A DNA stretch of 44,193 nt from the NCBI GenBank assembly GCA_035269625.1, contig DATFIX010000311.1:1-44193 (forward strand), in the 5' to 3' direction. Under the pieces are notes generated by a model, which saw only the letters and a list, made by a program, of their open reading frames with translations, did not search any database and had not been told where the DNA came from. This stretch comes from Natrialbaceae archaeon (GTDB taxonomy: Archaea > Halobacteriota > Halobacteria > Halobacteriales > Natrialbaceae). Both the position numbers and the translations under genes were made by a program. The first letter of the stretch is position 1. Each line of letters begins with the position of its first letter. Positions 1 to 44,193 of the stretch are shown in pieces.

Positions 1-1
1 G

Positions 2-544
2 CGCGAGAAGAACGTCGTGGTGGTGAACATCCGCGACGTGTCGGGGTCGATGCGCGAGCAGAAGCGCGAACTCGTCGAACGCGTGTTCACGCCGCTGGAC
101 TGGTACCTCCAGGGCAAGTACGACAACGCCGAGTTCCGCTACGTCGCCCACGACGCCGAGGCGTGGGAGGTCGAGCGCGAGGAGTTCTTCGGCATCCGGT
201 CGGGCGGCGGGACGAAGATTTCGACGGCCTACGAACTGGCCAACGAGATCCTCGAGGAGTACCCCTGGAGCGAGTGGAACCGGTACGTGTTCGCGGCCGG
301 CGACAGCGAGAACTCCTCGAACGACACCGAGAAGAACGTCATCCCGCTGATGGAGGCGATCGACGCGAACCTCCACGCCTACGTGGAGACCCAGCCCAGC
401 GGGAACGCCATCAACGCCACCCACGCCGAGGAGGTCGAGAGCACGCTCGGCGAGAACGACGACGTTGCCGTCGCCTACGTCTCCGGGCCGGGCGACGTGA
501 CCGACGCCATCTACGAGATACTGAGCACGGAGGACGAATCATGA
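2..544 (+). CDS. YeaH/YhbH (DUF444) family protein, C-terminal part; 5' end lies off the window
   Basis: The frame is open from base 2. A vWA-like C-terminal region (IRDVSGSM...[11 protein letters not shown]...AAGDSENS) is typical of DUF444. Its stop overlaps the spoVR ATG (ATGA at 541-544), matching the conserved prkA-yeaH-spoVR order. Confidence 0.8.
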
Positions 545-3500
545 ACGGGGACCGCATCAGGAAGCGACGGATCGCCGGCGAACTCGAGAAACCGGTCGAG
601 GAGGCCAACGCCCTCGCCGAGAAACTGGGCCTGGAACCGTACCCGGTCAACTACTGGATCGTCGACTACGACGAGATGAACGAGTTGATCGCGTACGGCG
701 GGTTCCAGCATCGTTACCCGCACTGGCGGTGGGGCATGCAGTACGACCGCCAGCAAAAGCAGGGCCGGTACGGCGGCGGCAAGGCGTTCGAGATCGTCAA
801 CAACGACCGCCCGTCCCACGCGTTCCTCCAGGAGTCGAACGACCTGGCCGATCAGAAGGCGGTCATCACGCACGTCGAGGCCCATGCCGACTTCTTCGCG
901 AACAACGAGTGGTTCGGCCTGTTCGCCGACGAGACGCCCGACGCGGCGGCGATGCTCGAGCGCCACGCGAACACGGTTCAGTCGTACATGCAGGACCCCG
1001 ACGTCGACCGCGCCGCGGTCGAGAAGTGGATCGACAACGCGCTGGTCCTCGAGGACAACGTCGACCAGCACCGCCCGTTCTCGAAGGCCCGCCTGGACGA
1101 GGACGAAGAGCGGGACCTTCCCGACGATCTGGAAGAGAAACTCGAGGAACTCGGGCTTTCCGAGGAGGTCCAGGCCCAGGTGTTCGACCAGGAGTGGCTG
1201 GACGCCCAGGCCGGGGACGACGATAGCGTCTCGTTCCCCGCCGAACCGGAGAAGGACCTGCTCGCGTTCCTGCTGGCCCACGGCAAGGCCTACGACGAGG
1301 ACGCCGGCAAGGCCGTCGAGATGACCGACTGGCAGCGCGACGTGCTCGACATGCTCCGCGAGGAGGCGTACTACTTCGCGCCCCAGAAGATGACGAAGGT
1401 GATGAACGAGGGGTGGGCCTGTGTTACTCCGGATACGCGTGTGTTCACTGCGGACGGGCTCCGGCCGATGGGGGAAGTCGTCGACGATCACCCGCCAGTG
1501 TCGGATGGTGAACGCGAGCGGAGGGTGTACGATTCGAACGTCATTCCCGATCACGATACGGTTACGATCGAAACCCGTCGCGGATTCGAACTGACGGGAT
1601 CGAACAATCATCGCATCCGGCGGCCGAACGGATCGTGGGCCCGGCTCGACGAACTCTCCGAAGGGGACGAAATCGAGGTGTCCGGCGGAAACGATATCTG
1701 GCCCGACGAATACGTCGGCGTCGAGTGGGAGAACCCGGAGCACGTTACCCTGGACGACGTTGCCGATGTGGCAGGCGTGTCAGTCTGGACGGTGATGCGA
1801 TATCGGAAGACCGGGCGTGCGGAAAAGGCCGAGGCGATCGAGCGCGCCCTGTCGCGATACGATGGGCACGACCGAAGTACCCCACAGCGCGATCCGATTC
1901 GCGTTCCGGATCGGGTCGACGAACAAGTCGGCCGATTCTTGGGGTTGTTCGTCGGCGACGGACACCTCCCCTCCAATTCCCGGCACATCGGATTCACCAA
2001 CGGCGACGAGCATCGGGCCCGGGAGTTCGGGAGACTCGTCGAAGAGCTGTTCGACGTCGAACCGACGGTTTCCGAACAAGGGACTCGATGGCGTGTCTAC
2101 GCGTATTCCGAGAGCCTCATGGATTTCCTCGTCGAAACGTTCGATCTCCCATCGGGTTTGGCAGCCGATGAAAAGACCGTTCCGGAAGCCATTCTTCGGT
2201 CGCCCAAGGCCGTCGTCGCGGAGTTCCTGCGAGGCCTGTTCGACGCCGATGGGTACGCTGGCGACCAGGGAGTGATCTTGAGCACGAAAAGCGGGGCCAT
2301 GGCTAAAACCGTCCAGTTGCTCCTCTTGAACTTCGGGATCCTCAGTCGACGTCGCCAGCAGAGCGACGGCTGCTATCACGTCCACCTGACCGGACGATCT
2401 GCGGCGACGTTCGAGGATGAAATCGGGTTCGGCTACCCTGAGAAGGCTATTGCACTGACGGCATATATCGAGGGGTTGGCCTGGTTCGAGGAGGAGTCGT
2501 GGACCGACGAGGTGGTCGCCCTCAGCGAGGGGACCGACGACGTGTACGACATTTCCGTCGAGGAGACCCACAGATATGCAGCCGCCGGCCTCGTCAACCA
2601 CAATTCCTACTGGGAATCGATGATGATGGGCGACGAGGCCTTCGCCGACGCGGACGAGTTCATCGACTACGCCGACCACCAGGCCCGCGTGCTCGGATCG
2701 CCCGGGCTGAACCCCTACAAACTGGGCAAGGAACTCTGGGAGTACGTCGAGAACACGACGAACCGGCGCGAGGTGGTCGAACGGTTGCTCCGTGTCGAGG
2801 GGATTACCTGGCGGAACCTGACCGACGCGGTCGACGTCGACGCCGTGCTCGAACGCCTCGAACCGCCCGCCGCCATCGACCGGATTCATCCCGACGGGCT
2901 GGACGCACTCGAAGAAGTCGACGATCGGTACGTGGATCGCGAGGCCCTCGAACGGGCCCGCGCCGGGGAGATCGACGTGGGTCGCTACCCGTGGAAGGTC
3001 CTGACCTACGACGGCCTGGCCCGACGTCACTACTCGCTCGTCAGGCCACAGAACCGCGGGTTCCTCGCCCGGATCGGCCGGTCGGAACTCGAACGGATCG
3101 GCCGATACGTCTTCGACGTGGACCGGTACGCGACCGTCGAGGCGGCCATCGACGACGTGGAGTTCGTCGCCGGGTGGGACCGGATGCGCGAGATCCGCGA
3201 GAGCCACAACGACGTGACGTTCATCGACGAGTTCCTCACCCAGGAGTTCGTCGACGAGAACGACTACTTCACCTACGAGTTCTCCCACGCGACGGGACAG
3301 CACCGCGTCGCGAGCACGGACTACGAGGACGTGAAGAAGAAACTCCTGTTGCAGTTCACCAACTTCGGGAAGCCGACGGTCGCTGTCTACGACGGCAACT
3401 ACGAGAACCGCAACGAGTTGCTGCTCGGCCACGAGTACAACGGCGTGGCGCTGGACGTCCCGCAGGCAAAGCGCGTCCTGGAACGCGTCTTCGAACTCTG

Positions 3501-3723
3501 GGGTCGCCCGGTCACCCTCATGACCATCGTCAAGCAACTGGACGACCACGAGGTCGAGGTCGCCCGGCGTCGCAACCGCGAGCCGGACCCCAAAGAAAAA
3601 GGCCGACTCATCCGATACGACGGGGACTCCTTCGAGGAGGAGGCACTGCCCTGGGAGACCGTCGAACACCTCGCGGCGGACGACGTCGACTACGACACGA
3701 AACCTGACGAGTGGCTGGCCTGA
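541..3723 (+). CDS. spoVR: SpoVR family protein (about 665-aa extein) interrupted by a 395-aa intein
   Basis: Starts [10 protein letters not shown] at the ATGA overlap with the upstream gene. Carries SpoVR hallmarks ([64 protein letters not shown]...SYWES). The ORF-track start at 163 is an Arg-rich out-of-frame overlap with yeaH. Confidence 0.9.
1420..2604 (+). mobile_element. Intein (Hint domain plus LAGLIDADG homing endonuclease plus HTH module) inside spoVR
   Basis: N-terminal junction is GWA|[13 protein letters not shown] (Cys1). Block B-like LTGSNNHRI. Two LAGLIDADG motifs: [10 protein letters not shown] (1936-1962) and [11 protein letters not shown] (2224-2256). Block F/G is [21 protein letters not shown]|S, i.e. 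terminal HN with a +1 Ser. Length is 1185 nt, in frame. Confidence 0.85.
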
Positions 3724-3778
3724 TGCTGGCCCGTTGGCCCGCCCGAGCCTTTTGGTCGCACCCGCCGTTTCCGGGTAC

Positions 3779-4174
3779 ATGGAACGGCTCTCGATATCCA
3801 CCGATACCCGATTGACGACCGTCGACGTGACCGACCGAGTCGCCGACGTCGTTCCCGAGGGAACGACCGGAACGTGTACGGTCTTCGTCCCCCACACGAC
3901 GGCCGGCATCGTCGTCCAGGAAAACGAAACCGGGCTCCGTGAGGACCTGGAAACGATGCTCCGGGACGTCGTCGCCGACGACGGGTGGGCCCACGATCGC
4001 ATCGACGACAACGCGGACGCCCACCTCCGGGCGACGCTACTGGGGCCGAGCGTCACCGTTCCAGTCGAGGACGGGGACCTGGCGCTCGGGACCTGGCAGT
4101 CCCTCCTGTTCGTCGAGTGTGACGGCCCTCGTTCTCGAACGATACGCGTGACCGTGACCGACGAGGCAGAGTGA
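3779..4174 (+). CDS. YjbQ/UPF0047 family protein (secondary thiamine-phosphate synthase-type)
   Basis: Family-typical motifs: MERLSISTDTRLTTVDVTDRV...CTVFVPHTTAGIVVQENE...DDNADAHLRATLLGPS...GTWQ. ATG at 3779 is preferred over the TTG at 3734. Confidence 0.8.
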   Translation: MERLSISTDTRLTTVDVTDRVADVVPEGTTGTCTVFVPHTTAGIVVQENETGLREDLETMLRDVVADDGWAHDRIDDNADAHLRATLLGPSVTVPVEDGDLALGTWQSLLFVECDGPRSRTIRVTVTDEAE

Positions 4175-4226
4175 CGAGGCCGTCCACAGGCGCGGATTTA
4201 TCATTCGCGGGTCCCTGGTGGCTCCC

Positions 4227-4931
4227 ATGTCAGTCACGTTCGACTTCACGGACCGCGTCGTGATCGTCACGGGAGCAGGCGGTGCCCTGGGAAGTGCCGT
4301 CGCGGCCCGGTTCGCCGACGCCGGGGCGACCGTCTGCGCCGTGGACCTCATCGCACCGGATTCCGAGGACTCCCTGCTTGCCGATTCGGCCTACGATTCG
4401 TTCTACCAGGCCGACCTGACGATGGAAGAGAGCGTCGACCCGACGATCGAAACGATCGCCGAAGAGCACGGGCGGATCGATCACCTCTGCAACGTCGCGG
4501 GAACCTGGCGGGGCGGGACGCCGATCGACGAGACCGATCTCGAGTCGTTCGACCTGCTGATGAACGTGAACCTGAAGTCGGCCTTCCTCACGAGCAAGCA
4601 CTCCCTGCCACACCTCCAGGAATCCGGGGGGTCGATCGTCAGCGTGAGCGCCCGATCGTCGCTGGAGGGTGGCGAGGGCGACGGCCCATACCGGATCTCG
4701 AAGGCCGGGATTCGCTTGCTGACGGAAACCATTGCCGAGGAGAACCTGGGGACGGTCCGGGCCAACTGCGTCATGCCGAGCGTCATCGACACGCCGACCA
4801 ACCGCGAGATGATGGACCCGAAAGACGAGTGGGTGGATCCGACGGACATCGCCGACGTCATGCTGTTTCTCTGCTCGGACGCGGCCGCCGTCACCAGCGG
4901 GGCCGCCGTCCCCGTGTACGGCGAGGCCTGA
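4227..4931 (+). CDS. SDR family oxidoreductase
   Basis: Rossmann motif VIVTGAGGALGSAVA, NVAG, and a catalytic YxxxK region (YRISKAG). Typical short-chain dehydrogenase length. Confidence 0.85.
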   Translation: MSVTFDFTDRVVIVTGAGGALGSAVAARFADAGATVCAVDLIAPDSEDSLLADSAYDSFYQADLTMEESVDPTIETIAEEHGRIDHLCNVAGTWRGGTPIDETDLESFDLLMNVNLKSAFLTSKHSLPHLQESGGSIVSVSARSSLEGGEGDGPYRISKAGIRLLTETIAEENLGTVRANCVMPSVIDTPTNREMMDPKDEWVDPTDIADVMLFLCSDAAAVTSGAAVPVYGEA

Positions 4932-5447
4932 ACGCCGACGGGTCGGACAGGCGGCGGTTTGTTTGGGTGCCCCTTCAGCGAGAGGCATGCCCTTCACAAC
5001 CGTTCGAAACACGTTTCTCGCTGAATTTCCAGGAAGACCGACCGGATAATGAAATATATCCAAAACTAATCGTTCTGGGAAGCTATAAATTTTGGTATAT
5101 GAATGTATCAAGACCATATTGGGACCATAAACCAGGATGAAAAAATCAAAATTTGCATAATTTTAGCAGAAGAAGAGGGCGGCGATCAGTGCGAAGGGTC
5201 TCGCACGACACTGGACAGCGGTTTTTTGGACTAAAGCGGCGTTGTATGAAGTTTCTCGACAAGGCTTATTCGAATTTCGCTTGCCTCGAATAATCCGCAA
5301 ATAAATAATTTAAATTTCATTTAGTAGGGAGTTTCTAATTGTTTATTGATAATTCGTGCGCCAAGATGGTTACTAGTCACTAACTAAATACTGCAACACC
5401 GTAAATACTATAAGAAAAATCACGGCTTCATCCAGTGAGGTGAGTGC

Positions 5448-6929
5448 ATGGCACAAGAAAGAGAGGAATGGGGCACGCGAATCGGCTTCATTCTGGCTGC
5501 AACTGGATCAGCGATCGGGCTCGGTAACATCTGGCGGTTCCCCTACCAGGTGTACGCGAACGGTGGCGGGGCGTTCCTGCTGCCGTACCTCGCTGCACTG
5601 TTGCTGGCAGGGATTCCCGTCCTGATCATCGAAATCGCACTGGGCGAAGAAACGCAACTAACGACGCCGCTGGCGATCCGCGAGAAGGTCAAAGAGAGCG
5701 AATTTATCGGTTGGTGGGCGGTGCTCAACGGGTTCATCGTCAACACCTACTACGTCGTGATTCTCGGCTGGGCGCTGATGTTCATCTTCTTCTCGTTCAC
5801 GGAACCGTGGGCCGGGGGCAGTACGAACGAGTACTTCTTCAACACGTTCCTCGCCGGGTGGTTCCCGGTCGTGGGGGCGATTCTAGTGTGGGCGATCAAC
5901 TACGGCGTCCTCTGGTTCGGGGTGTCCGATGGGCTGGAACGGGCAAACAAGTTCCTCGTTCCGGGCGTTTGGATCCTCGTAATCGTTCTGGCGATCCGCG
6001 GTATCACGCTCACCGGTGGCATCGAAGGACTCAACTTCTATCTCGAGCCGAACTTCGACGAGATCCTGAACGCAGAGGTGTGGATTTCCGCATTCGGACA
6101 GATTTACTTCACGCTGTCCGTCGCGCTCGGGATCATGATTACGTACGCGTCCTACCAGCCCGAGGGGCAGGACATCTCGAACAACGCGTTCATCATCGCG
6201 TTCGCGAACACCGGGTTCGCGTTCCTGGCCGGGTTCGCGATCTTCCCGGTGCTGTTCGCGGCGTTCGAGAACCCGACCGAGGCGGTGACCGACGGCATCG
6301 GCCTGTCGTTCGTCGTGCTCCCCGAAGCGTTCGCCAAACTCCCTGGCGGCGAGCTTACGGCCTCCCTGGCGGGCGGAGTCTTCTTTCTCATGCTGACCAT
6401 GGCCGGACTGTCGTCGTCGTTATCGCTGCTCGAAGCAGCTGTGGGGCCGTTCCACGAGAAGCTCGATATTCCCCGCCGCTGGGCACTCAACGCTCTCGTC
6501 GCGGTCGGAGCGATATTCAGCGTGGGCATCGCCCTGGAGGGGCCGCTCGGGTTCTCACCCGGTACCCCCCTGGAGATCCTCACGATCCTCGACACCTCTA
6601 GCGCGACGTTCACGCTCCCGCTGATCGCGTTCGGCGAGACGCTCATCTTCGCGTGGGTGTACGGTGCCGATCGCATCCGGGAGACGGCCAACGAGGTTAG
6701 CGACTTCCACATCGGCGTGTGGTTCGACTGGGTGGTGCGGATCGTCGTCCCGGTCGCCCTGGGCTATTCCATTCTCCGCAACGCAGTGGACACGCCCGGA
6801 CTGATCGCGCCGTTCCTCATCATGCTCTCGGCGGTCATCGCCTCGCTGGTCAAGGAACGCCGCGATACGGTTACCGAGGACGTGACCGATTCCGAACCGG
6901 CCGATCCATCGACGGAAGGAGGTGAATAA
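5448..6929 (+). CDS. Sodium-dependent transporter, NSS/SNF family
   Basis: N-terminal signature WGTRIGFILAATGSAIGLGNIWRFPY with multiple TM segments. SD-like GTGAGGTGA lies 5 nt upstream of the ATG. Confidence 0.9.
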   Translation: MAQEREEWGTRIGFILAATGSAIGLGNIWRFPYQVYANGGGAFLLPYLAALLLAGIPVLIIEIALGEETQLTTPLAIREKVKESEFIGWWAVLNGFIVNTYYVVILGWALMFIFFSFTEPWAGGSTNEYFFNTFLAGWFPVVGAILVWAINYGVLWFGVSDGLERANKFLVPGVWILVIVLAIRGITLTGGIEGLNFYLEPNFDEILNAEVWISAFGQIYFTLSVALGIMITYASYQPEGQDISNNAFIIAFANTGFAFLAGFAIFPVLFAAFENPTEAVTDGIGLSFVVLPEAFAKLPGGELTASLAGGVFFLMLTMAGLSSSLSLLEAAVGPFHEKLDIPRRWALNALVAVGAIFSVGIALEGPLGFSPGTPLEILTILDTSSATFTLPLIAFGETLIFAWVYGADRIRETANEVSDFHIGVWFDWVVRIVVPVALGYSILRNAVDTPGLIAPFLIMLSAVIASLVKERRDTVTEDVTDSEPADPSTEGGE

Positions 6930-6931
6930 CC

Positions 6932-7084
6932 ATGGCGGCACTCTCTACCGGCGCACTGATCATGGCGCTGTTCGGATTCGTCGTGCTCTTCGGCGGCCTC
7001 GCCGTCGCCCTCTACGTCGCGATGGCCGGCGGGTTCGAGTACGAGGACGACGAAGAGGACGAAGAGCCGACCGATCGGGCCTGA
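6932..7084 (+). CDS. Small single-TM protein, candidate MetS-like small subunit of the NSS transporter
   Basis: 50-codon ORF starting 2 nt after the NSS stop: MAALSTGALIMALFGFVVLFGGLAVALYVAMAGGFEYEDDEEDEEPTDRA. One hydrophobic helix plus an acidic tail. High GC3. Absent from the ORF track because it is under 60 aa. Confidence 0.55.
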   Translation: MAALSTGALIMALFGFVVLFGGLAVALYVAMAGGFEYEDDEEDEEPTDRA

Positions 7085-7129
7085 AATCGGTCGATCCCCG
7101 CGAGACCGACGTCCCCCGAACCGTCCGGA

Positions 7130-7135
7130 TTTTTT
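7130..7135 (+). terminator. Oligo-T tract, candidate archaeal terminator of the NSS operon
   Basis: T6 run about 45 nt downstream of the small ORF stop, in a convergent intergenic region. Confidence 0.3.
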
Positions 7136-7239
7136 CGGAGCCTCGAAGCCCGATCGGTAGCGAGGCGGCTATCGGTCGGGGTCGTGTTCGGCGCACGAAT
7201 ATCGACGGGACGGTAGCCTGGCTATCGAACAGCCACCCG

Positions 7240-7245
7240 AAAAAA
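7240..7245 (-). terminator. Oligo-T tract (minus strand), candidate terminator of the biotin carboxylase gene
   Basis: A6 on the plus strand equals T6 on the minus strand, about 45 nt downstream of the stop at 7290. Confidence 0.3.
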
Positions 7246-7289
7246 TCGCGTGCGTGTATCGAACCTGCCGAAGCGGCGGGATCCGAGCG

Positions 7290-9143
7290 TTATTCGAGGA
7301 CGACGAGCGGGTCGCCCATGTCGACGCTCTGGTCCTCCTCGATGGGGACCTTCGCGACCGTCCCGCCCTGGTCGGCCACGATGTCGTTCTCCATCTTCAT
7401 GGCCTCGAGGACGCAGACGACGTCGCCCGCTTCGATCTCGTCGCCTTCCTCGACGTTGACTTCGAGGATGGTACCCTGCATCTCGGCCTCGATGACGCCT
7501 TCGCCCGCCGCGGTCGTCGCGCCGCCACCGTCGCCGTCGCCGCCGGCGGCCTCGGGTCGCTGCTGCTGGGCAGCGCCACCGCCAGCACCGCTGATGTCGA
7601 GGCCCTCGAGATCGATCGCGGCACCGCCGCGCTCTTCGAGGTTGACCTCGAAGCGCTTGCCGTTGACCTCGACCGTGAAGTCACGCTCGGTGACTTCCTC
7701 CTCTTCCTCGGGGACCTTCGTCTCGGTGCCCCACTTCTCCTGGGCCTCCTCGATCTTTTCGCGGTCGAGGTGGTCGTCCAGGTACTTCGTGCTGTGGCGG
7801 CCGATGAGGAACTCCTCGTCCTCGAGCATCATCCGGTGGAACGGGATGATGGTGACGACGCCGTCGATGTCGAACTCGGCGAGTGCGCGCTTCGAGCGCT
7901 CGATACACTCGTCGCGGTCCTCGGCGTGGACGATGAGCTTCGCGATCATCGAGTCGTAGTCCGTCACGAGCTCGTCGCCCTGGCGGAGCGCGTCGTCCAT
8001 CCGGACGCCGATGCCGCCCGGCGGGTCCCACGTCTCCAGGGAGCCGCCCGTCGCGGGCGCGAACTCGTCGGCGGCGTTCTCGGCGTTGATACGGAACTCC
8101 ATCGCGTGGCCGCGCAGGTCCACGTCGTCCTGCGAGAAGGTAATCTCGTCGTCGGCGGCGACCCGGAGCTGCCACTTGACGATGTCGATACCCGTCAGTT
8201 CCTCGGAGACGGTGTGCTCGACCTGAATCCGGGTGTTGACCTCCAGGAAGTAGAAGTTCGTGTCGGCGCCGAGCATCTCGCCCTTCTCGCGGTCCTCGTC
8301 CTCCTCGACGAGGAACTCGACGGTGCCGGCGTTCGTGTATTCGGCCGCGCGGACACCCTCGCGGGCAGCCTCGCCGATCTTCTCGCGAAGCTCGTCGTTG
8401 ATGGCCGCACTCGGGCCCTCCTCGATGAGCTTCTGCTGGCGGCGCTGGAGCGAGCAGTCACGCTCGCCGAGGTGGCGCACGTTGCCGTGGTGGTCCGCCA
8501 GGATCTGCACCTCGATGTGGCGCGGGTTCTCGAGGAAGCGCTCCACGAAGACGGAGGGGTTGTCGAAGTACGCCTCGCCCTCGCGCTGGGCGCTCTCGAA
8601 CTTGTCCTCGATCTCGTCCGCGGACTGGACGACCTTGAACCCGCGGCCGCCACCGCCACCCTCGGCCTTGATGGCCACGGGGTAGCCGTGTTCCTCCGCG
8701 AATTCCTCGATTTCCTCGGGGCTCTCGACCGGATCCTCCGTCCCGGGGACGATCGGAACGTCCGCGTCGGACATGATCGAGCGGGCCTCGGTCTTCTCGC
8801 CGAGGGTCTTCATCGATTCGCTCGCCGGGCCGACCCAGGTGATCCCCTCGGTCTCCTCGACCTTGCCGGCGAATTCGGCGTTCTCCGCCAGGAACCCGTA
8901 GCCGGGGTGGATCGCGTCCGCGTCCGCCTTCTTCGCTGCCTCGATCACGGACTCGTGGTCGATATAAGAGTCAGCAGCACGAGCAGGACCGATGTTGTAC
9001 GCCTCGTCAGCGTATCGGACGTGACCCGAATCTTTGTCAGCGTCGCTGTACACCGCTACCGTGTCAATACCAAGTTCCTCGCATGCGCGCATAACGCGCA
9101 CGGCGATTTCGCCGCGATTGGCGACCAGGACCTTATCGAACAT
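7290..9143 (-). CDS. Acyl-CoA (acetyl/propionyl-CoA) carboxylase alpha subunit: biotin carboxylase fused to a biotin carboxyl carrier domain
   Basis: [21 protein letters not shown]...[14 protein letters not shown], an ATP-grasp core, and a C-terminal biotinyl domain with [10 protein letters not shown]. Confidence 0.9.
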
Positions 9144-9330
9144 CCTACGCGGAAAATCGCGAGGGCCCTACCTTACTTTATCGATACGCGCCCGAGAGCG
9201 ACGAATCGATCCGAGGAAAACCGTCGCTATTCGATAGACATTCACGACTACAAGTGCGAAAAAAGCCGCTTGATTGGTTGCCGTGGGAACGGAACGCCGC
9301 GGCGTCAGGACGCCGGCGAAGGGGCCCGGA

Positions 9331-9669
9331 TCAGAACCGATCCGCGCGACCGGCGGCCGTCCACGGGTCCCGTGGCGTGTCGAGGGGAACGCGAACGTCC
9401 CGTCGACCGATGCCCGTCGAACGGAGACGGCCCGCGAACGACCAGCGCTCGCCGGCCCAGTCCCGACCGGCGGCTGCAGCGGCGATCGCGGCTGCGGCAG
9501 CCAGTTGCTCCTGATCGTTGAGGTGGGCACCGATGGCCGTCACGATGGCGGCCGCCTCCTCGTCGTCGGCGGTCGGCGGCAGTTCGATGCGGGCGTCGCC
9601 GATTTCGACCATCGTGGGCTCGTCCGGCGTTCCCTCGTCCGTCTCTTTCTGTTGTTGTTCGAGGCTCAT
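9331..9669 (-). CDS. Small acc-operon protein (PccX-like accessory subunit of haloarchaeal acyl-CoA carboxylase)
   Basis: 112-aa ORF starting 6 nt after the carboxyltransferase stop. Acidic N-terminus and an Ala-rich centre ([12 protein letters not shown]...[12 protein letters not shown]), resembling the small protein co-transcribed with pccB in Haloferax. Confidence 0.6.
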
Positions 9670-9675
9670 AGGACC

Positions 9676-11235
9676 CTACAGCGGGATGTTGCCGTGTTTC
9701 TTCTCGGGGAGCTCCTCGCGCTTGGACTTGACGAGCTCGAAGTCCTCGATGAGCTTCTTGCGGGTCTTCTTGGGCTCGATGACGTCGTCGATGTAGCCGC
9801 GGTCGGCGGCGACGTAGGGGTTGGCGAACTTGTCGCGGAACTCGTCGATGAGTTCCTGGCGACGTTCCTCGGTCGCTTCCTCGCCGTCGATCTCGCCGAG
9901 TTCCTTGCGGTAGAGGACGTTGACTGCCTGTCGCGGGCCCATGACCGCGATTTCGGAGGTCGGCCACGCGTAGTTGATGTCGGCCCCGAGCTGCTTGGAG
10001 GCCATGACACAGTACGCGCCACCGTAGGCCTTCCGCGTGATGACGGTCAGCAGCGGAACGGTCGCCTCGGAGTAGGCGTACAGGAGCTTCGAGCCGTGGC
10101 GGATGATGCCGCGGTGCTCCTGGTCGGTCCCGGGCATGTAGCCGGGGACGTCGACGAACGTCAGGATCGGGATGTTGAACGCGTCACAGAACCGGACGAA
10201 CCGGGACGCCTTCCACGAGGAATCGACGGTCAGGGTACCGGCGTTGACGCGAGGCTGGTTGCCCACGACGCCGACCGAGTGACCGTCGAGTCGGCCGAAC
10301 CCGACGACGATCTCCTGGGCAAACTGCTCGGCGACCTCGAAGAACGAGTCCTCGTCGACGACGTTGCCGATGACGTCCTTGATGTCGTAGGGCTTCTGGG
10401 GATCGTCCGGAACGATCGAGTTGAGCGCTTCGGGCTCCTTCTCGGGGTCGTCCCACGGGTCGACCCGCGGCGGGTCCTCGACGTTGTTCTGCGGGAGGTA
10501 CGAGAGGAGGTAGCGGATCTTGTCGAGGGCGTCCTCGTCGTCCTCGCAGGCGAACTGGGCAACGCCGGTGTCGCTGGTGTGGACCTGCGCCCCGCCCAGT
10601 TCCTGGTGCGTGACCTCCTCGCCGGTGACCGTCTTGATGACGTCCGGCCCGGTGATGTACATCTGGCTCGACTCCTTCACCATGAAGATGAAGTCCGTCA
10701 TCGCGGGGGAGTAAACGGCCCCGCCGGCGGACGGCCCCATGATGGCCGAGATCTGCGGGATGACGCCACTGGCCTCGGTGTTACGGCGGAAGATCTCCGC
10801 GTAACCGGCCAGACTGTCGACGCCCTCCTGGATCCGGGCACCGGCCGAGTCGTTCAGGCCGACGAACGGAACGCCCATCTCGACGGCCTTGTCCATCGCC
10901 TTGGTCACCTTCTCGGAGAAGACCTTGCTGAGGGACCCGCCGAAGACGGTGAAGTCGTGGGCGAAGGCCATGACCTTCCGGCCGTTGACCTCGCCGTAAC
11001 CGGTCACGACGCCGTCGCCGCGGACCTTGGTCTCCTCCATACCGAAGTTGGTACAGTCGTGAGTTCGAAGCTGGTCGAACTCAGTGAAGGTACCGTCGTC
11101 GAAGAAGTAATCGATCCGCTCGCGGGCAGTCATCTTGCCCTTGTCGTGCTGGCGCTCGATGCGCTCTTCTCCGCCGCCGAGTTCGGCCTCTTCGCGCAGT
11201 TCTTCGAGTTCTTCGATTCGATCTTCCATCGTCAT
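9676..11235 (-). CDS. Acyl-CoA carboxylase carboxyltransferase (beta) subunit
   Basis: Starts MTMEDRIEELEELREEAELGGGEERIERQHDKGKMTARERIDYFFD, with typical PccB/AccD5 motifs (GGSLS, AGARIQEG, MGPSAGGAVYSPA). The start is placed at the ATG at 11235, not at the ORF-track start 11322. Confidence 0.9.
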   Translation of the reverse strand: MTMEDRIEELEELREEAELGGGEERIERQHDKGKMTARERIDYFFDDGTFTEFDQLRTHDCTNFGMEETKVRGDGVVTGYGEVNGRKVMAFAHDFTVFGGSLSKVFSEKVTKAMDKAVEMGVPFVGLNDSAGARIQEGVDSLAGYAEIFRRNTEASGVIPQISAIMGPSAGGAVYSPAMTDFIFMVKESSQMYITGPDVIKTVTGEEVTHQELGGAQVHTSDTGVAQFACEDDEDALDKIRYLLSYLPQNNVEDPPRVDPWDDPEKEPEALNSIVPDDPQKPYDIKDVIGNVVDEDSFFEVAEQFAQEIVVGFGRLDGHSVGVVGNQPRVNAGTLTVDSSWKASRFVRFCDAFNIPILTFVDVPGYMPGTDQEHRGIIRHGSKLLYAYSEATVPLLTVITRKAYGGAYCVMASKQLGADINYAWPTSEIAVMGPRQAVNVLYRKELGEIDGEEATEERRQELIDEFRDKFANPYVAADRGYIDDVIEPKKTRKKLIEDFELVKSKREELPEKKHGNIPL

Positions 11236-11620
11236 GGTCTGAACCACCCGGAACTCATTGATGAATTCCACTCTGAGGGGGCGGAAAAGGTTTCTGTAAT
11301 TCCGCCTAATAGCCGCCCCCATTTAAATGAATTCGCGAGGATTGCATCACATCGGCCCAGGACCATATCAGATTCGATACGATATAGTCGATATTCGTCG
11401 AAAGTCCCGGAAAAATATCATCCTATAAACTATTTTTCCGATTCTATGGGGTCTCGGCAGAAAGGCAGGTTTGTCTCGCGCACGCGGACCTCTCGGAGAA
11501 ACTATGATAGTTAATGCCAGTCACGGGACTGGTCGAACGATGCCGGAAAAATCTGCCAAGTATAAACGGAAATCCGACAGGTAATTCGTGAAAGGGATCA
11601 GATAAAAAACCTCAGCCGAT

Positions 11621-12355
11621 CTACAGGACCTCGTCGAAATCCTTGTGGCCCTCGATCTCGACCCCTTCCTCGGTGATTTCGGCGAGGAAAATGCCGTTGC
11701 CGGATCCGGTGTCGCGTTCGACGGCGGAGACGATGCCCTGCGCGGCGACCGTCCGCGCCTCCTCGAGGGTGAGGTCGTCGGTGTACTCCTGTTCGAGGGT
11801 ACCGTAGGCGAGTTGCATCCCACTGCCAGTCACCGTGTAGTCGTCCTCCATCACGCCGCCGGCAGGATCGACGTTGTAGACGTGCGACCCATCGTCGTCC
11901 ACGCCGCCCAGGATGGGATTGACGAGGAAGAAGGGACCGCCACGGAGGAAGTTACCGGCCAGCGTCGAGAGCGCCTGCATCGACATCTCCTCGCCGCGGC
12001 GAGCCTCGTAGAGGTTCGCCTCCGCACGAATCGACCGGATGAACGACTGGGCACCGCCGACGGAACCGGCCATCGTCAGGGCGGCCCGCGGGTGGATCTG
12101 TTCGACCTTCTGGACGTCCTTGTTCGCGACGAACCGGCCGCCGAGCGAGGCCCGCATGTCCGTCGCCATCACGACGCCCTCCGGCGTCGTCAGGCCGATG
12201 GTCGTGGTGCCGGTCTTGGTGACGTTCTCCAGGTCCTCCTCGGAGATGTCCGAGGTCGGGAGGGAGCCGACTTCCGGCGCGTACGGGTCGGACGGCCCGT
12301 TCGAGAATCGATTCGCGTTCGGGGGCACGTCGGAGTCGCGGGTAGGGTGACGCAT
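11621..12355 (-). CDS. psmB: Proteasome subunit beta
   Basis: Propeptide followed by the mature N-terminus GTTTIGL...MATDMRAS...GSVGGAQSF. Archaeal 20S beta subunit. Start at MRHPTRD. Confidence 0.9.
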   Translation of the reverse strand: MRHPTRDSDVPPNANRFSNGPSDPYAPEVGSLPTSDISEEDLENVTKTGTTTIGLTTPEGVVMATDMRASLGGRFVANKDVQKVEQIHPRAALTMAGSVGGAQSFIRSIRAEANLYEARRGEEMSMQALSTLAGNFLRGGPFFLVNPILGGVDDDGSHVYNVDPAGGVMEDDYTVTGSGMQLAYGTLEQEYTDDLTLEEARTVAAQGIVSAVERDTGSGNGIFLAEITEEGVEIEGHKDFDEVL

Positions 12356-12491
12356 TACCGACACCGTACGGCCGTCGCGATATAAAAGACCGATGGTCAG
12401 CGTCAACCGTGCCGGTTGCACGTGCGGGTAGCCCCGTCGCTACCGGGATGATGGCGTCGGAGAATCCGTTCGCGTCGTTCGATCCCTGGCG

Positions 12492-12671
12492 TTATCGCGT
12501 CGCGTTTGCGGTTCCCTCGTAGACCTCGCCGACCCGGTCGATGAACCGGTGGACCGGAAGGACGACTCCCATCCGTCGGAACGCTATCGCGACCGGCAGG
12601 AGCACGATGCCCAGGGTAATACTCAGTTGGTACGCCGCGAGCAGGGCAAACCGTTTCACCCGTTGTATCAT
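12492..12671 (-). CDS. Small hypothetical membrane protein (59 aa)
   Basis: ORF MIQRVKRFALLAAYQLSITLGIVLLPVAIAFRRMGVVLPVHRFIDRVGEVYEGTANATR, not in the ORF track. A strong TATA-like CTTATATACG lies 31-40 nt upstream on the minus strand (12702-12711), which would fit a leaderless transcript. Confidence 0.4.
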   Translation of the reverse strand: MIQRVKRFALLAAYQLSITLGIVLLPVAIAFRRMGVVLPVHRFIDRVGEVYEGTANATR

Positions 12672-12945
12672 CGTCGTTCGAGTGGACCTCGACCGAGGAG
12701 CGTATATAAGCCTTGTTGCGAGATCGAATTCATAATAGTCTATAATTCAGATAAACCTCGCCGCTGTCTAGCGATTCAACTACGCTTGGATCAACGACAA
12801 GTAAATGATAGACTGGGGCGAACCACACTTATGCATTCCAGGGGCGAACCAGGCCATCCCCATAAGTTATGGCGATGATCGCGCTTGCATGCGCGCCCGA
12901 GGCGAAACCACAAAGCAAGAAACCCTCCGTCTCACAGGAGGTCAC

Positions 12946-13305
12946 ATGGGAAACTACTTCGTCGGGCTGGAAGCCGCGTGGGTGGTCAACGACGTCGAGA
13001 CGATCGACGATGCGATCGGGATCGCGGTCAGCGAGGCCGGACGTCGCCTCAACGAGATGGATCTCGAGTACGTCGAGGTCGACGTGGCCCCCGCGTACTG
13101 TCCGGTCTGTGGGGAACCGTGGGACGGCGTCTACGAGGTGGCCGGAACCGCACTGGTGGGCCTGGCGCTCGAAATCGAGGTCTACAACGTCGAGAGCCGC
13201 GAGCACGCCCAGCGCGTGGCGAAAAGCGACATCGGTGGCGCGCTCAAGGGCGTTCCCCTGGAGGTCGTCGAGACGATGGAACTCGACGACGACGAGGAAG
13301 CCTGA
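12946..13305 (+). CDS. DUF555/UPF0212 family archaeal protein
   Basis: MGNYFVGLEAAWVVNDVETIDDAIGIAVSEAGRRLN...CPVCGEPWDG, with an acidic tail. SD-like CAGGAGGTCAC lies directly upstream. Confidence 0.75.
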   Translation: MGNYFVGLEAAWVVNDVETIDDAIGIAVSEAGRRLNEMDLEYVEVDVAPAYCPVCGEPWDGVYEVAGTALVGLALEIEVYNVESREHAQRVAKSDIGGALKGVPLEVVETMELDDDEEA

Positions 13306-13363
13306 CTCGCACGGGAGACTGCACGGAGGAACCTTTATTTCATAACCCGAAGTAATCGCGGGT

Positions 13364-13903
13364 ATGGAACTTCCGACGCCCGCGGATCTCCGAGAACGCC
13401 GGACCGAACTGGGGCTCACGCAGAGCGAACTCGCCGACCGGGCCGACGTCTCGCAACCGCTCATCGCCCGCATCGAGGGCGGTGACGTCGATCCCCGGCT
13501 CTCGACGCTCCGGCGGATCGTCAACGCGCTCGACGAGGCCGAGGGCGAAGTCATCCGCGCGGAAGACCTAATGCACGAGGCGGTCGTCAGCGTCACGCCG
13601 AGCGACGACATCCGAACCGCGGTCCACCGCATGGAGGAAGAGGCCTACTCGCAATTGCCGGTCATCCAGGACGGCGTGCCGGTGGGATCGATCAGTCAGA
13701 GCGACCTCGTCCATCTGGACGAGGCCGCGCGCGACGAACCGGTGGGAGAACACATGAGCGAGAGTTTTCCGACGGTGTCGACCGACGCGACGCTCGACGA
13801 GATCAGCAGTCTGCTCGATCACTACAAGGCCGTCATGGTGACGGACAACGGCGATACGGTCGGTATCGTCACCGAGGCGGACCTGGCCGCGCGTCTCTCC
13901 TGA
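13364..13903 (+). CDS. XRE-type HTH plus CBS-pair domain transcriptional regulator
   Basis: N-terminal LRERRTELGLTQSELADRADVSQPLIARIEGG (HTH_3), followed by two CBS motifs. Confidence 0.85.
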   Translation: MELPTPADLRERRTELGLTQSELADRADVSQPLIARIEGGDVDPRLSTLRRIVNALDEAEGEVIRAEDLMHEAVVSVTPSDDIRTAVHRMEEEAYSQLPVIQDGVPVGSISQSDLVHLDEAARDEPVGEHMSESFPTVSTDATLDEISSLLDHYKAVMVTDNGDTVGIVTEADLAARLS

Positions 13904-13927
13904 TCGCGAAACTCCCAGGAATCCGGC

Positions 13928-14926
13928 TCAATCCAGCGTCAGGCCCCGAATCCGGACCTGACCCTCCCCCTCGTCTGCTTCCACCGTTCCGATCACTCGG
14001 CCGTCGGTTGCGTCTGCGAGGTCGCGGGCACCGTCTTCGGTCGGGACCGCCGCGACGAACCCGGTCCCCATGTTGAAGGTCCGGTGCATCTCCTCGTCCG
14101 TGACGTCGCCCAGTTCCTGGACGAACTCGAAGATAGGCTGGGCGTCGAAGGGATCGTCGATCCCATAGTGGTGTGATCCCATCCGGGTCAGGTTCGTCCA
14201 CCCGCCGCCGGTGACGTGGGCCGCCGCGCGGACGTCGTACTCGCGCATCGGGCCGAGCAGATCGGTGTAAAGACGGGTCGGTTCGAGTAACTCCTCGCCG
14301 ATCGTCCGGTCGGGGTTCGGCGGAAACGGGTCGTCGTACTCGTATTCGCGGGTGACTGCAGTCCGGGCGAGCGTCAGTCCGTTCGAGTGAATCCCACTGG
14401 AGGCCCATCCAACGAGGACGTCACCCGGCTTTGCTTCACCGTCGAAGACTGCGTCCTTCGGTGCGAGTCCCGCACAGGTCCCCGCGAGGTCGAACCCGGT
14501 GACGACTTCGGGCATGACCGCCGTCTCCCCGCCCAGCACGGCCACGCCGGCCGTCTCGGCCCCGGCAGCGAGTCCTCTGCCCACTTCTTCGGACACCGTT
14601 TCGTCGGGTTCGTCCACGGCCAGATAGTCGACGAAGGCCACCGGGTCCACGCCGGCCGCGACCAGGTCGTTGGCGTTCATCGCGATGCAGTCGATCCCTA
14701 CCGTGGAGTAGTCCTCGATGGCCTCGGCGACGAGCAGTTTCGTCCCCACGCCGTCGGTTGCCAGCCCGAGGTACCGGTCCCCGATGTCCAGCAGGCCGGC
14801 GTACTCGGTCTCGACCACGCTCCCGAGCGCCTCGATGACGGAGGCCGTCGCCGCCTCGCTCGCGTCGATGTCGACGCCGGCCTCGGCGTACGTGAGTCCC
14901 TCTTCCTCGGTGTCCTCCTCGGTCAT
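13928..14926 (-). CDS. purM: Phosphoribosylformylglycinamidine cyclo-ligase (AIR synthetase)
   Basis: LTYAEAGVDIDA...ATDGVGTKLLVAE...GIDCIAMNANDLV...HITGGG-like AHVTGGGWTNL. Start at MTEEDTEEE. Confidence 0.9.
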   Translation of the reverse strand: MTEEDTEEEGLTYAEAGVDIDASEAATASVIEALGSVVETEYAGLLDIGDRYLGLATDGVGTKLLVAEAIEDYSTVGIDCIAMNANDLVAAGVDPVAFVDYLAVDEPDETVSEEVGRGLAAGAETAGVAVLGGETAVMPEVVTGFDLAGTCAGLAPKDAVFDGEAKPGDVLVGWASSGIHSNGLTLARTAVTREYEYDDPFPPNPDRTIGEELLEPTRLYTDLLGPMREYDVRAAAHVTGGGWTNLTRMGSHHYGIDDPFDAQPIFEFVQELGDVTDEEMHRTFNMGTGFVAAVPTEDGARDLADATDGRVIGTVEADEGEGQVRIRGLTLD

Positions 14927-14979
14927 GCGGGAATCGCCGCCCGCGGCGAGCAAAAGTGCTCCGGTCGGCCCGGAATAAC

Positions 14980-16743
14980 TCACGCCCCGGTGTCAGCGTC
15001 TTCGGACCGCCCCTGTTCGCCTTCCGTCTCCTCGCTGTCATCCCCATCCTCGAACAGGCCGTGTTCGCGTGCGCGACGCCGCCAGAACTCCTCGTATCCT
15101 TCTTCCTCGCGCATGCGCGTGACCGTACTCTCGCCGCTTCGAACTTGGTCGAGTTTGAGGTTCACCTCGTCCAGCAGGGCCTCCGCGACGTCGGTGCTGA
15201 TCAGGCCGTCGCGTTCGGCACTCCTGACGGCGCTTCGCTCGCGGGTGAGCACCTGTCGCTCGCCGACGATCCGCTCTCGATCCCGGATTTCGGGATGGGT
15301 CGAGAGCAGTTCGGAGATCGCCTCGTTGAGATCCGCCTTCTCGGCCCCGTACTCGCGTTCGAAGCGTTCGTGGACCGCCCGCGGGATCCGTCCCTCGTCG
15401 TAGAGCCCTTCGGCAGCCTCGATGGCCGCGTCGACAGCACGGGCTCGTCCCACGAGGAGTTGATAGAGGCGTTCCTCCTCGGTGGTCGTGACGATCCCCA
15501 GGCGATCGACGAGCCACCCCATCGAGAGCCCCTGGACGACGAGGCTGAACGCCGCGATTCCAAAGACGAGCACCCGGAACTGTGCGCGATGCGGGAACGG
15601 AACCCCGGATTCGAGCGTCGTCGGGAGCCCGAGCACCAGCGCGATCGGGATCGACGCGTGCAGGCCGCCCCAGACGAGGACGTGCTGGTAGTCCAGCGAG
15701 ATCTCGCGCTGAGAGAACCGACTCAGAATCGTGGCCAGCGGGTACACGGCAACGGCCCGGCCGACGAGCACGAGGACGATGGCCGGCAACAGGAGTTCCG
15801 CGTTCTCGATGATCTGGCGGAGCGGGGTCTTGACGCCGATCAGGACGAAGATGAACGTGTTGACTATGAAGGCGGCGGTTTCCCAGGTGTTGAACACCGA
15901 CAGTTTGGTTCGCGGGCTCATGGCGTATTCGGCACCGCGGTTGCCGATGAACAGGCCGGCGACGACCGTCGCGATGACGCCGCTGAAGTGATACTCGGCG
16001 AGCAACCGGCTGACGTAGTGTTCGGCGAGCAGGAAGCTCCCGTAGGCGAGGACGATCGTCAGCACGATCTCGGTCATGTGCTCGTCGAGGTTGACCATCA
16101 CCCGGTAGACCGAGTACCCAGCGAGAAAGCCGACGACGGCCCCGCCCGCGCTCGCGATGAAGATACCGAGGAACAGGTCGCCGACTGCTTCCATCGTCAC
16201 CGCCTCGACGGTCGTCCCGGCCACGATCAGTTCGAGCAGGGCGGCGTACACGACGACGCCGACCCCGTCGTTCAGCAGGCTCTCGCCCTCCACCAGCACC
16301 GAGAGTCGGTCTGGAGCGCCGAGTTCCTCGAACAGCGCCAGGACCGAAACGGGGTCGGTCGGGAGGACGATCGTGGCAAACAAAAGCGCGACGAGCGGGG
16401 CGAACCCGAAGGCGTAGTGCACGCCAACGCCGACGAAGCCGATGGAGATGCCCAGGCCGACGACCGCCAGGAGGAGAATCGCCGAGAGGTTCCGCCGGAA
16501 GTACTCGATGTCGGTGGTGGCTGCTCCCTGAAAGAGCAGTGGCGGCAGCAGTACCAGCAAAATGACGTCGTGGGTGAGCTCGATGTCGAGCGTGACGCCC
16601 GCGAGCGAGGCGAAGAAGCCGGCGACTAGCAGGGCAACGGTGTAGGGAAAGCGCCCGACCTTGGCGACGAAGATGCCGACCCCGGCCGCGATGATAAACA
16701 CGGCGATCACGTCGATCAGGCCGGCTTCGATGCCCGTCACCAT
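14980..16743 (-). CDS. Na+/H+ (cation:proton) antiporter, CPA1 family, with a C-terminal cytoplasmic domain
   Basis: About 11-12 TM helices and the motif LPTDPVSVLALFEELGAPDRLSVLVEGESLLNDG. Roughly 170-aa soluble acidic tail. Confidence 0.85.
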   Translation of the reverse strand: MVTGIEAGLIDVIAVFIIAAGVGIFVAKVGRFPYTVALLVAGFFASLAGVTLDIELTHDVILLVLLPPLLFQGAATTDIEYFRRNLSAILLLAVVGLGISIGFVGVGVHYAFGFAPLVALLFATIVLPTDPVSVLALFEELGAPDRLSVLVEGESLLNDGVGVVVYAALLELIVAGTTVEAVTMEAVGDLFLGIFIASAGGAVVGFLAGYSVYRVMVNLDEHMTEIVLTIVLAYGSFLLAEHYVSRLLAEYHFSGVIATVVAGLFIGNRGAEYAMSPRTKLSVFNTWETAAFIVNTFIFVLIGVKTPLRQIIENAELLLPAIVLVLVGRAVAVYPLATILSRFSQREISLDYQHVLVWGGLHASIPIALVLGLPTTLESGVPFPHRAQFRVLVFGIAAFSLVVQGLSMGWLVDRLGIVTTTEEERLYQLLVGRARAVDAAIEAAEGLYDEGRIPRAVHERFEREYGAEKADLNEAISELLSTHPEIRDRERIVGERQVLTRERSAVRSAERDGLISTDVAEALLDEVNLKLDQVRSGESTVTRMREEEGYEEFWRRRAREHGLFEDGDDSEETEGEQGRSEDADTGA

Positions 16744-16882
16744 GCGGACGCCTCCGTCTCCGCAATCGGGAGCGGGGACGAGACCGATACTGCGACGCCT
16801 GGCCGAGTCATGTATTCACGACTGGCGCGCCGACCGAGATAAGCGTCGGGGGATCGAACGCCGCTGTTTGGGGCGACCGATC

Positions 16883-18235
16883 TCACTCGGGAACGACGTA
16901 CGACCCGAGAACGGCTGACTGCCCGTCCTCCCCGTTCCAGACGAGGCTGACCTGGCTTCCCGCGTCCACGGTCCGGTTGGTCACGTACCGATCGCCAGCC
17001 ATGATCCCCTCGCCGGCCTCCCAGCGTTCGGTCAGGTTGTCGCCGTCGTGCTGGTACCTGACCAGAAGACCGTCCCGGATCTCGTCGCCGGACGTGTGGG
17101 TGATCTCGACGTTCCCGTCCTCACGGTGCGTGAATTCGAACGCCACCTGGGGAACGGAGACCTCCTGGCTGGCCGACGCGCTCCCCGACACGGTCGCGGT
17201 GCCGGTGAGGCCGAACCCGAACAGCCGGTAGGCCTGGAAGAACTCCTCGGTGTCGCCGGTTGCCGTGACGAGGAGGGTTCGGCCGTCTTTGGAAACGGAT
17301 CGGTCTTCGAGCTGATCCTCCGCCCGGTCGCCCCACTCCTCGACGTTGTCGAAGACGGCTTCGACGTCGTCCGTCGAAGCGGCGTCGCCGTCCTCGTAGA
17401 CGAACGCCATCGTGTGTTCGACCGTGTCGCCGTCCACGTCGCTGGCCACGCCGGCCGCGACGAGGTCGTCGACGGCCTCGACGAGCTCGTCGGGCGTCCC
17501 CTCGTTCGCCATCGTCGTGGGGTCCGTGTCGAAGGCGCCACCCAGGACGAGGGTCGCGTCCCCGAGTTGTGAGACGAGTTCGCCGGCGTCCTCGTTGCCC
17601 TCCCCGAGGGAATCGACGTCGCCCTCTTCGGCGTCCAGCATCGTACTCACGGCGTCCATGCTCGACGCTTCCGGGGCCTGCATGCCGCCCATCACGACGT
17701 GGTCCTCGGAGACGGCGATGGTCGCCGAGTTCGTGTCGGGATCGCCCTCCGCGTACTGGCGTTGCTGGGTCCGCGTGTAGAACGTGTACTCGCCGTGCGT
17801 GCTCTTCTCGAATTCGTCCGTGCTCTCCTCCTCGATCTCCGCGGTGATCTTCCCGGCGTCAAACTCGCCGGTAACGACCATCGACCCGCCACCGAGGTCT
17901 CGCTTGGGGTGGCCGTAGGCGATGCCCGTCACGCTTTGCATGGTCTCCAGGTCGACCACCTCGACGTTCTCGTTCGCTTTCTCGACCTGCTGCATCATCT
18001 TCTCCGGGACAGACTCCTCGTTCTCATAGATGCTGTGGAGATCGAACGTCCCGAATCCGACGTAGTCCGAGTCGTGGACTTCGGTAGGATCGTAGAGCCA
18101 TTTCGCGTACCCCGGCGATTCGTCGCCGCTACCGACGGCGTCGTTCACGGTTTCGAGACACCCGGCCGTTCCAACGACGCCGAGGAGGGCTGCGAGTCCG
18201 CTGGTCTTCAGGAATGATCGTCGCGAGGACTGCAT
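16883..18235 (-). CDS. Tat-secreted lipoprotein of unknown function with a C-terminal pilin-type (DUF1628-like) domain
   Basis: Twin-arginine signal MQSSRRSFLKTSGLAALLGVVGTAGC (the lipobox Cys). Acidic body. The last roughly 95 aa (PQVAFEFTHREDGNVEITHTSGDEI...VSLVWNGEDGQSAVLGSY) resemble the globular part of archaeal type IV pilin-like proteins. Confidence 0.75.
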   Translation of the reverse strand: MQSSRRSFLKTSGLAALLGVVGTAGCLETVNDAVGSGDESPGYAKWLYDPTEVHDSDYVGFGTFDLHSIYENEESVPEKMMQQVEKANENVEVVDLETMQSVTGIAYGHPKRDLGGGSMVVTGEFDAGKITAEIEEESTDEFEKSTHGEYTFYTRTQQRQYAEGDPDTNSATIAVSEDHVVMGGMQAPEASSMDAVSTMLDAEEGDVDSLGEGNEDAGELVSQLGDATLVLGGAFDTDPTTMANEGTPDELVEAVDDLVAAGVASDVDGDTVEHTMAFVYEDGDAASTDDVEAVFDNVEEWGDRAEDQLEDRSVSKDGRTLLVTATGDTEEFFQAYRLFGFGLTGTATVSGSASASQEVSVPQVAFEFTHREDGNVEITHTSGDEIRDGLLVRYQHDGDNLTERWEAGEGIMAGDRYVTNRTVDAGSQVSLVWNGEDGQSAVLGSYVVPE

Positions 18236-18298
18236 ACACCGATCCCAGGCCTCCCGTCACAAGTAGGTTCCGTCACAGGACCGCCTCGACAGGTCGTC

Positions 18299-18898
18299 TC
18301 AACCGATCAGCGGCCCGACGAACACGAACAGCGCGAGCGCCAGGCTTGGAACGAACACGGCGACGAAGACCGCCTTGTTCCACTGCACGACCGTCCGCCC
18401 GTCCAGCGGTCCGTACGGGGCCATGTTGAACGCGGCTAGGAGGGCGTTGATGAGGAGGCCGGTCCGTCCGACGAACCGGACGAGTTCCCCCGGTGCCAGC
18501 AGGAGCGCGGCGAAGGGGACGACCAGGGCGAGGTTCGTCACGGGGCCGGCCAGCGCGATCAATCCGCGTTCGCGGAGGCTGACCCGGCCCCGGTGGTGGA
18601 CTGCGCCCGGTGCGGCGACGAGGAAGCCCGCCATCGCGCTCAACAGCGTGAGCACGAGCATGTTGTAATCCGCCCGGAACTCGGCGACCTGCCCGAACCG
18701 AACGGCGACGACCTTGTGGGCGAGTTCGTGGAGCAGGAACCCGACGCCGGCAGTGGCGAACCCGATGCCGAACGGGAGCAACACTGCGCCACCGGCCAGC
18801 AAGGCACGGGGACCACCTGCCAGGAGGATGCCGAAGGCGACGCCGAGAACGACCCAGGCGATCGAGAAGTCCAGCAGTTCCTTCGTCGAGAACTTCAT
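18299..18898 (-). CDS. M50 family (site-2-protease-like) membrane metalloprotease
   Basis: HELAHKVVA zinc motif within a TM helix, a downstream LLAAFNMAPYGPLDG motif, and multiple TM segments. Its ATG overlaps the TraB stop (ATGA at 18895-18898). Confidence 0.8.
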   Translation of the reverse strand: MKFSTKELLDFSIAWVVLGVAFGILLAGGPRALLAGGAVLLPFGIGFATAGVGFLLHELAHKVVAVRFGQVAEFRADYNMLVLTLLSAMAGFLVAAPGAVHHRGRVSLRERGLIALAGPVTNLALVVPFAALLLAPGELVRFVGRTGLLINALLAAFNMAPYGPLDGRTVVQWNKAVFVAVFVPSLALALFVFVGPLIG

Positions 18899-20649
18899 AG
18901 TAGCCCCGTCAGGATGTCGATCCCGTTGTTCAATCCTTGCCACATCAGGTCCACGACGCCGCCGATACCCCCGACCTCCGGCGCGAGCCACGGCAACACG
19001 ACGAACGGGAAGAGCATGCTCGCGATGAAGCTCCCGATGTTGGTCATCGCGACGACCATGATGAGTTTGAACAACGGTACGTCGAACATCCGGGAGACGA
19101 GGTCGCCGATCGGGCTCTCCTCGTCGCCGAGAATCTCGTTGAGTCTGGCGATGTCGGCCACGTTCACCGATTCGTACCGGAGTTCGACGTAGCCGGCGAA
19201 CCAGCCCGGTGCCAGCAGCGGGTTGAGGCTGGTCAGCCAGGCGACCGCACCACCCACCGCACAGCTACTCCAGTGTGCGCCCGCGAGTTTCGCGAGGCCG
19301 AACGCGAAGACCCCGTTGAACAGGAACCAGGCCCCGAACACCTTGAGCATGAAGGCGTTGCTTGCGCCGCCCAGGAGGAGGAGCAGGAAGAACACGGCGA
19401 ACCCCAGCGTCATCAGGTAGCCGAACAGCTTGTACAGGGAAAAGCGTCCGCTGGAGGCCCGCCCGGTCAGACCCTCCATCGGCGGAAGGCGCTCGGGATG
19501 GTCGAGGTACTCGACGATTCCCTGGCGGTGACCGGCACCGACGACGGCCACGACGTGGTAGCCAGCCTCGCGCAGGGCGTGCAGGCGGTGGGCGATGAAG
19601 GCGTCGCGCTCGTCGATGAGCGCCTCGGCCCCGCCGGGCGAGAAGCGCCGGAACTCCTCCATCATCGCCGTCACGACGTCGGTGTCGGTCAGGGACTCGA
19701 TGTCGAACTCCTCGTCGAGTTCCGCCGGGTCCTCGGCGACCGCGTCGACCGCGAGGCCGACGAGCAGTCCCAGGAGGCCGCCGACCGCCGCGCCGCCGAG
19801 GACGCCGGTGACGCCCCTGAGTGCAAACTGCCCCAGGTTTTCTAGCGTTTCGACGCCCGGCAGCAGGCCGATCGACGGGTCAGTCAGGGCGATCCAGACC
19901 CCGACGGCGACACCGACGACCGCGCCACCGGCCCCTCGCACCCACGTCGAGGTTCCGCCGACGGCGGGGACAAAAAGGGAGCCCGCGAACAGCCCCGCGA
20001 GCGCACCGACGACGACCCCGCCGACGACCGCCAGGGATGTCGTACCGGTAACCCCGAGCGTGGCGATGGTCCCCAGGCCGAGTAGCGGTGCGACCGCGAG
20101 GCCGAGGAGCAACCCGAAGGTCGCACCCACGGAGATACCGAGGGTGACCCCGGCGGTCAGGGGATCGGTGACGCCGAGGGCGAGGCCACCGATCATCCTG
20201 AGCTTTTCGCCGGCCGAAAGCCGCGTCCAGAAGCGCTGCATTGTCGTCTGGATCTCGCGGTCCACGAGGGCGAGCCCCATTCCGTGTTCCTCGGCGGCCT
20301 CGATCCCGGCCTTCATGTCTGCGCCCGGTTCGATGTCGAACTGCTCGCCCAGGCGGGTTTGGACGTACGAGAGCATCCAGTAGGCGATGAACTGGAAGAC
20401 GGTGTTGCCGCGGAGGAGGTCCCTCGAGTCGAGATCGTCCGGCGTCTCGCCCTTGACCTGCCGGTAGCGCCCTTCGTCGAGTTCGACGGCGACGACGTCA
20501 GGACGCTCCTCGTCGATCCGTTCCCGGACCGTCTCGACGCTTTCCGAGGAAACGTGGGCCGTTCCGACGACGGTGACGGATCCCTCGCCGTCGGCGTCGG
20601 GCTCGGGGAGGGGATCCGGCCCCTCGGCCACCTCGGCGGGTTCGGTCAT
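18895..20649 (-). CDS. TraB/PrgY/GumN (Tiki-like) family protein with a large Gly/Ala/Val-rich hydrophobic insertion
   Basis: VTVVGTAHVSSESV (the GTxH motif), IDERDAFIAHRL, VVGAGHRQG, and C-terminal TM helices. ATG at 20649 is preferred over the GTG at 20664. Confidence 0.8.
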   Translation of the reverse strand: MTEPAEVAEGPDPLPEPDADGEGSVTVVGTAHVSSESVETVRERIDEERPDVVAVELDEGRYRQVKGETPDDLDSRDLLRGNTVFQFIAYWMLSYVQTRLGEQFDIEPGADMKAGIEAAEEHGMGLALVDREIQTTMQRFWTRLSAGEKLRMIGGLALGVTDPLTAGVTLGISVGATFGLLLGLAVAPLLGLGTIATLGVTGTTSLAVVGGVVVGALAGLFAGSLFVPAVGGTSTWVRGAGGAVVGVAVGVWIALTDPSIGLLPGVETLENLGQFALRGVTGVLGGAAVGGLLGLLVGLAVDAVAEDPAELDEEFDIESLTDTDVVTAMMEEFRRFSPGGAEALIDERDAFIAHRLHALREAGYHVVAVVGAGHRQGIVEYLDHPERLPPMEGLTGRASSGRFSLYKLFGYLMTLGFAVFFLLLLLGGASNAFMLKVFGAWFLFNGVFAFGLAKLAGAHWSSCAVGGAVAWLTSLNPLLAPGWFAGYVELRYESVNVADIARLNEILGDEESPIGDLVSRMFDVPLFKLIMVVAMTNIGSFIASMLFPFVVLPWLAPEVGGIGGVVDLMWQGLNNGIDILTGLL

Positions 20650-20748
20650 TGAGAATCCTTTCACCCCGCCCGCTTTTACGGTTGTCGGACCCGTCGAGAG
20701 ACCGGGGTAGCTGACAGGAACAGACGGGACTGGGGAATCCGTCGCCCG

Positions 20749-21096
20749 TCAGAGATGCTCCCGTTCCCAGCGATCGTTGACGCCGTATTCCGGCACGCCA
20801 CAGGATCGTTCACCATCGGACCGCCGTTTCAGCCAGCGGGCGTATACGAACGCCCCGGGAAACAGGGCGACCAGCCCGATACCCAGGAGCGAACGGACGA
20901 GAAGCGTTGGAAGAATCCCGGTCATTGCCGGGAATACTGTAGCGAGACCGTAGTAGGCGGGAGCCACGAGGATCAGGGCCGTAGCAAGTCCGCCGGCGCG
21001 GAGCACCGACCTGAGCTGTGAACAGGACAGATCGCCATCATGGTGGCCCCCGTCACCGTCGTCGGCCGGTTCCTCGGCGGCGCGTTGCCCGTTCAT
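20749..21096 (-). CDS. Hypothetical two-TM membrane protein
   Basis: The ORF from MNGQRAAEEPADD has two predicted TM helices. The longer ORF-track version overlaps the divergent promoter region. Confidence 0.5.
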   Translation of the reverse strand: MNGQRAAEEPADDGDGGHHDGDLSCSQLRSVLRAGGLATALILVAPAYYGLATVFPAMTGILPTLLVRSLLGIGLVALFPGAFVYARWLKRRSDGERSCGVPEYGVNDRWEREHL

Positions 21097-21239
21097 CGTT
21101 CCGTCTAGAACGGAAGCGTCCCGACCGGGTGTCGATTGCTTCCCATAGTTTCCCCTTTCAAGACCGACGATGCCGGTCGGCCGAACCGTTCCCCGTTCAC
21201 GGCCGACACTTATCACGCGGGAACTCGGGAGTACAGCGC

Positions 21240-21746
21240 ATGGCCAATCCCGACGACTCGGCAACGCTGATGGACTCGTACACGGAGATGACGGAGATGC
21301 TCCTTCCCAACGACACGAACACGCTGGGCCGGGCACTCGGGGGTGCCGTGCTCCACTGGATGGACCTCGCCGGTGCCATCTCGGCGATGCGCTTTTCCGG
21401 CCTGCAGTGTGTCACGGCCGCGATGGACCACGTGGACTTCATCAGCCCCATCGACGAAGGGGAGGTCGCCATCGTCGAAGCCTACGTCTTCGACACCGGC
21501 CGGACGAGCGTCGACGTCAAGGTCGACGTCCGGGCCGAGGATCCCCGCGAGGGCGAGCCACGGGAAACCACGACCTCGTTTTTTACCTTCGTCGCACTCG
21601 ACGAGGACGGGAGGCCCGCTCCCGTGCCGGACCTCGAAGTGCCGACCGAGAACCAGCGAGCCCTGCGCGACGCCGCCCGCGACCAGCGACTGGACCAGTT
21701 GCGGGACGTGATGGATCGGATGGACGTCGAGTCAGAAGAGGAGTGA
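21240..21746 (+). CDS. Acyl-CoA thioesterase (hotdog fold, YciA/Acot-like)
   Basis: MLLPNDTNTLGRALGGAVLHWMDLAGAISAMRFSG...VTAAMDHVDFISPI...FTFVALDEDGRP. Confidence 0.85.
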   Translation: MANPDDSATLMDSYTEMTEMLLPNDTNTLGRALGGAVLHWMDLAGAISAMRFSGLQCVTAAMDHVDFISPIDEGEVAIVEAYVFDTGRTSVDVKVDVRAEDPREGEPRETTTSFFTFVALDEDGRPAPVPDLEVPTENQRALRDAARDQRLDQLRDVMDRMDVESEEE

Positions 21747-21754
21747 ACCGGCAC

Positions 21755-22813
21755 TCACTCGAAGACGATCCGTTCGTGTTGGGGGTCGATCTCGACCCGG
21801 CCCCCGATCGGGATCGGTGCCGTGGGGTACGTGTGGCCGAACTCGAGGCCGAAAACGATCGGAGCCGCCGGGTTGTACCGGGAAAGGACCCGTTCGATCA
21901 CCTCGCGCTGGCGCTCGCGATACTGCTCTCGCCAGTCGACGGGATGGTCGTACATCTCCTCGTGCGACCGTGCGGCCGGGCGCCCGACGAGCACGCCGTC
22001 GAAGCGTTCGAGCAGACCCCGCTCGCCCAGCGCCTGGAGGTACGATTCCACCGCTCCCGGATGGGGAATCAGTTCCGAGGTTTCCATGGCGAGGATCATC
22101 CCGTCGAGCGCGTCGGGATCCGGGAGATCGACGTCGGCGAGGAATCGGTCGACGAGGACTTCGAAACACCCGCCCCAGACGCGGCCGGAAACGGCCGATC
22201 CGCCGCCGGCCCAGGTCCACCCCGGATTCGGCTCGGTTTCCCTGGGCACGTCCAGCGAGTCGGGGTCGGGCCAGTCGCCGGTCTCGTCGGTGAATTCGTC
22301 GGCTTCGCGAAGTTCCCCAAGGGAGTCCTCGAACAGCGCCCGTTCGAGGAACTCGACGGTATACTCGAACAGCTCGCCGTCCATCGCGTACTCCAGCAGC
22401 GTCGATCCGCCGTAGTAGGAGACGATACCCTGATTCCAGAGCGTCAGGGCGAGGTGAGTGTTGTCAGACCAGCCGTAGAATCGGGTGGGGTTGTCCCGGA
22501 GCACGTCCGGGTCGAGGTGTTCCAGGATCCGCACCTGGTCGTTGCCGCCGATGTTCGCGATCACGGCGGATATCTCTGGATCGCGAAACGCGTCCATGAC
22601 GTCCTCGGCGCGGGCCTCGGGATGCTCGGCCAGCCATTCGGCCGACTTCGTCGCCGTTGGGTACTCTACCGGGTCGAGATCGAAGCGCTCGCGGATTCGT
22701 TCGAGGCCGAGTTCGTAGACGTGGGGAAACTCGTCGGCAGCGTTCGAGGCGGGTGCGGCGATGGCCACGCTATCGCCGCGTTCGACCGGCGGCGGGACCG
22801 TGAATTCTTGCAT
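21755..22813 (-). CDS. S66 peptidase family protein (LD-carboxypeptidase/MccF-like)
   Basis: Nucleophile motif FYGWSDNTHLAL, C-terminal FGLEFGHTYPTAPIPIGG (catalytic His region), and GDSVAIAAPAS at the N-terminus. Confidence 0.8.
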   Translation of the reverse strand: MQEFTVPPPVERGDSVAIAAPASNAADEFPHVYELGLERIRERFDLDPVEYPTATKSAEWLAEHPEARAEDVMDAFRDPEISAVIANIGGNDQVRILEHLDPDVLRDNPTRFYGWSDNTHLALTLWNQGIVSYYGGSTLLEYAMDGELFEYTVEFLERALFEDSLGELREADEFTDETGDWPDPDSLDVPRETEPNPGWTWAGGGSAVSGRVWGGCFEVLVDRFLADVDLPDPDALDGMILAMETSELIPHPGAVESYLQALGERGLLERFDGVLVGRPAARSHEEMYDHPVDWREQYRERQREVIERVLSRYNPAAPIVFGLEFGHTYPTAPIPIGGRVEIDPQHERIVFE

Positions 22814-22928
22814 ACCGATGGCAGTCGGCGGCAGGCACAAAAAGTCAGGGCCGGTGTGTGAGACGGTACCGTTGCCTGTGCCGTCTCGGTGCGCCTTTGG
22901 GGATGCGACGGCAACGATCGGAGGTAGG

Positions 22929-23897
22929 ATGGCAGGTGAACCTTCCCCACCGGACGTACTCGTGACCGGGGCGACGACGGCAGATTTCTATTTCGACGGG
23001 ACGACTGGCGGGACCGTGGGAACGGAGATGGAATGGATTCCCGGGGGGATCGGCACGAGCGTGGCTCGTGCCCTGGCGCTCCTGGACGAACCACCGTTAC
23101 TCGCTACGCGTCTCGGGGACGATAGCTTCGCGACTGCGATCGGTCGCCAGTTGGACGCGTACGACGTTCCGCGGACGCTGGTCACGGAGACGACCGCGGA
23201 CACGCCCCTCCTGTTTTACGTCCCGGAAGCGGCAGGCGGTCCCCGCTGGGAAACGCGGATCGACGGGAGTAGCTTCGGCTTCGATATTCCCGACTGGTCC
23301 GAATCCCTGTTCGCGAACCTGTCGGTCGTGCACCTGACTGGAACCACGCTCCCGCCGGAAATCGGTCTCGACGCGATGCGAACGGCGGTCGAATACGCCA
23401 CGGCCCACGACGTCGACGTCTCGTTCGACACGAACTGCCGCCCGAACCAGTGGTCGGATCTGTCGAAGTACACCGACCTCGCCGCGGAAATGCTGGCGGC
23501 CGCCGACGTCGCGTTTGCGAGCACGGACGACCTGGCACTGGCTGGTTTCGACGAGGGCATCGACGGTTTGCTCGCGGCCCTTCCGGAACGAGCCTCGGCC
23601 ATCGCCTTTCTCACCGAGGGAGGTGACGGTGCGACGGCCGTTCGGGTCGACGACGGTTCGGTGACGGCCCGATACTCCCTCCCGGGATTCGACGTCGACG
23701 TGGTGGATCCCGCGGCGGGTGGTGACGCCTTCGCTAGCGCCGTCCTCGCCGCACTCGGGGACGGGAACACCGATCTCGAAACCCTGGTGGAGGTGGGGAA
23801 CGCCGCCGGGGCCGCGGCCGTAACGTCGATGGGGCCGCTCCGGAAACGAGATATGGAGACCTTCGGGTCCCTTTCCGGAGGGTGGCTATCCGAATGA
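22929..23897 (+). CDS. PfkB family carbohydrate kinase
   Basis: The N-terminal GGIGTSVARALALL and the C-terminal VVDPAAGGDAFASAVLAAL (PfkB signature 2). Start at MAGEPSPPD. Confidence 0.8.
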   Translation: MAGEPSPPDVLVTGATTADFYFDGTTGGTVGTEMEWIPGGIGTSVARALALLDEPPLLATRLGDDSFATAIGRQLDAYDVPRTLVTETTADTPLLFYVPEAAGGPRWETRIDGSSFGFDIPDWSESLFANLSVVHLTGTTLPPEIGLDAMRTAVEYATAHDVDVSFDTNCRPNQWSDLSKYTDLAAEMLAAADVAFASTDDLALAGFDEGIDGLLAALPERASAIAFLTEGGDGATAVRVDDGSVTARYSLPGFDVDVVDPAAGGDAFASAVLAALGDGNTDLETLVEVGNAAGAAAVTSMGPLRKRDMETFGSLSGGWLSE

Positions 23898-23934
23898 GCA
23901 CGGACGGCTGATACCGTCGCGCCGTCCGACTCGG

Positions 23935-24957
23935 TCAGATCCCCTGGACCGTCTCGATGACGTTGGCCGTTTCGAGGAACATCCAGAGCAGGAACAGCAC
24001 GTAGAGGCCGATGAGCGCGTAGGCCTCCAGGTCCGTGAGTTCCAGGTGAGTACGAGTGAAGACGATGAACACGATGGTCGCGAACGCGAGAAAGCCCATC
24101 ATCGGGATGGCCGCGAGGAAGTTGACGGTAGCCGTCCCGGCGATGAGAACGCCAACGGGGATGGCGACCAGGAGGTTGAACGTGTTCGATCCGAGGACGT
24201 TCGTGAGGCTGGTGACGTCGTCGTCCGATTGTGCGGCGCGGACGCTGACGAACGCGTCCGGGAGGCTGGTCGCGGCGGCGATGACGGTCAGGCCCCACAG
24301 GAACGTCGGCGTGTCGAAGATGTCGCCGAACGCGATGGCAACCCGGACGATACCCTCGACGCCGACGGCGATGAGGACGAGTGCGACCCCCAGCAACGCC
24401 CACTCCCGCGAGGGGTCGATGTCGACGGAAGTCGTCGGGACGTGATCCTGGGTATCCTGGTACTGCAGGAAGACGTAGACGCCGTAGGTCAGCAGTGGCA
24501 GAACCGCGAGTGCAGGGGTCAGGATCGCCGCCTCGTTCGTCCCGCCGGGGACGTAGGTCGCGCCGAGTGCGAACGTGATGAACAGGACGAGCACGCTGAT
24601 GATGTAGAACTGGGCGTCCTTGTGGACGATGTCCCGGGTCGCCTCGAGTTCCTCGCTGACGAGTGCGGACAGTGCCGGGATCATGAGCAGGTTGAAGATC
24701 GCACTCCCGACGATGGCACCGACCCCGAGGTCGAACTCGCCGTGCAGGAGGGTGCTGATCACGACGGAACTGAACTCCGGGAAACTCGACCCGACGGCCA
24801 CGACGACGGCCCCGTGAACCGCGACTGGGAGGCCGTAGTGCTTGCTGAGTCGTTCGGCCGACGATTCCAGGCGCTCGCTGCCCTTCCAGATGACGCCGGT
24901 CGCGACGACCGCCAGCCCGAGATAGACGGCGAGTGAATACACAGGGGAAGAGTGCAA
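23935..24957 (-). CDS. Sodium:calcium antiporter (CaCA/YrbG family)
   Basis: Two alpha-repeats (GSSFPEFSSVVISTL, GVGAIVGSAIFNLL, ATSLPDAFVSV, LGSNTFNLL). The start is uncertain: TTG at 24957 or GTG at 24942. Confidence 0.85.
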   Translation of the reverse strand: MHSSPVYSLAVYLGLAVVATGVIWKGSERLESSAERLSKHYGLPVAVHGAVVVAVGSSFPEFSSVVISTLLHGEFDLGVGAIVGSAIFNLLMIPALSALVSEELEATRDIVHKDAQFYIISVLVLFITFALGATYVPGGTNEAAILTPALAVLPLLTYGVYVFLQYQDTQDHVPTTSVDIDPSREWALLGVALVLIAVGVEGIVRVAIAFGDIFDTPTFLWGLTVIAAATSLPDAFVSVRAAQSDDDVTSLTNVLGSNTFNLLVAIPVGVLIAGTATVNFLAAIPMMGFLAFATIVFIVFTRTHLELTDLEAYALIGLYVLFLLWMFLETANVIETVQGI

Positions 24958-25066
24958 CGCAGGATTGAAAAGCGTATCTCAGTCGGATCGACGTGCCAGC
25001 CACCCCTCGGCCGAACGACCGTGCGGTGCCGGGAACGCTTATCTCCTGACACACCGTAATCATCAC

Positions 25067-25672
25067 ATGCAATTACCCGCGTCCTTGCCCGATCCACCGG
25101 ACCTCGAACCGCACGATCCCGACTGGGACGACGAATCGGCCTACGAGTCGGTCGATCACCGCCGCGACGAGATCCAGGCCGTTCTCGAGGACGGAGCCTG
25201 GGAACGCGCCCTGCACGAGTGGGCCGAACACACCGATTGGGACGAGACCGACTTCGAGATCGCCCGCGATCTGGGGTTGTTCGAGGCGCTCGATTTCTCC
25301 TGGGACCCCGACGCCGAGCGAATCGAGTACTACACGCCCGAAGTGCCCGACGATTGGCAGGATCGTGACCTGCACCCTGGGCTGGATTCGTGGGCGGTCG
25401 TCTCGAAGATCGACGCCGGACTGTCGGACCTCGGGCGAGTCGTCAGCGAAGTCCTCCAGGCGGAGTACGTCGACTGGGAGAGCCCGTTCCCCGAGCCCGA
25501 CACCACGGTCACCGACGAACCCGAGGAAGGGTCCGGTGCCAACGGCGAACCCGAACCCGAGTCGGAACTGGTTCACGACCCCTACGCCCGAGAACGCGGT
25601 AACGGCGACGAAATTATCGACGAAGACGAGTTCGAATCCGCGTCCGACGGCGGTTCGTGGACGTTCAGATAG
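25067..25672 (+). CDS. Hypothetical highly acidic protein
   Basis: 201-aa ORF with strong halophilic composition. TATA-like CGCTTATC lies about 30 nt upstream of the ATG. No recognisable domain. Confidence 0.6.
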   Translation: MQLPASLPDPPDLEPHDPDWDDESAYESVDHRRDEIQAVLEDGAWERALHEWAEHTDWDETDFEIARDLGLFEALDFSWDPDAERIEYYTPEVPDDWQDRDLHPGLDSWAVVSKIDAGLSDLGRVVSEVLQAEYVDWESPFPEPDTTVTDEPEEGSGANGEPEPESELVHDPYARERGNGDEIIDEDEFESASDGGSWTFR

Positions 25673-25696
25673 TTCCTTTCGGTCGCAGCAAGGCGA

Positions 25697-26260
25697 CTAC
25701 AGATCGACGCGGGTGGCGGCAAGGTGGAACGTTTCCGGTCGTTCCGCCCCCTCCGTCACGGCAAAGCCCGAATTTTCCAGGGTGTCGCGGGCGTCGGCCA
25801 GCGAAAAGCGTTCGCCGGGTGGCGGTCCAGCCTCGCCAGCCCCGTTCGCACTCCAGTCGACGATCACAAGTCGACCCCCATCGGCGATCGTCCGGGCGAG
25901 TTCGTCGAGGGCGTCGTCACTCACGAATTCGTGGTAGGTCATCGTCGAATAGGCGGCGTCGAAGGCGTCGTCGTCGAACGGGAGGTCGCCGACCTCCGCC
26001 GTCGTCAGTTCGACGCCGTCGGGTATCTCCTTCGCGAGGAAGTACTCGTGCATGGATCGCTGGACGTCGATGGCGTGAACGGTGCCTGCGTATGGGGCGA
26101 CCTCCGTCGTGAAAAATCCGGTTCCGCTCCCCAGGTCCGCGACGACCTCGTCGCCGTCCAGTTCGAGGGGCGCGACGAGTTCCTCGCGGGAGCAGTAGCG
26201 GAACCGCGATGGGTCGTCGAGACCGCTCGCGCCGGACGCGTCGAAGGTGTGTGAGCCCAT
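25697..26260 (-). CDS. Class I SAM-dependent methyltransferase
   Basis: Motif I VADLGSGTGFFT, then LPFDDDAFDAAYS and GGRLVIVDW. Start at MGSHTFD. Confidence 0.8.
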   Translation of the reverse strand: MGSHTFDASGASGLDDPSRFRYCSREELVAPLELDGDEVVADLGSGTGFFTTEVAPYAGTVHAIDVQRSMHEYFLAKEIPDGVELTTAEVGDLPFDDDAFDAAYSTMTYHEFVSDDALDELARTIADGGRLVIVDWSANGAGEAGPPPGERFSLADARDTLENSGFAVTEGAERPETFHLAATRVDL

Positions 26261-26346
26261 AGCCGCCCTTGTCACTCCGGGACTAAAACCCATCGACGAC
26301 GGCAGCACGTCGACGACGGGAAGACCACCGACGAAAGAACGCCGAC

Positions 26347-27492
26347 TCACTTCACCTTGCCGCGACCCTGTACCGACCAGACGGTCTCGACGCGAGCGTC
26401 CCGGACTCCGATCAGGGTGTCGTGGAGGTTGATAGTCGGGCAGACGTGTGGCGGAATGAAAGCGAGTCGATCGCCGACCGACAGCTCACGGTCCAGGTCG
26501 CTTACGTCGAGCCAGCCGTGCTCTTCCGAGGCGTTCACGTACTGGATGGCGTCGTCGTCCTCACCCGCGTACTGGGGGTCGACGTCGAGTTCGAGCGAGA
26601 TGGACTTGCTCCCCGCGTCGACGATCACGCGGTCGTCGGTCGGTGCCGAAATCACGGTCGAGTGCACGGCGAGCGCGCAGTCGCGCTTCTCGATGCCCGG
26701 GAGCGCGGCGAGGTGGGCATCCATGAAGGGATACATTCCCGGGTGGATCTCACTGACGATCGGGTGCGTCCCGCTGTACCGCGCCGTCGCTGTCGATCCG
26801 ACGCCGACGTCCCCGACCTCGATCCCCGCGTCTTCGATGGCCGCGACGGTCTCCGCGAGGTCGTCCATGCAGGCCAGGCTCCGGCGCTCGAGTTCCGCTT
26901 CGGTCGCCGGCGGATCGTCGCCGTAGGCGACGTGGCCCTCGTATCCCATGACGCCGTCGAGACGGACGTTCGGCGCGGCAGCGATTCGCTCGGCCAGTTC
27001 GACGGCCGGTTCCCCGGGCCGAACGCCGACCCGACCGAGTCCCACGTCCACTTCGAGCACGACGTTCACGGTGACGTCGTGGCGGGCGGCGGCCGCCTGC
27101 AACGGGTCGAGGTTGCCGGGCCCGTCGACGGTCGTCGCGAAGTGATCCAGGCGTTCGGACAGCGCGATCAGGCGGTCCAGTTTGCGTTCACCGACGACCA
27201 TGTACGAGAGATAGATGTCGTCGATGCCGGCCGCGGCCATCACCTCCGCCTCGCTCAGCGTCTGGCAGACGATGCCGCCGCCGCCCACCTCGGCCTGCCG
27301 GTGGGCGATCGCCGGGACCTTGTGCGTCTTCGTGTGCGAACGCAACGTCACGTCGTGTTCGTCGGCGAAATCGGCGTAGGCAGCGACGTTGCGATCCATT
27401 ACGTCGAGATCGACGACGACGGCCGGGGTCTCGATCCCGTCGATCGGCGCGCCGAGTTCAGGCTTCAGGTCGGTCGCCGTTGGGGTCGTCAT
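26347..27492 (-). CDS. D-TA/DSD1 family PLP-dependent enzyme (D-threonine aldolase or D-serine dehydratase-like)
   Basis: PAVVVDLDVMDRNV...LRSHTKTHK (the PLP-lysine motif), an alanine racemase-like N-terminal barrel, and a C-terminal ASEEHGWL...PPHVCPT motif. Confidence 0.8.
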   Translation of the reverse strand: MTTPTATDLKPELGAPIDGIETPAVVVDLDVMDRNVAAYADFADEHDVTLRSHTKTHKVPAIAHRQAEVGGGGIVCQTLSEAEVMAAAGIDDIYLSYMVVGERKLDRLIALSERLDHFATTVDGPGNLDPLQAAAARHDVTVNVVLEVDVGLGRVGVRPGEPAVELAERIAAAPNVRLDGVMGYEGHVAYGDDPPATEAELERRSLACMDDLAETVAAIEDAGIEVGDVGVGSTATARYSGTHPIVSEIHPGMYPFMDAHLAALPGIEKRDCALAVHSTVISAPTDDRVIVDAGSKSISLELDVDPQYAGEDDDAIQYVNASEEHGWLDVSDLDRELSVGDRLAFIPPHVCPTINLHDTLIGVRDARVETVWSVQGRGKVK

Positions 27493-27545
27493 GGGTCGAT
27501 CGACGACGCCCGCCACATTAAGCGTCGCCGTGGCGTATCAGGGGC

Positions 27546-28046
27546 ATGAGTGTTTCACCCGACGTCGAGTCGCTCATCGCTGACGCCCCCGTGAGCGCCC
27601 ACGTCGCGACGGCCGTCGACGACCGGCCCCACGTCGCCCCGGTGTGGTACGGGTATCGCGACGACGTGCTGTATTTCCTGACTGGCGGACGAAAACTGGA
27701 GAACCTCCGGCGCAACCCTCGCGTCGCCATCTCGATCGAAGACGCCGACCGGGGCGACGTGAACTGGAACGTGACGCTTCTGGGTCGGGCGACGATCACC
27801 GAGGACCCCGATCGGATCGACTGGGCGTCCGGATGGATATACGACCGGTACGAGAACGACGAGGACAGCGAGATCGAATCTGCGAGCGGAGACCACTCAG
27901 AGGAAGCCGAAGACGATTTCGAGAAAGTCGAGGACGATATGGAGGACGCAGCGGACGATCTCGAAGAAGTCGAGGACGAGTCGGAGAACGGGTATGCGCT
28001 CGTCGAGGTGAAGATCGGGTCCGCGGCGCCCTCCGTCTACGACTGA
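27546..28046 (+). CDS. Pyridoxamine 5'-phosphate oxidase-like (split-barrel flavin/F420-binding) family protein with an acidic insertion
   Basis: HVATAVDDRPHVAPVWYGY...LYFLTGGRKLENLRRNPRVAISIED. An acidic segment of about 45 aa precedes the last strand. Confidence 0.8.
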   Translation: MSVSPDVESLIADAPVSAHVATAVDDRPHVAPVWYGYRDDVLYFLTGGRKLENLRRNPRVAISIEDADRGDVNWNVTLLGRATITEDPDRIDWASGWIYDRYENDEDSEIESASGDHSEEAEDDFEKVEDDMEDAADDLEEVEDESENGYALVEVKIGSAAPSVYD

Positions 28047-30016
28047 ATCGAGCGGACGTCCAAGCCTCGGCGTTCGAGCGCGGCCAGGGCATCCGGAACG
28101 TCACCGTCTTCGATCACGTCGAACGCGGTGAGGCGGGCGTCGTAGGGGTACTCGCGGCTGGTTGCCATCTCGTAGAACCCCGGACCGAGGTCGCGAAGTT
28201 CGACGGTTTCGACGTCGCGATCGGCGACTGCCGCGTAGAGCGCGTGATACGCGCCGACCCCCTCGCCGACGAGGGTCGTTTTCTCGTTTCCAGTGGCCTC
28301 CCGAACGAATTCGAGCGCCCGAAGCACGTCGTAGATCCGCATCCCGAACAGCGAGGTGCCGAGAAGCAGTGCGTCGTAGGCGAGTTTGAACTCGGTGCCG
28401 TAGATCCCGTCGTACTCGTCTACCCAGGCCGGGATGGGGATTTCCCGGTTTCGAACCGCCCCGACGCCCCGTGGGTCGAAGACGAAGACGGTCCCGTAGT
28501 CGGCGGCGAGCGCGGCGACCTCGTCGCGGCGTTCGGGCAGTTCCTCGGTCCCATCCTCGTACAGGGCGACGGCCGGGGATCGGGGCGGAACGTCCGGGTC
28601 CGAAACGAGCACCCCCGTCACCACGACGTCGGGATTTCGTTCGGTCTTGAAGAAAACGTGCTCCACGTCGAGGCCGTCGTTCTCGCGGTGCGAAACGTAT
28701 CGCGGATGCAGGTCGCACGTCGTTCGATCGAGGTCGAAGGTCTCCACGACCCCCTGTCGGACCCGTTCGGGGGCCGTCTCGGCGTCGATCGATTCCTGTC
28801 CCGCGTCGGGGTACCGGTCGGTGACGTACTCTCGAATCAGGTCGTCGATCGACCGTTCCCCCGGGAACGCCGCCCGAACGCTCCCCTCGGGCGTACAGTG
28901 AAGTTCCGTTTCGTCGAGAACCGGCAGTTCCTCGTGGGACTCGAACGGCGCGTCCCCCAGACGATCGCAGAACCACTCGAAGACACCGTCCCCGAGTTCG
29001 TAGACGGAGCAGTGGGGTTCGTCGGCGACGTGGATGGCGACGTTCTCCTCGGCGTCGTACAGGTCGTAGCTCCGGCGTGCACGCTCGGCGGTCTCGTGGA
29101 GGCCCTCGATGGGGAAGTACTCGTCCCAGGCGGCCGCGCCGACCAGGACGGGCCGGGGCGCCATCGCAGTCACGAAGTCGTCGAAGTTGATCCCTTGGGG
29201 AATCGCCCCGGGAAGGAGCTGTTCGGCGTCGATCCGCTTGCCAGTCCGGAGCCACTCCGAGCGTTCGGTGACCGCACAGCACGGCGCGGCGGTGTCGATA
29301 CGGTCGTCTACCAGCGACAGGTACAGTGTCTGTATCCCACCGCCAGAGGCACCCGTGACGCCGATCCGGTCCGGATCCACGTCGTCGCGTTCGACCAGGA
29401 CGTCCAGGCCGCGGCGCGCGTCGTGGATCACGTACCGGGCGAGGTTGGTCCCGGCGTAGAGACACTGCTGTCCGGCGTAGCAGTGGGCGAACACCCCACC
29501 GCCGCCGCCCACGATCGTCTCGCCCGTCTCGGGATCGCGATACTGGCGCCGTTCCCCCTGACCGATCGGGTCGAGAACGAGGACGACGAACCCGTTCAGG
29601 GCCAGTTCGATCGCCGCGCGCTGGTTGTACGGATCCGCCTTCGCGGCCTGGACGTGGCCGCAGAGAAAGAGCACCGCCGGGTGCGGCCCGTCGTCGTCGG
29701 GGACGTAGGCGTTCGCGGTGACGTGAAACCCCGGGCGACTCTCGAACGTCAGGCGTTCGATCGAGTATCCGTCGCGCTCAAACGTACCCCGCCTCTCGAT
29801 CGACGGTTCCGCCGGTCGATCAGGGAGGCCACCGATGGTGGCCAGGAACGTTTCGCGAACCTGCTCGCGGCGCGCTTCGAACTCCGGGACCGAATCGACC
29901 GACTCCTTTTCGGCGCGTTCGTCCGCGAATCCATCGGCCGCTCGTTCGCGGAGATAGTTCGACAACTGGTTTGCGACGTCGTAATAGCCGTTTACTGCGT
30001 CCCCGAATCCGTTCAC
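28037..30016 (-). CDS. Alpha/beta hydrolase family protein (acetyl-xylan-esterase/dienelactone-hydrolase-like)
   Basis: PAVLFLCGH, nucleophile elbow IGVTGASGGG, 659 aa. Its 3' end overlaps the convergent gene by 10 nt. Confidence 0.75.
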   Translation of the reverse strand: MNGFGDAVNGYYDVANQLSNYLRERAADGFADERAEKESVDSVPEFEARREQVRETFLATIGGLPDRPAEPSIERRGTFERDGYSIERLTFESRPGFHVTANAYVPDDDGPHPAVLFLCGHVQAAKADPYNQRAAIELALNGFVVLVLDPIGQGERRQYRDPETGETIVGGGGGVFAHCYAGQQCLYAGTNLARYVIHDARRGLDVLVERDDVDPDRIGVTGASGGGIQTLYLSLVDDRIDTAAPCCAVTERSEWLRTGKRIDAEQLLPGAIPQGINFDDFVTAMAPRPVLVGAAAWDEYFPIEGLHETAERARRSYDLYDAEENVAIHVADEPHCSVYELGDGVFEWFCDRLGDAPFESHEELPVLDETELHCTPEGSVRAAFPGERSIDDLIREYVTDRYPDAGQESIDAETAPERVRQGVVETFDLDRTTCDLHPRYVSHRENDGLDVEHVFFKTERNPDVVVTGVLVSDPDVPPRSPAVALYEDGTEELPERRDEVAALAADYGTVFVFDPRGVGAVRNREIPIPAWVDEYDGIYGTEFKLAYDALLLGTSLFGMRIYDVLRALEFVREATGNEKTTLVGEGVGAYHALYAAVADRDVETVELRDLGPGFYEMATSREYPYDARLTAFDVIEDGDVPDALAALERRGLDVRSIQS

Positions 30017-30094
30017 GATATCCGGGGATTGTGACGGTCTCCGGAATAATTGTTCGGGAGCCGTGAACGATGGTGCCGATACTGGAGAACCGGA

Positions 30095-30307
30095 TCACTC
30101 CGCCCAGCGAATCGCCTCGATGGATTGTCCGTCCTCGGCAGCGACCACCGTTCCGACCCGTTCCCCGTCTGTCCGCGCTTCGACGTCGATTCGCTCGTAG
30201 CCCTCGGTGACGACGGCGCGGACGTCGGCCTCCAGGTCGTCTGCCTCTTCGACGCCGAGGCGGTTCCGGCCGCCGATCTCGCGCACCACGATTGGGTACT
30301 CCGGCAT
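30095..30307 (-). CDS. Small hypothetical acidic protein (70 aa)
   Basis: High-GC3 ORF MPEYPIVVREIGGRNRLGVEEADDLEADVRAVVTEGYERIDVEARTDGE... ATG at 30307 is preferred over the TTG at 30340. Confidence 0.45.
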   Translation of the reverse strand: MPEYPIVVREIGGRNRLGVEEADDLEADVRAVVTEGYERIDVEARTDGERVGTVVAAEDGQSIEAIRWAE

Positions 30308-30405
30308 AGATTCGATCGAACGTACGGCGATCGTCGCCAAGTGCCTGTCGAGGTCGCGTCGGTGGGGTCGTGGTACGACCGGTTTCGGAAAGGTGACTCG
30401 GCGGC

Positions 30406-31233
30406 TCAGGCTTCGACGAGTCGTTCGATGCGCTCCCGAAGCGGACCGGGATTCGCCTCGCGGAGACCGGCGATGGCGTCACGGAACGCGATCGAGTAGC
30501 TCGCCGGGCCGTGATACTCCCCGAAGTCGCCCGCCGCGGCAGCCTCGCCCGCCAGTCCAAAGGCGGCGGTGCCCAGCAGCGCCGCTTGCTCGGTGTGGTC
30601 GATGGCACCAGCCATCGTCGCCAGTGTCCCACCTTGCATACAGCCGGTTCCGACGACGGTACCCATCATCTCGTGGCCGGCGCGGACCTCGAAAGCCGCC
30701 TCGGGAGTCGCGACGACGTCGGTTTCGCCCGAGGCCACGACGACCGTCTCGTACTCGCGGGCGCAGGCGATCGCGGTCTCGGCGATGTCGCCGTACTCGC
30801 CGACCGACTCGACGCCACGAACCGCCGCGTCCTCGCCCGCCAGGGCCGCGATCTCGCCGTGGTTCCCGTTGACTATCGCCACGTCGAGTTCGCTTGCCAG
30901 GCGCTCGGCCACGCGGTCGCGCGTCGACGTCGCGCCCACGCCGACGGGGTCGAGCACGACCGGGACGCCCGCGTCGTTGGCGGCGTTCCCGGCTGCTATC
31001 ATCGTCGCTTCGCCGTCCTCGCTAACGGTGCCCATGTTGAGCAGCAGGGACTGGGCGCCGGCGACCATGTCCGCGACCTCCCGTTCGTCGTCGGACATCA
31101 CCGGGAGTCCGCCCCAGTGGAGAATCACCTGGGCGACGTCGTTGACGGTCACCTCGTTCGTGATGGCGTTCACCAGCGGGGAGGTCTCCTCGATCGCCGC
31201 CAGGTCGGTCAGGTCGACGTCGAAGGCACTCAT
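30406..31233 (-). CDS. thiM: Hydroxyethylthiazole kinase
   Basis: PLVNAITNEVTVNDVAQVILHWGGLPVMS...LLLNMGT...VVLDPVGVGAT...IVNGNHGEIAAL...GTGCM. Start at MSAFDVDL, overlapping the thiE stop (ATGA). Confidence 0.9.
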   Translation of the reverse strand: MSAFDVDLTDLAAIEETSPLVNAITNEVTVNDVAQVILHWGGLPVMSDDEREVADMVAGAQSLLLNMGTVSEDGEATMIAAGNAANDAGVPVVLDPVGVGATSTRDRVAERLASELDVAIVNGNHGEIAALAGEDAAVRGVESVGEYGDIAETAIACAREYETVVVASGETDVVATPEAAFEVRAGHEMMGTVVGTGCMQGGTLATMAGAIDHTEQAALLGTAAFGLAGEAAAAGDFGEYHGPASYSIAFRDAIAGLREANPGPLRERIERLVEA

Positions 31234-31886
31234 GGCTGGACCTCCCGTTCCTGCTTGCCGTCGCGGACGGCGCGTCCGAGGTCGCGGGTCGCCGCCTCGG
31301 GATCGTCCGCGGCGGTGATGGCGCTGATGACGGCCACCCCGTCCGCGCCCGCCCGCACGACCTCGGGGGCGTTCTCTGGAGCGATCCCGCCGATACCGAC
31401 GATGGGAATCTCCACGGCGTCGGCGATGGCCCGGACGGGACCGAGACCGATGTCGTACTCGTCGTCGTCGATGTCGTCCTTCGAATCGGTGGCGAAGACC
31501 GCACCGACGCCCAGGTAGTCCGCCCCGGCCCGTTCCGCCTCGCGGGCGCCCTCGACCGTCGACACCGACCGGCCGACCATCGCGTCCTCGCCCAGCTGTT
31601 CGCGGGCATCCGGAACGGGGAGGTCCTCGTCGCCGAGGTGGACGCCGTCGGCGTCGGCCGCCACCGCCACGTCCACGCGGTCGTTGACGATCAACGGAAC
31701 GCCGGCGTCCCCGGTTGGTTCCCGCAATTCGCGCGCGATCCGGAGCTGTTCGCGAGCGCCGGCGTCCTTCTCCCGAACCTGGACCACGTCGACGCCGCCC
31801 GCGATGGCCGCCTCGACGACGTCGGTCGTCGTTCGATCCCGCGAGAGACTCTCCTGGGTGACGAGGTACGTTTCGATCCCGTTCAT
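31230..31886 (-). CDS. thiE: Thiamine-phosphate synthase
   Basis: YLVTQ...VDVVQVREKD...LIVNDRVDVAVAADADGVHLGDEDLP...GRSVST...ADYLGVGAVFAT.SK...GIGGI. Confidence 0.9.
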   Translation of the reverse strand: MNGIETYLVTQESLSRDRTTTDVVEAAIAGGVDVVQVREKDAGAREQLRIARELREPTGDAGVPLIVNDRVDVAVAADADGVHLGDEDLPVPDAREQLGEDAMVGRSVSTVEGAREAERAGADYLGVGAVFATDSKDDIDDDEYDIGLGPVRAIADAVEIPIVGIGGIAPENAPEVVRAGADGVAVISAITAADDPEAATRDLGRAVRDGKQEREVQP

Positions 31887-31891
31887 ACCCA

Positions 31892-31916
31892 GGTATTATT
31901 TCTCGGTAATAATACC
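31892..31916. promoter_or_regulatory. Perfect 9-bp inverted repeat (GGTATTATT-N7-AATAATACC) over the thiE core promoter; candidate operator and TATA box
   Basis: Read directly from the sequence. It lies 6-30 nt upstream of the thiE ATG (31886). The A/T-rich distal arm sits where a TATA box would be for a leaderless or short-leader transcript. Confidence 0.5.
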
Positions 31917-32048
31917 GCTGGCGGTTCCGGTTGGTCGGGGAATACGACGCCAGGGTCGGCTTCCGATGAAACGACCCGCCTACTGCCCGCATTGGAATTG
32001 AAACCCGAATAGCTGGACTTAAGTCTCCGAGTGCGCGACGAGTTGACA

Positions 32049-32486
32049 ATGGTCGAGATTCCGGACACGCTACGTTCAGTCTTCAGTGCAACGGTTCGCG
32101 AACGCGATGGCAAATACGTCGTCGAGATACCGGCCAGCGAAATCGAGCACGAGGCCGTCGACGTTGGGGGATCCTATCGGGTTGCGATCCTCGAGCAGGC
32201 CGAACCGACGACAGAAGTGGAAACGGAGGCGCCGTCGCAGTCCCCCACTCCACGTAACGAGGATCGCGACGGACCACCGCAACCGCCGGTCGAGGAAGGT
32301 GAAATTCGCGACGTGACGATCGAGACCGTGGGGGACCAGGGCGACGGCATCGCCAAGGTCGAACGGGGCTACGTCGTCATCGTTCCGGGTGCGGGTCCGG
32401 GAGACGAACCCACCGTGGAGATCGAAACGGTCAGACAGAACGTCGGGTTCGCCAGCGTGGTCGAAGACGACTCGCGACGGGTCTGA
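32049..32486 (+). CDS. TRAM domain-containing protein
   Basis: C-terminal GEIRDVTIETVGDQGDGIAKVERGYVVIVPGAGPGDEPTVEIETVRQNVGFASVV matches the TRAM fold pattern. ATG at 32049 is preferred over the GTG at 32031. Confidence 0.75.
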   Translation: MVEIPDTLRSVFSATVRERDGKYVVEIPASEIEHEAVDVGGSYRVAILEQAEPTTEVETEAPSQSPTPRNEDRDGPPQPPVEEGEIRDVTIETVGDQGDGIAKVERGYVVIVPGAGPGDEPTVEIETVRQNVGFASVVEDDSRRV

Positions 32487-32585
32487 GACTATCTTCGTCC
32501 CCGTTTCCTTGGACCAATTTCCTCGAGCCTGGAAAACCTGAGTAGTCCTGTGAGAGTCTGTGCCCCTCGGTTGGAACTCACCGAC

Positions 32586-33296
32586 CTACCCGAATAGCCG
32601 ACCGAGGTCGATCGTCGGTCGAACCTCGGCCTCCAATCGGTCCAGCGCGTCCCAGAGCGTCGCCTGGTTGCTCGTGACGACCGGTTTGTCGAGTTCCCGC
32701 TCCAGTTCGGGGATGATATCGAAGGTGCGATAATTGGTACAGGAGATGAACACCGCGTCCGCGTCCGGATCGTCGACGTTGCGGGCGGCGTCTGCTGCCG
32801 TTTGGGGATCCTGGGCGCCGATCTCGGTATTCGAACTGAGACCGAGACCGTCGATGGCGACGACGTCGTACCCGGCCGCCTCGAGAAATTCGGCTTCCCG
32901 CCGGTTGAGATCCTCGATATAGGGCGTCGTCACGGCGACGGAATCGACGTCGAGGACGTCGAACGCGCGCTTGATCGACGCTGCCGTGGCGACCGCCGGG
33001 ACGCCGGCCTCCGCCTCGAGACGCGCCTCGATGTCCTCGTCGTAGCCGGGACCGTGGACGAGACTGCCGGTCGTACAGCCGTACGCGACCACGTCGACCT
33101 CGGCCGACGCAAGGAGACTGGCACACTCCGTTGCGTCGTCGGCCATGGCGGACAGCGATTCGGCATCGACGTCGGCGAGTCGCATTCGCGACGCGTGAAG
33201 CGAGACGCCATCGGGCAGTGCCCTGGCGAACTCGGGTTCGTTGGTCGTGTTGGACGAGGGGACGACGAGACCCACGCGGCCGTCTTTGCCGTACAT
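32586..33296 (-). CDS. Asp/Glu/hydantoin racemase superfamily protein (maleate isomerase/arylmalonate decarboxylase-like)
   Basis: RVGLVVPSSNTTNEPEF, with two catalytic Cys motifs: AYGCTTGS and FISCTNYRT. Start at MYGKDGR. Confidence 0.8.
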   Translation of the reverse strand: MYGKDGRVGLVVPSSNTTNEPEFARALPDGVSLHASRMRLADVDAESLSAMADDATECASLLASAEVDVVAYGCTTGSLVHGPGYDEDIEARLEAEAGVPAVATAASIKRAFDVLDVDSVAVTTPYIEDLNRREAEFLEAAGYDVVAIDGLGLSSNTEIGAQDPQTAADAARNVDDPDADAVFISCTNYRTFDIIPELERELDKPVVTSNQATLWDALDRLEAEVRPTIDLGRLFG

Positions 33297-33418
33297 GGTT
33301 TGGAGTACCGAGTGAACAACACGCAAGCGCACACGAAAAGGGTTCTTAAGAATTCGAACGAACCTTTCACAAGCGTTCATACGACCGAGGGGCCCAACTG
33401 ACACCGCGGAGAAAACGA

Positions 33419-33961
33419 TCAGTCCGTCTGCTTGATGAGTACCTTCGAGACGCTTTCCTCGACCTCGACCTCGAACGGCAGGTCCGTCGTACTCCTGCGG
33501 ATGAACCGAGTCATGAACCACCGCATTTCCTTCGAGGGGAACACGACGTGATACGTGTCCTTTTCGAAATTCCGGACGGTGAGAAAGCCACAGATAGAAA
33601 GCCAGTCCAGCAGTTCTCCGATGTTATTGAACCGTTCCGCGTATTCCTTCGCATGGTACTCCGACACCCGATCTACGGCCTCCATGAACTCGTCGTCGGG
33701 TTCGTCGAGGTCGGTATTTCGGAGGAACGCGTGGAAAAAATCGATGTCGAGAAGGACGTGCTCCCCGCCCGAGAGCATCTGGTGATAGTCCGTCAGGTTT
33801 CCACCACTCTCGATCGAGGCCGCCACGTCGTAATTCGTCGCATAGAACTTCAGTGCGTCCCGCACGACGGAGCTTTTCCCGTTTTGGGTTCGTTTGACGA
33901 GATCGTCCAGAGCGTCGTTGGCGTCGTCATCCAAGGAAACCGTCACGCGCTCCTGAGTCAT
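33419..33961 (-). CDS. Ribbon-helix-helix (CopG-like) domain protein with a C-terminal domain of unknown function
   Basis: N-terminal RVTVSLDDDANDALDDLVKRTQNGKSSVVRDALKFY fits the RHH pattern. Visibly lower GC than the flanks. TATA-like TTTATG lies about 25-30 nt upstream of the ATG. Confidence 0.7.
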   Translation of the reverse strand: MTQERVTVSLDDDANDALDDLVKRTQNGKSSVVRDALKFYATNYDVAASIESGGNLTDYHQMLSGGEHVLLDIDFFHAFLRNTDLDEPDDEFMEAVDRVSEYHAKEYAERFNNIGELLDWLSICGFLTVRNFEKDTYHVVFPSKEMRWFMTRFIRRSTTDLPFEVEVEESVSKVLIKQTD

Positions 33962-34125
33962 ACGTCGATTTGGCGTTTGGGAGGCATAAAGATGCGGAAA
34001 GCAGGATGGACGAAATTTTTTGGAGAAACAATTTTCACGCTGTCAATTCTTCCCACCGGTTCACTCGGTTCCTGCGACTCGGGTTTACTCAGCCCTTCGC
34101 CCCACACCAGCGAATCGAGAACTTC

Positions 34126-34158
34126 TTCGCGAAAACGTGTTCCGGCAGGGATTTGAAC
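34126..34158 (-). repeat. Degenerate duplicate of the tRNA-Glu 3' end (21 nt) plus 12 nt of its 3' flank; att-like scar or tRNA pseudogene fragment
   Basis: 29/33 identical to 34240-34272 (offset 114 bp, same orientation). The 5' side of the T-stem is not conserved, so it cannot fold as a tRNA. Confidence 0.6.
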
Positions 34159-34251
34159 TCGCCCAGAAATGCTCGCTTCGCTGCGCCTTTCTGGTCTGCT
34201 CAAATCCACTGCATGTCGAATTCTCCGCTCACGATATTGTTCGCGGAGAAG

Positions 34252-34326
34252 TGCTCCGGCAGGGATTTGAACCCTGGTCCTTGCCGTGAGAGGGCAAGAT
34301 GATTGGCCGGACTACACCACCAGAGC
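34252..34326 (-). tRNA. tRNA-Glu (anticodon CUC)
   Basis: Minus-strand read: GCTCTGGTGGTGTAGTCCGGCCAATCATCTTGCCCTCTCACGGCAAGGACCAGGGTTCAAATCCCTGCCGGAGCA. The acceptor stem is 7 bp (one G-U pair). The anticodon loop is CUCUCAC. The T-loop is GTTCAAATC. No CCA is encoded. Confidence 0.9.
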
Positions 34327-34350
34327 GCATTCGGTGATTGTCCCTATCCC

Positions 34351-34358
34351 AATTTAAC
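34351..34358 (-). promoter_or_regulatory. TATA box candidate (TTAAAT) for tRNA-Glu
   Basis: The A/T hexamer lies 26-31 nt upstream of the tRNA 5' end on the minus strand. Confidence 0.4.
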
Positions 34359-34518
34359 CGTTGTGTTTTGGTGGTGCTGTGGTTCGGTTTGGCGAACCGA
34401 ACGTACTCCCGGAGTCGTTCCCACGATGGTCCCCGGGTGCCAGTGGACCTCGGCAGTCGAAGGACGTACTCCAAGGCGCGGCTGAAAGAATGTGAAACGC
34501 TCACCGTTTTCTCCCGCA

Positions 34519-34620
34519 GATTCATACGGCTGATGGGTGGAGTACACGTGGTTCTTAACTATTCTTTTTGCTGTTGATGGGTAACATGCGACTGGTTGTG
34601 AACGAATTGCTATGAACGAT
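34519..34620 (+). repeat. Copy A of a 102-bp direct repeat (promoter and leader module) upstream of pxpA
   Basis: Ungapped alignment with 37668-37769 gives 80/102 identical, and 52/58 in the core 34543-34600. Contains the A/T box TTCTTAACTATTCTTTTT and a 9-codon mini-ORF. Confidence 0.8.
34586..34615 (+). CDS. Conserved 9-codon mini-ORF (MRLVVNELL), candidate leaderless leader peptide
   Basis: The ATG lies about 27 nt downstream of the conserved TTAACTAT box. Its stop overlaps the next ATG (ATGA at 34612-34615). A positional homologue exists at 37735-37764. Confidence 0.3.
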   Translation: MRLVVNELL

Positions 34621-34740
34621 ATACCTCGATCCGGGCCAGGGTACCACTGGGAGGACACCGACGGAGCGGATTTCGAACCATCTCGTCGTGCCGACGGTCA
34701 CGATAGGTATAATCGGATGACAACTGAAGAGGTGAACTGA
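34612..34740 (+). CDS. 42-codon upstream ORF ending 1 nt before the pxpA ATG
   Basis: MNDIPRSGPGYHWEDTDGADFEPSRRADGHDRYNRMTTEEVN. Its ATG is positionally homologous to the NRAMP start codon in repeat copy B. GC3 is modest, so coding status is uncertain. Confidence 0.25.
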   Translation: MNDIPRSGPGYHWEDTDGADFEPSRRADGHDRYNRMTTEEVN

Positions 34741-34741
34741 G

Positions 34742-35515
34742 ATGACATCGGAATACGCGGTCGACCTGAACTGTGATCTGGGAGAGGGCTTCGGCGCGTA
34801 CAGTATCGAAATCGACGAAGCGGTGATGGAGACCATCTCGTCCGCCAACGTGGCCGCCGGGTTTCACGCGGGCGATCCGATGGAACTGGAGAACACGGTA
34901 GAATACGCGAAGAAATACGATACTGCGGTCGGTGCACATCCTGGCCTCCCTGATCTGCTGGGCTTCGGGCGACGGCAAATGGAGGTCACCACCGACGAGG
35001 TGAGAAACTACGTCACGTACCAGGTCGGTGCCGTTCGGGCGTTCTGTAACCGGGCCGGTGTCGAACTGCAGCACGTGAAGCCCCACGGAGCGCTGTACAA
35101 CATGGCCAGCAACGACGAGGCGGTCGCGACCGGGATCATTCAGGCGTTAGACGGGGTACCCGACAGTCCGTCACTGCTTGCCCTGTCGGGGTCGAAATTC
35201 GCGACCATGGCCGAAGCGGCGGGGCTGGACGTTCGCCACGAGGTGTTCGCCGACCGGGCGTATAACCCGGACGGGACGCTGGTGTCGAGGCGTCGGGACG
35301 GCGCGGTCATTCACGATCCCGATCGCCTGGCAGAGCGAGCCGTGAGAATGGTCAAAGAAGGGCAGGTGGAGACGATCGACGGGGAGACGCTGGAGCTCGA
35401 GGTCGACTCGATCTGCGTCCACGGCGACAGCGCCGAGGCGACTGAAAACGTCGCCCGATTGAGCGACGCGTTCGAGGAGGAGGGGATATCGATCGCGCCG
35501 TTGAGAGAGCTATGA
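34742..35515 (+). CDS. pxpA: 5-oxoprolinase subunit A (LamB/YcsF family)
   Basis: VDLNCDLGEGFGAY...ANVAAGFHAGDP...GAHPGLPDLLGFGRR...KPHGALYN...ICVHGD. SD-like AGAGGTGA lies 7 nt upstream. Confidence 0.9.
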   Translation: MTSEYAVDLNCDLGEGFGAYSIEIDEAVMETISSANVAAGFHAGDPMELENTVEYAKKYDTAVGAHPGLPDLLGFGRRQMEVTTDEVRNYVTYQVGAVRAFCNRAGVELQHVKPHGALYNMASNDEAVATGIIQALDGVPDSPSLLALSGSKFATMAEAAGLDVRHEVFADRAYNPDGTLVSRRRDGAVIHDPDRLAERAVRMVKEGQVETIDGETLELEVDSICVHGDSAEATENVARLSDAFEEEGISIAPLREL

Positions 35516-36273
35516 ACGAACGAACACAGTGGGCCGATTTGACGTTCAGGCCGATCGGGGACAAGGCGATCCTCGTCGAACTCACGCGCGAAATCGATCC
35601 CGAAACCAACAGGAAGGTACGGAACCTGTGGGCAGCGCTGGAAAAAGAGCCGATCGACGGGCTGGGTGAAATCGTCCCCGGATACTGTTCGCTGCTGGTC
35701 TATTACGACCCGTCCGAAATTCGTTCGGACGCGTTGCGAGCGGAGATCGAAGCCGTGGCGGGAAAGATCACGGAGATCGAACTCCCGCCCCCAAAGGTGT
35801 ATCACCTCCCCGTGCTGTACGGTGGCGAGATGGGTCCCGATCTCGATTTCGTGGCCGAAGAGAACGATCTCACGCCGCAGGCGGTCATCGACGTCCACAC
35901 GTCTAGGGAGTACCTGATCTACATGATCGGGTTCTCGCCTGGATTCCCCTATCTGGGCGGGATGTCGGAAGACATCGCCGCGCCCCGTCTGCCCGATCCA
36001 CGGACCGTGACGCCCGCCCGGTCGGTCGGCATTGCCGAAACCGAGACCGGCGTCTACCCTGTGGAAAGTCCGGGTGGCTGGCGGATCATCGGACGGACCC
36101 CGGTGGAACTCTTTACGCCGGAAGAGGATCCGCCCGTGCTCCTGGAAATGGGGGATTACGTGAAGTTTTACGAGATTTCCGCGGATCGATACGAGGAGAT
36201 CCGGGAAGCGGTCGAACAGGGGACCTACGAGGTAGAAATCACCGAACTGGAGGCCGAAACGCATGTCTATTGA
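35512..36273 (+). CDS. pxpB: 5-oxoprolinase subunit B (KipI/allophanate hydrolase subunit 1 family)
   Basis: FRPIGDKAILVEL...VPGYCSLLVYYDP...YMIGFSPGFPYLGG...TGVYPVESPGGWRIIGRTP. ATGA overlap with pxpA. Confidence 0.9.
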   Translation: MNERTQWADLTFRPIGDKAILVELTREIDPETNRKVRNLWAALEKEPIDGLGEIVPGYCSLLVYYDPSEIRSDALRAEIEAVAGKITEIELPPPKVYHLPVLYGGEMGPDLDFVAEENDLTPQAVIDVHTSREYLIYMIGFSPGFPYLGGMSEDIAAPRLPDPRTVTPARSVGIAETETGVYPVESPGGWRIIGRTPVELFTPEEDPPVLLEMGDYVKFYEISADRYEEIREAVEQGTYEVEITELEAETHVY

Positions 36274-37480
36274 AATCGTCGATCCGGGGTCGTTCACCAC
36301 GGTTCAGGATCTCGGTCGCAACGGGTACCAGAAGTACGGCATCCCACCGTCCGGCGCCATCGACCCGCATTCGCTCCAGTTGGCGAACCTCCTGGTCGGC
36401 AACGAGACGGGCGAAGCGGGACTGGAAGCCACCATCTCGGGCCCGACGATCGAGTTCGCGGAAGCAACGTGGTTCGCCATCGCCGGAACGGAGTGGGTGC
36501 CTCGGCTGAACGACAGCGAAATCCCGCTCTGGCGGTCGGTTCGGGCAGAAGCGGGGGACACGCTATCGTTCGACGAGGCCGACGAAGGGGCACGAGCCTA
36601 CATCGCGTTCTCCGGTGGCGTCGACGTTCCCCCGGTCCTCGGTAGCAAATCGACGAACGTCAGGGCGGAGATCGGCGGCTTCGAAGGGCGACCACTCCAG
36701 CAGGGGGACGTCCTCGACATCGGAAGCGGGAACGACGTCACGGCCCAGGAGCTTCCGGAGCGATATCGGCCGGACCCCGACTTCGACGACGTCCGGGTGA
36801 TTCTCGGCCCCCAGGACGACCATTTCAGCGACGCCGGGATCGACACGTTCCTCGATTCGACGTTTACGGTCCAGTCCGACTCCGACCGGATGGGACTCCG
36901 GTTCGACGGTCCGTCGATAGAACATTCGACGGGTGCTGACATCATCTCGGAAGGAACGGCCGGCGGTGCCGTCCAGGTCCCCGAGAACGGGAAGCCAATC
37001 GTTCTCCTTTCGGACCGACAAACCACCGGCGGATACGCCAAAATCGCGACCGTGATCGACGCCGACCTGCCGAAACTCGCCCAGATGCGGCCGGCGGACG
37101 AAGCGTCGTTCAGCGAAGTTTCGCTGGACGCGGCGTACGAGGCACGGGAGCGGCAGCTAGAAACGATAGCGGAGGTCGAACGGCTCCTGCAGGACGAAGC
37201 ACTGATCGCCGAGGAACCCATCGAAACCACGGATGAAGGCCGGACGGAAGAATCGACCGGGGACGAACGGTGGGTAACCGCAACGATGCCCGGCGAGATA
37301 ATCGCGATTCACGTATCGGAAGGCGACGAGGTCGAGATGGGAGACGACCTGATCGTCTACGAGGCGATGAAGATGGAAAACGTCCTCACCGCCCCGGCCG
37401 ACGGCGTGGTTTCCAGAATCAACGTCGGTGAAGGGGACTCGGTGGACAACGGTGAAGAACTGTTGAGCGTGAAGCGATAG
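36263..37480 (+). CDS. pxpC: 5-oxoprolinase subunit C (KipA/allophanate hydrolase subunit 2 family) fused to a C-terminal biotinyl/lipoyl carrier domain
   Basis: The N-terminal roughly 320 aa: IVDPGSFTTVQDLGRNGYQKYGIPPSGAID...SDRMGLRFDG...GAVQVPENGKPIVLLSDRQTTGGYAKIATV. The C-terminal roughly 70 aa: ATMPGEIIAIHVSEGDEVEMGDDLIVYEAMKMENVLTAPADGVV, with the carrier Lys codon at 37370-37372. Confidence 0.85.
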   Translation: MSIEIVDPGSFTTVQDLGRNGYQKYGIPPSGAIDPHSLQLANLLVGNETGEAGLEATISGPTIEFAEATWFAIAGTEWVPRLNDSEIPLWRSVRAEAGDTLSFDEADEGARAYIAFSGGVDVPPVLGSKSTNVRAEIGGFEGRPLQQGDVLDIGSGNDVTAQELPERYRPDPDFDDVRVILGPQDDHFSDAGIDTFLDSTFTVQSDSDRMGLRFDGPSIEHSTGADIISEGTAGGAVQVPENGKPIVLLSDRQTTGGYAKIATVIDADLPKLAQMRPADEASFSEVSLDAAYEARERQLETIAEVERLLQDEALIAEEPIETTDEGRTEESTGDERWVTATMPGEIIAIHVSEGDEVEMGDDLIVYEAMKMENVLTAPADGVVSRINVGEGDSVDNGEELLSVKR

Positions 37481-37667
37481 TCCGCACATCCAAACGGTCG
37501 TGGAATACATCGCAAACGCCGATCCGTTCGATTACTCCGGGGCGATCGAGGTCATCGATTGTAGCGTCATCTCGATGAATCAATCACCGACTCGAAACAG
37601 CTCGTGAAACTCGATCCGACACAATCTTGCGTAGTGAGTGTGACAGCCTCCTCCGTTCGCGGGTGAG

Positions 37668-37769
37668 GATTCATACGTCTGATGCAGGAGTTACACGGGA
37701 TTCTTAACTATTCTTTTTGATGGTGAGGGGTAACATGGGACTGGTTGTGTATAAACAACTATGAATATT
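37668..37769 (+). repeat. Copy B of the 102-bp direct repeat, upstream of and overlapping the start of the NRAMP gene
   Basis: See copy A. The offset is exactly 3149 bp with no gaps. Confidence 0.8.
37735..37764 (+). CDS. Conserved 9-codon mini-ORF (MGLVVYKQL), candidate leaderless leader peptide
   Basis: Same position and frame as 34586-34615. Its stop overlaps the NRAMP ATG (ATGA at 37761-37764). Confidence 0.3.
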   Translation: MGLVVYKQL

Positions 37770-38969
37770 GTACAACGGCTCAAGGCCATCGGCCCTGGGG
37801 CGATGGTTGCAGCGGCCTTCATTGGTCCTGGGACGGTGACGACGGCAAGCGTGACGGGAGCGGAATTCGGATACGCGCTGTTGTGGACGATCGCGTTCTC
37901 GATCGTCGCGACGATGATTCTCCAGGAGATGAGTGCCAGGCTGGGACTCGTCTCCGGCGAGGGGCTGGGTGAAGCGCTTCGGGAACGGTTCGATACGCAA
38001 GTGGTGGAGTACCTGGCGATATTCCTCGTCGTCAGCGCAATCGGTATCGGGACCGCAGCCTACGAGGCCGGGAACATTCTGGGCGGCGCGGCAGGATTGG
38101 CGACGATTACCGGCGTCGACGCGCGAATCTGGGGCATCATCATGGGAGTCGTCGCGGGCGTGTTGCTCTTTACCGGGCAGTACAAGCTCATCGAGCGGGC
38201 ACTGGTGGGGCTCGTGGTGATCATGGCCCTCTCGTTCGTCGCCTCGGCGATCCTCATCGGTCCGGACGTCGGCGACATCGCCGTTGGATTCGTTCCCAGT
38301 GTCCCCGAGGGATCGGCCTATCTCATCACCGGCCTGATCGGGACCACGATCGTCGGATACAACCTGTTCCTGCACGCGAGTAACGTTCAGGAGCGGTGGG
38401 GTGGCCCCGAAGACCTCGAAGAATCACGGACGGACACGATCCTGTCGATCGCCGTGGGTGGTATCATCACGATGACGGTGCTGATCACCGCCGCGGCCGC
38501 CTTCCCGGTGGGGACGGAGATCAGCGACGTCGGAAAGATGGCCGAACAACTGAAGCCACTTGCCGGCCCGTACGCGAAGATGTTCTTCAGCATCGGCCTG
38601 TTCGCGGCCGGGTTCACGAGCGCGACCACCGCGCCACTGGCTGGCGCGTGGGCGACGACCGGCGCTCTTGGGTGGGACTCGGATCTCAAGAGCCCGAAGT
38701 TCCGTGCGGTCTGGGGCGTGATTCTCGTGGTGGGCATCCTGTCGGTGTTCCTGGGTGGCAGCCCGGTGCAAATCATCGTCTTCGCACAGGTCGTGAACGG
38801 CGTGCTCCTCCCGATCGTGGCGATCTTCCTGCTCTATGCGATGAACGAGAACGACCTGCTCGGGGAGTACACGAACGGGCCAGTTGCGAACACGCTCGGG
38901 GCAATCGTGACGATTATCGTCGTCTGGCTGGGGATCCGAACCCTCCTCAGCGTGGCAGGAATAATCTGA
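37761..38969 (+). CDS. NRAMP family transporter (YcsG-like, linked to pxp genes)
   Basis: LKAIGPGAMVAAAFIGPGTVTTAS...ILQEMSARLG, about 11 TM segments. The pxp-NRAMP linkage mirrors B. subtilis ycsF-ycsG. Confidence 0.85.
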   Translation: MNIVQRLKAIGPGAMVAAAFIGPGTVTTASVTGAEFGYALLWTIAFSIVATMILQEMSARLGLVSGEGLGEALRERFDTQVVEYLAIFLVVSAIGIGTAAYEAGNILGGAAGLATITGVDARIWGIIMGVVAGVLLFTGQYKLIERALVGLVVIMALSFVASAILIGPDVGDIAVGFVPSVPEGSAYLITGLIGTTIVGYNLFLHASNVQERWGGPEDLEESRTDTILSIAVGGIITMTVLITAAAAFPVGTEISDVGKMAEQLKPLAGPYAKMFFSIGLFAAGFTSATTAPLAGAWATTGALGWDSDLKSPKFRAVWGVILVVGILSVFLGGSPVQIIVFAQVVNGVLLPIVAIFLLYAMNENDLLGEYTNGPVANTLGAIVTIIVVWLGIRTLLSVAGII

Positions 38970-39199
38970 ATTCACAGGCGAATCGGATGGCGTGAGGTAG
39001 TGGAACTTCGTCTCCCTTTCTTCTGGCGCTGAATAGCAGTAGCGTGGCGGCCGCACAGGTGCACGCCCGAGAACGGGACCGACGTGGACGAGACGTTCGT
39101 CCGAACTCCGGTGGCGTCCTCGCACGCACCCGTGCGGTTGCCGGCCATTACCGGAGGAGGTAGACGGAAGAACACCGGAATAGCTCCGTAGGACGGCGC

Positions 39200-40450
39200 T
39201 CACTCCTCGTCGTCATCCGGTTCGTAATCGTCGAGGTCCTCGAACGGTGAGCCCGCAGCGTCCGGTTCGTGACCGGCGAGACTGACGATGTTCTCGCGGC
39301 CGACGCGGAGCTTCGAGACGGTCCCGGCGTCTTCCATGTCCGAAAGGAGCATGCTCACCTTCGATTTGGACCACTCGGTCTCGTCGACGATGTTGACCTG
39401 GCGCATCCGGCCGCCGTTCCCTTCGAGGAGTTTGACCACGCGTTCCTCGTCCGAGAGGATTGCCGATTCGGGAACGGCAGGCTCGGTGTCGCCGGAGTCC
39501 GTCGGTTCCTCCGTCGACGTGGGTTCGGTCGTCGTTCCGGACGTGCCGGTCGAATCGACGCCCGTGCGTCGGTAGGCGATCCCACCGACCAGGCCGATTA
39601 GGACGACCAGTGCCCCGATCAAGAGAGCGATCGACGGGAGCCCCCCGTCGCCACTGGGGGAGGCGGCTTCGGTCGACGTCCCCGATCCAGCCCCAGACGT
39701 CGGTCCCGTGGTTCCGTCCCCGTCGCCATTCGAATCGTCGGGAGCCGTGGTCGTGGCCGTTCCGGCAGTCGGAGTGCCACCGGTCGCCGAGTGGGCGACG
39801 AACACGATCCGGGGACGTTCGTCGGAGAACTCGCGCTCGCCGCGCCAGGTCACCGAATCGCTCTCGGCGAGGGTCGGGCTGGAGAGCGTGCCGTTCGGTG
39901 CGAGACTTTCGAAGACCAGGTCCGGCCCCGGTTGGACCACCAGCGACTGGTCGGGGCCGAGAAAGAGTCCGCCCTCGAAAACGTCACCGACGACGATCCG
40001 GGGGTTCTCGACCCGGGCGAACGCCGCCCACATGAACGACATCTCGACGACGCCCACGTCGTTGACGCCCCGATCGACGTAGGCCCGGCGGGAGAACCCC
40101 CCAGCGGTCATCTCCCGGGCGGTCTGGTTCCGCCCGATCCGCGCGAGGGCGACGGCCCGGTCCTCGAAGTCCCGGTACAACTGGGTTTCTTCGGATTCGA
40201 ACCGGTCGGCGTACTCCCGGAACGAGGTCACGGACTCGTTGTCGGGGAGGAATCGCATGTACCTGAAGGTCCACCGGGCGGAGCCGTTCCGATACACGCG
40301 AATCGAAAACCGGGTCCGGTCGAAGTCGTCGCTCGGCGCGACGATGGGGTTGGACGTCCGTTCCGGACCGTCCAGTGCCCGATCGGCAGGCATCGCACCC
40401 GCGACCAGCGACAGGGAGAGCAACGCGACCAGGGCGACGGCCCGACGCAT
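39200..40450 (-). CDS. Membrane-anchored winged-helix HTH protein with an extracytoplasmic N-terminal domain
   Basis: Signal peptide MRRAVALVALLSLSLVAGA, an outside domain of about 250 aa, a Thr/Gly/Ser-rich linker, and a TM helix (LPSIALLIGALVVLIGLVGGIAY). The cytoplasmic wHTH is LSDEERVVKLLEGNGGRMRQVNIVDETEWSKSKVSMLLSDMEDAGTVSKLRVGRENIVSL. The start is placed at 40450. Confidence 0.7.
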   Translation of the reverse strand: MRRAVALVALLSLSLVAGAMPADRALDGPERTSNPIVAPSDDFDRTRFSIRVYRNGSARWTFRYMRFLPDNESVTSFREYADRFESEETQLYRDFEDRAVALARIGRNQTAREMTAGGFSRRAYVDRGVNDVGVVEMSFMWAAFARVENPRIVVGDVFEGGLFLGPDQSLVVQPGPDLVFESLAPNGTLSSPTLAESDSVTWRGEREFSDERPRIVFVAHSATGGTPTAGTATTTAPDDSNGDGDGTTGPTSGAGSGTSTEAASPSGDGGLPSIALLIGALVVLIGLVGGIAYRRTGVDSTGTSGTTTEPTSTEEPTDSGDTEPAVPESAILSDEERVVKLLEGNGGRMRQVNIVDETEWSKSKVSMLLSDMEDAGTVSKLRVGRENIVSLAGHEPDAAGSPFEDLDDYEPDDDEE

Positions 40451-40545
40451 GTATTCGAACGTACCTCGCGACCCCGTAAAAGACCTTGCGACCGAAGGGT
40501 TGCACGCCGACGCTTCGGCGAGCGAAGGATCGACGCTCCACCCGA

Positions 40546-41700
40546 TCAGGCGACGACGTCCCCGTCGGCGACGACGGTTCGGACGTCCTGCCAGACGGAC
40601 GCGTCCGCGAGCGGGTCGTCGGGGAGGACGACCAGGTCCGCCCGGTAGCCCTCGGTGACGAGACCGACGTCGTCGATGCCCAGGAGGTCGGCCGCGTTGA
40701 CGGTCGCCGTCTCGAGGGCGTGTTCGGGCGAGAGGCCGTGATCGACCAGCAACTGGAGTTCCTGGGGGATGTCGCCGAAGAAGTTGAACGGCGTCCCGGC
40801 GTCGGTGCCCATCGCGATCGGAACGCCCTCCTCCAGGGCGTAGTCGAAGACGTTCTCGAACGACTCGGCCGCTTCCTCGGCCTTCTCGACGGCCCACTCC
40901 GGAATGCCGGCCTCGGTGCCCTGTTCGACGATGCCGTGTAACGCCGCGGCGGTCGGCACCCAGTAGGTACCGCGATCGGCCATCATCTCGGCCGCTTCGC
41001 GGTCCATGAACGTGCCGTGTTCGATGCTGGTGATGCCGGCCCGGACGGCGTTCTTGATCCCCTCGGTGCCGTGGGCGTGGGCCGCCGTCGGCCGGCCCTT
41101 GGCCGCGGCGGCGTCGACGAGCGCGGCCATTTCTCGCTCGGTCAGTTCCGGTGCGCCGGTCAGTGCGCCCTCTGTCAGGACGCCACCCGTCGCCATGGTC
41201 TTGACCGCGTCCGCGCCGCGCTTGAGTTGTTCCCGCGCGGCCTTTCGCACCTCGTCCGGGCCGTCGGCCTCGCGCCCCATCCAGTGCCCGTGGCCGCCGG
41301 TCATGACGACGGTCTGGCCACACGCCTGCACGCGGGGTCCCCGGATCTGTCCGGCCTCGACGGCCTCCCTGGCGTCGATAGCGAGCGATTCGAGCGATCC
41401 CAGGTCACGGAGCGTCGTGACGCCGGCTTCGAGGGCTTTCTCGAGGTTCGACGCCGTCTGGTACGCCGCGGCGTACTTCGTCATGTCCCGGTTCGATTCG
41501 GGGTCCGGCCCGCCATCCATCATCACGTGGACGTGCGTGTCGATCAGCCCCGGTGCGACGTACTGTCCGGCAACGTCGACGACCTGGTCCGCGTCCGACG
41601 GTGCTTCGCCTACGCGTTCGATACGGCCGTCCTCGACGACGACGTCTGCGTCTCTCCGTCCGTCGGCGTCGACGACGGTCCCGCCACTGAGTACGAGCAT
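40546..41700 (-). CDS. Amidohydrolase family protein (metal-dependent hydrolase)
   Basis: VAPGLIDTHVHV (the HxH motif), plus HAHG and SIEHG motifs and a C-terminal G(T)DAG motif. Confidence 0.85.
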   Translation of the reverse strand: MLVLSGGTVVDADGRRDADVVVEDGRIERVGEAPSDADQVVDVAGQYVAPGLIDTHVHVMMDGGPDPESNRDMTKYAAAYQTASNLEKALEAGVTTLRDLGSLESLAIDAREAVEAGQIRGPRVQACGQTVVMTGGHGHWMGREADGPDEVRKAAREQLKRGADAVKTMATGGVLTEGALTGAPELTEREMAALVDAAAAKGRPTAAHAHGTEGIKNAVRAGITSIEHGTFMDREAAEMMADRGTYWVPTAAALHGIVEQGTEAGIPEWAVEKAEEAAESFENVFDYALEEGVPIAMGTDAGTPFNFFGDIPQELQLLVDHGLSPEHALETATVNAADLLGIDDVGLVTEGYRADLVVLPDDPLADASVWQDVRTVVADGDVVA

Positions 41701-41796
41701 ACCCCGACAGAGAGGATCCGCGGGCGTAAAGCCACGCTTTGCGGAAGTCTAGCGAAACCCACGCTCGACCCCACCGATCACGGTCGACCCTGGCCG

Positions 41797-41976
41797 TCAC
41801 ACCGTTTCGACGGCGGCCTCCGGCGCGTTGTCCTTCACGCTCTCGATTCCCTGTCTGGCCTTTTGCTTGCTGGCGTACCCCTCCCCGCTATCGGCGAGGA
41901 TGTTCCCATTGTCGTGACGGAGTCGCCAGCGATACTTCCCTTCCCGGTCGCGGTACAGTTCGAACGTCGCCCCCAT
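41797..41976 (-). CDS. YegP/DUF1508 (UPF0339) family small protein
   Basis: 59-aa ORF MGATFELYRDREGKYRWRLRHDNGNILADSGEGYASKQKARQGIESVKDNAPEAAVETV matches the DUF1508 repeat pattern (FE.Y.D..G.yRfRLka.NGeiia.Seg.Y.sk..a..gIesVk.na). Absent from the ORF track because it is under 60 aa. Confidence 0.65.
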   Translation of the reverse strand: MGATFELYRDREGKYRWRLRHDNGNILADSGEGYASKQKARQGIESVKDNAPEAAVETV

Positions 41977-42026
41977 GCGTCACCAGTTGGCACGCCACCC
42001 GCAAAGCGGTTGCTCCGGACGCGCAC

Positions 42027-42518
42027 TCACTGTCCGGACCGTCGCTCGTACTCCACGAACGCGAGGTCGTCGGTTTCATCGCGGTCCGTTTCGCGCCACG
42101 CCTCCCAGTCGACGGTCGGGAAGTAGGTATCGCCCTCGTATTCGGCGTGGATCTCGGTGATCGCGAGGCGGTCGGCGCGGGAGACGAACTGTTCGTACAC
42201 GGACGCCCCACCGATCACGTAGGCCGTTTCGGCCCCGGTTTCGGCCGCCGCTTCGATCGCCGCCTCGATCGACGTCGCGGGAACGACGCCGTCAGGAAGG
42301 AGGGACGGAGTACTCGTTAGCACGACGTTCGTCCGGCCGGGCAGTGGTTCGCCCAGTCTGTCGCGGATGCTCTCGAAGGTGCGCCGGCCCATGATGACGG
42401 GATTTCCCATCGTGATCTCCTTGAACCGGCGGAGGTCTTCCGGGTAGTGCCAGGGCATCTCGCCGCCGTTCCCGATGACGCCGTTCTCGGCGACGGCGGC
42501 GACGATCACGATCTCCAT
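42027..42518 (-). CDS. folA: Dihydrofolate reductase
   Basis: MEIVIVAAVAENGVIGNGGEMPWHYPEDLRRFKEITMGNPVIMGRRTFESI...YVIGGASVYEQF. An alternative ATG at 42548 lies 2 nt after the thyA stop. Confidence 0.85.
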   Translation of the reverse strand: MEIVIVAAVAENGVIGNGGEMPWHYPEDLRRFKEITMGNPVIMGRRTFESIRDRLGEPLPGRTNVVLTSTPSLLPDGVVPATSIEAAIEAAAETGAETAYVIGGASVYEQFVSRADRLAITEIHAEYEGDTYFPTVDWEAWRETDRDETDDLAFVEYERRSGQ

Positions 42519-42550
42519 CGCGGATTCGGGTCCCGGTTCCGCTCCCATCG

Positions 42551-43555
42551 TCACTCGGCCACCTCGAAGGAGATCCCGGGGGCCGGGTCGTAGTCGGAGA
42601 GTTCGACGTCCCCGAAGGCGAGTTCGTCGATCGGTTTGTCGGCCACCCGTATCGACGGTCGCTCGCGCGGTTCGCGGGTCAACTGGGTGAGGAGGCCGGG
42701 GACGTGGTCGTAGCCCTCCTCGCCGTCGGCCTCGGGCGGCGCGGTCTCCTCCAGCCACTCGCGAACGTCGCGATAGCCCTCGCGGGAGTTCACGGCGGCA
42801 AGTCGGTCCTGGAGTTCCCCGAGGTTGTCGGCGTACCACTCACCGCGCTCGCCCTTTCCGGCGTAGACGTGCGCGTCGACGACGGTGTGAGCGAACGAAC
42901 CGAGTTCGAACCCCGTGCGCTGGGCCAGGACCTCGGCGAGCAGGGAGTACGCGGCGATGTTGAACGGGATGCCGAGGGCGACGTCGCCCGATCGCTGGGT
43001 GAGGTGGACGTTCAGGCGGTCGCCCTGGACGTTCACGACGAACGTGTAGTGACAGGGCGGCAGTTCCGACACGGCGGCGTTGGCGGGATGCCACGCCGAG
43101 ACGACGTACCGGCGGGAGTTGGGGTTCTCCCGGAGGCCGTCGAGGACGTACCCGATCTGGTCGAAGGTGCCCTCGTCGTTCGTCCACCGATGGGCGTCGT
43201 CGGGCCACGTTTCCCCAGGGAGTTGCGCGTCCCCCTCCGGAATCGGGTATCGCCGCCAGAACCGGCCGTAAGCCGTGTCGAGGTGCCCCTCGTCGTCGGC
43301 CCAGGCGTCCCAGATGCTCGTCTCTTCCTGGAGGTTCCGGATGTGCTCCTCGCCCGAGAGATACCAGAGGAACTCGTGGATCAGGGAGTTCCAGCGGAAC
43401 CCGGAGAGGTCCTTCGTGGTCAGGAGGGGATACCCTTCCGAGAGGTCCACCTGGTAGTGCTGGCTGAACGATGCGATCGAGTCGGCATCGGTCCGGTTCG
43501 GCTTGTACGTCCCCTCTTCGAGGACCCGGCCGACGAGGTCGAGGTACTGTTGCAT
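42551..43555 (-). CDS. thyA: Thymidylate synthase (ThyA type)
   Basis: MQQYLDLVGRVLEEGTYKPNRT...PLLTTKD...IHEFLWYLSG...WHPANAAVSELPPCHYTFVVNV...LTQRSGDVALGIPFNIAAYSLL. Confidence 0.9.
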   Translation of the reverse strand: MQQYLDLVGRVLEEGTYKPNRTDADSIASFSQHYQVDLSEGYPLLTTKDLSGFRWNSLIHEFLWYLSGEEHIRNLQEETSIWDAWADDEGHLDTAYGRFWRRYPIPEGDAQLPGETWPDDAHRWTNDEGTFDQIGYVLDGLRENPNSRRYVVSAWHPANAAVSELPPCHYTFVVNVQGDRLNVHLTQRSGDVALGIPFNIAAYSLLAEVLAQRTGFELGSFAHTVVDAHVYAGKGERGEWYADNLGELQDRLAAVNSREGYRDVREWLEETAPPEADGEEGYDHVPGLLTQLTREPRERPSIRVADKPIDELAFGDVELSDYDPAPGISFEVAE

Positions 43556-43681
43556 GGGTCGATCACGTCGGCCGCCGGCCCCGGGGCCGTCCCGGCCGAC
43601 CTGTTATCGAACCACGTTGGAACCGAGGGACAAAACTGTATGGGGAGCGCACCCGTGACCGGTCGTCGTGGTTGCGGTTGC

Positions 43682-44193
43682 TCAGAGCGGGTCCAGTTTG
43701 TCGTCGGGGTCGGTCACGAGGTTCCTGATCGACTCGTCCCGTGCTTCGGCCTGCTCCTCGATGTTGTCCTGCGCCGACACCGCCTGTTCCTGGAGACGAT
43801 CGATTCGTGGCACGTCGGTTACGTTCGAGAGCAATATCGTCGCCGAAAGCACGTCCATTCCACGCTGGGGGTCGTCGCCAGCGAGAACCTCCGCGCTGCC
43901 GATCTCGTTTTCGAGCCACTGTCGGGACCGTTCGATCCCCTTCCGGGAGAACTCATCGGGCGGCCCCGACACGACGATCAGTCCCCGTTCGGCCGACTCG
44001 ATCGAGGCGGGGCAGGTCAGTCGCGACCGGACGGCCTGCCGAACAACGCCGTAGACCTTCGTGGCCGCGTCGGCCCCGTCCTTGTCCTCGCCGACGCTCG
44101 ACGGCCGGAAGCGACCGAGAAGGCCCTGTCCGTTTCTGGTGGTCGCCTCCACGGTGGCCTCGGCGTACGCGACGGTGCTGATCCCGCCCGTTC
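43682..44193 (-). CDS. Tubulin/FtsZ superfamily protein (CetZ-like), C-terminal part; 5' end lies off the window
   Basis: The frame is open to the window edge (..GGISTVAYAEATVEATTRNGQGLLGRFR...LIVVSGPPDEFSRKGIERSRQWLENEIGSAEVLAGDDP...ATILLSNV), resembling the C-terminal domain of haloarchaeal CetZ proteins. Confidence 0.6.
   Translation of the reverse strand, partial: TGGISTVAYAEATVEATTRNGQGLLGRFRPSSVGEDKDGADAATKVYGVVRQAVRSRLTCPASIESAERGLIVVSGPPDEFSRKGIERSRQWLENEIGSAEVLAGDDPQRGMDVLSATILLSNVTDVPRIDRLQEQAVSAQDNIEEQAEARDESIRNLVTDPDDKLDPL

Follow-up and report, generated by a model that had tools for sequence, protein, structure and literature searches.

A probably active LAGLIDADG homing intein at the NEGWA motif of a haloarchaeal SpoVR protein

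An intein in SpoVR has been catalogued before: InBase is reported to list one in a SpoVR-like protein of Chloroflexus aurantiacus J-10-fl, and an antisense LAGLIDADG gene has been described for this intein (bioRxiv 10.1101/2025.01.02.630785). Among the papers searched, this 2025 preprint was the only one to join "intein" and "SpoVR". The published survey of haloarchaeal inteins (Soucy et al., 2014, PMC4071816) records 24 alleles in 13 genes, including cdc21, polB, pol-II, rir1, rfc, gyrB, and udp; neither SpoVR nor any sporulation term occurs in its text or its 175 supplement files. Natrinema pallidum DSM 3751, which carries a SpoVR intein (locus L193), was within that data set. The alleles surveyed resemble the one described here in their host group, their patchy presence, the coexistence of full-size and decayed copies, and the incongruence of intein and host phylogenies, but SpoVR, unlike many intein hosts, has no place in replication, repair, or nucleotide metabolism.

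The window analyzed here is a 44,193-nt stretch of DNA from a Natrialbaceae archaeon. Its spoVR ORF (541..3723, plus strand, as are all genes and domains below) encodes 1060 aa including the intein, with the frame open across 3180 nt. The upstream gene, of which the 3′ part is present (17..544), is a DUF444/YeaH gene (Pfam DUF444, E 2e-59); its TGA stop (542–544) shares bases with the spoVR ATG in an ATGA overlap, which fits the expectation for an operon. The same synteny is seen at two intein-free loci (L323 and L325), where the gene order is prkA-prkA-DUF444-spoVR with spoVR last; this cluster is kept in all haloarchaea (PMC3102087).

The host protein matches Pfam SpoVR (E 2e-76) on both sides of the insertion. 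The N-extein (541..1419, 293 aa) covers profile positions 6–270 and ends with the invariant KVMNEGWA, while the C-extein (2605..3723, 372 aa plus stop) matches SpoVR and SpoVR_C, its first residue being the +1 nucleophile Ser (TCC). In silico excision of the intein leaves a 665-aa SpoVR with the junction KVMNEGWA-SYWESMMMG, as the preliminary description had proposed. Six intein-free haloarchaeal SpoVR proteins (664–671 aa) span this junction without a gap, as MNEGWA followed by SYWES or AYWES, the sole large gap in the alignment being exactly the 395 intein residues. At the DNA level, the empty site reads GGGTGGGCC followed directly by AGTTATTGGGAA in the syntenic relative L323, and GGGTGGGCG followed by GCCTACTGGGAA in L325; the occupied site in the window reads GGGTGGGCC, then the 1185-nt insertion, then TCCTACTGGGAA. 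The gapless orthologues and the empty-site DNA together rule out an ordinary SpoVR domain.

The intein itself (1420..2604, 1185 nt in frame, Cys1 to Asn395) is delimited by translation, HMM searches, alignment, and a structure model; it begins CVTPDTRVF and ends AAGLVNHN, with SYWES following. The preliminary description had placed a 395-aa LAGLIDADG intein at 1420–2604, starting with Cys and ending with HN before Ser, and this proved correct to the base; the block B, block F/G, and two LAGLIDADG motifs it quoted were all located in the translation. The Hint N-terminal lobe (aa 1–100, 1420..1719) holds Cys1 and block B (1582–1617, Ser61-x-x-His64), scores 26.7 bits against NCBIfam intein_Nterm (TIGR01445, cut-off 24.5), and is modeled as beta strands with pLDDT of about 95. 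Among the members of the homologous intein family discussed below, the block B His is present in 263 of 263 and the Ser in 191. The Hint C-terminal lobe (aa 353–395, 2476..2604), with strands at 362–394, holds His394-Asn395 and the block F/G segment (2542–2604, read in the intein translation), and scores 19.4 bits against intein_Cterm (TIGR01443, cut-off 15.6). The class-1 residue set is complete: Cys1 (TGT, 1420–1422), Ser61-Asn-Asn-His64, Asp377, His384, His394-Asn395, and Ser+1 (TCC, 2605–2607).

Between the two lobes lies a LAGLIDADG endonuclease domain (aa 165–352, 1912..2475; Pfam LAGLIDADG_3, E 7e-23), modeled as two alpha-beta-beta-alpha-beta-beta-alpha halves, the pseudo-dimeric fold of two-motif enzymes. 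Both motifs are intact, as first noted from the translation: motif 1 (LGLFVGDG, 1939..1968) has the catalytic Asp180, conserved in 249 of 263 family members, and motif 2 (LFDADG, 2227..2259) has Asp277, conserved in 247. Between the Hint N-lobe and this domain is a helix-turn-helix (HTH) module of three helices (aa 108–145, 1741..1854; helices 111–118, 122–131, and 137–144 in the model), with a weak, below cut-off match to the Pfam LacI HTH (E 0.0018). Its motif is kept family-wide (T124 in 240/263, R127 in 222/263), and it is a putative extra DNA-binding element. The intein has a halophile-type composition, with 18.7% Asp + Glu and 1.8% Lys, vs. 11–15% Asp + Glu in bacterial homologues.

The AF2 model of the intein (pLDDT 91.6, pTM 0.88) has as its top Foldseek matches other endonuclease-associated inteins: TliVMA (E 2e-24, TM 0.65), PhoVMA, PI-PkoII, PI-PfuI, and PI-SceI. 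The endonuclease part is matched to I-DmoI and I-Tsp061I (target TM of about 0.7), and sequence searches of the PDB returned the VMA inteins 7qsu/7qss (E 8e-13) and PI-PkoII. TliVMA (7qss/7qsu), PhoVMA (7qst), PI-PkoII (2cw7), and PI-PfuI (1dq3) are built in the same way, with a LAGLIDADG endonuclease of two motifs interrupting the Hint domain, but the VMA inteins, PI-PkoII, and PI-PfuI are only 13–20% identical to the window intein and reside in other hosts (V-ATPase, DNA polymerase, RNR). They also differ in the accessory module for DNA binding: PI-PfuI has a "stirrup" and PI-SceI a DRR module, while here it is a LacI-like HTH. By sequence and model, the segment is a class-1 intein of the canonical type that carries a two-motif LAGLIDADG endonuclease and an HTH, inserted in SpoVR between MNEGWA and Ser.

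One could suppose instead that there is no intein, and that the segment is a lineage-specific SpoVR domain remaining in the mature protein, or that the gene is a pseudogene. The Pfam Intein_splicing score, 34.2 against a gathering score of 35.8, falls marginally on the side of this reading. The NCBIfam intein scores, together with the Pfam SpoVR and LAGLIDADG_3 E-values, show that the pattern is no product of chance. Every splicing residue is present, the junctions are exact, the model reproduces both the Hint and the LAGLIDADG fold, and the frame is intact. In addition, all haloarchaeal alleles with the intein have Ser at +1, encoded by TCN in 31 of 31, while Ala is common among intein-free alleles, a distribution that makes sense only if splicing is required. 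A non-intein origin therefore seems scarcely credible. A further candidate was a bacterial intein-like (BIL) domain; these are Hint domains without a requirement for the +1 nucleophile, without an endonuclease, and at variable, non-conserved sites. The strictly kept +1 Ser, the endonuclease, and the location in an invariant motif rule it out.

The best overall explanation, to which a probability of about 0.85 can be given, is a splicing class-1 homing intein at this position. The splicing steps proposed follow established intein chemistry. A precursor of 1060 aa would be translated; Cys1 would carry out an N–S acyl shift, and the resulting thioester would be attacked by Ser+1. Cyclization of Asn395, assisted by His394, would then release a free intein of about 45 kDa and a ligated 665-aa SpoVR with the native sequence MNEGWASYWES. 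This copy is expected to splice, probably needing high salt. The freed intein would cut intein-less spoVR site-specifically, at a target of about GAGGGGTGGGCC followed by TCCTACTGGGAA, and repair of the break, with an intein-containing allele as template, would place the element there (homing). The endonuclease of this copy may well still cut, although intact LAGLIDADG motifs are in themselves no proof of an active enzyme.

The element is not without relatives. The suggestions in the preliminary description that SpoVR was uncatalogued as an intein host and that the allele was novel do not stand: besides the InBase entry, there is a Chloroflexus sp. SpoVR intein at the same junction (P0240), and at least 263 sequences, spread over haloarchaea and numerous bacterial phyla, have homologous inteins of about 400 aa at the NEGWA site, some of these proteins being already named "SpoVR/.../intein/homing endonuclease" by JGI. 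Only the narrower point, that SpoVR is missing from the haloarchaeal survey of Soucy et al. (2014), holds. The window copy is a further, full-length member of this known group of SpoVR inteins. The first two genome scans for the site gave at least 120 and at least 119 matches; in the species-representative genome scans, bacterial carriers among the matches listed include Myxococcota, Planctomycetota, Chloroflexota, and Burkholderiales. Full-length relatives are all within SpoVR-type proteins, while the endonuclease part alone also matches inteins of other hosts, such as RNR.

The Chloroflexus intein shares the host protein and insertion point (the comparison being with Chloroflexus sp. P0240, not J-10-fl itself), and the family alignment of 263 members places it as a homologue. 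Its junctions are ILNEGWA-CLHG and INHN-SYWH, and it has about 277 aa with only a sense-strand endonuclease remnant; the window copy is acidic, archaeal, and 395 aa long, with its in-frame endonuclease intact. J-10-fl was not among the matches listed in pattern scans for MNEGWA followed by C, CV, or CL or in a related-locus search, probably because Chloroflexus has LNEGWA.

Such reduced copies raise the possibility that the window copy, too, retains splicing but has a dead endonuclease, so that it would be passed down vertically while it decays toward a mini-intein. Besides Chloroflexus P0240, decayed inteins at the same site include one in which the HTH and the two catalytic Asp residues are gone (P0103) and two shortened ones, of 340 aa (P0059) and 373 aa (P0080); nor has a near-identical donor been found among the matches listed. 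The window copy, however, is still 395 aa long and retains Asp180, Asp277, and the HTH, and in a comparison of 82 haloarchaeal alleles the endonuclease domain proved as conserved as the exteins (67.3% vs. about 67%). Vertical descent also sits poorly with its position among intein-free relatives, its foreign GC3, both pointing to a recent gain, and the fresh transfer seen in a sister allele. On balance a passenger is unlikely, and the segment is best read as a real, probably active homing intein.

The case for movement comes from comparing the intein with its surroundings. Intein-bearing and intein-free haloarchaeal alleles both exist. The window extein is 86–95% identical to those of five intein-free alleles, and no extein with an intein exceeds 75% identity to it; since its closest host-gene relatives all lack the element, it was most likely gained recently in this lineage, to judge from the sequences. 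GC3 is 73.4 in the window intein vs. 90.7 in its exteins, and the intein has the lower value of the two in 25 of 26 haloarchaeal alleles. Intein and extein distances among haloarchaeal alleles correlate loosely (r = 0.56), with nearest neighbors agreeing in 31 of 82. The clearest instance is a pair of loci on metagenome contigs from different samples (L407/L408), whose intein DNA is 99.6% identical (5 differences in 1185) while the exteins are 88.9 and 86.1% identical and the DUF444 gene 87.8%; it is a clean natural case of intein-only transfer, and could be used as a marker of gene flow in hypersaline communities. On a larger scale, identity to Myxococcales is 58% for the intein vs. 42% for the extein, an excess over the host gene that indicates inter-domain transfer. 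Together with the two intact catalytic Asp residues, these population signatures lend indirect support to horizontal movement of the SpoVR intein and to the suggestion in the preliminary description that it may still home.

Among the matches listed, the only intein above 76% identity to the window copy was its own sequence (P0001), which yields no candidate donor. Comparison with L323, L325, and L326 likewise revealed no co-conversion tract near the window's own junction; the 92–96% identity of the junction flanks to these loci reflects the conservation of the motif rather than co-conversion.

A role for the host might also be considered: either splicing as a salt- or stress-conditional gate on SpoVR, within the PrkA/YeaH/SpoVR module, or the excised HTH-LAGLIDADG protein as a DNA-binding regulator resembling WhiA, the actinobacterial transcription factor. 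WhiA, which likewise combines LAGLIDADG and HTH domains, also came up in the Foldseek comparison (8dy9_I, E 2e-7). It has lost the catalytic acidic residues, has a C-terminal HTH, and has no Hint domain. The window intein, by comparison, keeps both Asp residues, which this type of domestication loses, and sits within a splicing domain. The uniform size of about 400 aa, and the conservation of HTH and endonuclease at the host rate in many phyla, would be in keeping with co-option, as would the conservation of the host cluster in all haloarchaea (PMC3102087) and the salt dependence of splicing of a Halobacterium intein (Reitter, 2016, in the form in which PMC10663303 cites it). Close relatives manage without the intein, though, so it is dispensable, and the signatures of horizontal transfer are what selfish homing predicts and are enough to explain the conservation. 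Co-option is thus very improbable next to a selfish homing intein.

The current understanding of inteins is unchanged by this finding, but the haloarchaeal set now extends to a further host gene outside replication, and the invariant NEGWA insertion point is common to homologous inteins across the archaeal-bacterial divide. The intein could also serve as a salt-dependent splicing tool. SpoVR has two intein sites, one after HxxxH and one after NEGWA, which are its two most conserved motifs; this flags both as probable functional residues of the protein. A structure model of the intein-free host protein P0099, from a 13-sequence alignment, was unusable (pLDDT 41.9, pTM 0.29). Long minus-strand ORFs overlie the region (511–1743 and 1780–4056), and are presumably the usual by-product of a G+C content of about 64%.

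The spoVR ORF spans positions 541-3723 on the + strand (1060 codons), with its ATG overlapping, as ATGA, the stop codon TGA of the DUF444/YeaH gene upstream. Within it, positions 1420-2604 (+) translate to 395 residues, from CVTPDTRVF to AAGLVNHN, followed by SYWES; every motif quoted from this segment in the preliminary description is found in its place. Deleting it in silico yields a protein of 665 aa joined as KVMNEGWA/SYWESMMMG, the product size previously proposed. A database search returned approximately 100 clusters of haloarchaeal SpoVR proteins of 1000-1100 aa that contain the segment, and also SpoVR proteins of 664-671 aa that do not; in alignments of the latter the single large gap is exactly these 395 residues, and the MNEGWA and [S/A][Y/F]WES flanks are contiguous. 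Two intein-free relatives, L323 and L325, share the gene order of the window (prkA-prkA-DUF444-spoVR-(YjbQ)-SDR-SNF-carboxylase). Their empty sites read GGGTGGGCC/AGTTATTGGGAA (L323) and GGGTGGGCG/GCCTACTGGGAA (L325), the occupied site in the window being GGGTGGGCC/[1185 nt]/TCCTACTGGGAA. Translation, orthologue junction and empty-site DNA thus agree on the borders originally drawn. A native SpoVR domain is ruled out by the gap-exact orthologues and the empty-site DNA.

The identification as a LAGLIDADG intein holds. In Pfam, the flanks match SpoVR (E 2e-76) and SpoVR_C, and the insert matches LAGLIDADG_3 (E 7e-23) and scores 34.2 against Intein_splicing, slightly under that model's gathering score of 35.8. 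Two NCBIfam models exceed their cut-offs in the insert, intein_Nterm with 26.7 (cut-off 24.5) and intein_Cterm with 19.4 (cut-off 15.6), and it also hits the intein portions of models for intein-containing RFC, GyrA, RNR, DnaB, and V-ATPase. Among PDB sequences, it is closest to the VMA inteins 7qsu/7qss (E 8e-13) and to PI-PkoII. An AlphaFold2 model, built from an alignment of 52 sequences, is confident (pLDDT 91.6, pTM 0.88): beta-rich segments 1-100 and 362-395 form the Hint (splicing) domain, residues 111-144 a three-helix bundle, 150-155 a disordered linker, and 165-352 two alpha-beta-beta-alpha-beta-beta-alpha units. Foldseek ranks inteins associated with homing endonucleases first (TliVMA, E 2e-24, TM 0.65; PhoVMA, PI-PkoII, PI-PfuI, and PI-SceI), above free LAGLIDADG enzymes such as I-DmoI. 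The element has the anatomy, fold, and empty site of an intein, together with family-level and population-level signatures of one.

The class-1 splicing residues are complete (Cys1, Ser61-x-x-His64, Asp377, His384, His394-Asn395, and Ser as the first C-extein residue, +1), and an insertion that does not splice is very hard to credit. By established intein chemistry, an acyl shift at Cys1 would be followed by trans-esterification onto Ser+1 and cyclisation of Asn395, yielding the 665-aa SpoVR and a free endonuclease of ~45 kDa. Splicing would probably depend on high salt, like that of a Halobacterium intein according to Reitter 2016 (as cited in PMC10663303). The endonuclease retains both catalytic residues, Asp180 and Asp277, in keeping with the earlier reading of two intact endonuclease motifs. 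We take the element to be an intein that is able to splice and whose homing endonuclease is probably active (probability roughly 0.85), the activity of the window's own endonuclease being the least certain part.

Between the Hint N-lobe and the endonuclease, residues 108-145 give a weak match, below threshold, to a LacI-type helix-turn-helix (HTH; Pfam, E 0.0018), and the model shows them as three helices. Their motif, [TS]L.DVA..AGVS..TV.R.R.G, is kept across the whole intein family, bacterial and archaeal, and the module is a putative accessory DNA-binding element for target recognition.

To survey this site, a single genome of each species was scanned for MNEGWA with Cys as the next residue. 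Apart from genomes with a native Cys there (see below), over 160 genomes among the matches listed have an insert of 378-414 aa (345 aa in one case), which follows the pattern C...HN/[S/C][FY]W[HEQ]. Halobacterial hosts include Halovenus, Halorubrum, Halosimplex, Natribaculum, Natrinema, Halonotius, Halorussus, Halomicrobium, Haloplanus, Natronomonas, and others; bacterial hosts are found in Myxococcota, Planctomycetota, Burkholderiales, Competibacteraceae, and Chloroflexota, and in Acidobacteriota, Bipolaricaulota, Fraserbacteria, Nitrospira, and Bdellovibrio. The SpoVR NEGWA site is thus an insertion point common to multiple lineages. The collected inteins (n = 263) align as one family, with the two LAGLIDADG Asp residues kept in 249 and 247 of them. 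When 1.84 billion representative proteins were searched, practically all full-length relatives lay at residues ~254-298 in proteins of SpoVR size; inteins outside SpoVR match the endonuclease part only.

Many gammaproteobacterial YcgB/SpoVR genes (L001, L003, L004, and others) have a native Cys and no intein (MNEGWACFWH), this Cys being at the position equivalent to +1; in the inteins of Burkholderiales and Competibacteraceae, Cys serves as the +1 nucleophile (HN/CFWH). Two representative SpoVR proteins from elsewhere, P0250 and P0257, carry, besides the NEG[WF]A/C intein, a second one directly after the HxxxH motif (MVMAHIIGH/CFEGDTLV...VLAHN/SHFFKHN; residues ~105-466 in P0257). At least two positions in SpoVR can thus be occupied by an intein, and both lie within its most conserved motifs. 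The equivalent point in the window follows SpoVR His115 (AVITHVEAH/ADFF), at about nt 883-885/886.

The preliminary description took SpoVR to be an uncatalogued host, which is wrong. According to a 2025 preprint (bioRxiv 10.1101/2025.01.02.630785), InBase lists an intein from the SpoVR-like protein of Chloroflexus aurantiacus J-10-fl, and a Chloroflexus sp. SpoVR (P0240) is interrupted at exactly the window's junction (ILNEGWA/C...INHN/SYWH), so both host and site were already known. The P0240 intein is ~277 aa with a mere endonuclease remnant, whereas that of the window is 395 aa with both Asp residues. Some haloarchaeal members are already labelled "intein/homing endonuclease" in JGI annotation. 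Natrinema pallidum DSM 3751 (L193) also carries the SpoVR intein; its gene is truncated where contig_89 begins, by sequence translating to ...VSYTHL. The truncating sequence presumably resembles sequencing adapter. SpoVR is absent from a survey of haloarchaeal inteins that covered 118 genomes and catalogued 24 alleles in 13 genes (PMC4071816), and whose data set includes this strain; the truncation may be why the allele was omitted from this 2014 survey. No description of haloarchaeal SpoVR inteins was found in the literature searched, and they appear undescribed. The window element adds one more haloarchaeal member to a known SpoVR intein allele, and its interest is moderate.

Several observations bear on mobility. 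The window exteins (541-1419 and 2605-3720) are 95.0, 92.5, 89.9, 89.5, and 86.1% identical to those of five intein-free alleles, vs. at most 75% for any intein-bearing extein; since the closest exteins are intein-free, a single gain is more parsimonious than several precise losses. GC3 is 73.4% in the intein vs. 90.7% in its exteins and 95.4% in DUF444, and is lower in intein than extein in 25 of 26 haloarchaeal alleles (mean offset 15 points). The correlation between intein and extein identity across 82 haloarchaeal precursors is only r = 0.56, and the nearest neighbour is the same by both in 31. The inteins of two metagenome contigs from different samples, L407 (3538-6702) and L408 (868-4035), differ at 5 of 1185 nt (99.6% identity), vs. 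identities of 88.9% for the N-extein, 86.1% for the C-extein, and 87.8% for the upstream DUF444 gene. The near-identical tract stops at, or within ~60 nt of, the intein borders; it is the footprint expected of homing with short co-conversion, and the pair is a clean natural example of intein-only horizontal transfer. The window intein is 58% identical to those of Myxococcales vs. 42% for the exteins, which argues that it crossed domains after the host genes diverged. These five lines point the same way and, from sequence comparison, are good indirect evidence that mobility is probably ongoing.

Mean pairwise identity is 67.3% for the endonuclease, 65.2% for the HTH, and ~67% for exteins, conservation that fits selection on the element; co-option of the intein by its host seems decidedly improbable. 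The composition is acidic (18.7% Asp+Glu, 1.8% Lys), which indicates long residence in halophiles. Decayed copies at the site (P0103, P0059, P0080, and P0240) are present as the homing cycle predicts; P0103, 40% identical to the window intein, has Ala for both LAGLIDADG Asp residues and lacks the HTH segment but keeps the splicing termini. That the window copy too is a passenger with a dead endonuclease is unlikely.

All intein-bearing haloarchaeal alleles have Ser at +1, with a TCN codon in 31 of 31 (2605-2607 in the window), vs. mostly Ala (GCC) in intein-free alleles, L323 having Ser by AGT. The restriction to Ser in intein-bearing alleles indicates that splicing constrains this residue. 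Alleles with Ala or with Ser encoded by AGT may be poor targets for homing, and may resist cleavage or be unable to host a splicing intein.

Elsewhere the window is unremarkable haloarchaeal chromosome, with genes for carboxylase subunits, transporters, and kinases as well as one tRNA-Glu; no second intein was found in its 44,193 nt. L325 has a 601-aa Cas12f1-like/TnpB gene (7322-9127, -) between its SDR and SNF-symporter genes, where the window has the intergenic stretch 4932-5447 without such a gene. Three long ORFs, 16883-18232 (-, 449 aa), 21170-22858 (+, 563 aa), and 27644-30031 (+, 796 aa), match no Pfam family at E <= 1e-5, and are either real genes or by-products of high G+C. A 546-aa ORF (30406-32046, -) has a hydroxyethylthiazole-kinase domain at residues 282-528 only; the ~280 N-terminal residues outside it could be a fusion or reflect an over-extended start.

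Follow-up and report, generated by a model that had tools for sequence, protein, structure and literature searches.

The closest described systems include bacterial ones. There, growth on 5-oxoproline requires an NRAMP-family transporter, PxpT/YcsG, and the compound is sensed by a repressor, PxpR (PMC13274462); in both PxpR-pxpTABC of Corynebacterium glutamicum and ycsF-ycsG-kipIA of Bacillus subtilis, the transporter is linked to PxpABC (PMC13274462). The locus that we analyzed, part of a window of 44,193 nucleotides from a Natrialbaceae archaeon (contig DATFIX010000311.1), resembles them in this linkage, in an adjacent regulator gene, in a predicted operator within the transporter promoter and, as far as we can infer, in a common logic of substrate-responsive uptake plus ATP-dependent lactam hydrolysis. 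It differs in that the candidate regulator is an RHH protein and not a GntR protein, the promoter is archaeal, the transporter and the enzyme are separate units with their own copies of a regulatory module, most relatives have HyuAB and not PxpABC, and PxpC carries a biotinyl domain. None of the genes examined near the locus was of the GntR type, and the PxpR palindrome (AGATTGTTCAACAATCT) was absent with three mismatches allowed. Among haloarchaea, the SirR-controlled mntH (HVO_2674) of Haloferax volcanii likewise belongs to the NRAMP family and has a cis-element defined upstream of it, but this gene is another paralogue that encodes a true Mn transporter, and SirR belongs to the DtxR family (PMC10783522); the SirR motif TTTwGAnnnnTCwAAA was sought here and is absent. 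CdrS is a haloarchaeal transcription regulator with an RHH domain, as our candidate would be, although CdrS is minimal, lacks a C-terminal sensor domain and controls cell division genes, which are unrelated targets (PMC7439475). We came across no publication that describes a regulator or a cis-element of the cluster of NRAMP-like transporter, lactamase, and Amdase-like genes.

The pxpABC operon (34742..37480, forward strand) comprises pxpA (34742-35515), pxpB (35512-36273), and a pxpC fused to a biotinyl domain (36263-37480). PxpA scores 350 bits with its subfamily model (cut-off 226) and PxpB 206 with TIGR00370 (cut-off 146); PxpC reaches 335 with the domain model TIGR00724 (cut-off 230) and 262 with the PxpC equivalog model, under its cut-off of 500. 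The nearest relatives of the pxp genes outside this lineage are 55-66% identical and come from Thermococcus, Acetothermia, and Clostridium, and no close pxpA relative was found in cultured haloarchaea; by this comparison, pxpABC was apparently acquired by transfer. Next to it lies the gene of an NRAMP-family transporter (37761..38969, forward strand; Pfam Nramp) without the metal-site residues, with GPGT for DPGN and VGY for MPH. Nine metagenomic relatives that adjoin pxp genes share GPGT and V(P/G)Y instead of DPGN and MPH, and it is from these nine, not from YcsG/PxpT sequences, that the pxp-linked type of the transporter was set. The NRAMP gene is followed by a DUF7343/DUF7345 HTH gene, which is specific to the lineage of the window. 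The reverse strand codes for an Amdase/EutA-like protein of the Asp/Glu-racemase superfamily (32586..33296), which in other genera is encoded at the end of the NRAMP-hyuAB operon, and for an RHH (CopG-type) protein of 180 amino acids (33419..33961; Pfam RHH_1) with an uncharacterised C-terminal alpha/beta domain. A tRNA-Glu(CUC) gene (34251..34326, reverse strand), of which a partial 3'-end copy is found at 34142-34158, sits between the RHH gene and the putative pxpABC promoter region. Homology and the bacterial precedent make 5-oxoproline the probable substrate and inducer (PMC13274462).

The putative regulatory module appears as a direct repeat, one copy in front of pxpABC (copy A, 34519..34620) and the other in front of the transporter gene (copy B, 37668..37769, including its ATG at 37761), both on the forward strand. 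A recount reproduced the figures of the first-pass annotation, with 80 identical positions in the ungapped 102, 69 in the first 82, and 52 of 58 in the core string that both copies share. A repeat finder run on the window returned the pair as 98 nt at 81% identity with a spacing of 3149; identity drops to a background of 27-30% in the flanking 100 nt at both ends, and the chance expectation for such a pair in 44 kb is about 7e-19. The 39-nt motif TTCAYACG-N5-T-N8-TRMAC-N5-TCTYAAC matches the window only at these two copies with three mismatches allowed. The shorter core pattern TCTYAAS-N5-TTTT, which in other genera gives one match per locus, has three exact matches in the window (one-mismatch expectation, 0.36), namely copies A and B and a diverged third module, copy C, that lies on the reverse strand between the RHH stop codon and the ATG of the Amdase-like gene (33296..33385). 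Copy C and the predicted NRAMP promoter of L076 agree at 35 of 54 positions.

Copy A contains TTCATACG (34521-34528), TACAC (34543-34547), and TCTTAAC-N5-TTTT (34553-34568), with a predicted transcription start at about 34586-34595. In copy B the same core is found at 37702-37717 (forward strand), with a start predicted at about 37735-37744, and both starts are ambiguous across some 10 nt. An RTGTGA block precedes each by approximately 31 nt (ATGTGAA at 34490..34496 for copy A and GTGTGA at 37638-37643 for copy B, both forward), and the distance from GGATTCATA to GGATTCTTA in the window is 31 bp. Copy C has an inverted heptad GTATGAA (33382-33376), a TTGTGAA, and the core TCTTAAGAACCCTTTT (33351-33336), all on the reverse strand. 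The homology of copy A continues past the relic of an NRAMP start codon for some codons of the NRAMP coding sequence (ATGAACGATATAC versus ATGAACGTTATCC in Halorientalis), and its end is 121 nt from the pxpA ATG (34742). Haloarchaeal promoters follow a grammar of a BRE (CGAAA), a TATA box (TTWT), and a WW element at -10 (PMC4983044), with which the conserved TCTYAAC box and T-run agree, the start being a prediction with an ambiguity of about 10 nt. The core promoter would accordingly consist of a BRE-like TCTYAAC box and, 5 nt further downstream, a T-run acting as TATA box, and the subsites, taking TTCA as position 0, would be located at about -31 (inverted), 0 (TTCAYACG), and +21 (TRCAC), with possible further ones within the leader and at the start codon. 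Twelve upstream regions together contain 19 TCAYAC/GTRTGA hexamers, versus about one in shuffles, and Haloferax has three TTCAYAC in tandem with a 10-bp period. We predict that the 102-nt repeat is a cis-regulatory module at the DNA level, in which short subsites of the TTCAYAC type lie on both sides of an archaeal core promoter. A riboswitch or structured RNA leader was rejected, as neither copy has an Rfam match at E <= 1, both fold no better than shuffles (z-scores of -0.3 to -1.35), and the transcript, as predicted, would begin only downstream of the columns conserved across genera.

We scanned 185,579 species genomes with the 39-nt motif. Fourteen haloarchaeal genomes matched, each of them once and about 90 nt upstream of an NRAMP orthologue; two bacterial matches were judged to be due to chance, with NRAMP and RHH-type genes absent there. 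The motif precedes NRAMP in Halorientalis, Haloarcula, and Haloferax, which were located via the protein and not via the motif, and variants of it occur in Halorubrum, Halococcus, and L076. The orthologous position about 90 nt before NRAMP is kept in at least eight haloarchaeal genera, and copy B is, at the sequence level, the positional orthologue of this conserved (predicted) NRAMP promoter. A multicopy, MITE-like element unrelated to these genes, which the first-pass annotation had named as the outcome that would overturn its proposal, was rejected, with a single copy per genome in the 14 genomes, always at NRAMP, only copies A and B matching the motif in the window, and no terminal inverted repeats in the A/B repeat.

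Thirteen of the 14 matching genomes have the RHH gene directly before the motif (12 with no intervening gene, and Halobium with an inserted one), as do L076 and L078, across at least seven genera. This conservation backs the earlier suggestion that the neighboring RHH protein is a candidate regulator; in the window its gene adjoins copy C and points away from copy A. The family has about 278 members, with all the named ones being haloarchaeal, and contains numerous invariant His, Cys, Asp, and Glu residues, and a search for relatives of the C-terminal domain gave none that was recognisable. RHH operators are built of short repeated subsites, such as the omega heptads of pSM19035, the met-boxes of MetJ, and the operators of CopG and Arc. 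The modules described here resemble them in having an adjacent RHH gene and subsites of 6-7 bp, direct or inverted, at about 10, 21, and 31 bp around the promoter, and they differ in the extra C-terminal domain of approximately 130 amino acids and in the archaeal BRE/TATA targets. A linked RHH gene and repeated subsites at helical-turn spacing, two features of an RHH-type operator, are present, and the RHH protein would bind there. Another transcription factor, be it the DUF7343/DUF7345 HTH protein encoded downstream of NRAMP or a global regulator for nitrogen or carbon, could instead recognize a genuine promoter/operator, leaving the RHH protein as a syntenic passenger or acting elsewhere. 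This would fit Halorubrum sp. PV6, which keeps the motif and has no adjacent RHH gene, as well as the HTH gene that follows NRAMP in this lineage, but we consider it unlikely given the RHH synteny across genera, the subsite spacing typical of RHH operators, and the confinement of the DUF7343 neighbor to this lineage.

The sister lineage L027 has the same layout as the window (Amdase-like and RHH genes on the reverse strand, copy A, pxpABC, copy B, and NRAMP), and L071 shows tRNA-Glu, copy A, pxpABC, copy B, and NRAMP on a contig that starts just upstream of the tRNA gene. Among these three lineages copy A is identical at 84-88 of 96 positions (88-92%), versus 55-63% at the fourfold-degenerate sites of pxpA (p about 1e-7), and because its identity is so far above these sites, copy A is under selection and not decaying. 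Copy B matches that of L027 at 91 of 96 positions (95%, versus 73% at fourfold-degenerate sites), and for copy C the margin over neutral sites is not clear (76% versus about 70%, window and L027). The upstream RTGTGA heptad is retained in every A and B copy of the three lineages even though the surrounding flanks are unalignable; the TRMAC block has been lost from copy B of L071. Across lineages, orthologous copies agree at 84-91 of 96 positions and paralogous ones at 74-77, so by this comparison the A/B duplication is older than the lineage split, without gene conversion. The differences between A and B avoid the columns conserved across genera (0 of 26, versus 11 of 30 others), columns that were partly ascertained by the search pattern; with protein-found outgroups only, they affect 1 of 20 conserved columns versus 9 of 32 others (one-sided p = 0.04).

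Two explanations had been offered for the repeat: insertion of the cassette together with a duplicated recipient promoter, and maintenance of both units under a shared regulator. Our results support both as complementary, the former because copy B is the positional orthologue of a predicted promoter kept in at least eight genera, copy A contains an NRAMP start, and pxpA has no close relative in cultured haloarchaea, and the latter because copy A is conserved beyond neutral sites and the A-B differences spare the cross-genus columns. The additional idea that the cassette could be excised by recombination was not borne out, as loop-out forms were not observed and perfect matches between the copies reach only about 19 nt. 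It is highly improbable that copy A is only a functionless, neutral scar of the pxpABC insertion (for example, of a Campbell-type event via the NRAMP promoter), with the repeats mainly permitting loop-out. Such a scar would account for the bracketing of the cassette, the truncated NRAMP start in copy A, and the adjoining tRNA gene with partial 3'-end copies, but it conflicts with the conservation of copy A between unalignable flanks, with the short perfect identity, and with the absence of cassette-free contigs from the three inspected (of nine with identical NRAMP) and from L005, L027, and L071.

Each copy holds a short ORF, as the first-pass annotation had described, and copy B runs into the NRAMP start codon. 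These 9-codon ORFs (34586-34615 and 37735-37764), whose TGA overlaps the following ATG, are intact in all six well-conserved A/B copies of the lineage and missing only from the diverged copy B of L071; similar (A/G)TG...TGA overlaps are found in Halorientalis, Halobacterium KA-4, and Halobium, and in Haloarcula, Haloferax, and Halorussus there is either no uORF or one that is out of frame. In copy A, the relic NRAMP ATG opens a 42-codon ORF (34612..34740, forward strand) that ends 1 nt before the pxpA ATG and is open, at exactly 129 nt, in the three lineages, with two to four stops in the other two frames. This ORF shows no excess of changes at third positions, and its chance of remaining open at random is about 0.4; it is possibly a translated spacer coupled to pxpA. 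The last part before pxpA (34700..34741, forward strand) is near-identical in the window, L027, and L071 and contains a TATAAT-like box (34708-34713) and a Shine-Dalgarno-like GAGGTGA (34729-34735). Since this box, which precedes pxpA by 30 nt, may act as a promoter of its own, copy A may not alone drive pxpABC. The leader could itself be functional, with a leaderless uORF and, in copy A, the 42-codon ORF acting by termination-reinitiation and conserved for translation instead of, or besides, transcription. The persistence of both ORFs agrees with this, as does the fact that the leader half is the most invariant part of copy A and that leaderless mRNAs make up 72% in Haloferax (PMC4983044). 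Nevertheless, this seems quite improbable to us, as three genera have no in-frame uORF, a T-run TATA box with WW at -10 puts the start downstream of the uORF ATG, the 42-codon ORF has no coding-type pattern of substitutions, and the cross-genus columns are upstream of every plausible start site.

Returning to a transcriptional module read by the RHH protein, we can propose a history for the locus. In other haloarchaea the module would drive NRAMP-hyuA-hyuB(-Amdase), and hyuAB are missing from the uncultured lineage of the window. The ancestral state would have been one module straight after the 180-amino-acid RHH gene, driving an operon whose products are an NRAMP-like transporter devoid of a metal site, the ATP-dependent lactamase HyuAB, and, as a rule, an enzyme of the Amdase-like type. 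In the lineage of the window this operon would have been split, with foreign pxpABC, of the 5-oxoprolinase type, replacing hyuAB behind a duplicate module, copy A, whose NRAMP start codon would now serve the 42-codon ORF; the transporter would have retained copy B, and the Amdase-like gene would carry a copy of older type, copy C, right after the RHH gene. RHH dimers would bind the repeated subsites around the core promoters of all three units, and the C-terminal domain would sense a ligand, for which 5-oxoproline or a related lactam is the likeliest candidate, setting transcription accordingly. By analogy with PxpR and most RHH proteins, we favor a repressor that is freed by the ligand.

We consider it likely that the locus represents one RHH-controlled regulon for the utilization of a lactam, probably 5-oxoproline, rewired through promoter duplication. 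Sequence conservation, synteny, copy number, and selection on the copies are established for it, and the activity of the promoters, the points where transcription starts, binding by the RHH protein, the nature of the ligand, and whether it is activated or repressed are inferred. Transporter, enzyme, and helper gene would then probably answer to one neighboring regulator. More tentatively, and with rather less than even confidence, the 180-amino-acid RHH proteins may form a new haloarchaeal family of ligand-sensing transcription factors, with a C-terminal domain rich in His, Cys, Asp, and Glu that would bind 5-oxoproline or a related lactam and with TTCAYAC arrays on both sides of the core promoter as targets. 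A transferred, nonorthologous lactamase would then have been wired in by copying the operator, the promoter, and the translation start of the transporter, which would feed ribosomes into pxpA via the 42-codon spacer ORF.

The missing metal site and the linkage to HyuAB or PxpABC support an organic, and not a metal, cargo for this NRAMP subfamily. The three copies, together with their orthologues in the sister lineages, provide a natural mutational series with which to define the operator. The locus offers a candidate regulator-operator pair for a cluster of NRAMP-like transporter, ATP-dependent lactamase, and Amdase-like enzyme that is common in haloarchaea, and it would be a natural case of archaeal regulon rewiring, in which three units replaced an ancestral operon, every one bearing a copy of the module and one encoding a transferred enzyme of a different family.

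The direct repeat described in the first-pass annotation is real: positions 34519-34620 (copy A) and 37668-37769 (copy B), both on the plus strand, align without gaps at 80 of 102 nucleotides (69 of 82 in the first 82 nt), and the 100 nt flanking the copies on each side are only 27-30% identical. A repeat finder also picked up the two copies, at 81% identity over 98 nt and with a spacing of 3149, and the chance expectation for such repeat pairs in 44 kb is about 7e-19. The end of copy A lies 121 nt ahead of the pxpA ATG (34742), which opens a plus-strand cassette of pxpA, pxpB and a pxpC fused to a biotinyl domain (34742-37480); copy B contains the ATG (37761) of an NRAMP-family gene (37761-38969, plus strand). 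Upstream, all on the minus strand, are a tRNA-Glu(CUC) (34251-34326), a gene for a 180-aa RHH_1 (ribbon-helix-helix) protein (33419-33961) and an Amdase/EutA-like gene (32586-33296). On its RHH side, 114 nt away, the tRNA-Glu gene is accompanied by a 17-nt sequence identical to its 3' end (34142-34158 against 34256-34272). In a metagenomic variant of the locus (L010, approximately 3960-4095), 132 additional nt include another partial tRNA-Glu copy. The partial copies resemble scars from integration having occurred repeatedly at the tRNA, and they vary within the population.

Comparison across haloarchaea points to copy B as the ancestral NRAMP promoter region. Four NRAMP orthologues picked by protein identity (Halorientalis pallida, Haloarcula hispanica, Haloferax sulfurifontis and a Halorientalis MAG) share the layout RHH, NRAMP, HyuA, HyuB, with an optional Amdase gene at the end, and their RHH-NRAMP intergenic regions align to both window copies, with TTCAYACG-N5-T-N8-TRMAC-N5-TCTYAAC in common. 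Within the window, this 39-nt pattern matches only copies A and B, even with three mismatches allowed. Scanning one genome per species (185,579 species) gave 16 matches, 14 of them haloarchaeal (six in Haloferax, three in Haloarcula, three in Halorientalis, and Halobium, Halorussus and Halobacterium). In all 14 haloarchaea the match is the only one in the genome and precedes the NRAMP orthologue by about 90 nt, with the RHH gene upstream in 13 and a contig end at the 14th. The two bacterial matches have no NRAMP or RHH genes, consistent with the approximately four chance matches estimated from the information content of the pattern. Variants were found in three more protein-anchored orthologues, namely, Halorubrum sp. 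PV6 (L077, 6508-7000; one mismatch, an extra TTCATAC upstream and no RHH gene adjoining NRAMP), Halococcus (1-nt shift) and L076 (subsites inverted, as GTATGAA and GTGCA). As the motif occurs once per genome and at the orthologous NRAMP position, copy B is this ancestral region and not mobile or multicopy sequence. The MITE-like element that the first-pass annotation had set against a promoter is rejected on copy number, on position and on the absence of terminal inverted repeats. In Halobium salinum (L013, 1894-3622), the RHH gene and the motif are separated by an inserted Exo_endo_phos gene.

The organism of the window is represented only by metagenomes (L008 to L010). Two sister lineages also have copy A. 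L027 has the same arrangement as the window (Amdase and RHH on the minus strand, copy A, pxpABC, copy B, NRAMP), with identities of 95% for NRAMP, 88% for RHH and 84% for pxpA. L071 (MAG GCA_048626455.1) shows tRNA-Glu, copy A, pxpABC, copy B and NRAMP on a contig that starts just upstream of the tRNA, with 84% identity for pxpA and 80% for NRAMP. A metagenome scan with the NRAMP protein returned mostly distant relatives (42-63% identity), L027 being its only close locus useful for the repeat. Orthologous A copies are identical at 84-88 of 96 positions and orthologous B copies (window, L027 and L005) at 89-91, whereas paralogous A and B copies agree at 74-77. Since orthologous copies are closer than paralogous ones, the duplication is older than the lineage split, and gene conversion has not homogenized the copies. 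Copy A also keeps the NRAMP start (ATGAACGATATAC versus ATGAACGTTATCC in Halorientalis).

Element A is 88-92% identical between lineages, whereas pxpA next to it reaches only 55-63% at fourfold-degenerate sites (Fisher p of about 1e-7); for element B, the values between the window and L027 are 95% and 73%. Just upstream of each copy, the alignment between lineages is lost. Because the copies exceed fourfold-degenerate identity next to flanks that cannot be aligned, both are under purifying selection, and as their split predates a nearly saturated divergence, the 80% identity between A and B indicates parallel constraint on the same sequence. The differences between A and B fall in 0 of 26 columns conserved across genera and in 11 of 30 others, a count that involves some circularity, its outgroups having come from the pattern search; with outgroups found through the protein only, the counts are 1 of 20 and 9 of 32 (one-sided p = 0.04). 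A neutral scar left by insertion of the cassette is rejected for copy A on its conservation above fourfold-degenerate sites. Excision of the cassette by recombination between the copies, also raised in the first-pass annotation, was seen in none of the inspected contigs spanning the pxp-NRAMP junction, and the longest perfect identity between A and B is about 19 nt. In L071, copy B (3669-3760) has lost the TRMAC block, reading GGGGG, and diverges at about the neutral level; copy A there is still 92% identical, the derived copy being the better preserved of the two.

A third, more divergent module, copy C (GTATGAACGCTTGTGAAAGGTTCGTTCGAATTCTTAAGAACCCTTTTCG), is found in the gap from the RHH stop (33419) to the Amdase ATG (33296), on the minus strand. 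Its alignment to A, B and other NRAMP promoters is in register, and its closest relative is the L076 NRAMP promoter (35 of 54 identical), which has the same inverted subsites. Over the 44-kb window, the core TCTYAAS-N5-TTTT is matched exactly at just three places (copy C, 33336-33351; copy A, 34553-34568; copy B, 37702-37717), with 0.36 matches expected even allowing one mismatch; loci of other genera have one match, and L008 to L010 and L027 have three. From the register, the likeness to L076 and the three core matches, copy C is, by position, descended from the native promoter close to the RHH gene and now faces the Amdase-like gene. Between the window and L027 it is 76% identical, against approximately 70% at neutral sites, with no clear excess of conservation. 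The transporter, the lactamase and the Amdase-like enzyme of the ancestral operon are here three separate units, each with its own module. Within 33336-33367, the copy C core also sits in an 18-nt imperfect palindrome centered on a perfect 10-bp palindrome, TTCTTAAGAA, and this may represent a symmetric binding site that overlaps the BRE-like box.

Blocks of the module include TTCATACG, TACAC, TCTTAAC and RTGTGA. Taking TTCA as position 0, the blocks conserved across genera are TTCAYACG at 0, TRCAC at +22, TCTYAAC at +32, a T-run at +44, CGTGA/CATG at about +63 and the start codon at about +91; all A and B copies additionally have RTGTGA (TCACAY inverted), at about -31. TTCAYAC is repeated three times in tandem with a 10-bp period in Haloferax, and several more units are present in Haloarcula. 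Together, 12 upstream regions contain 19 TCAYAC/GTRTGA hexamers, where shuffled sequences give about 1; about half of these hits are the anchoring copies themselves. Copy B contains GGATTCATA and GGATTCTTA 31 bp apart, and at its start codon ATTCATA pairs with TATGAAT. Haloarchaeal promoters follow a grammar of BRE (CGAAA), TATA (TTWT) and a WW element at -10 (PMC4983044). The start site is predicted at about +70 to +74 if the T-run is the TATA box and TAA at +62 the -10 element, and at +65, on the ATG of a short upstream ORF (uORF), if TTAACTAT is the TATA box.

Operators of RHH proteins (omega, MetJ, CopG and Arc) are made up of short subsites that recur, in direct or inverted orientation, around a promoter near the RHH gene. 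As the modules show the same pattern beside an RHH gene, we infer that the 180-aa protein would bind all three. By analogy with PxpR, its ligand would be 5-oxoproline or a related lactam, the ligand and the sign of regulation both being inferred. The operators known for NRAMP and pxp genes elsewhere, the SirR motif and the PxpR palindrome, are absent. The RHH family has about 278 members, all of about 180 aa and none characterized, and the named ones are all haloarchaeal; a literature search found nothing on the family or its regulon. In the alignment, numerous residues of the C-terminal 120 aa (His, Cys, Asp, Glu, Trp and Arg) are invariant, and the AlphaFold model (mean pLDDT 71; 80-92 in the C-terminal half) predicts an alpha/beta fold. 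Foldseek against the PDB gave nothing below E = 0.007, with weak matches to H-NOX/YslB-like and designed proteins, and the family profile matched PDB sequences weakly in the RHH part only, with none for the C-terminal domain.

Downstream, all three A copies retain the 9-codon uORF, as do the B copies of the window, L027 and L005, and the diverged L071 copy B lacks it; similar uORFs occur in three other genera and none in Haloarcula, Haloferax or Halorussus. A 42-codon ORF (34612-34740) is opened by the relic NRAMP ATG in copy A and ends 1 nt before the pxpA ATG. It is open over exactly 129 nt in three lineages, with 2-4 stops in the other two frames, and its chance of remaining open at random is about 0.4. 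A conserved small protein was rejected (no Pfam match, substitutions even over codon positions), and the ORF may be a translated spacer coupling to pxpA. Immediately ahead of pxpA, a TATAAT-like box (34708-34713) and GAGGTGA (34729-34735) are conserved, and these may mark a second, proximal promoter. An RNA element was likewise rejected, as Rfam gave the tRNA as its sole match (whole window at the gathering threshold, all copies at E <= 1) and single-strand folds were no better than shuffles.

Canonical NRAMP metal transporters carry DPGN and MPH at the metal site. The NRAMP protein of the window has GPGT and VGY at those positions, a type of change common to all of the 40+ relatives retrieved (42-95% identity), including nine metagenomic homologues beside pxpA(BC), and "manganese transporter", as databases call it, is probably a misnomer in this subfamily. 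The NRAMP-family proteins YcsG of B. subtilis and PxpT of C. glutamicum are needed for growth on 5-oxoproline (PMC13274462). Outside the uncultured lineage, the best pxpA matches (55-66%) are from Thermococcus, Acetothermia/Bipolaricaulota and Clostridium, with no cultured haloarchaea among the best 120. The HyuA/HyuB of the other genera, whose top-scoring models are the caprolactamase CapA/CapB, below cut-off, are ATP-dependent lactamases of a different family. Given these foreign affinities and the different family of HyuAB, pxpABC looks like a non-orthologous lactamase replacement. The window NRAMP is closer to Halorientalis (86-87%) than to L076 (73%), and the RHH protein is closer to L076 (71%) than to Halorientalis (56%). 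Together with the low G+C of the RHH-pxp-NRAMP block (33300-39000; 0.50-0.66 versus 0.68-0.74 in the flanks), these discordant relatives suggest a mosaic origin by horizontal transfer. PxpC (36263-37480) ends in a biotinyl domain (approximately 37274-37465) with the canonical EAMKME motif, also present in all close relatives. A 74%-identical relative (L073, 306-4292) has an operon of OAD_beta, the beta subunit of Na+-pumping decarboxylases, followed by pxpA, pxpB and pxpC::BCCP, and an Amdase-like gene adjoining. From the fusion and this operon, pxpABC may be a biotin-dependent variant rather than an ordinary 5-oxoprolinase. The biotinyl part of pxpC (37311-37387, plus strand) also forms a 77-nt inverted repeat with 7380-7456 (minus strand; 75% complementarity), a site where another carboxylase gene presumably encodes its biotinyl domain.

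The promoter duplication and the shared regulator proposed in the first-pass annotation are supported and extended by the NRAMP start kept in copy A, the purifying selection and copy C. The system is previously undescribed but conventional in kind, and readily testable. As read from comparative sequence, a promoter/operator module linked to a regulator gene is present in triplicate in one lineage, where it would hold together a rewired catabolic regulon.
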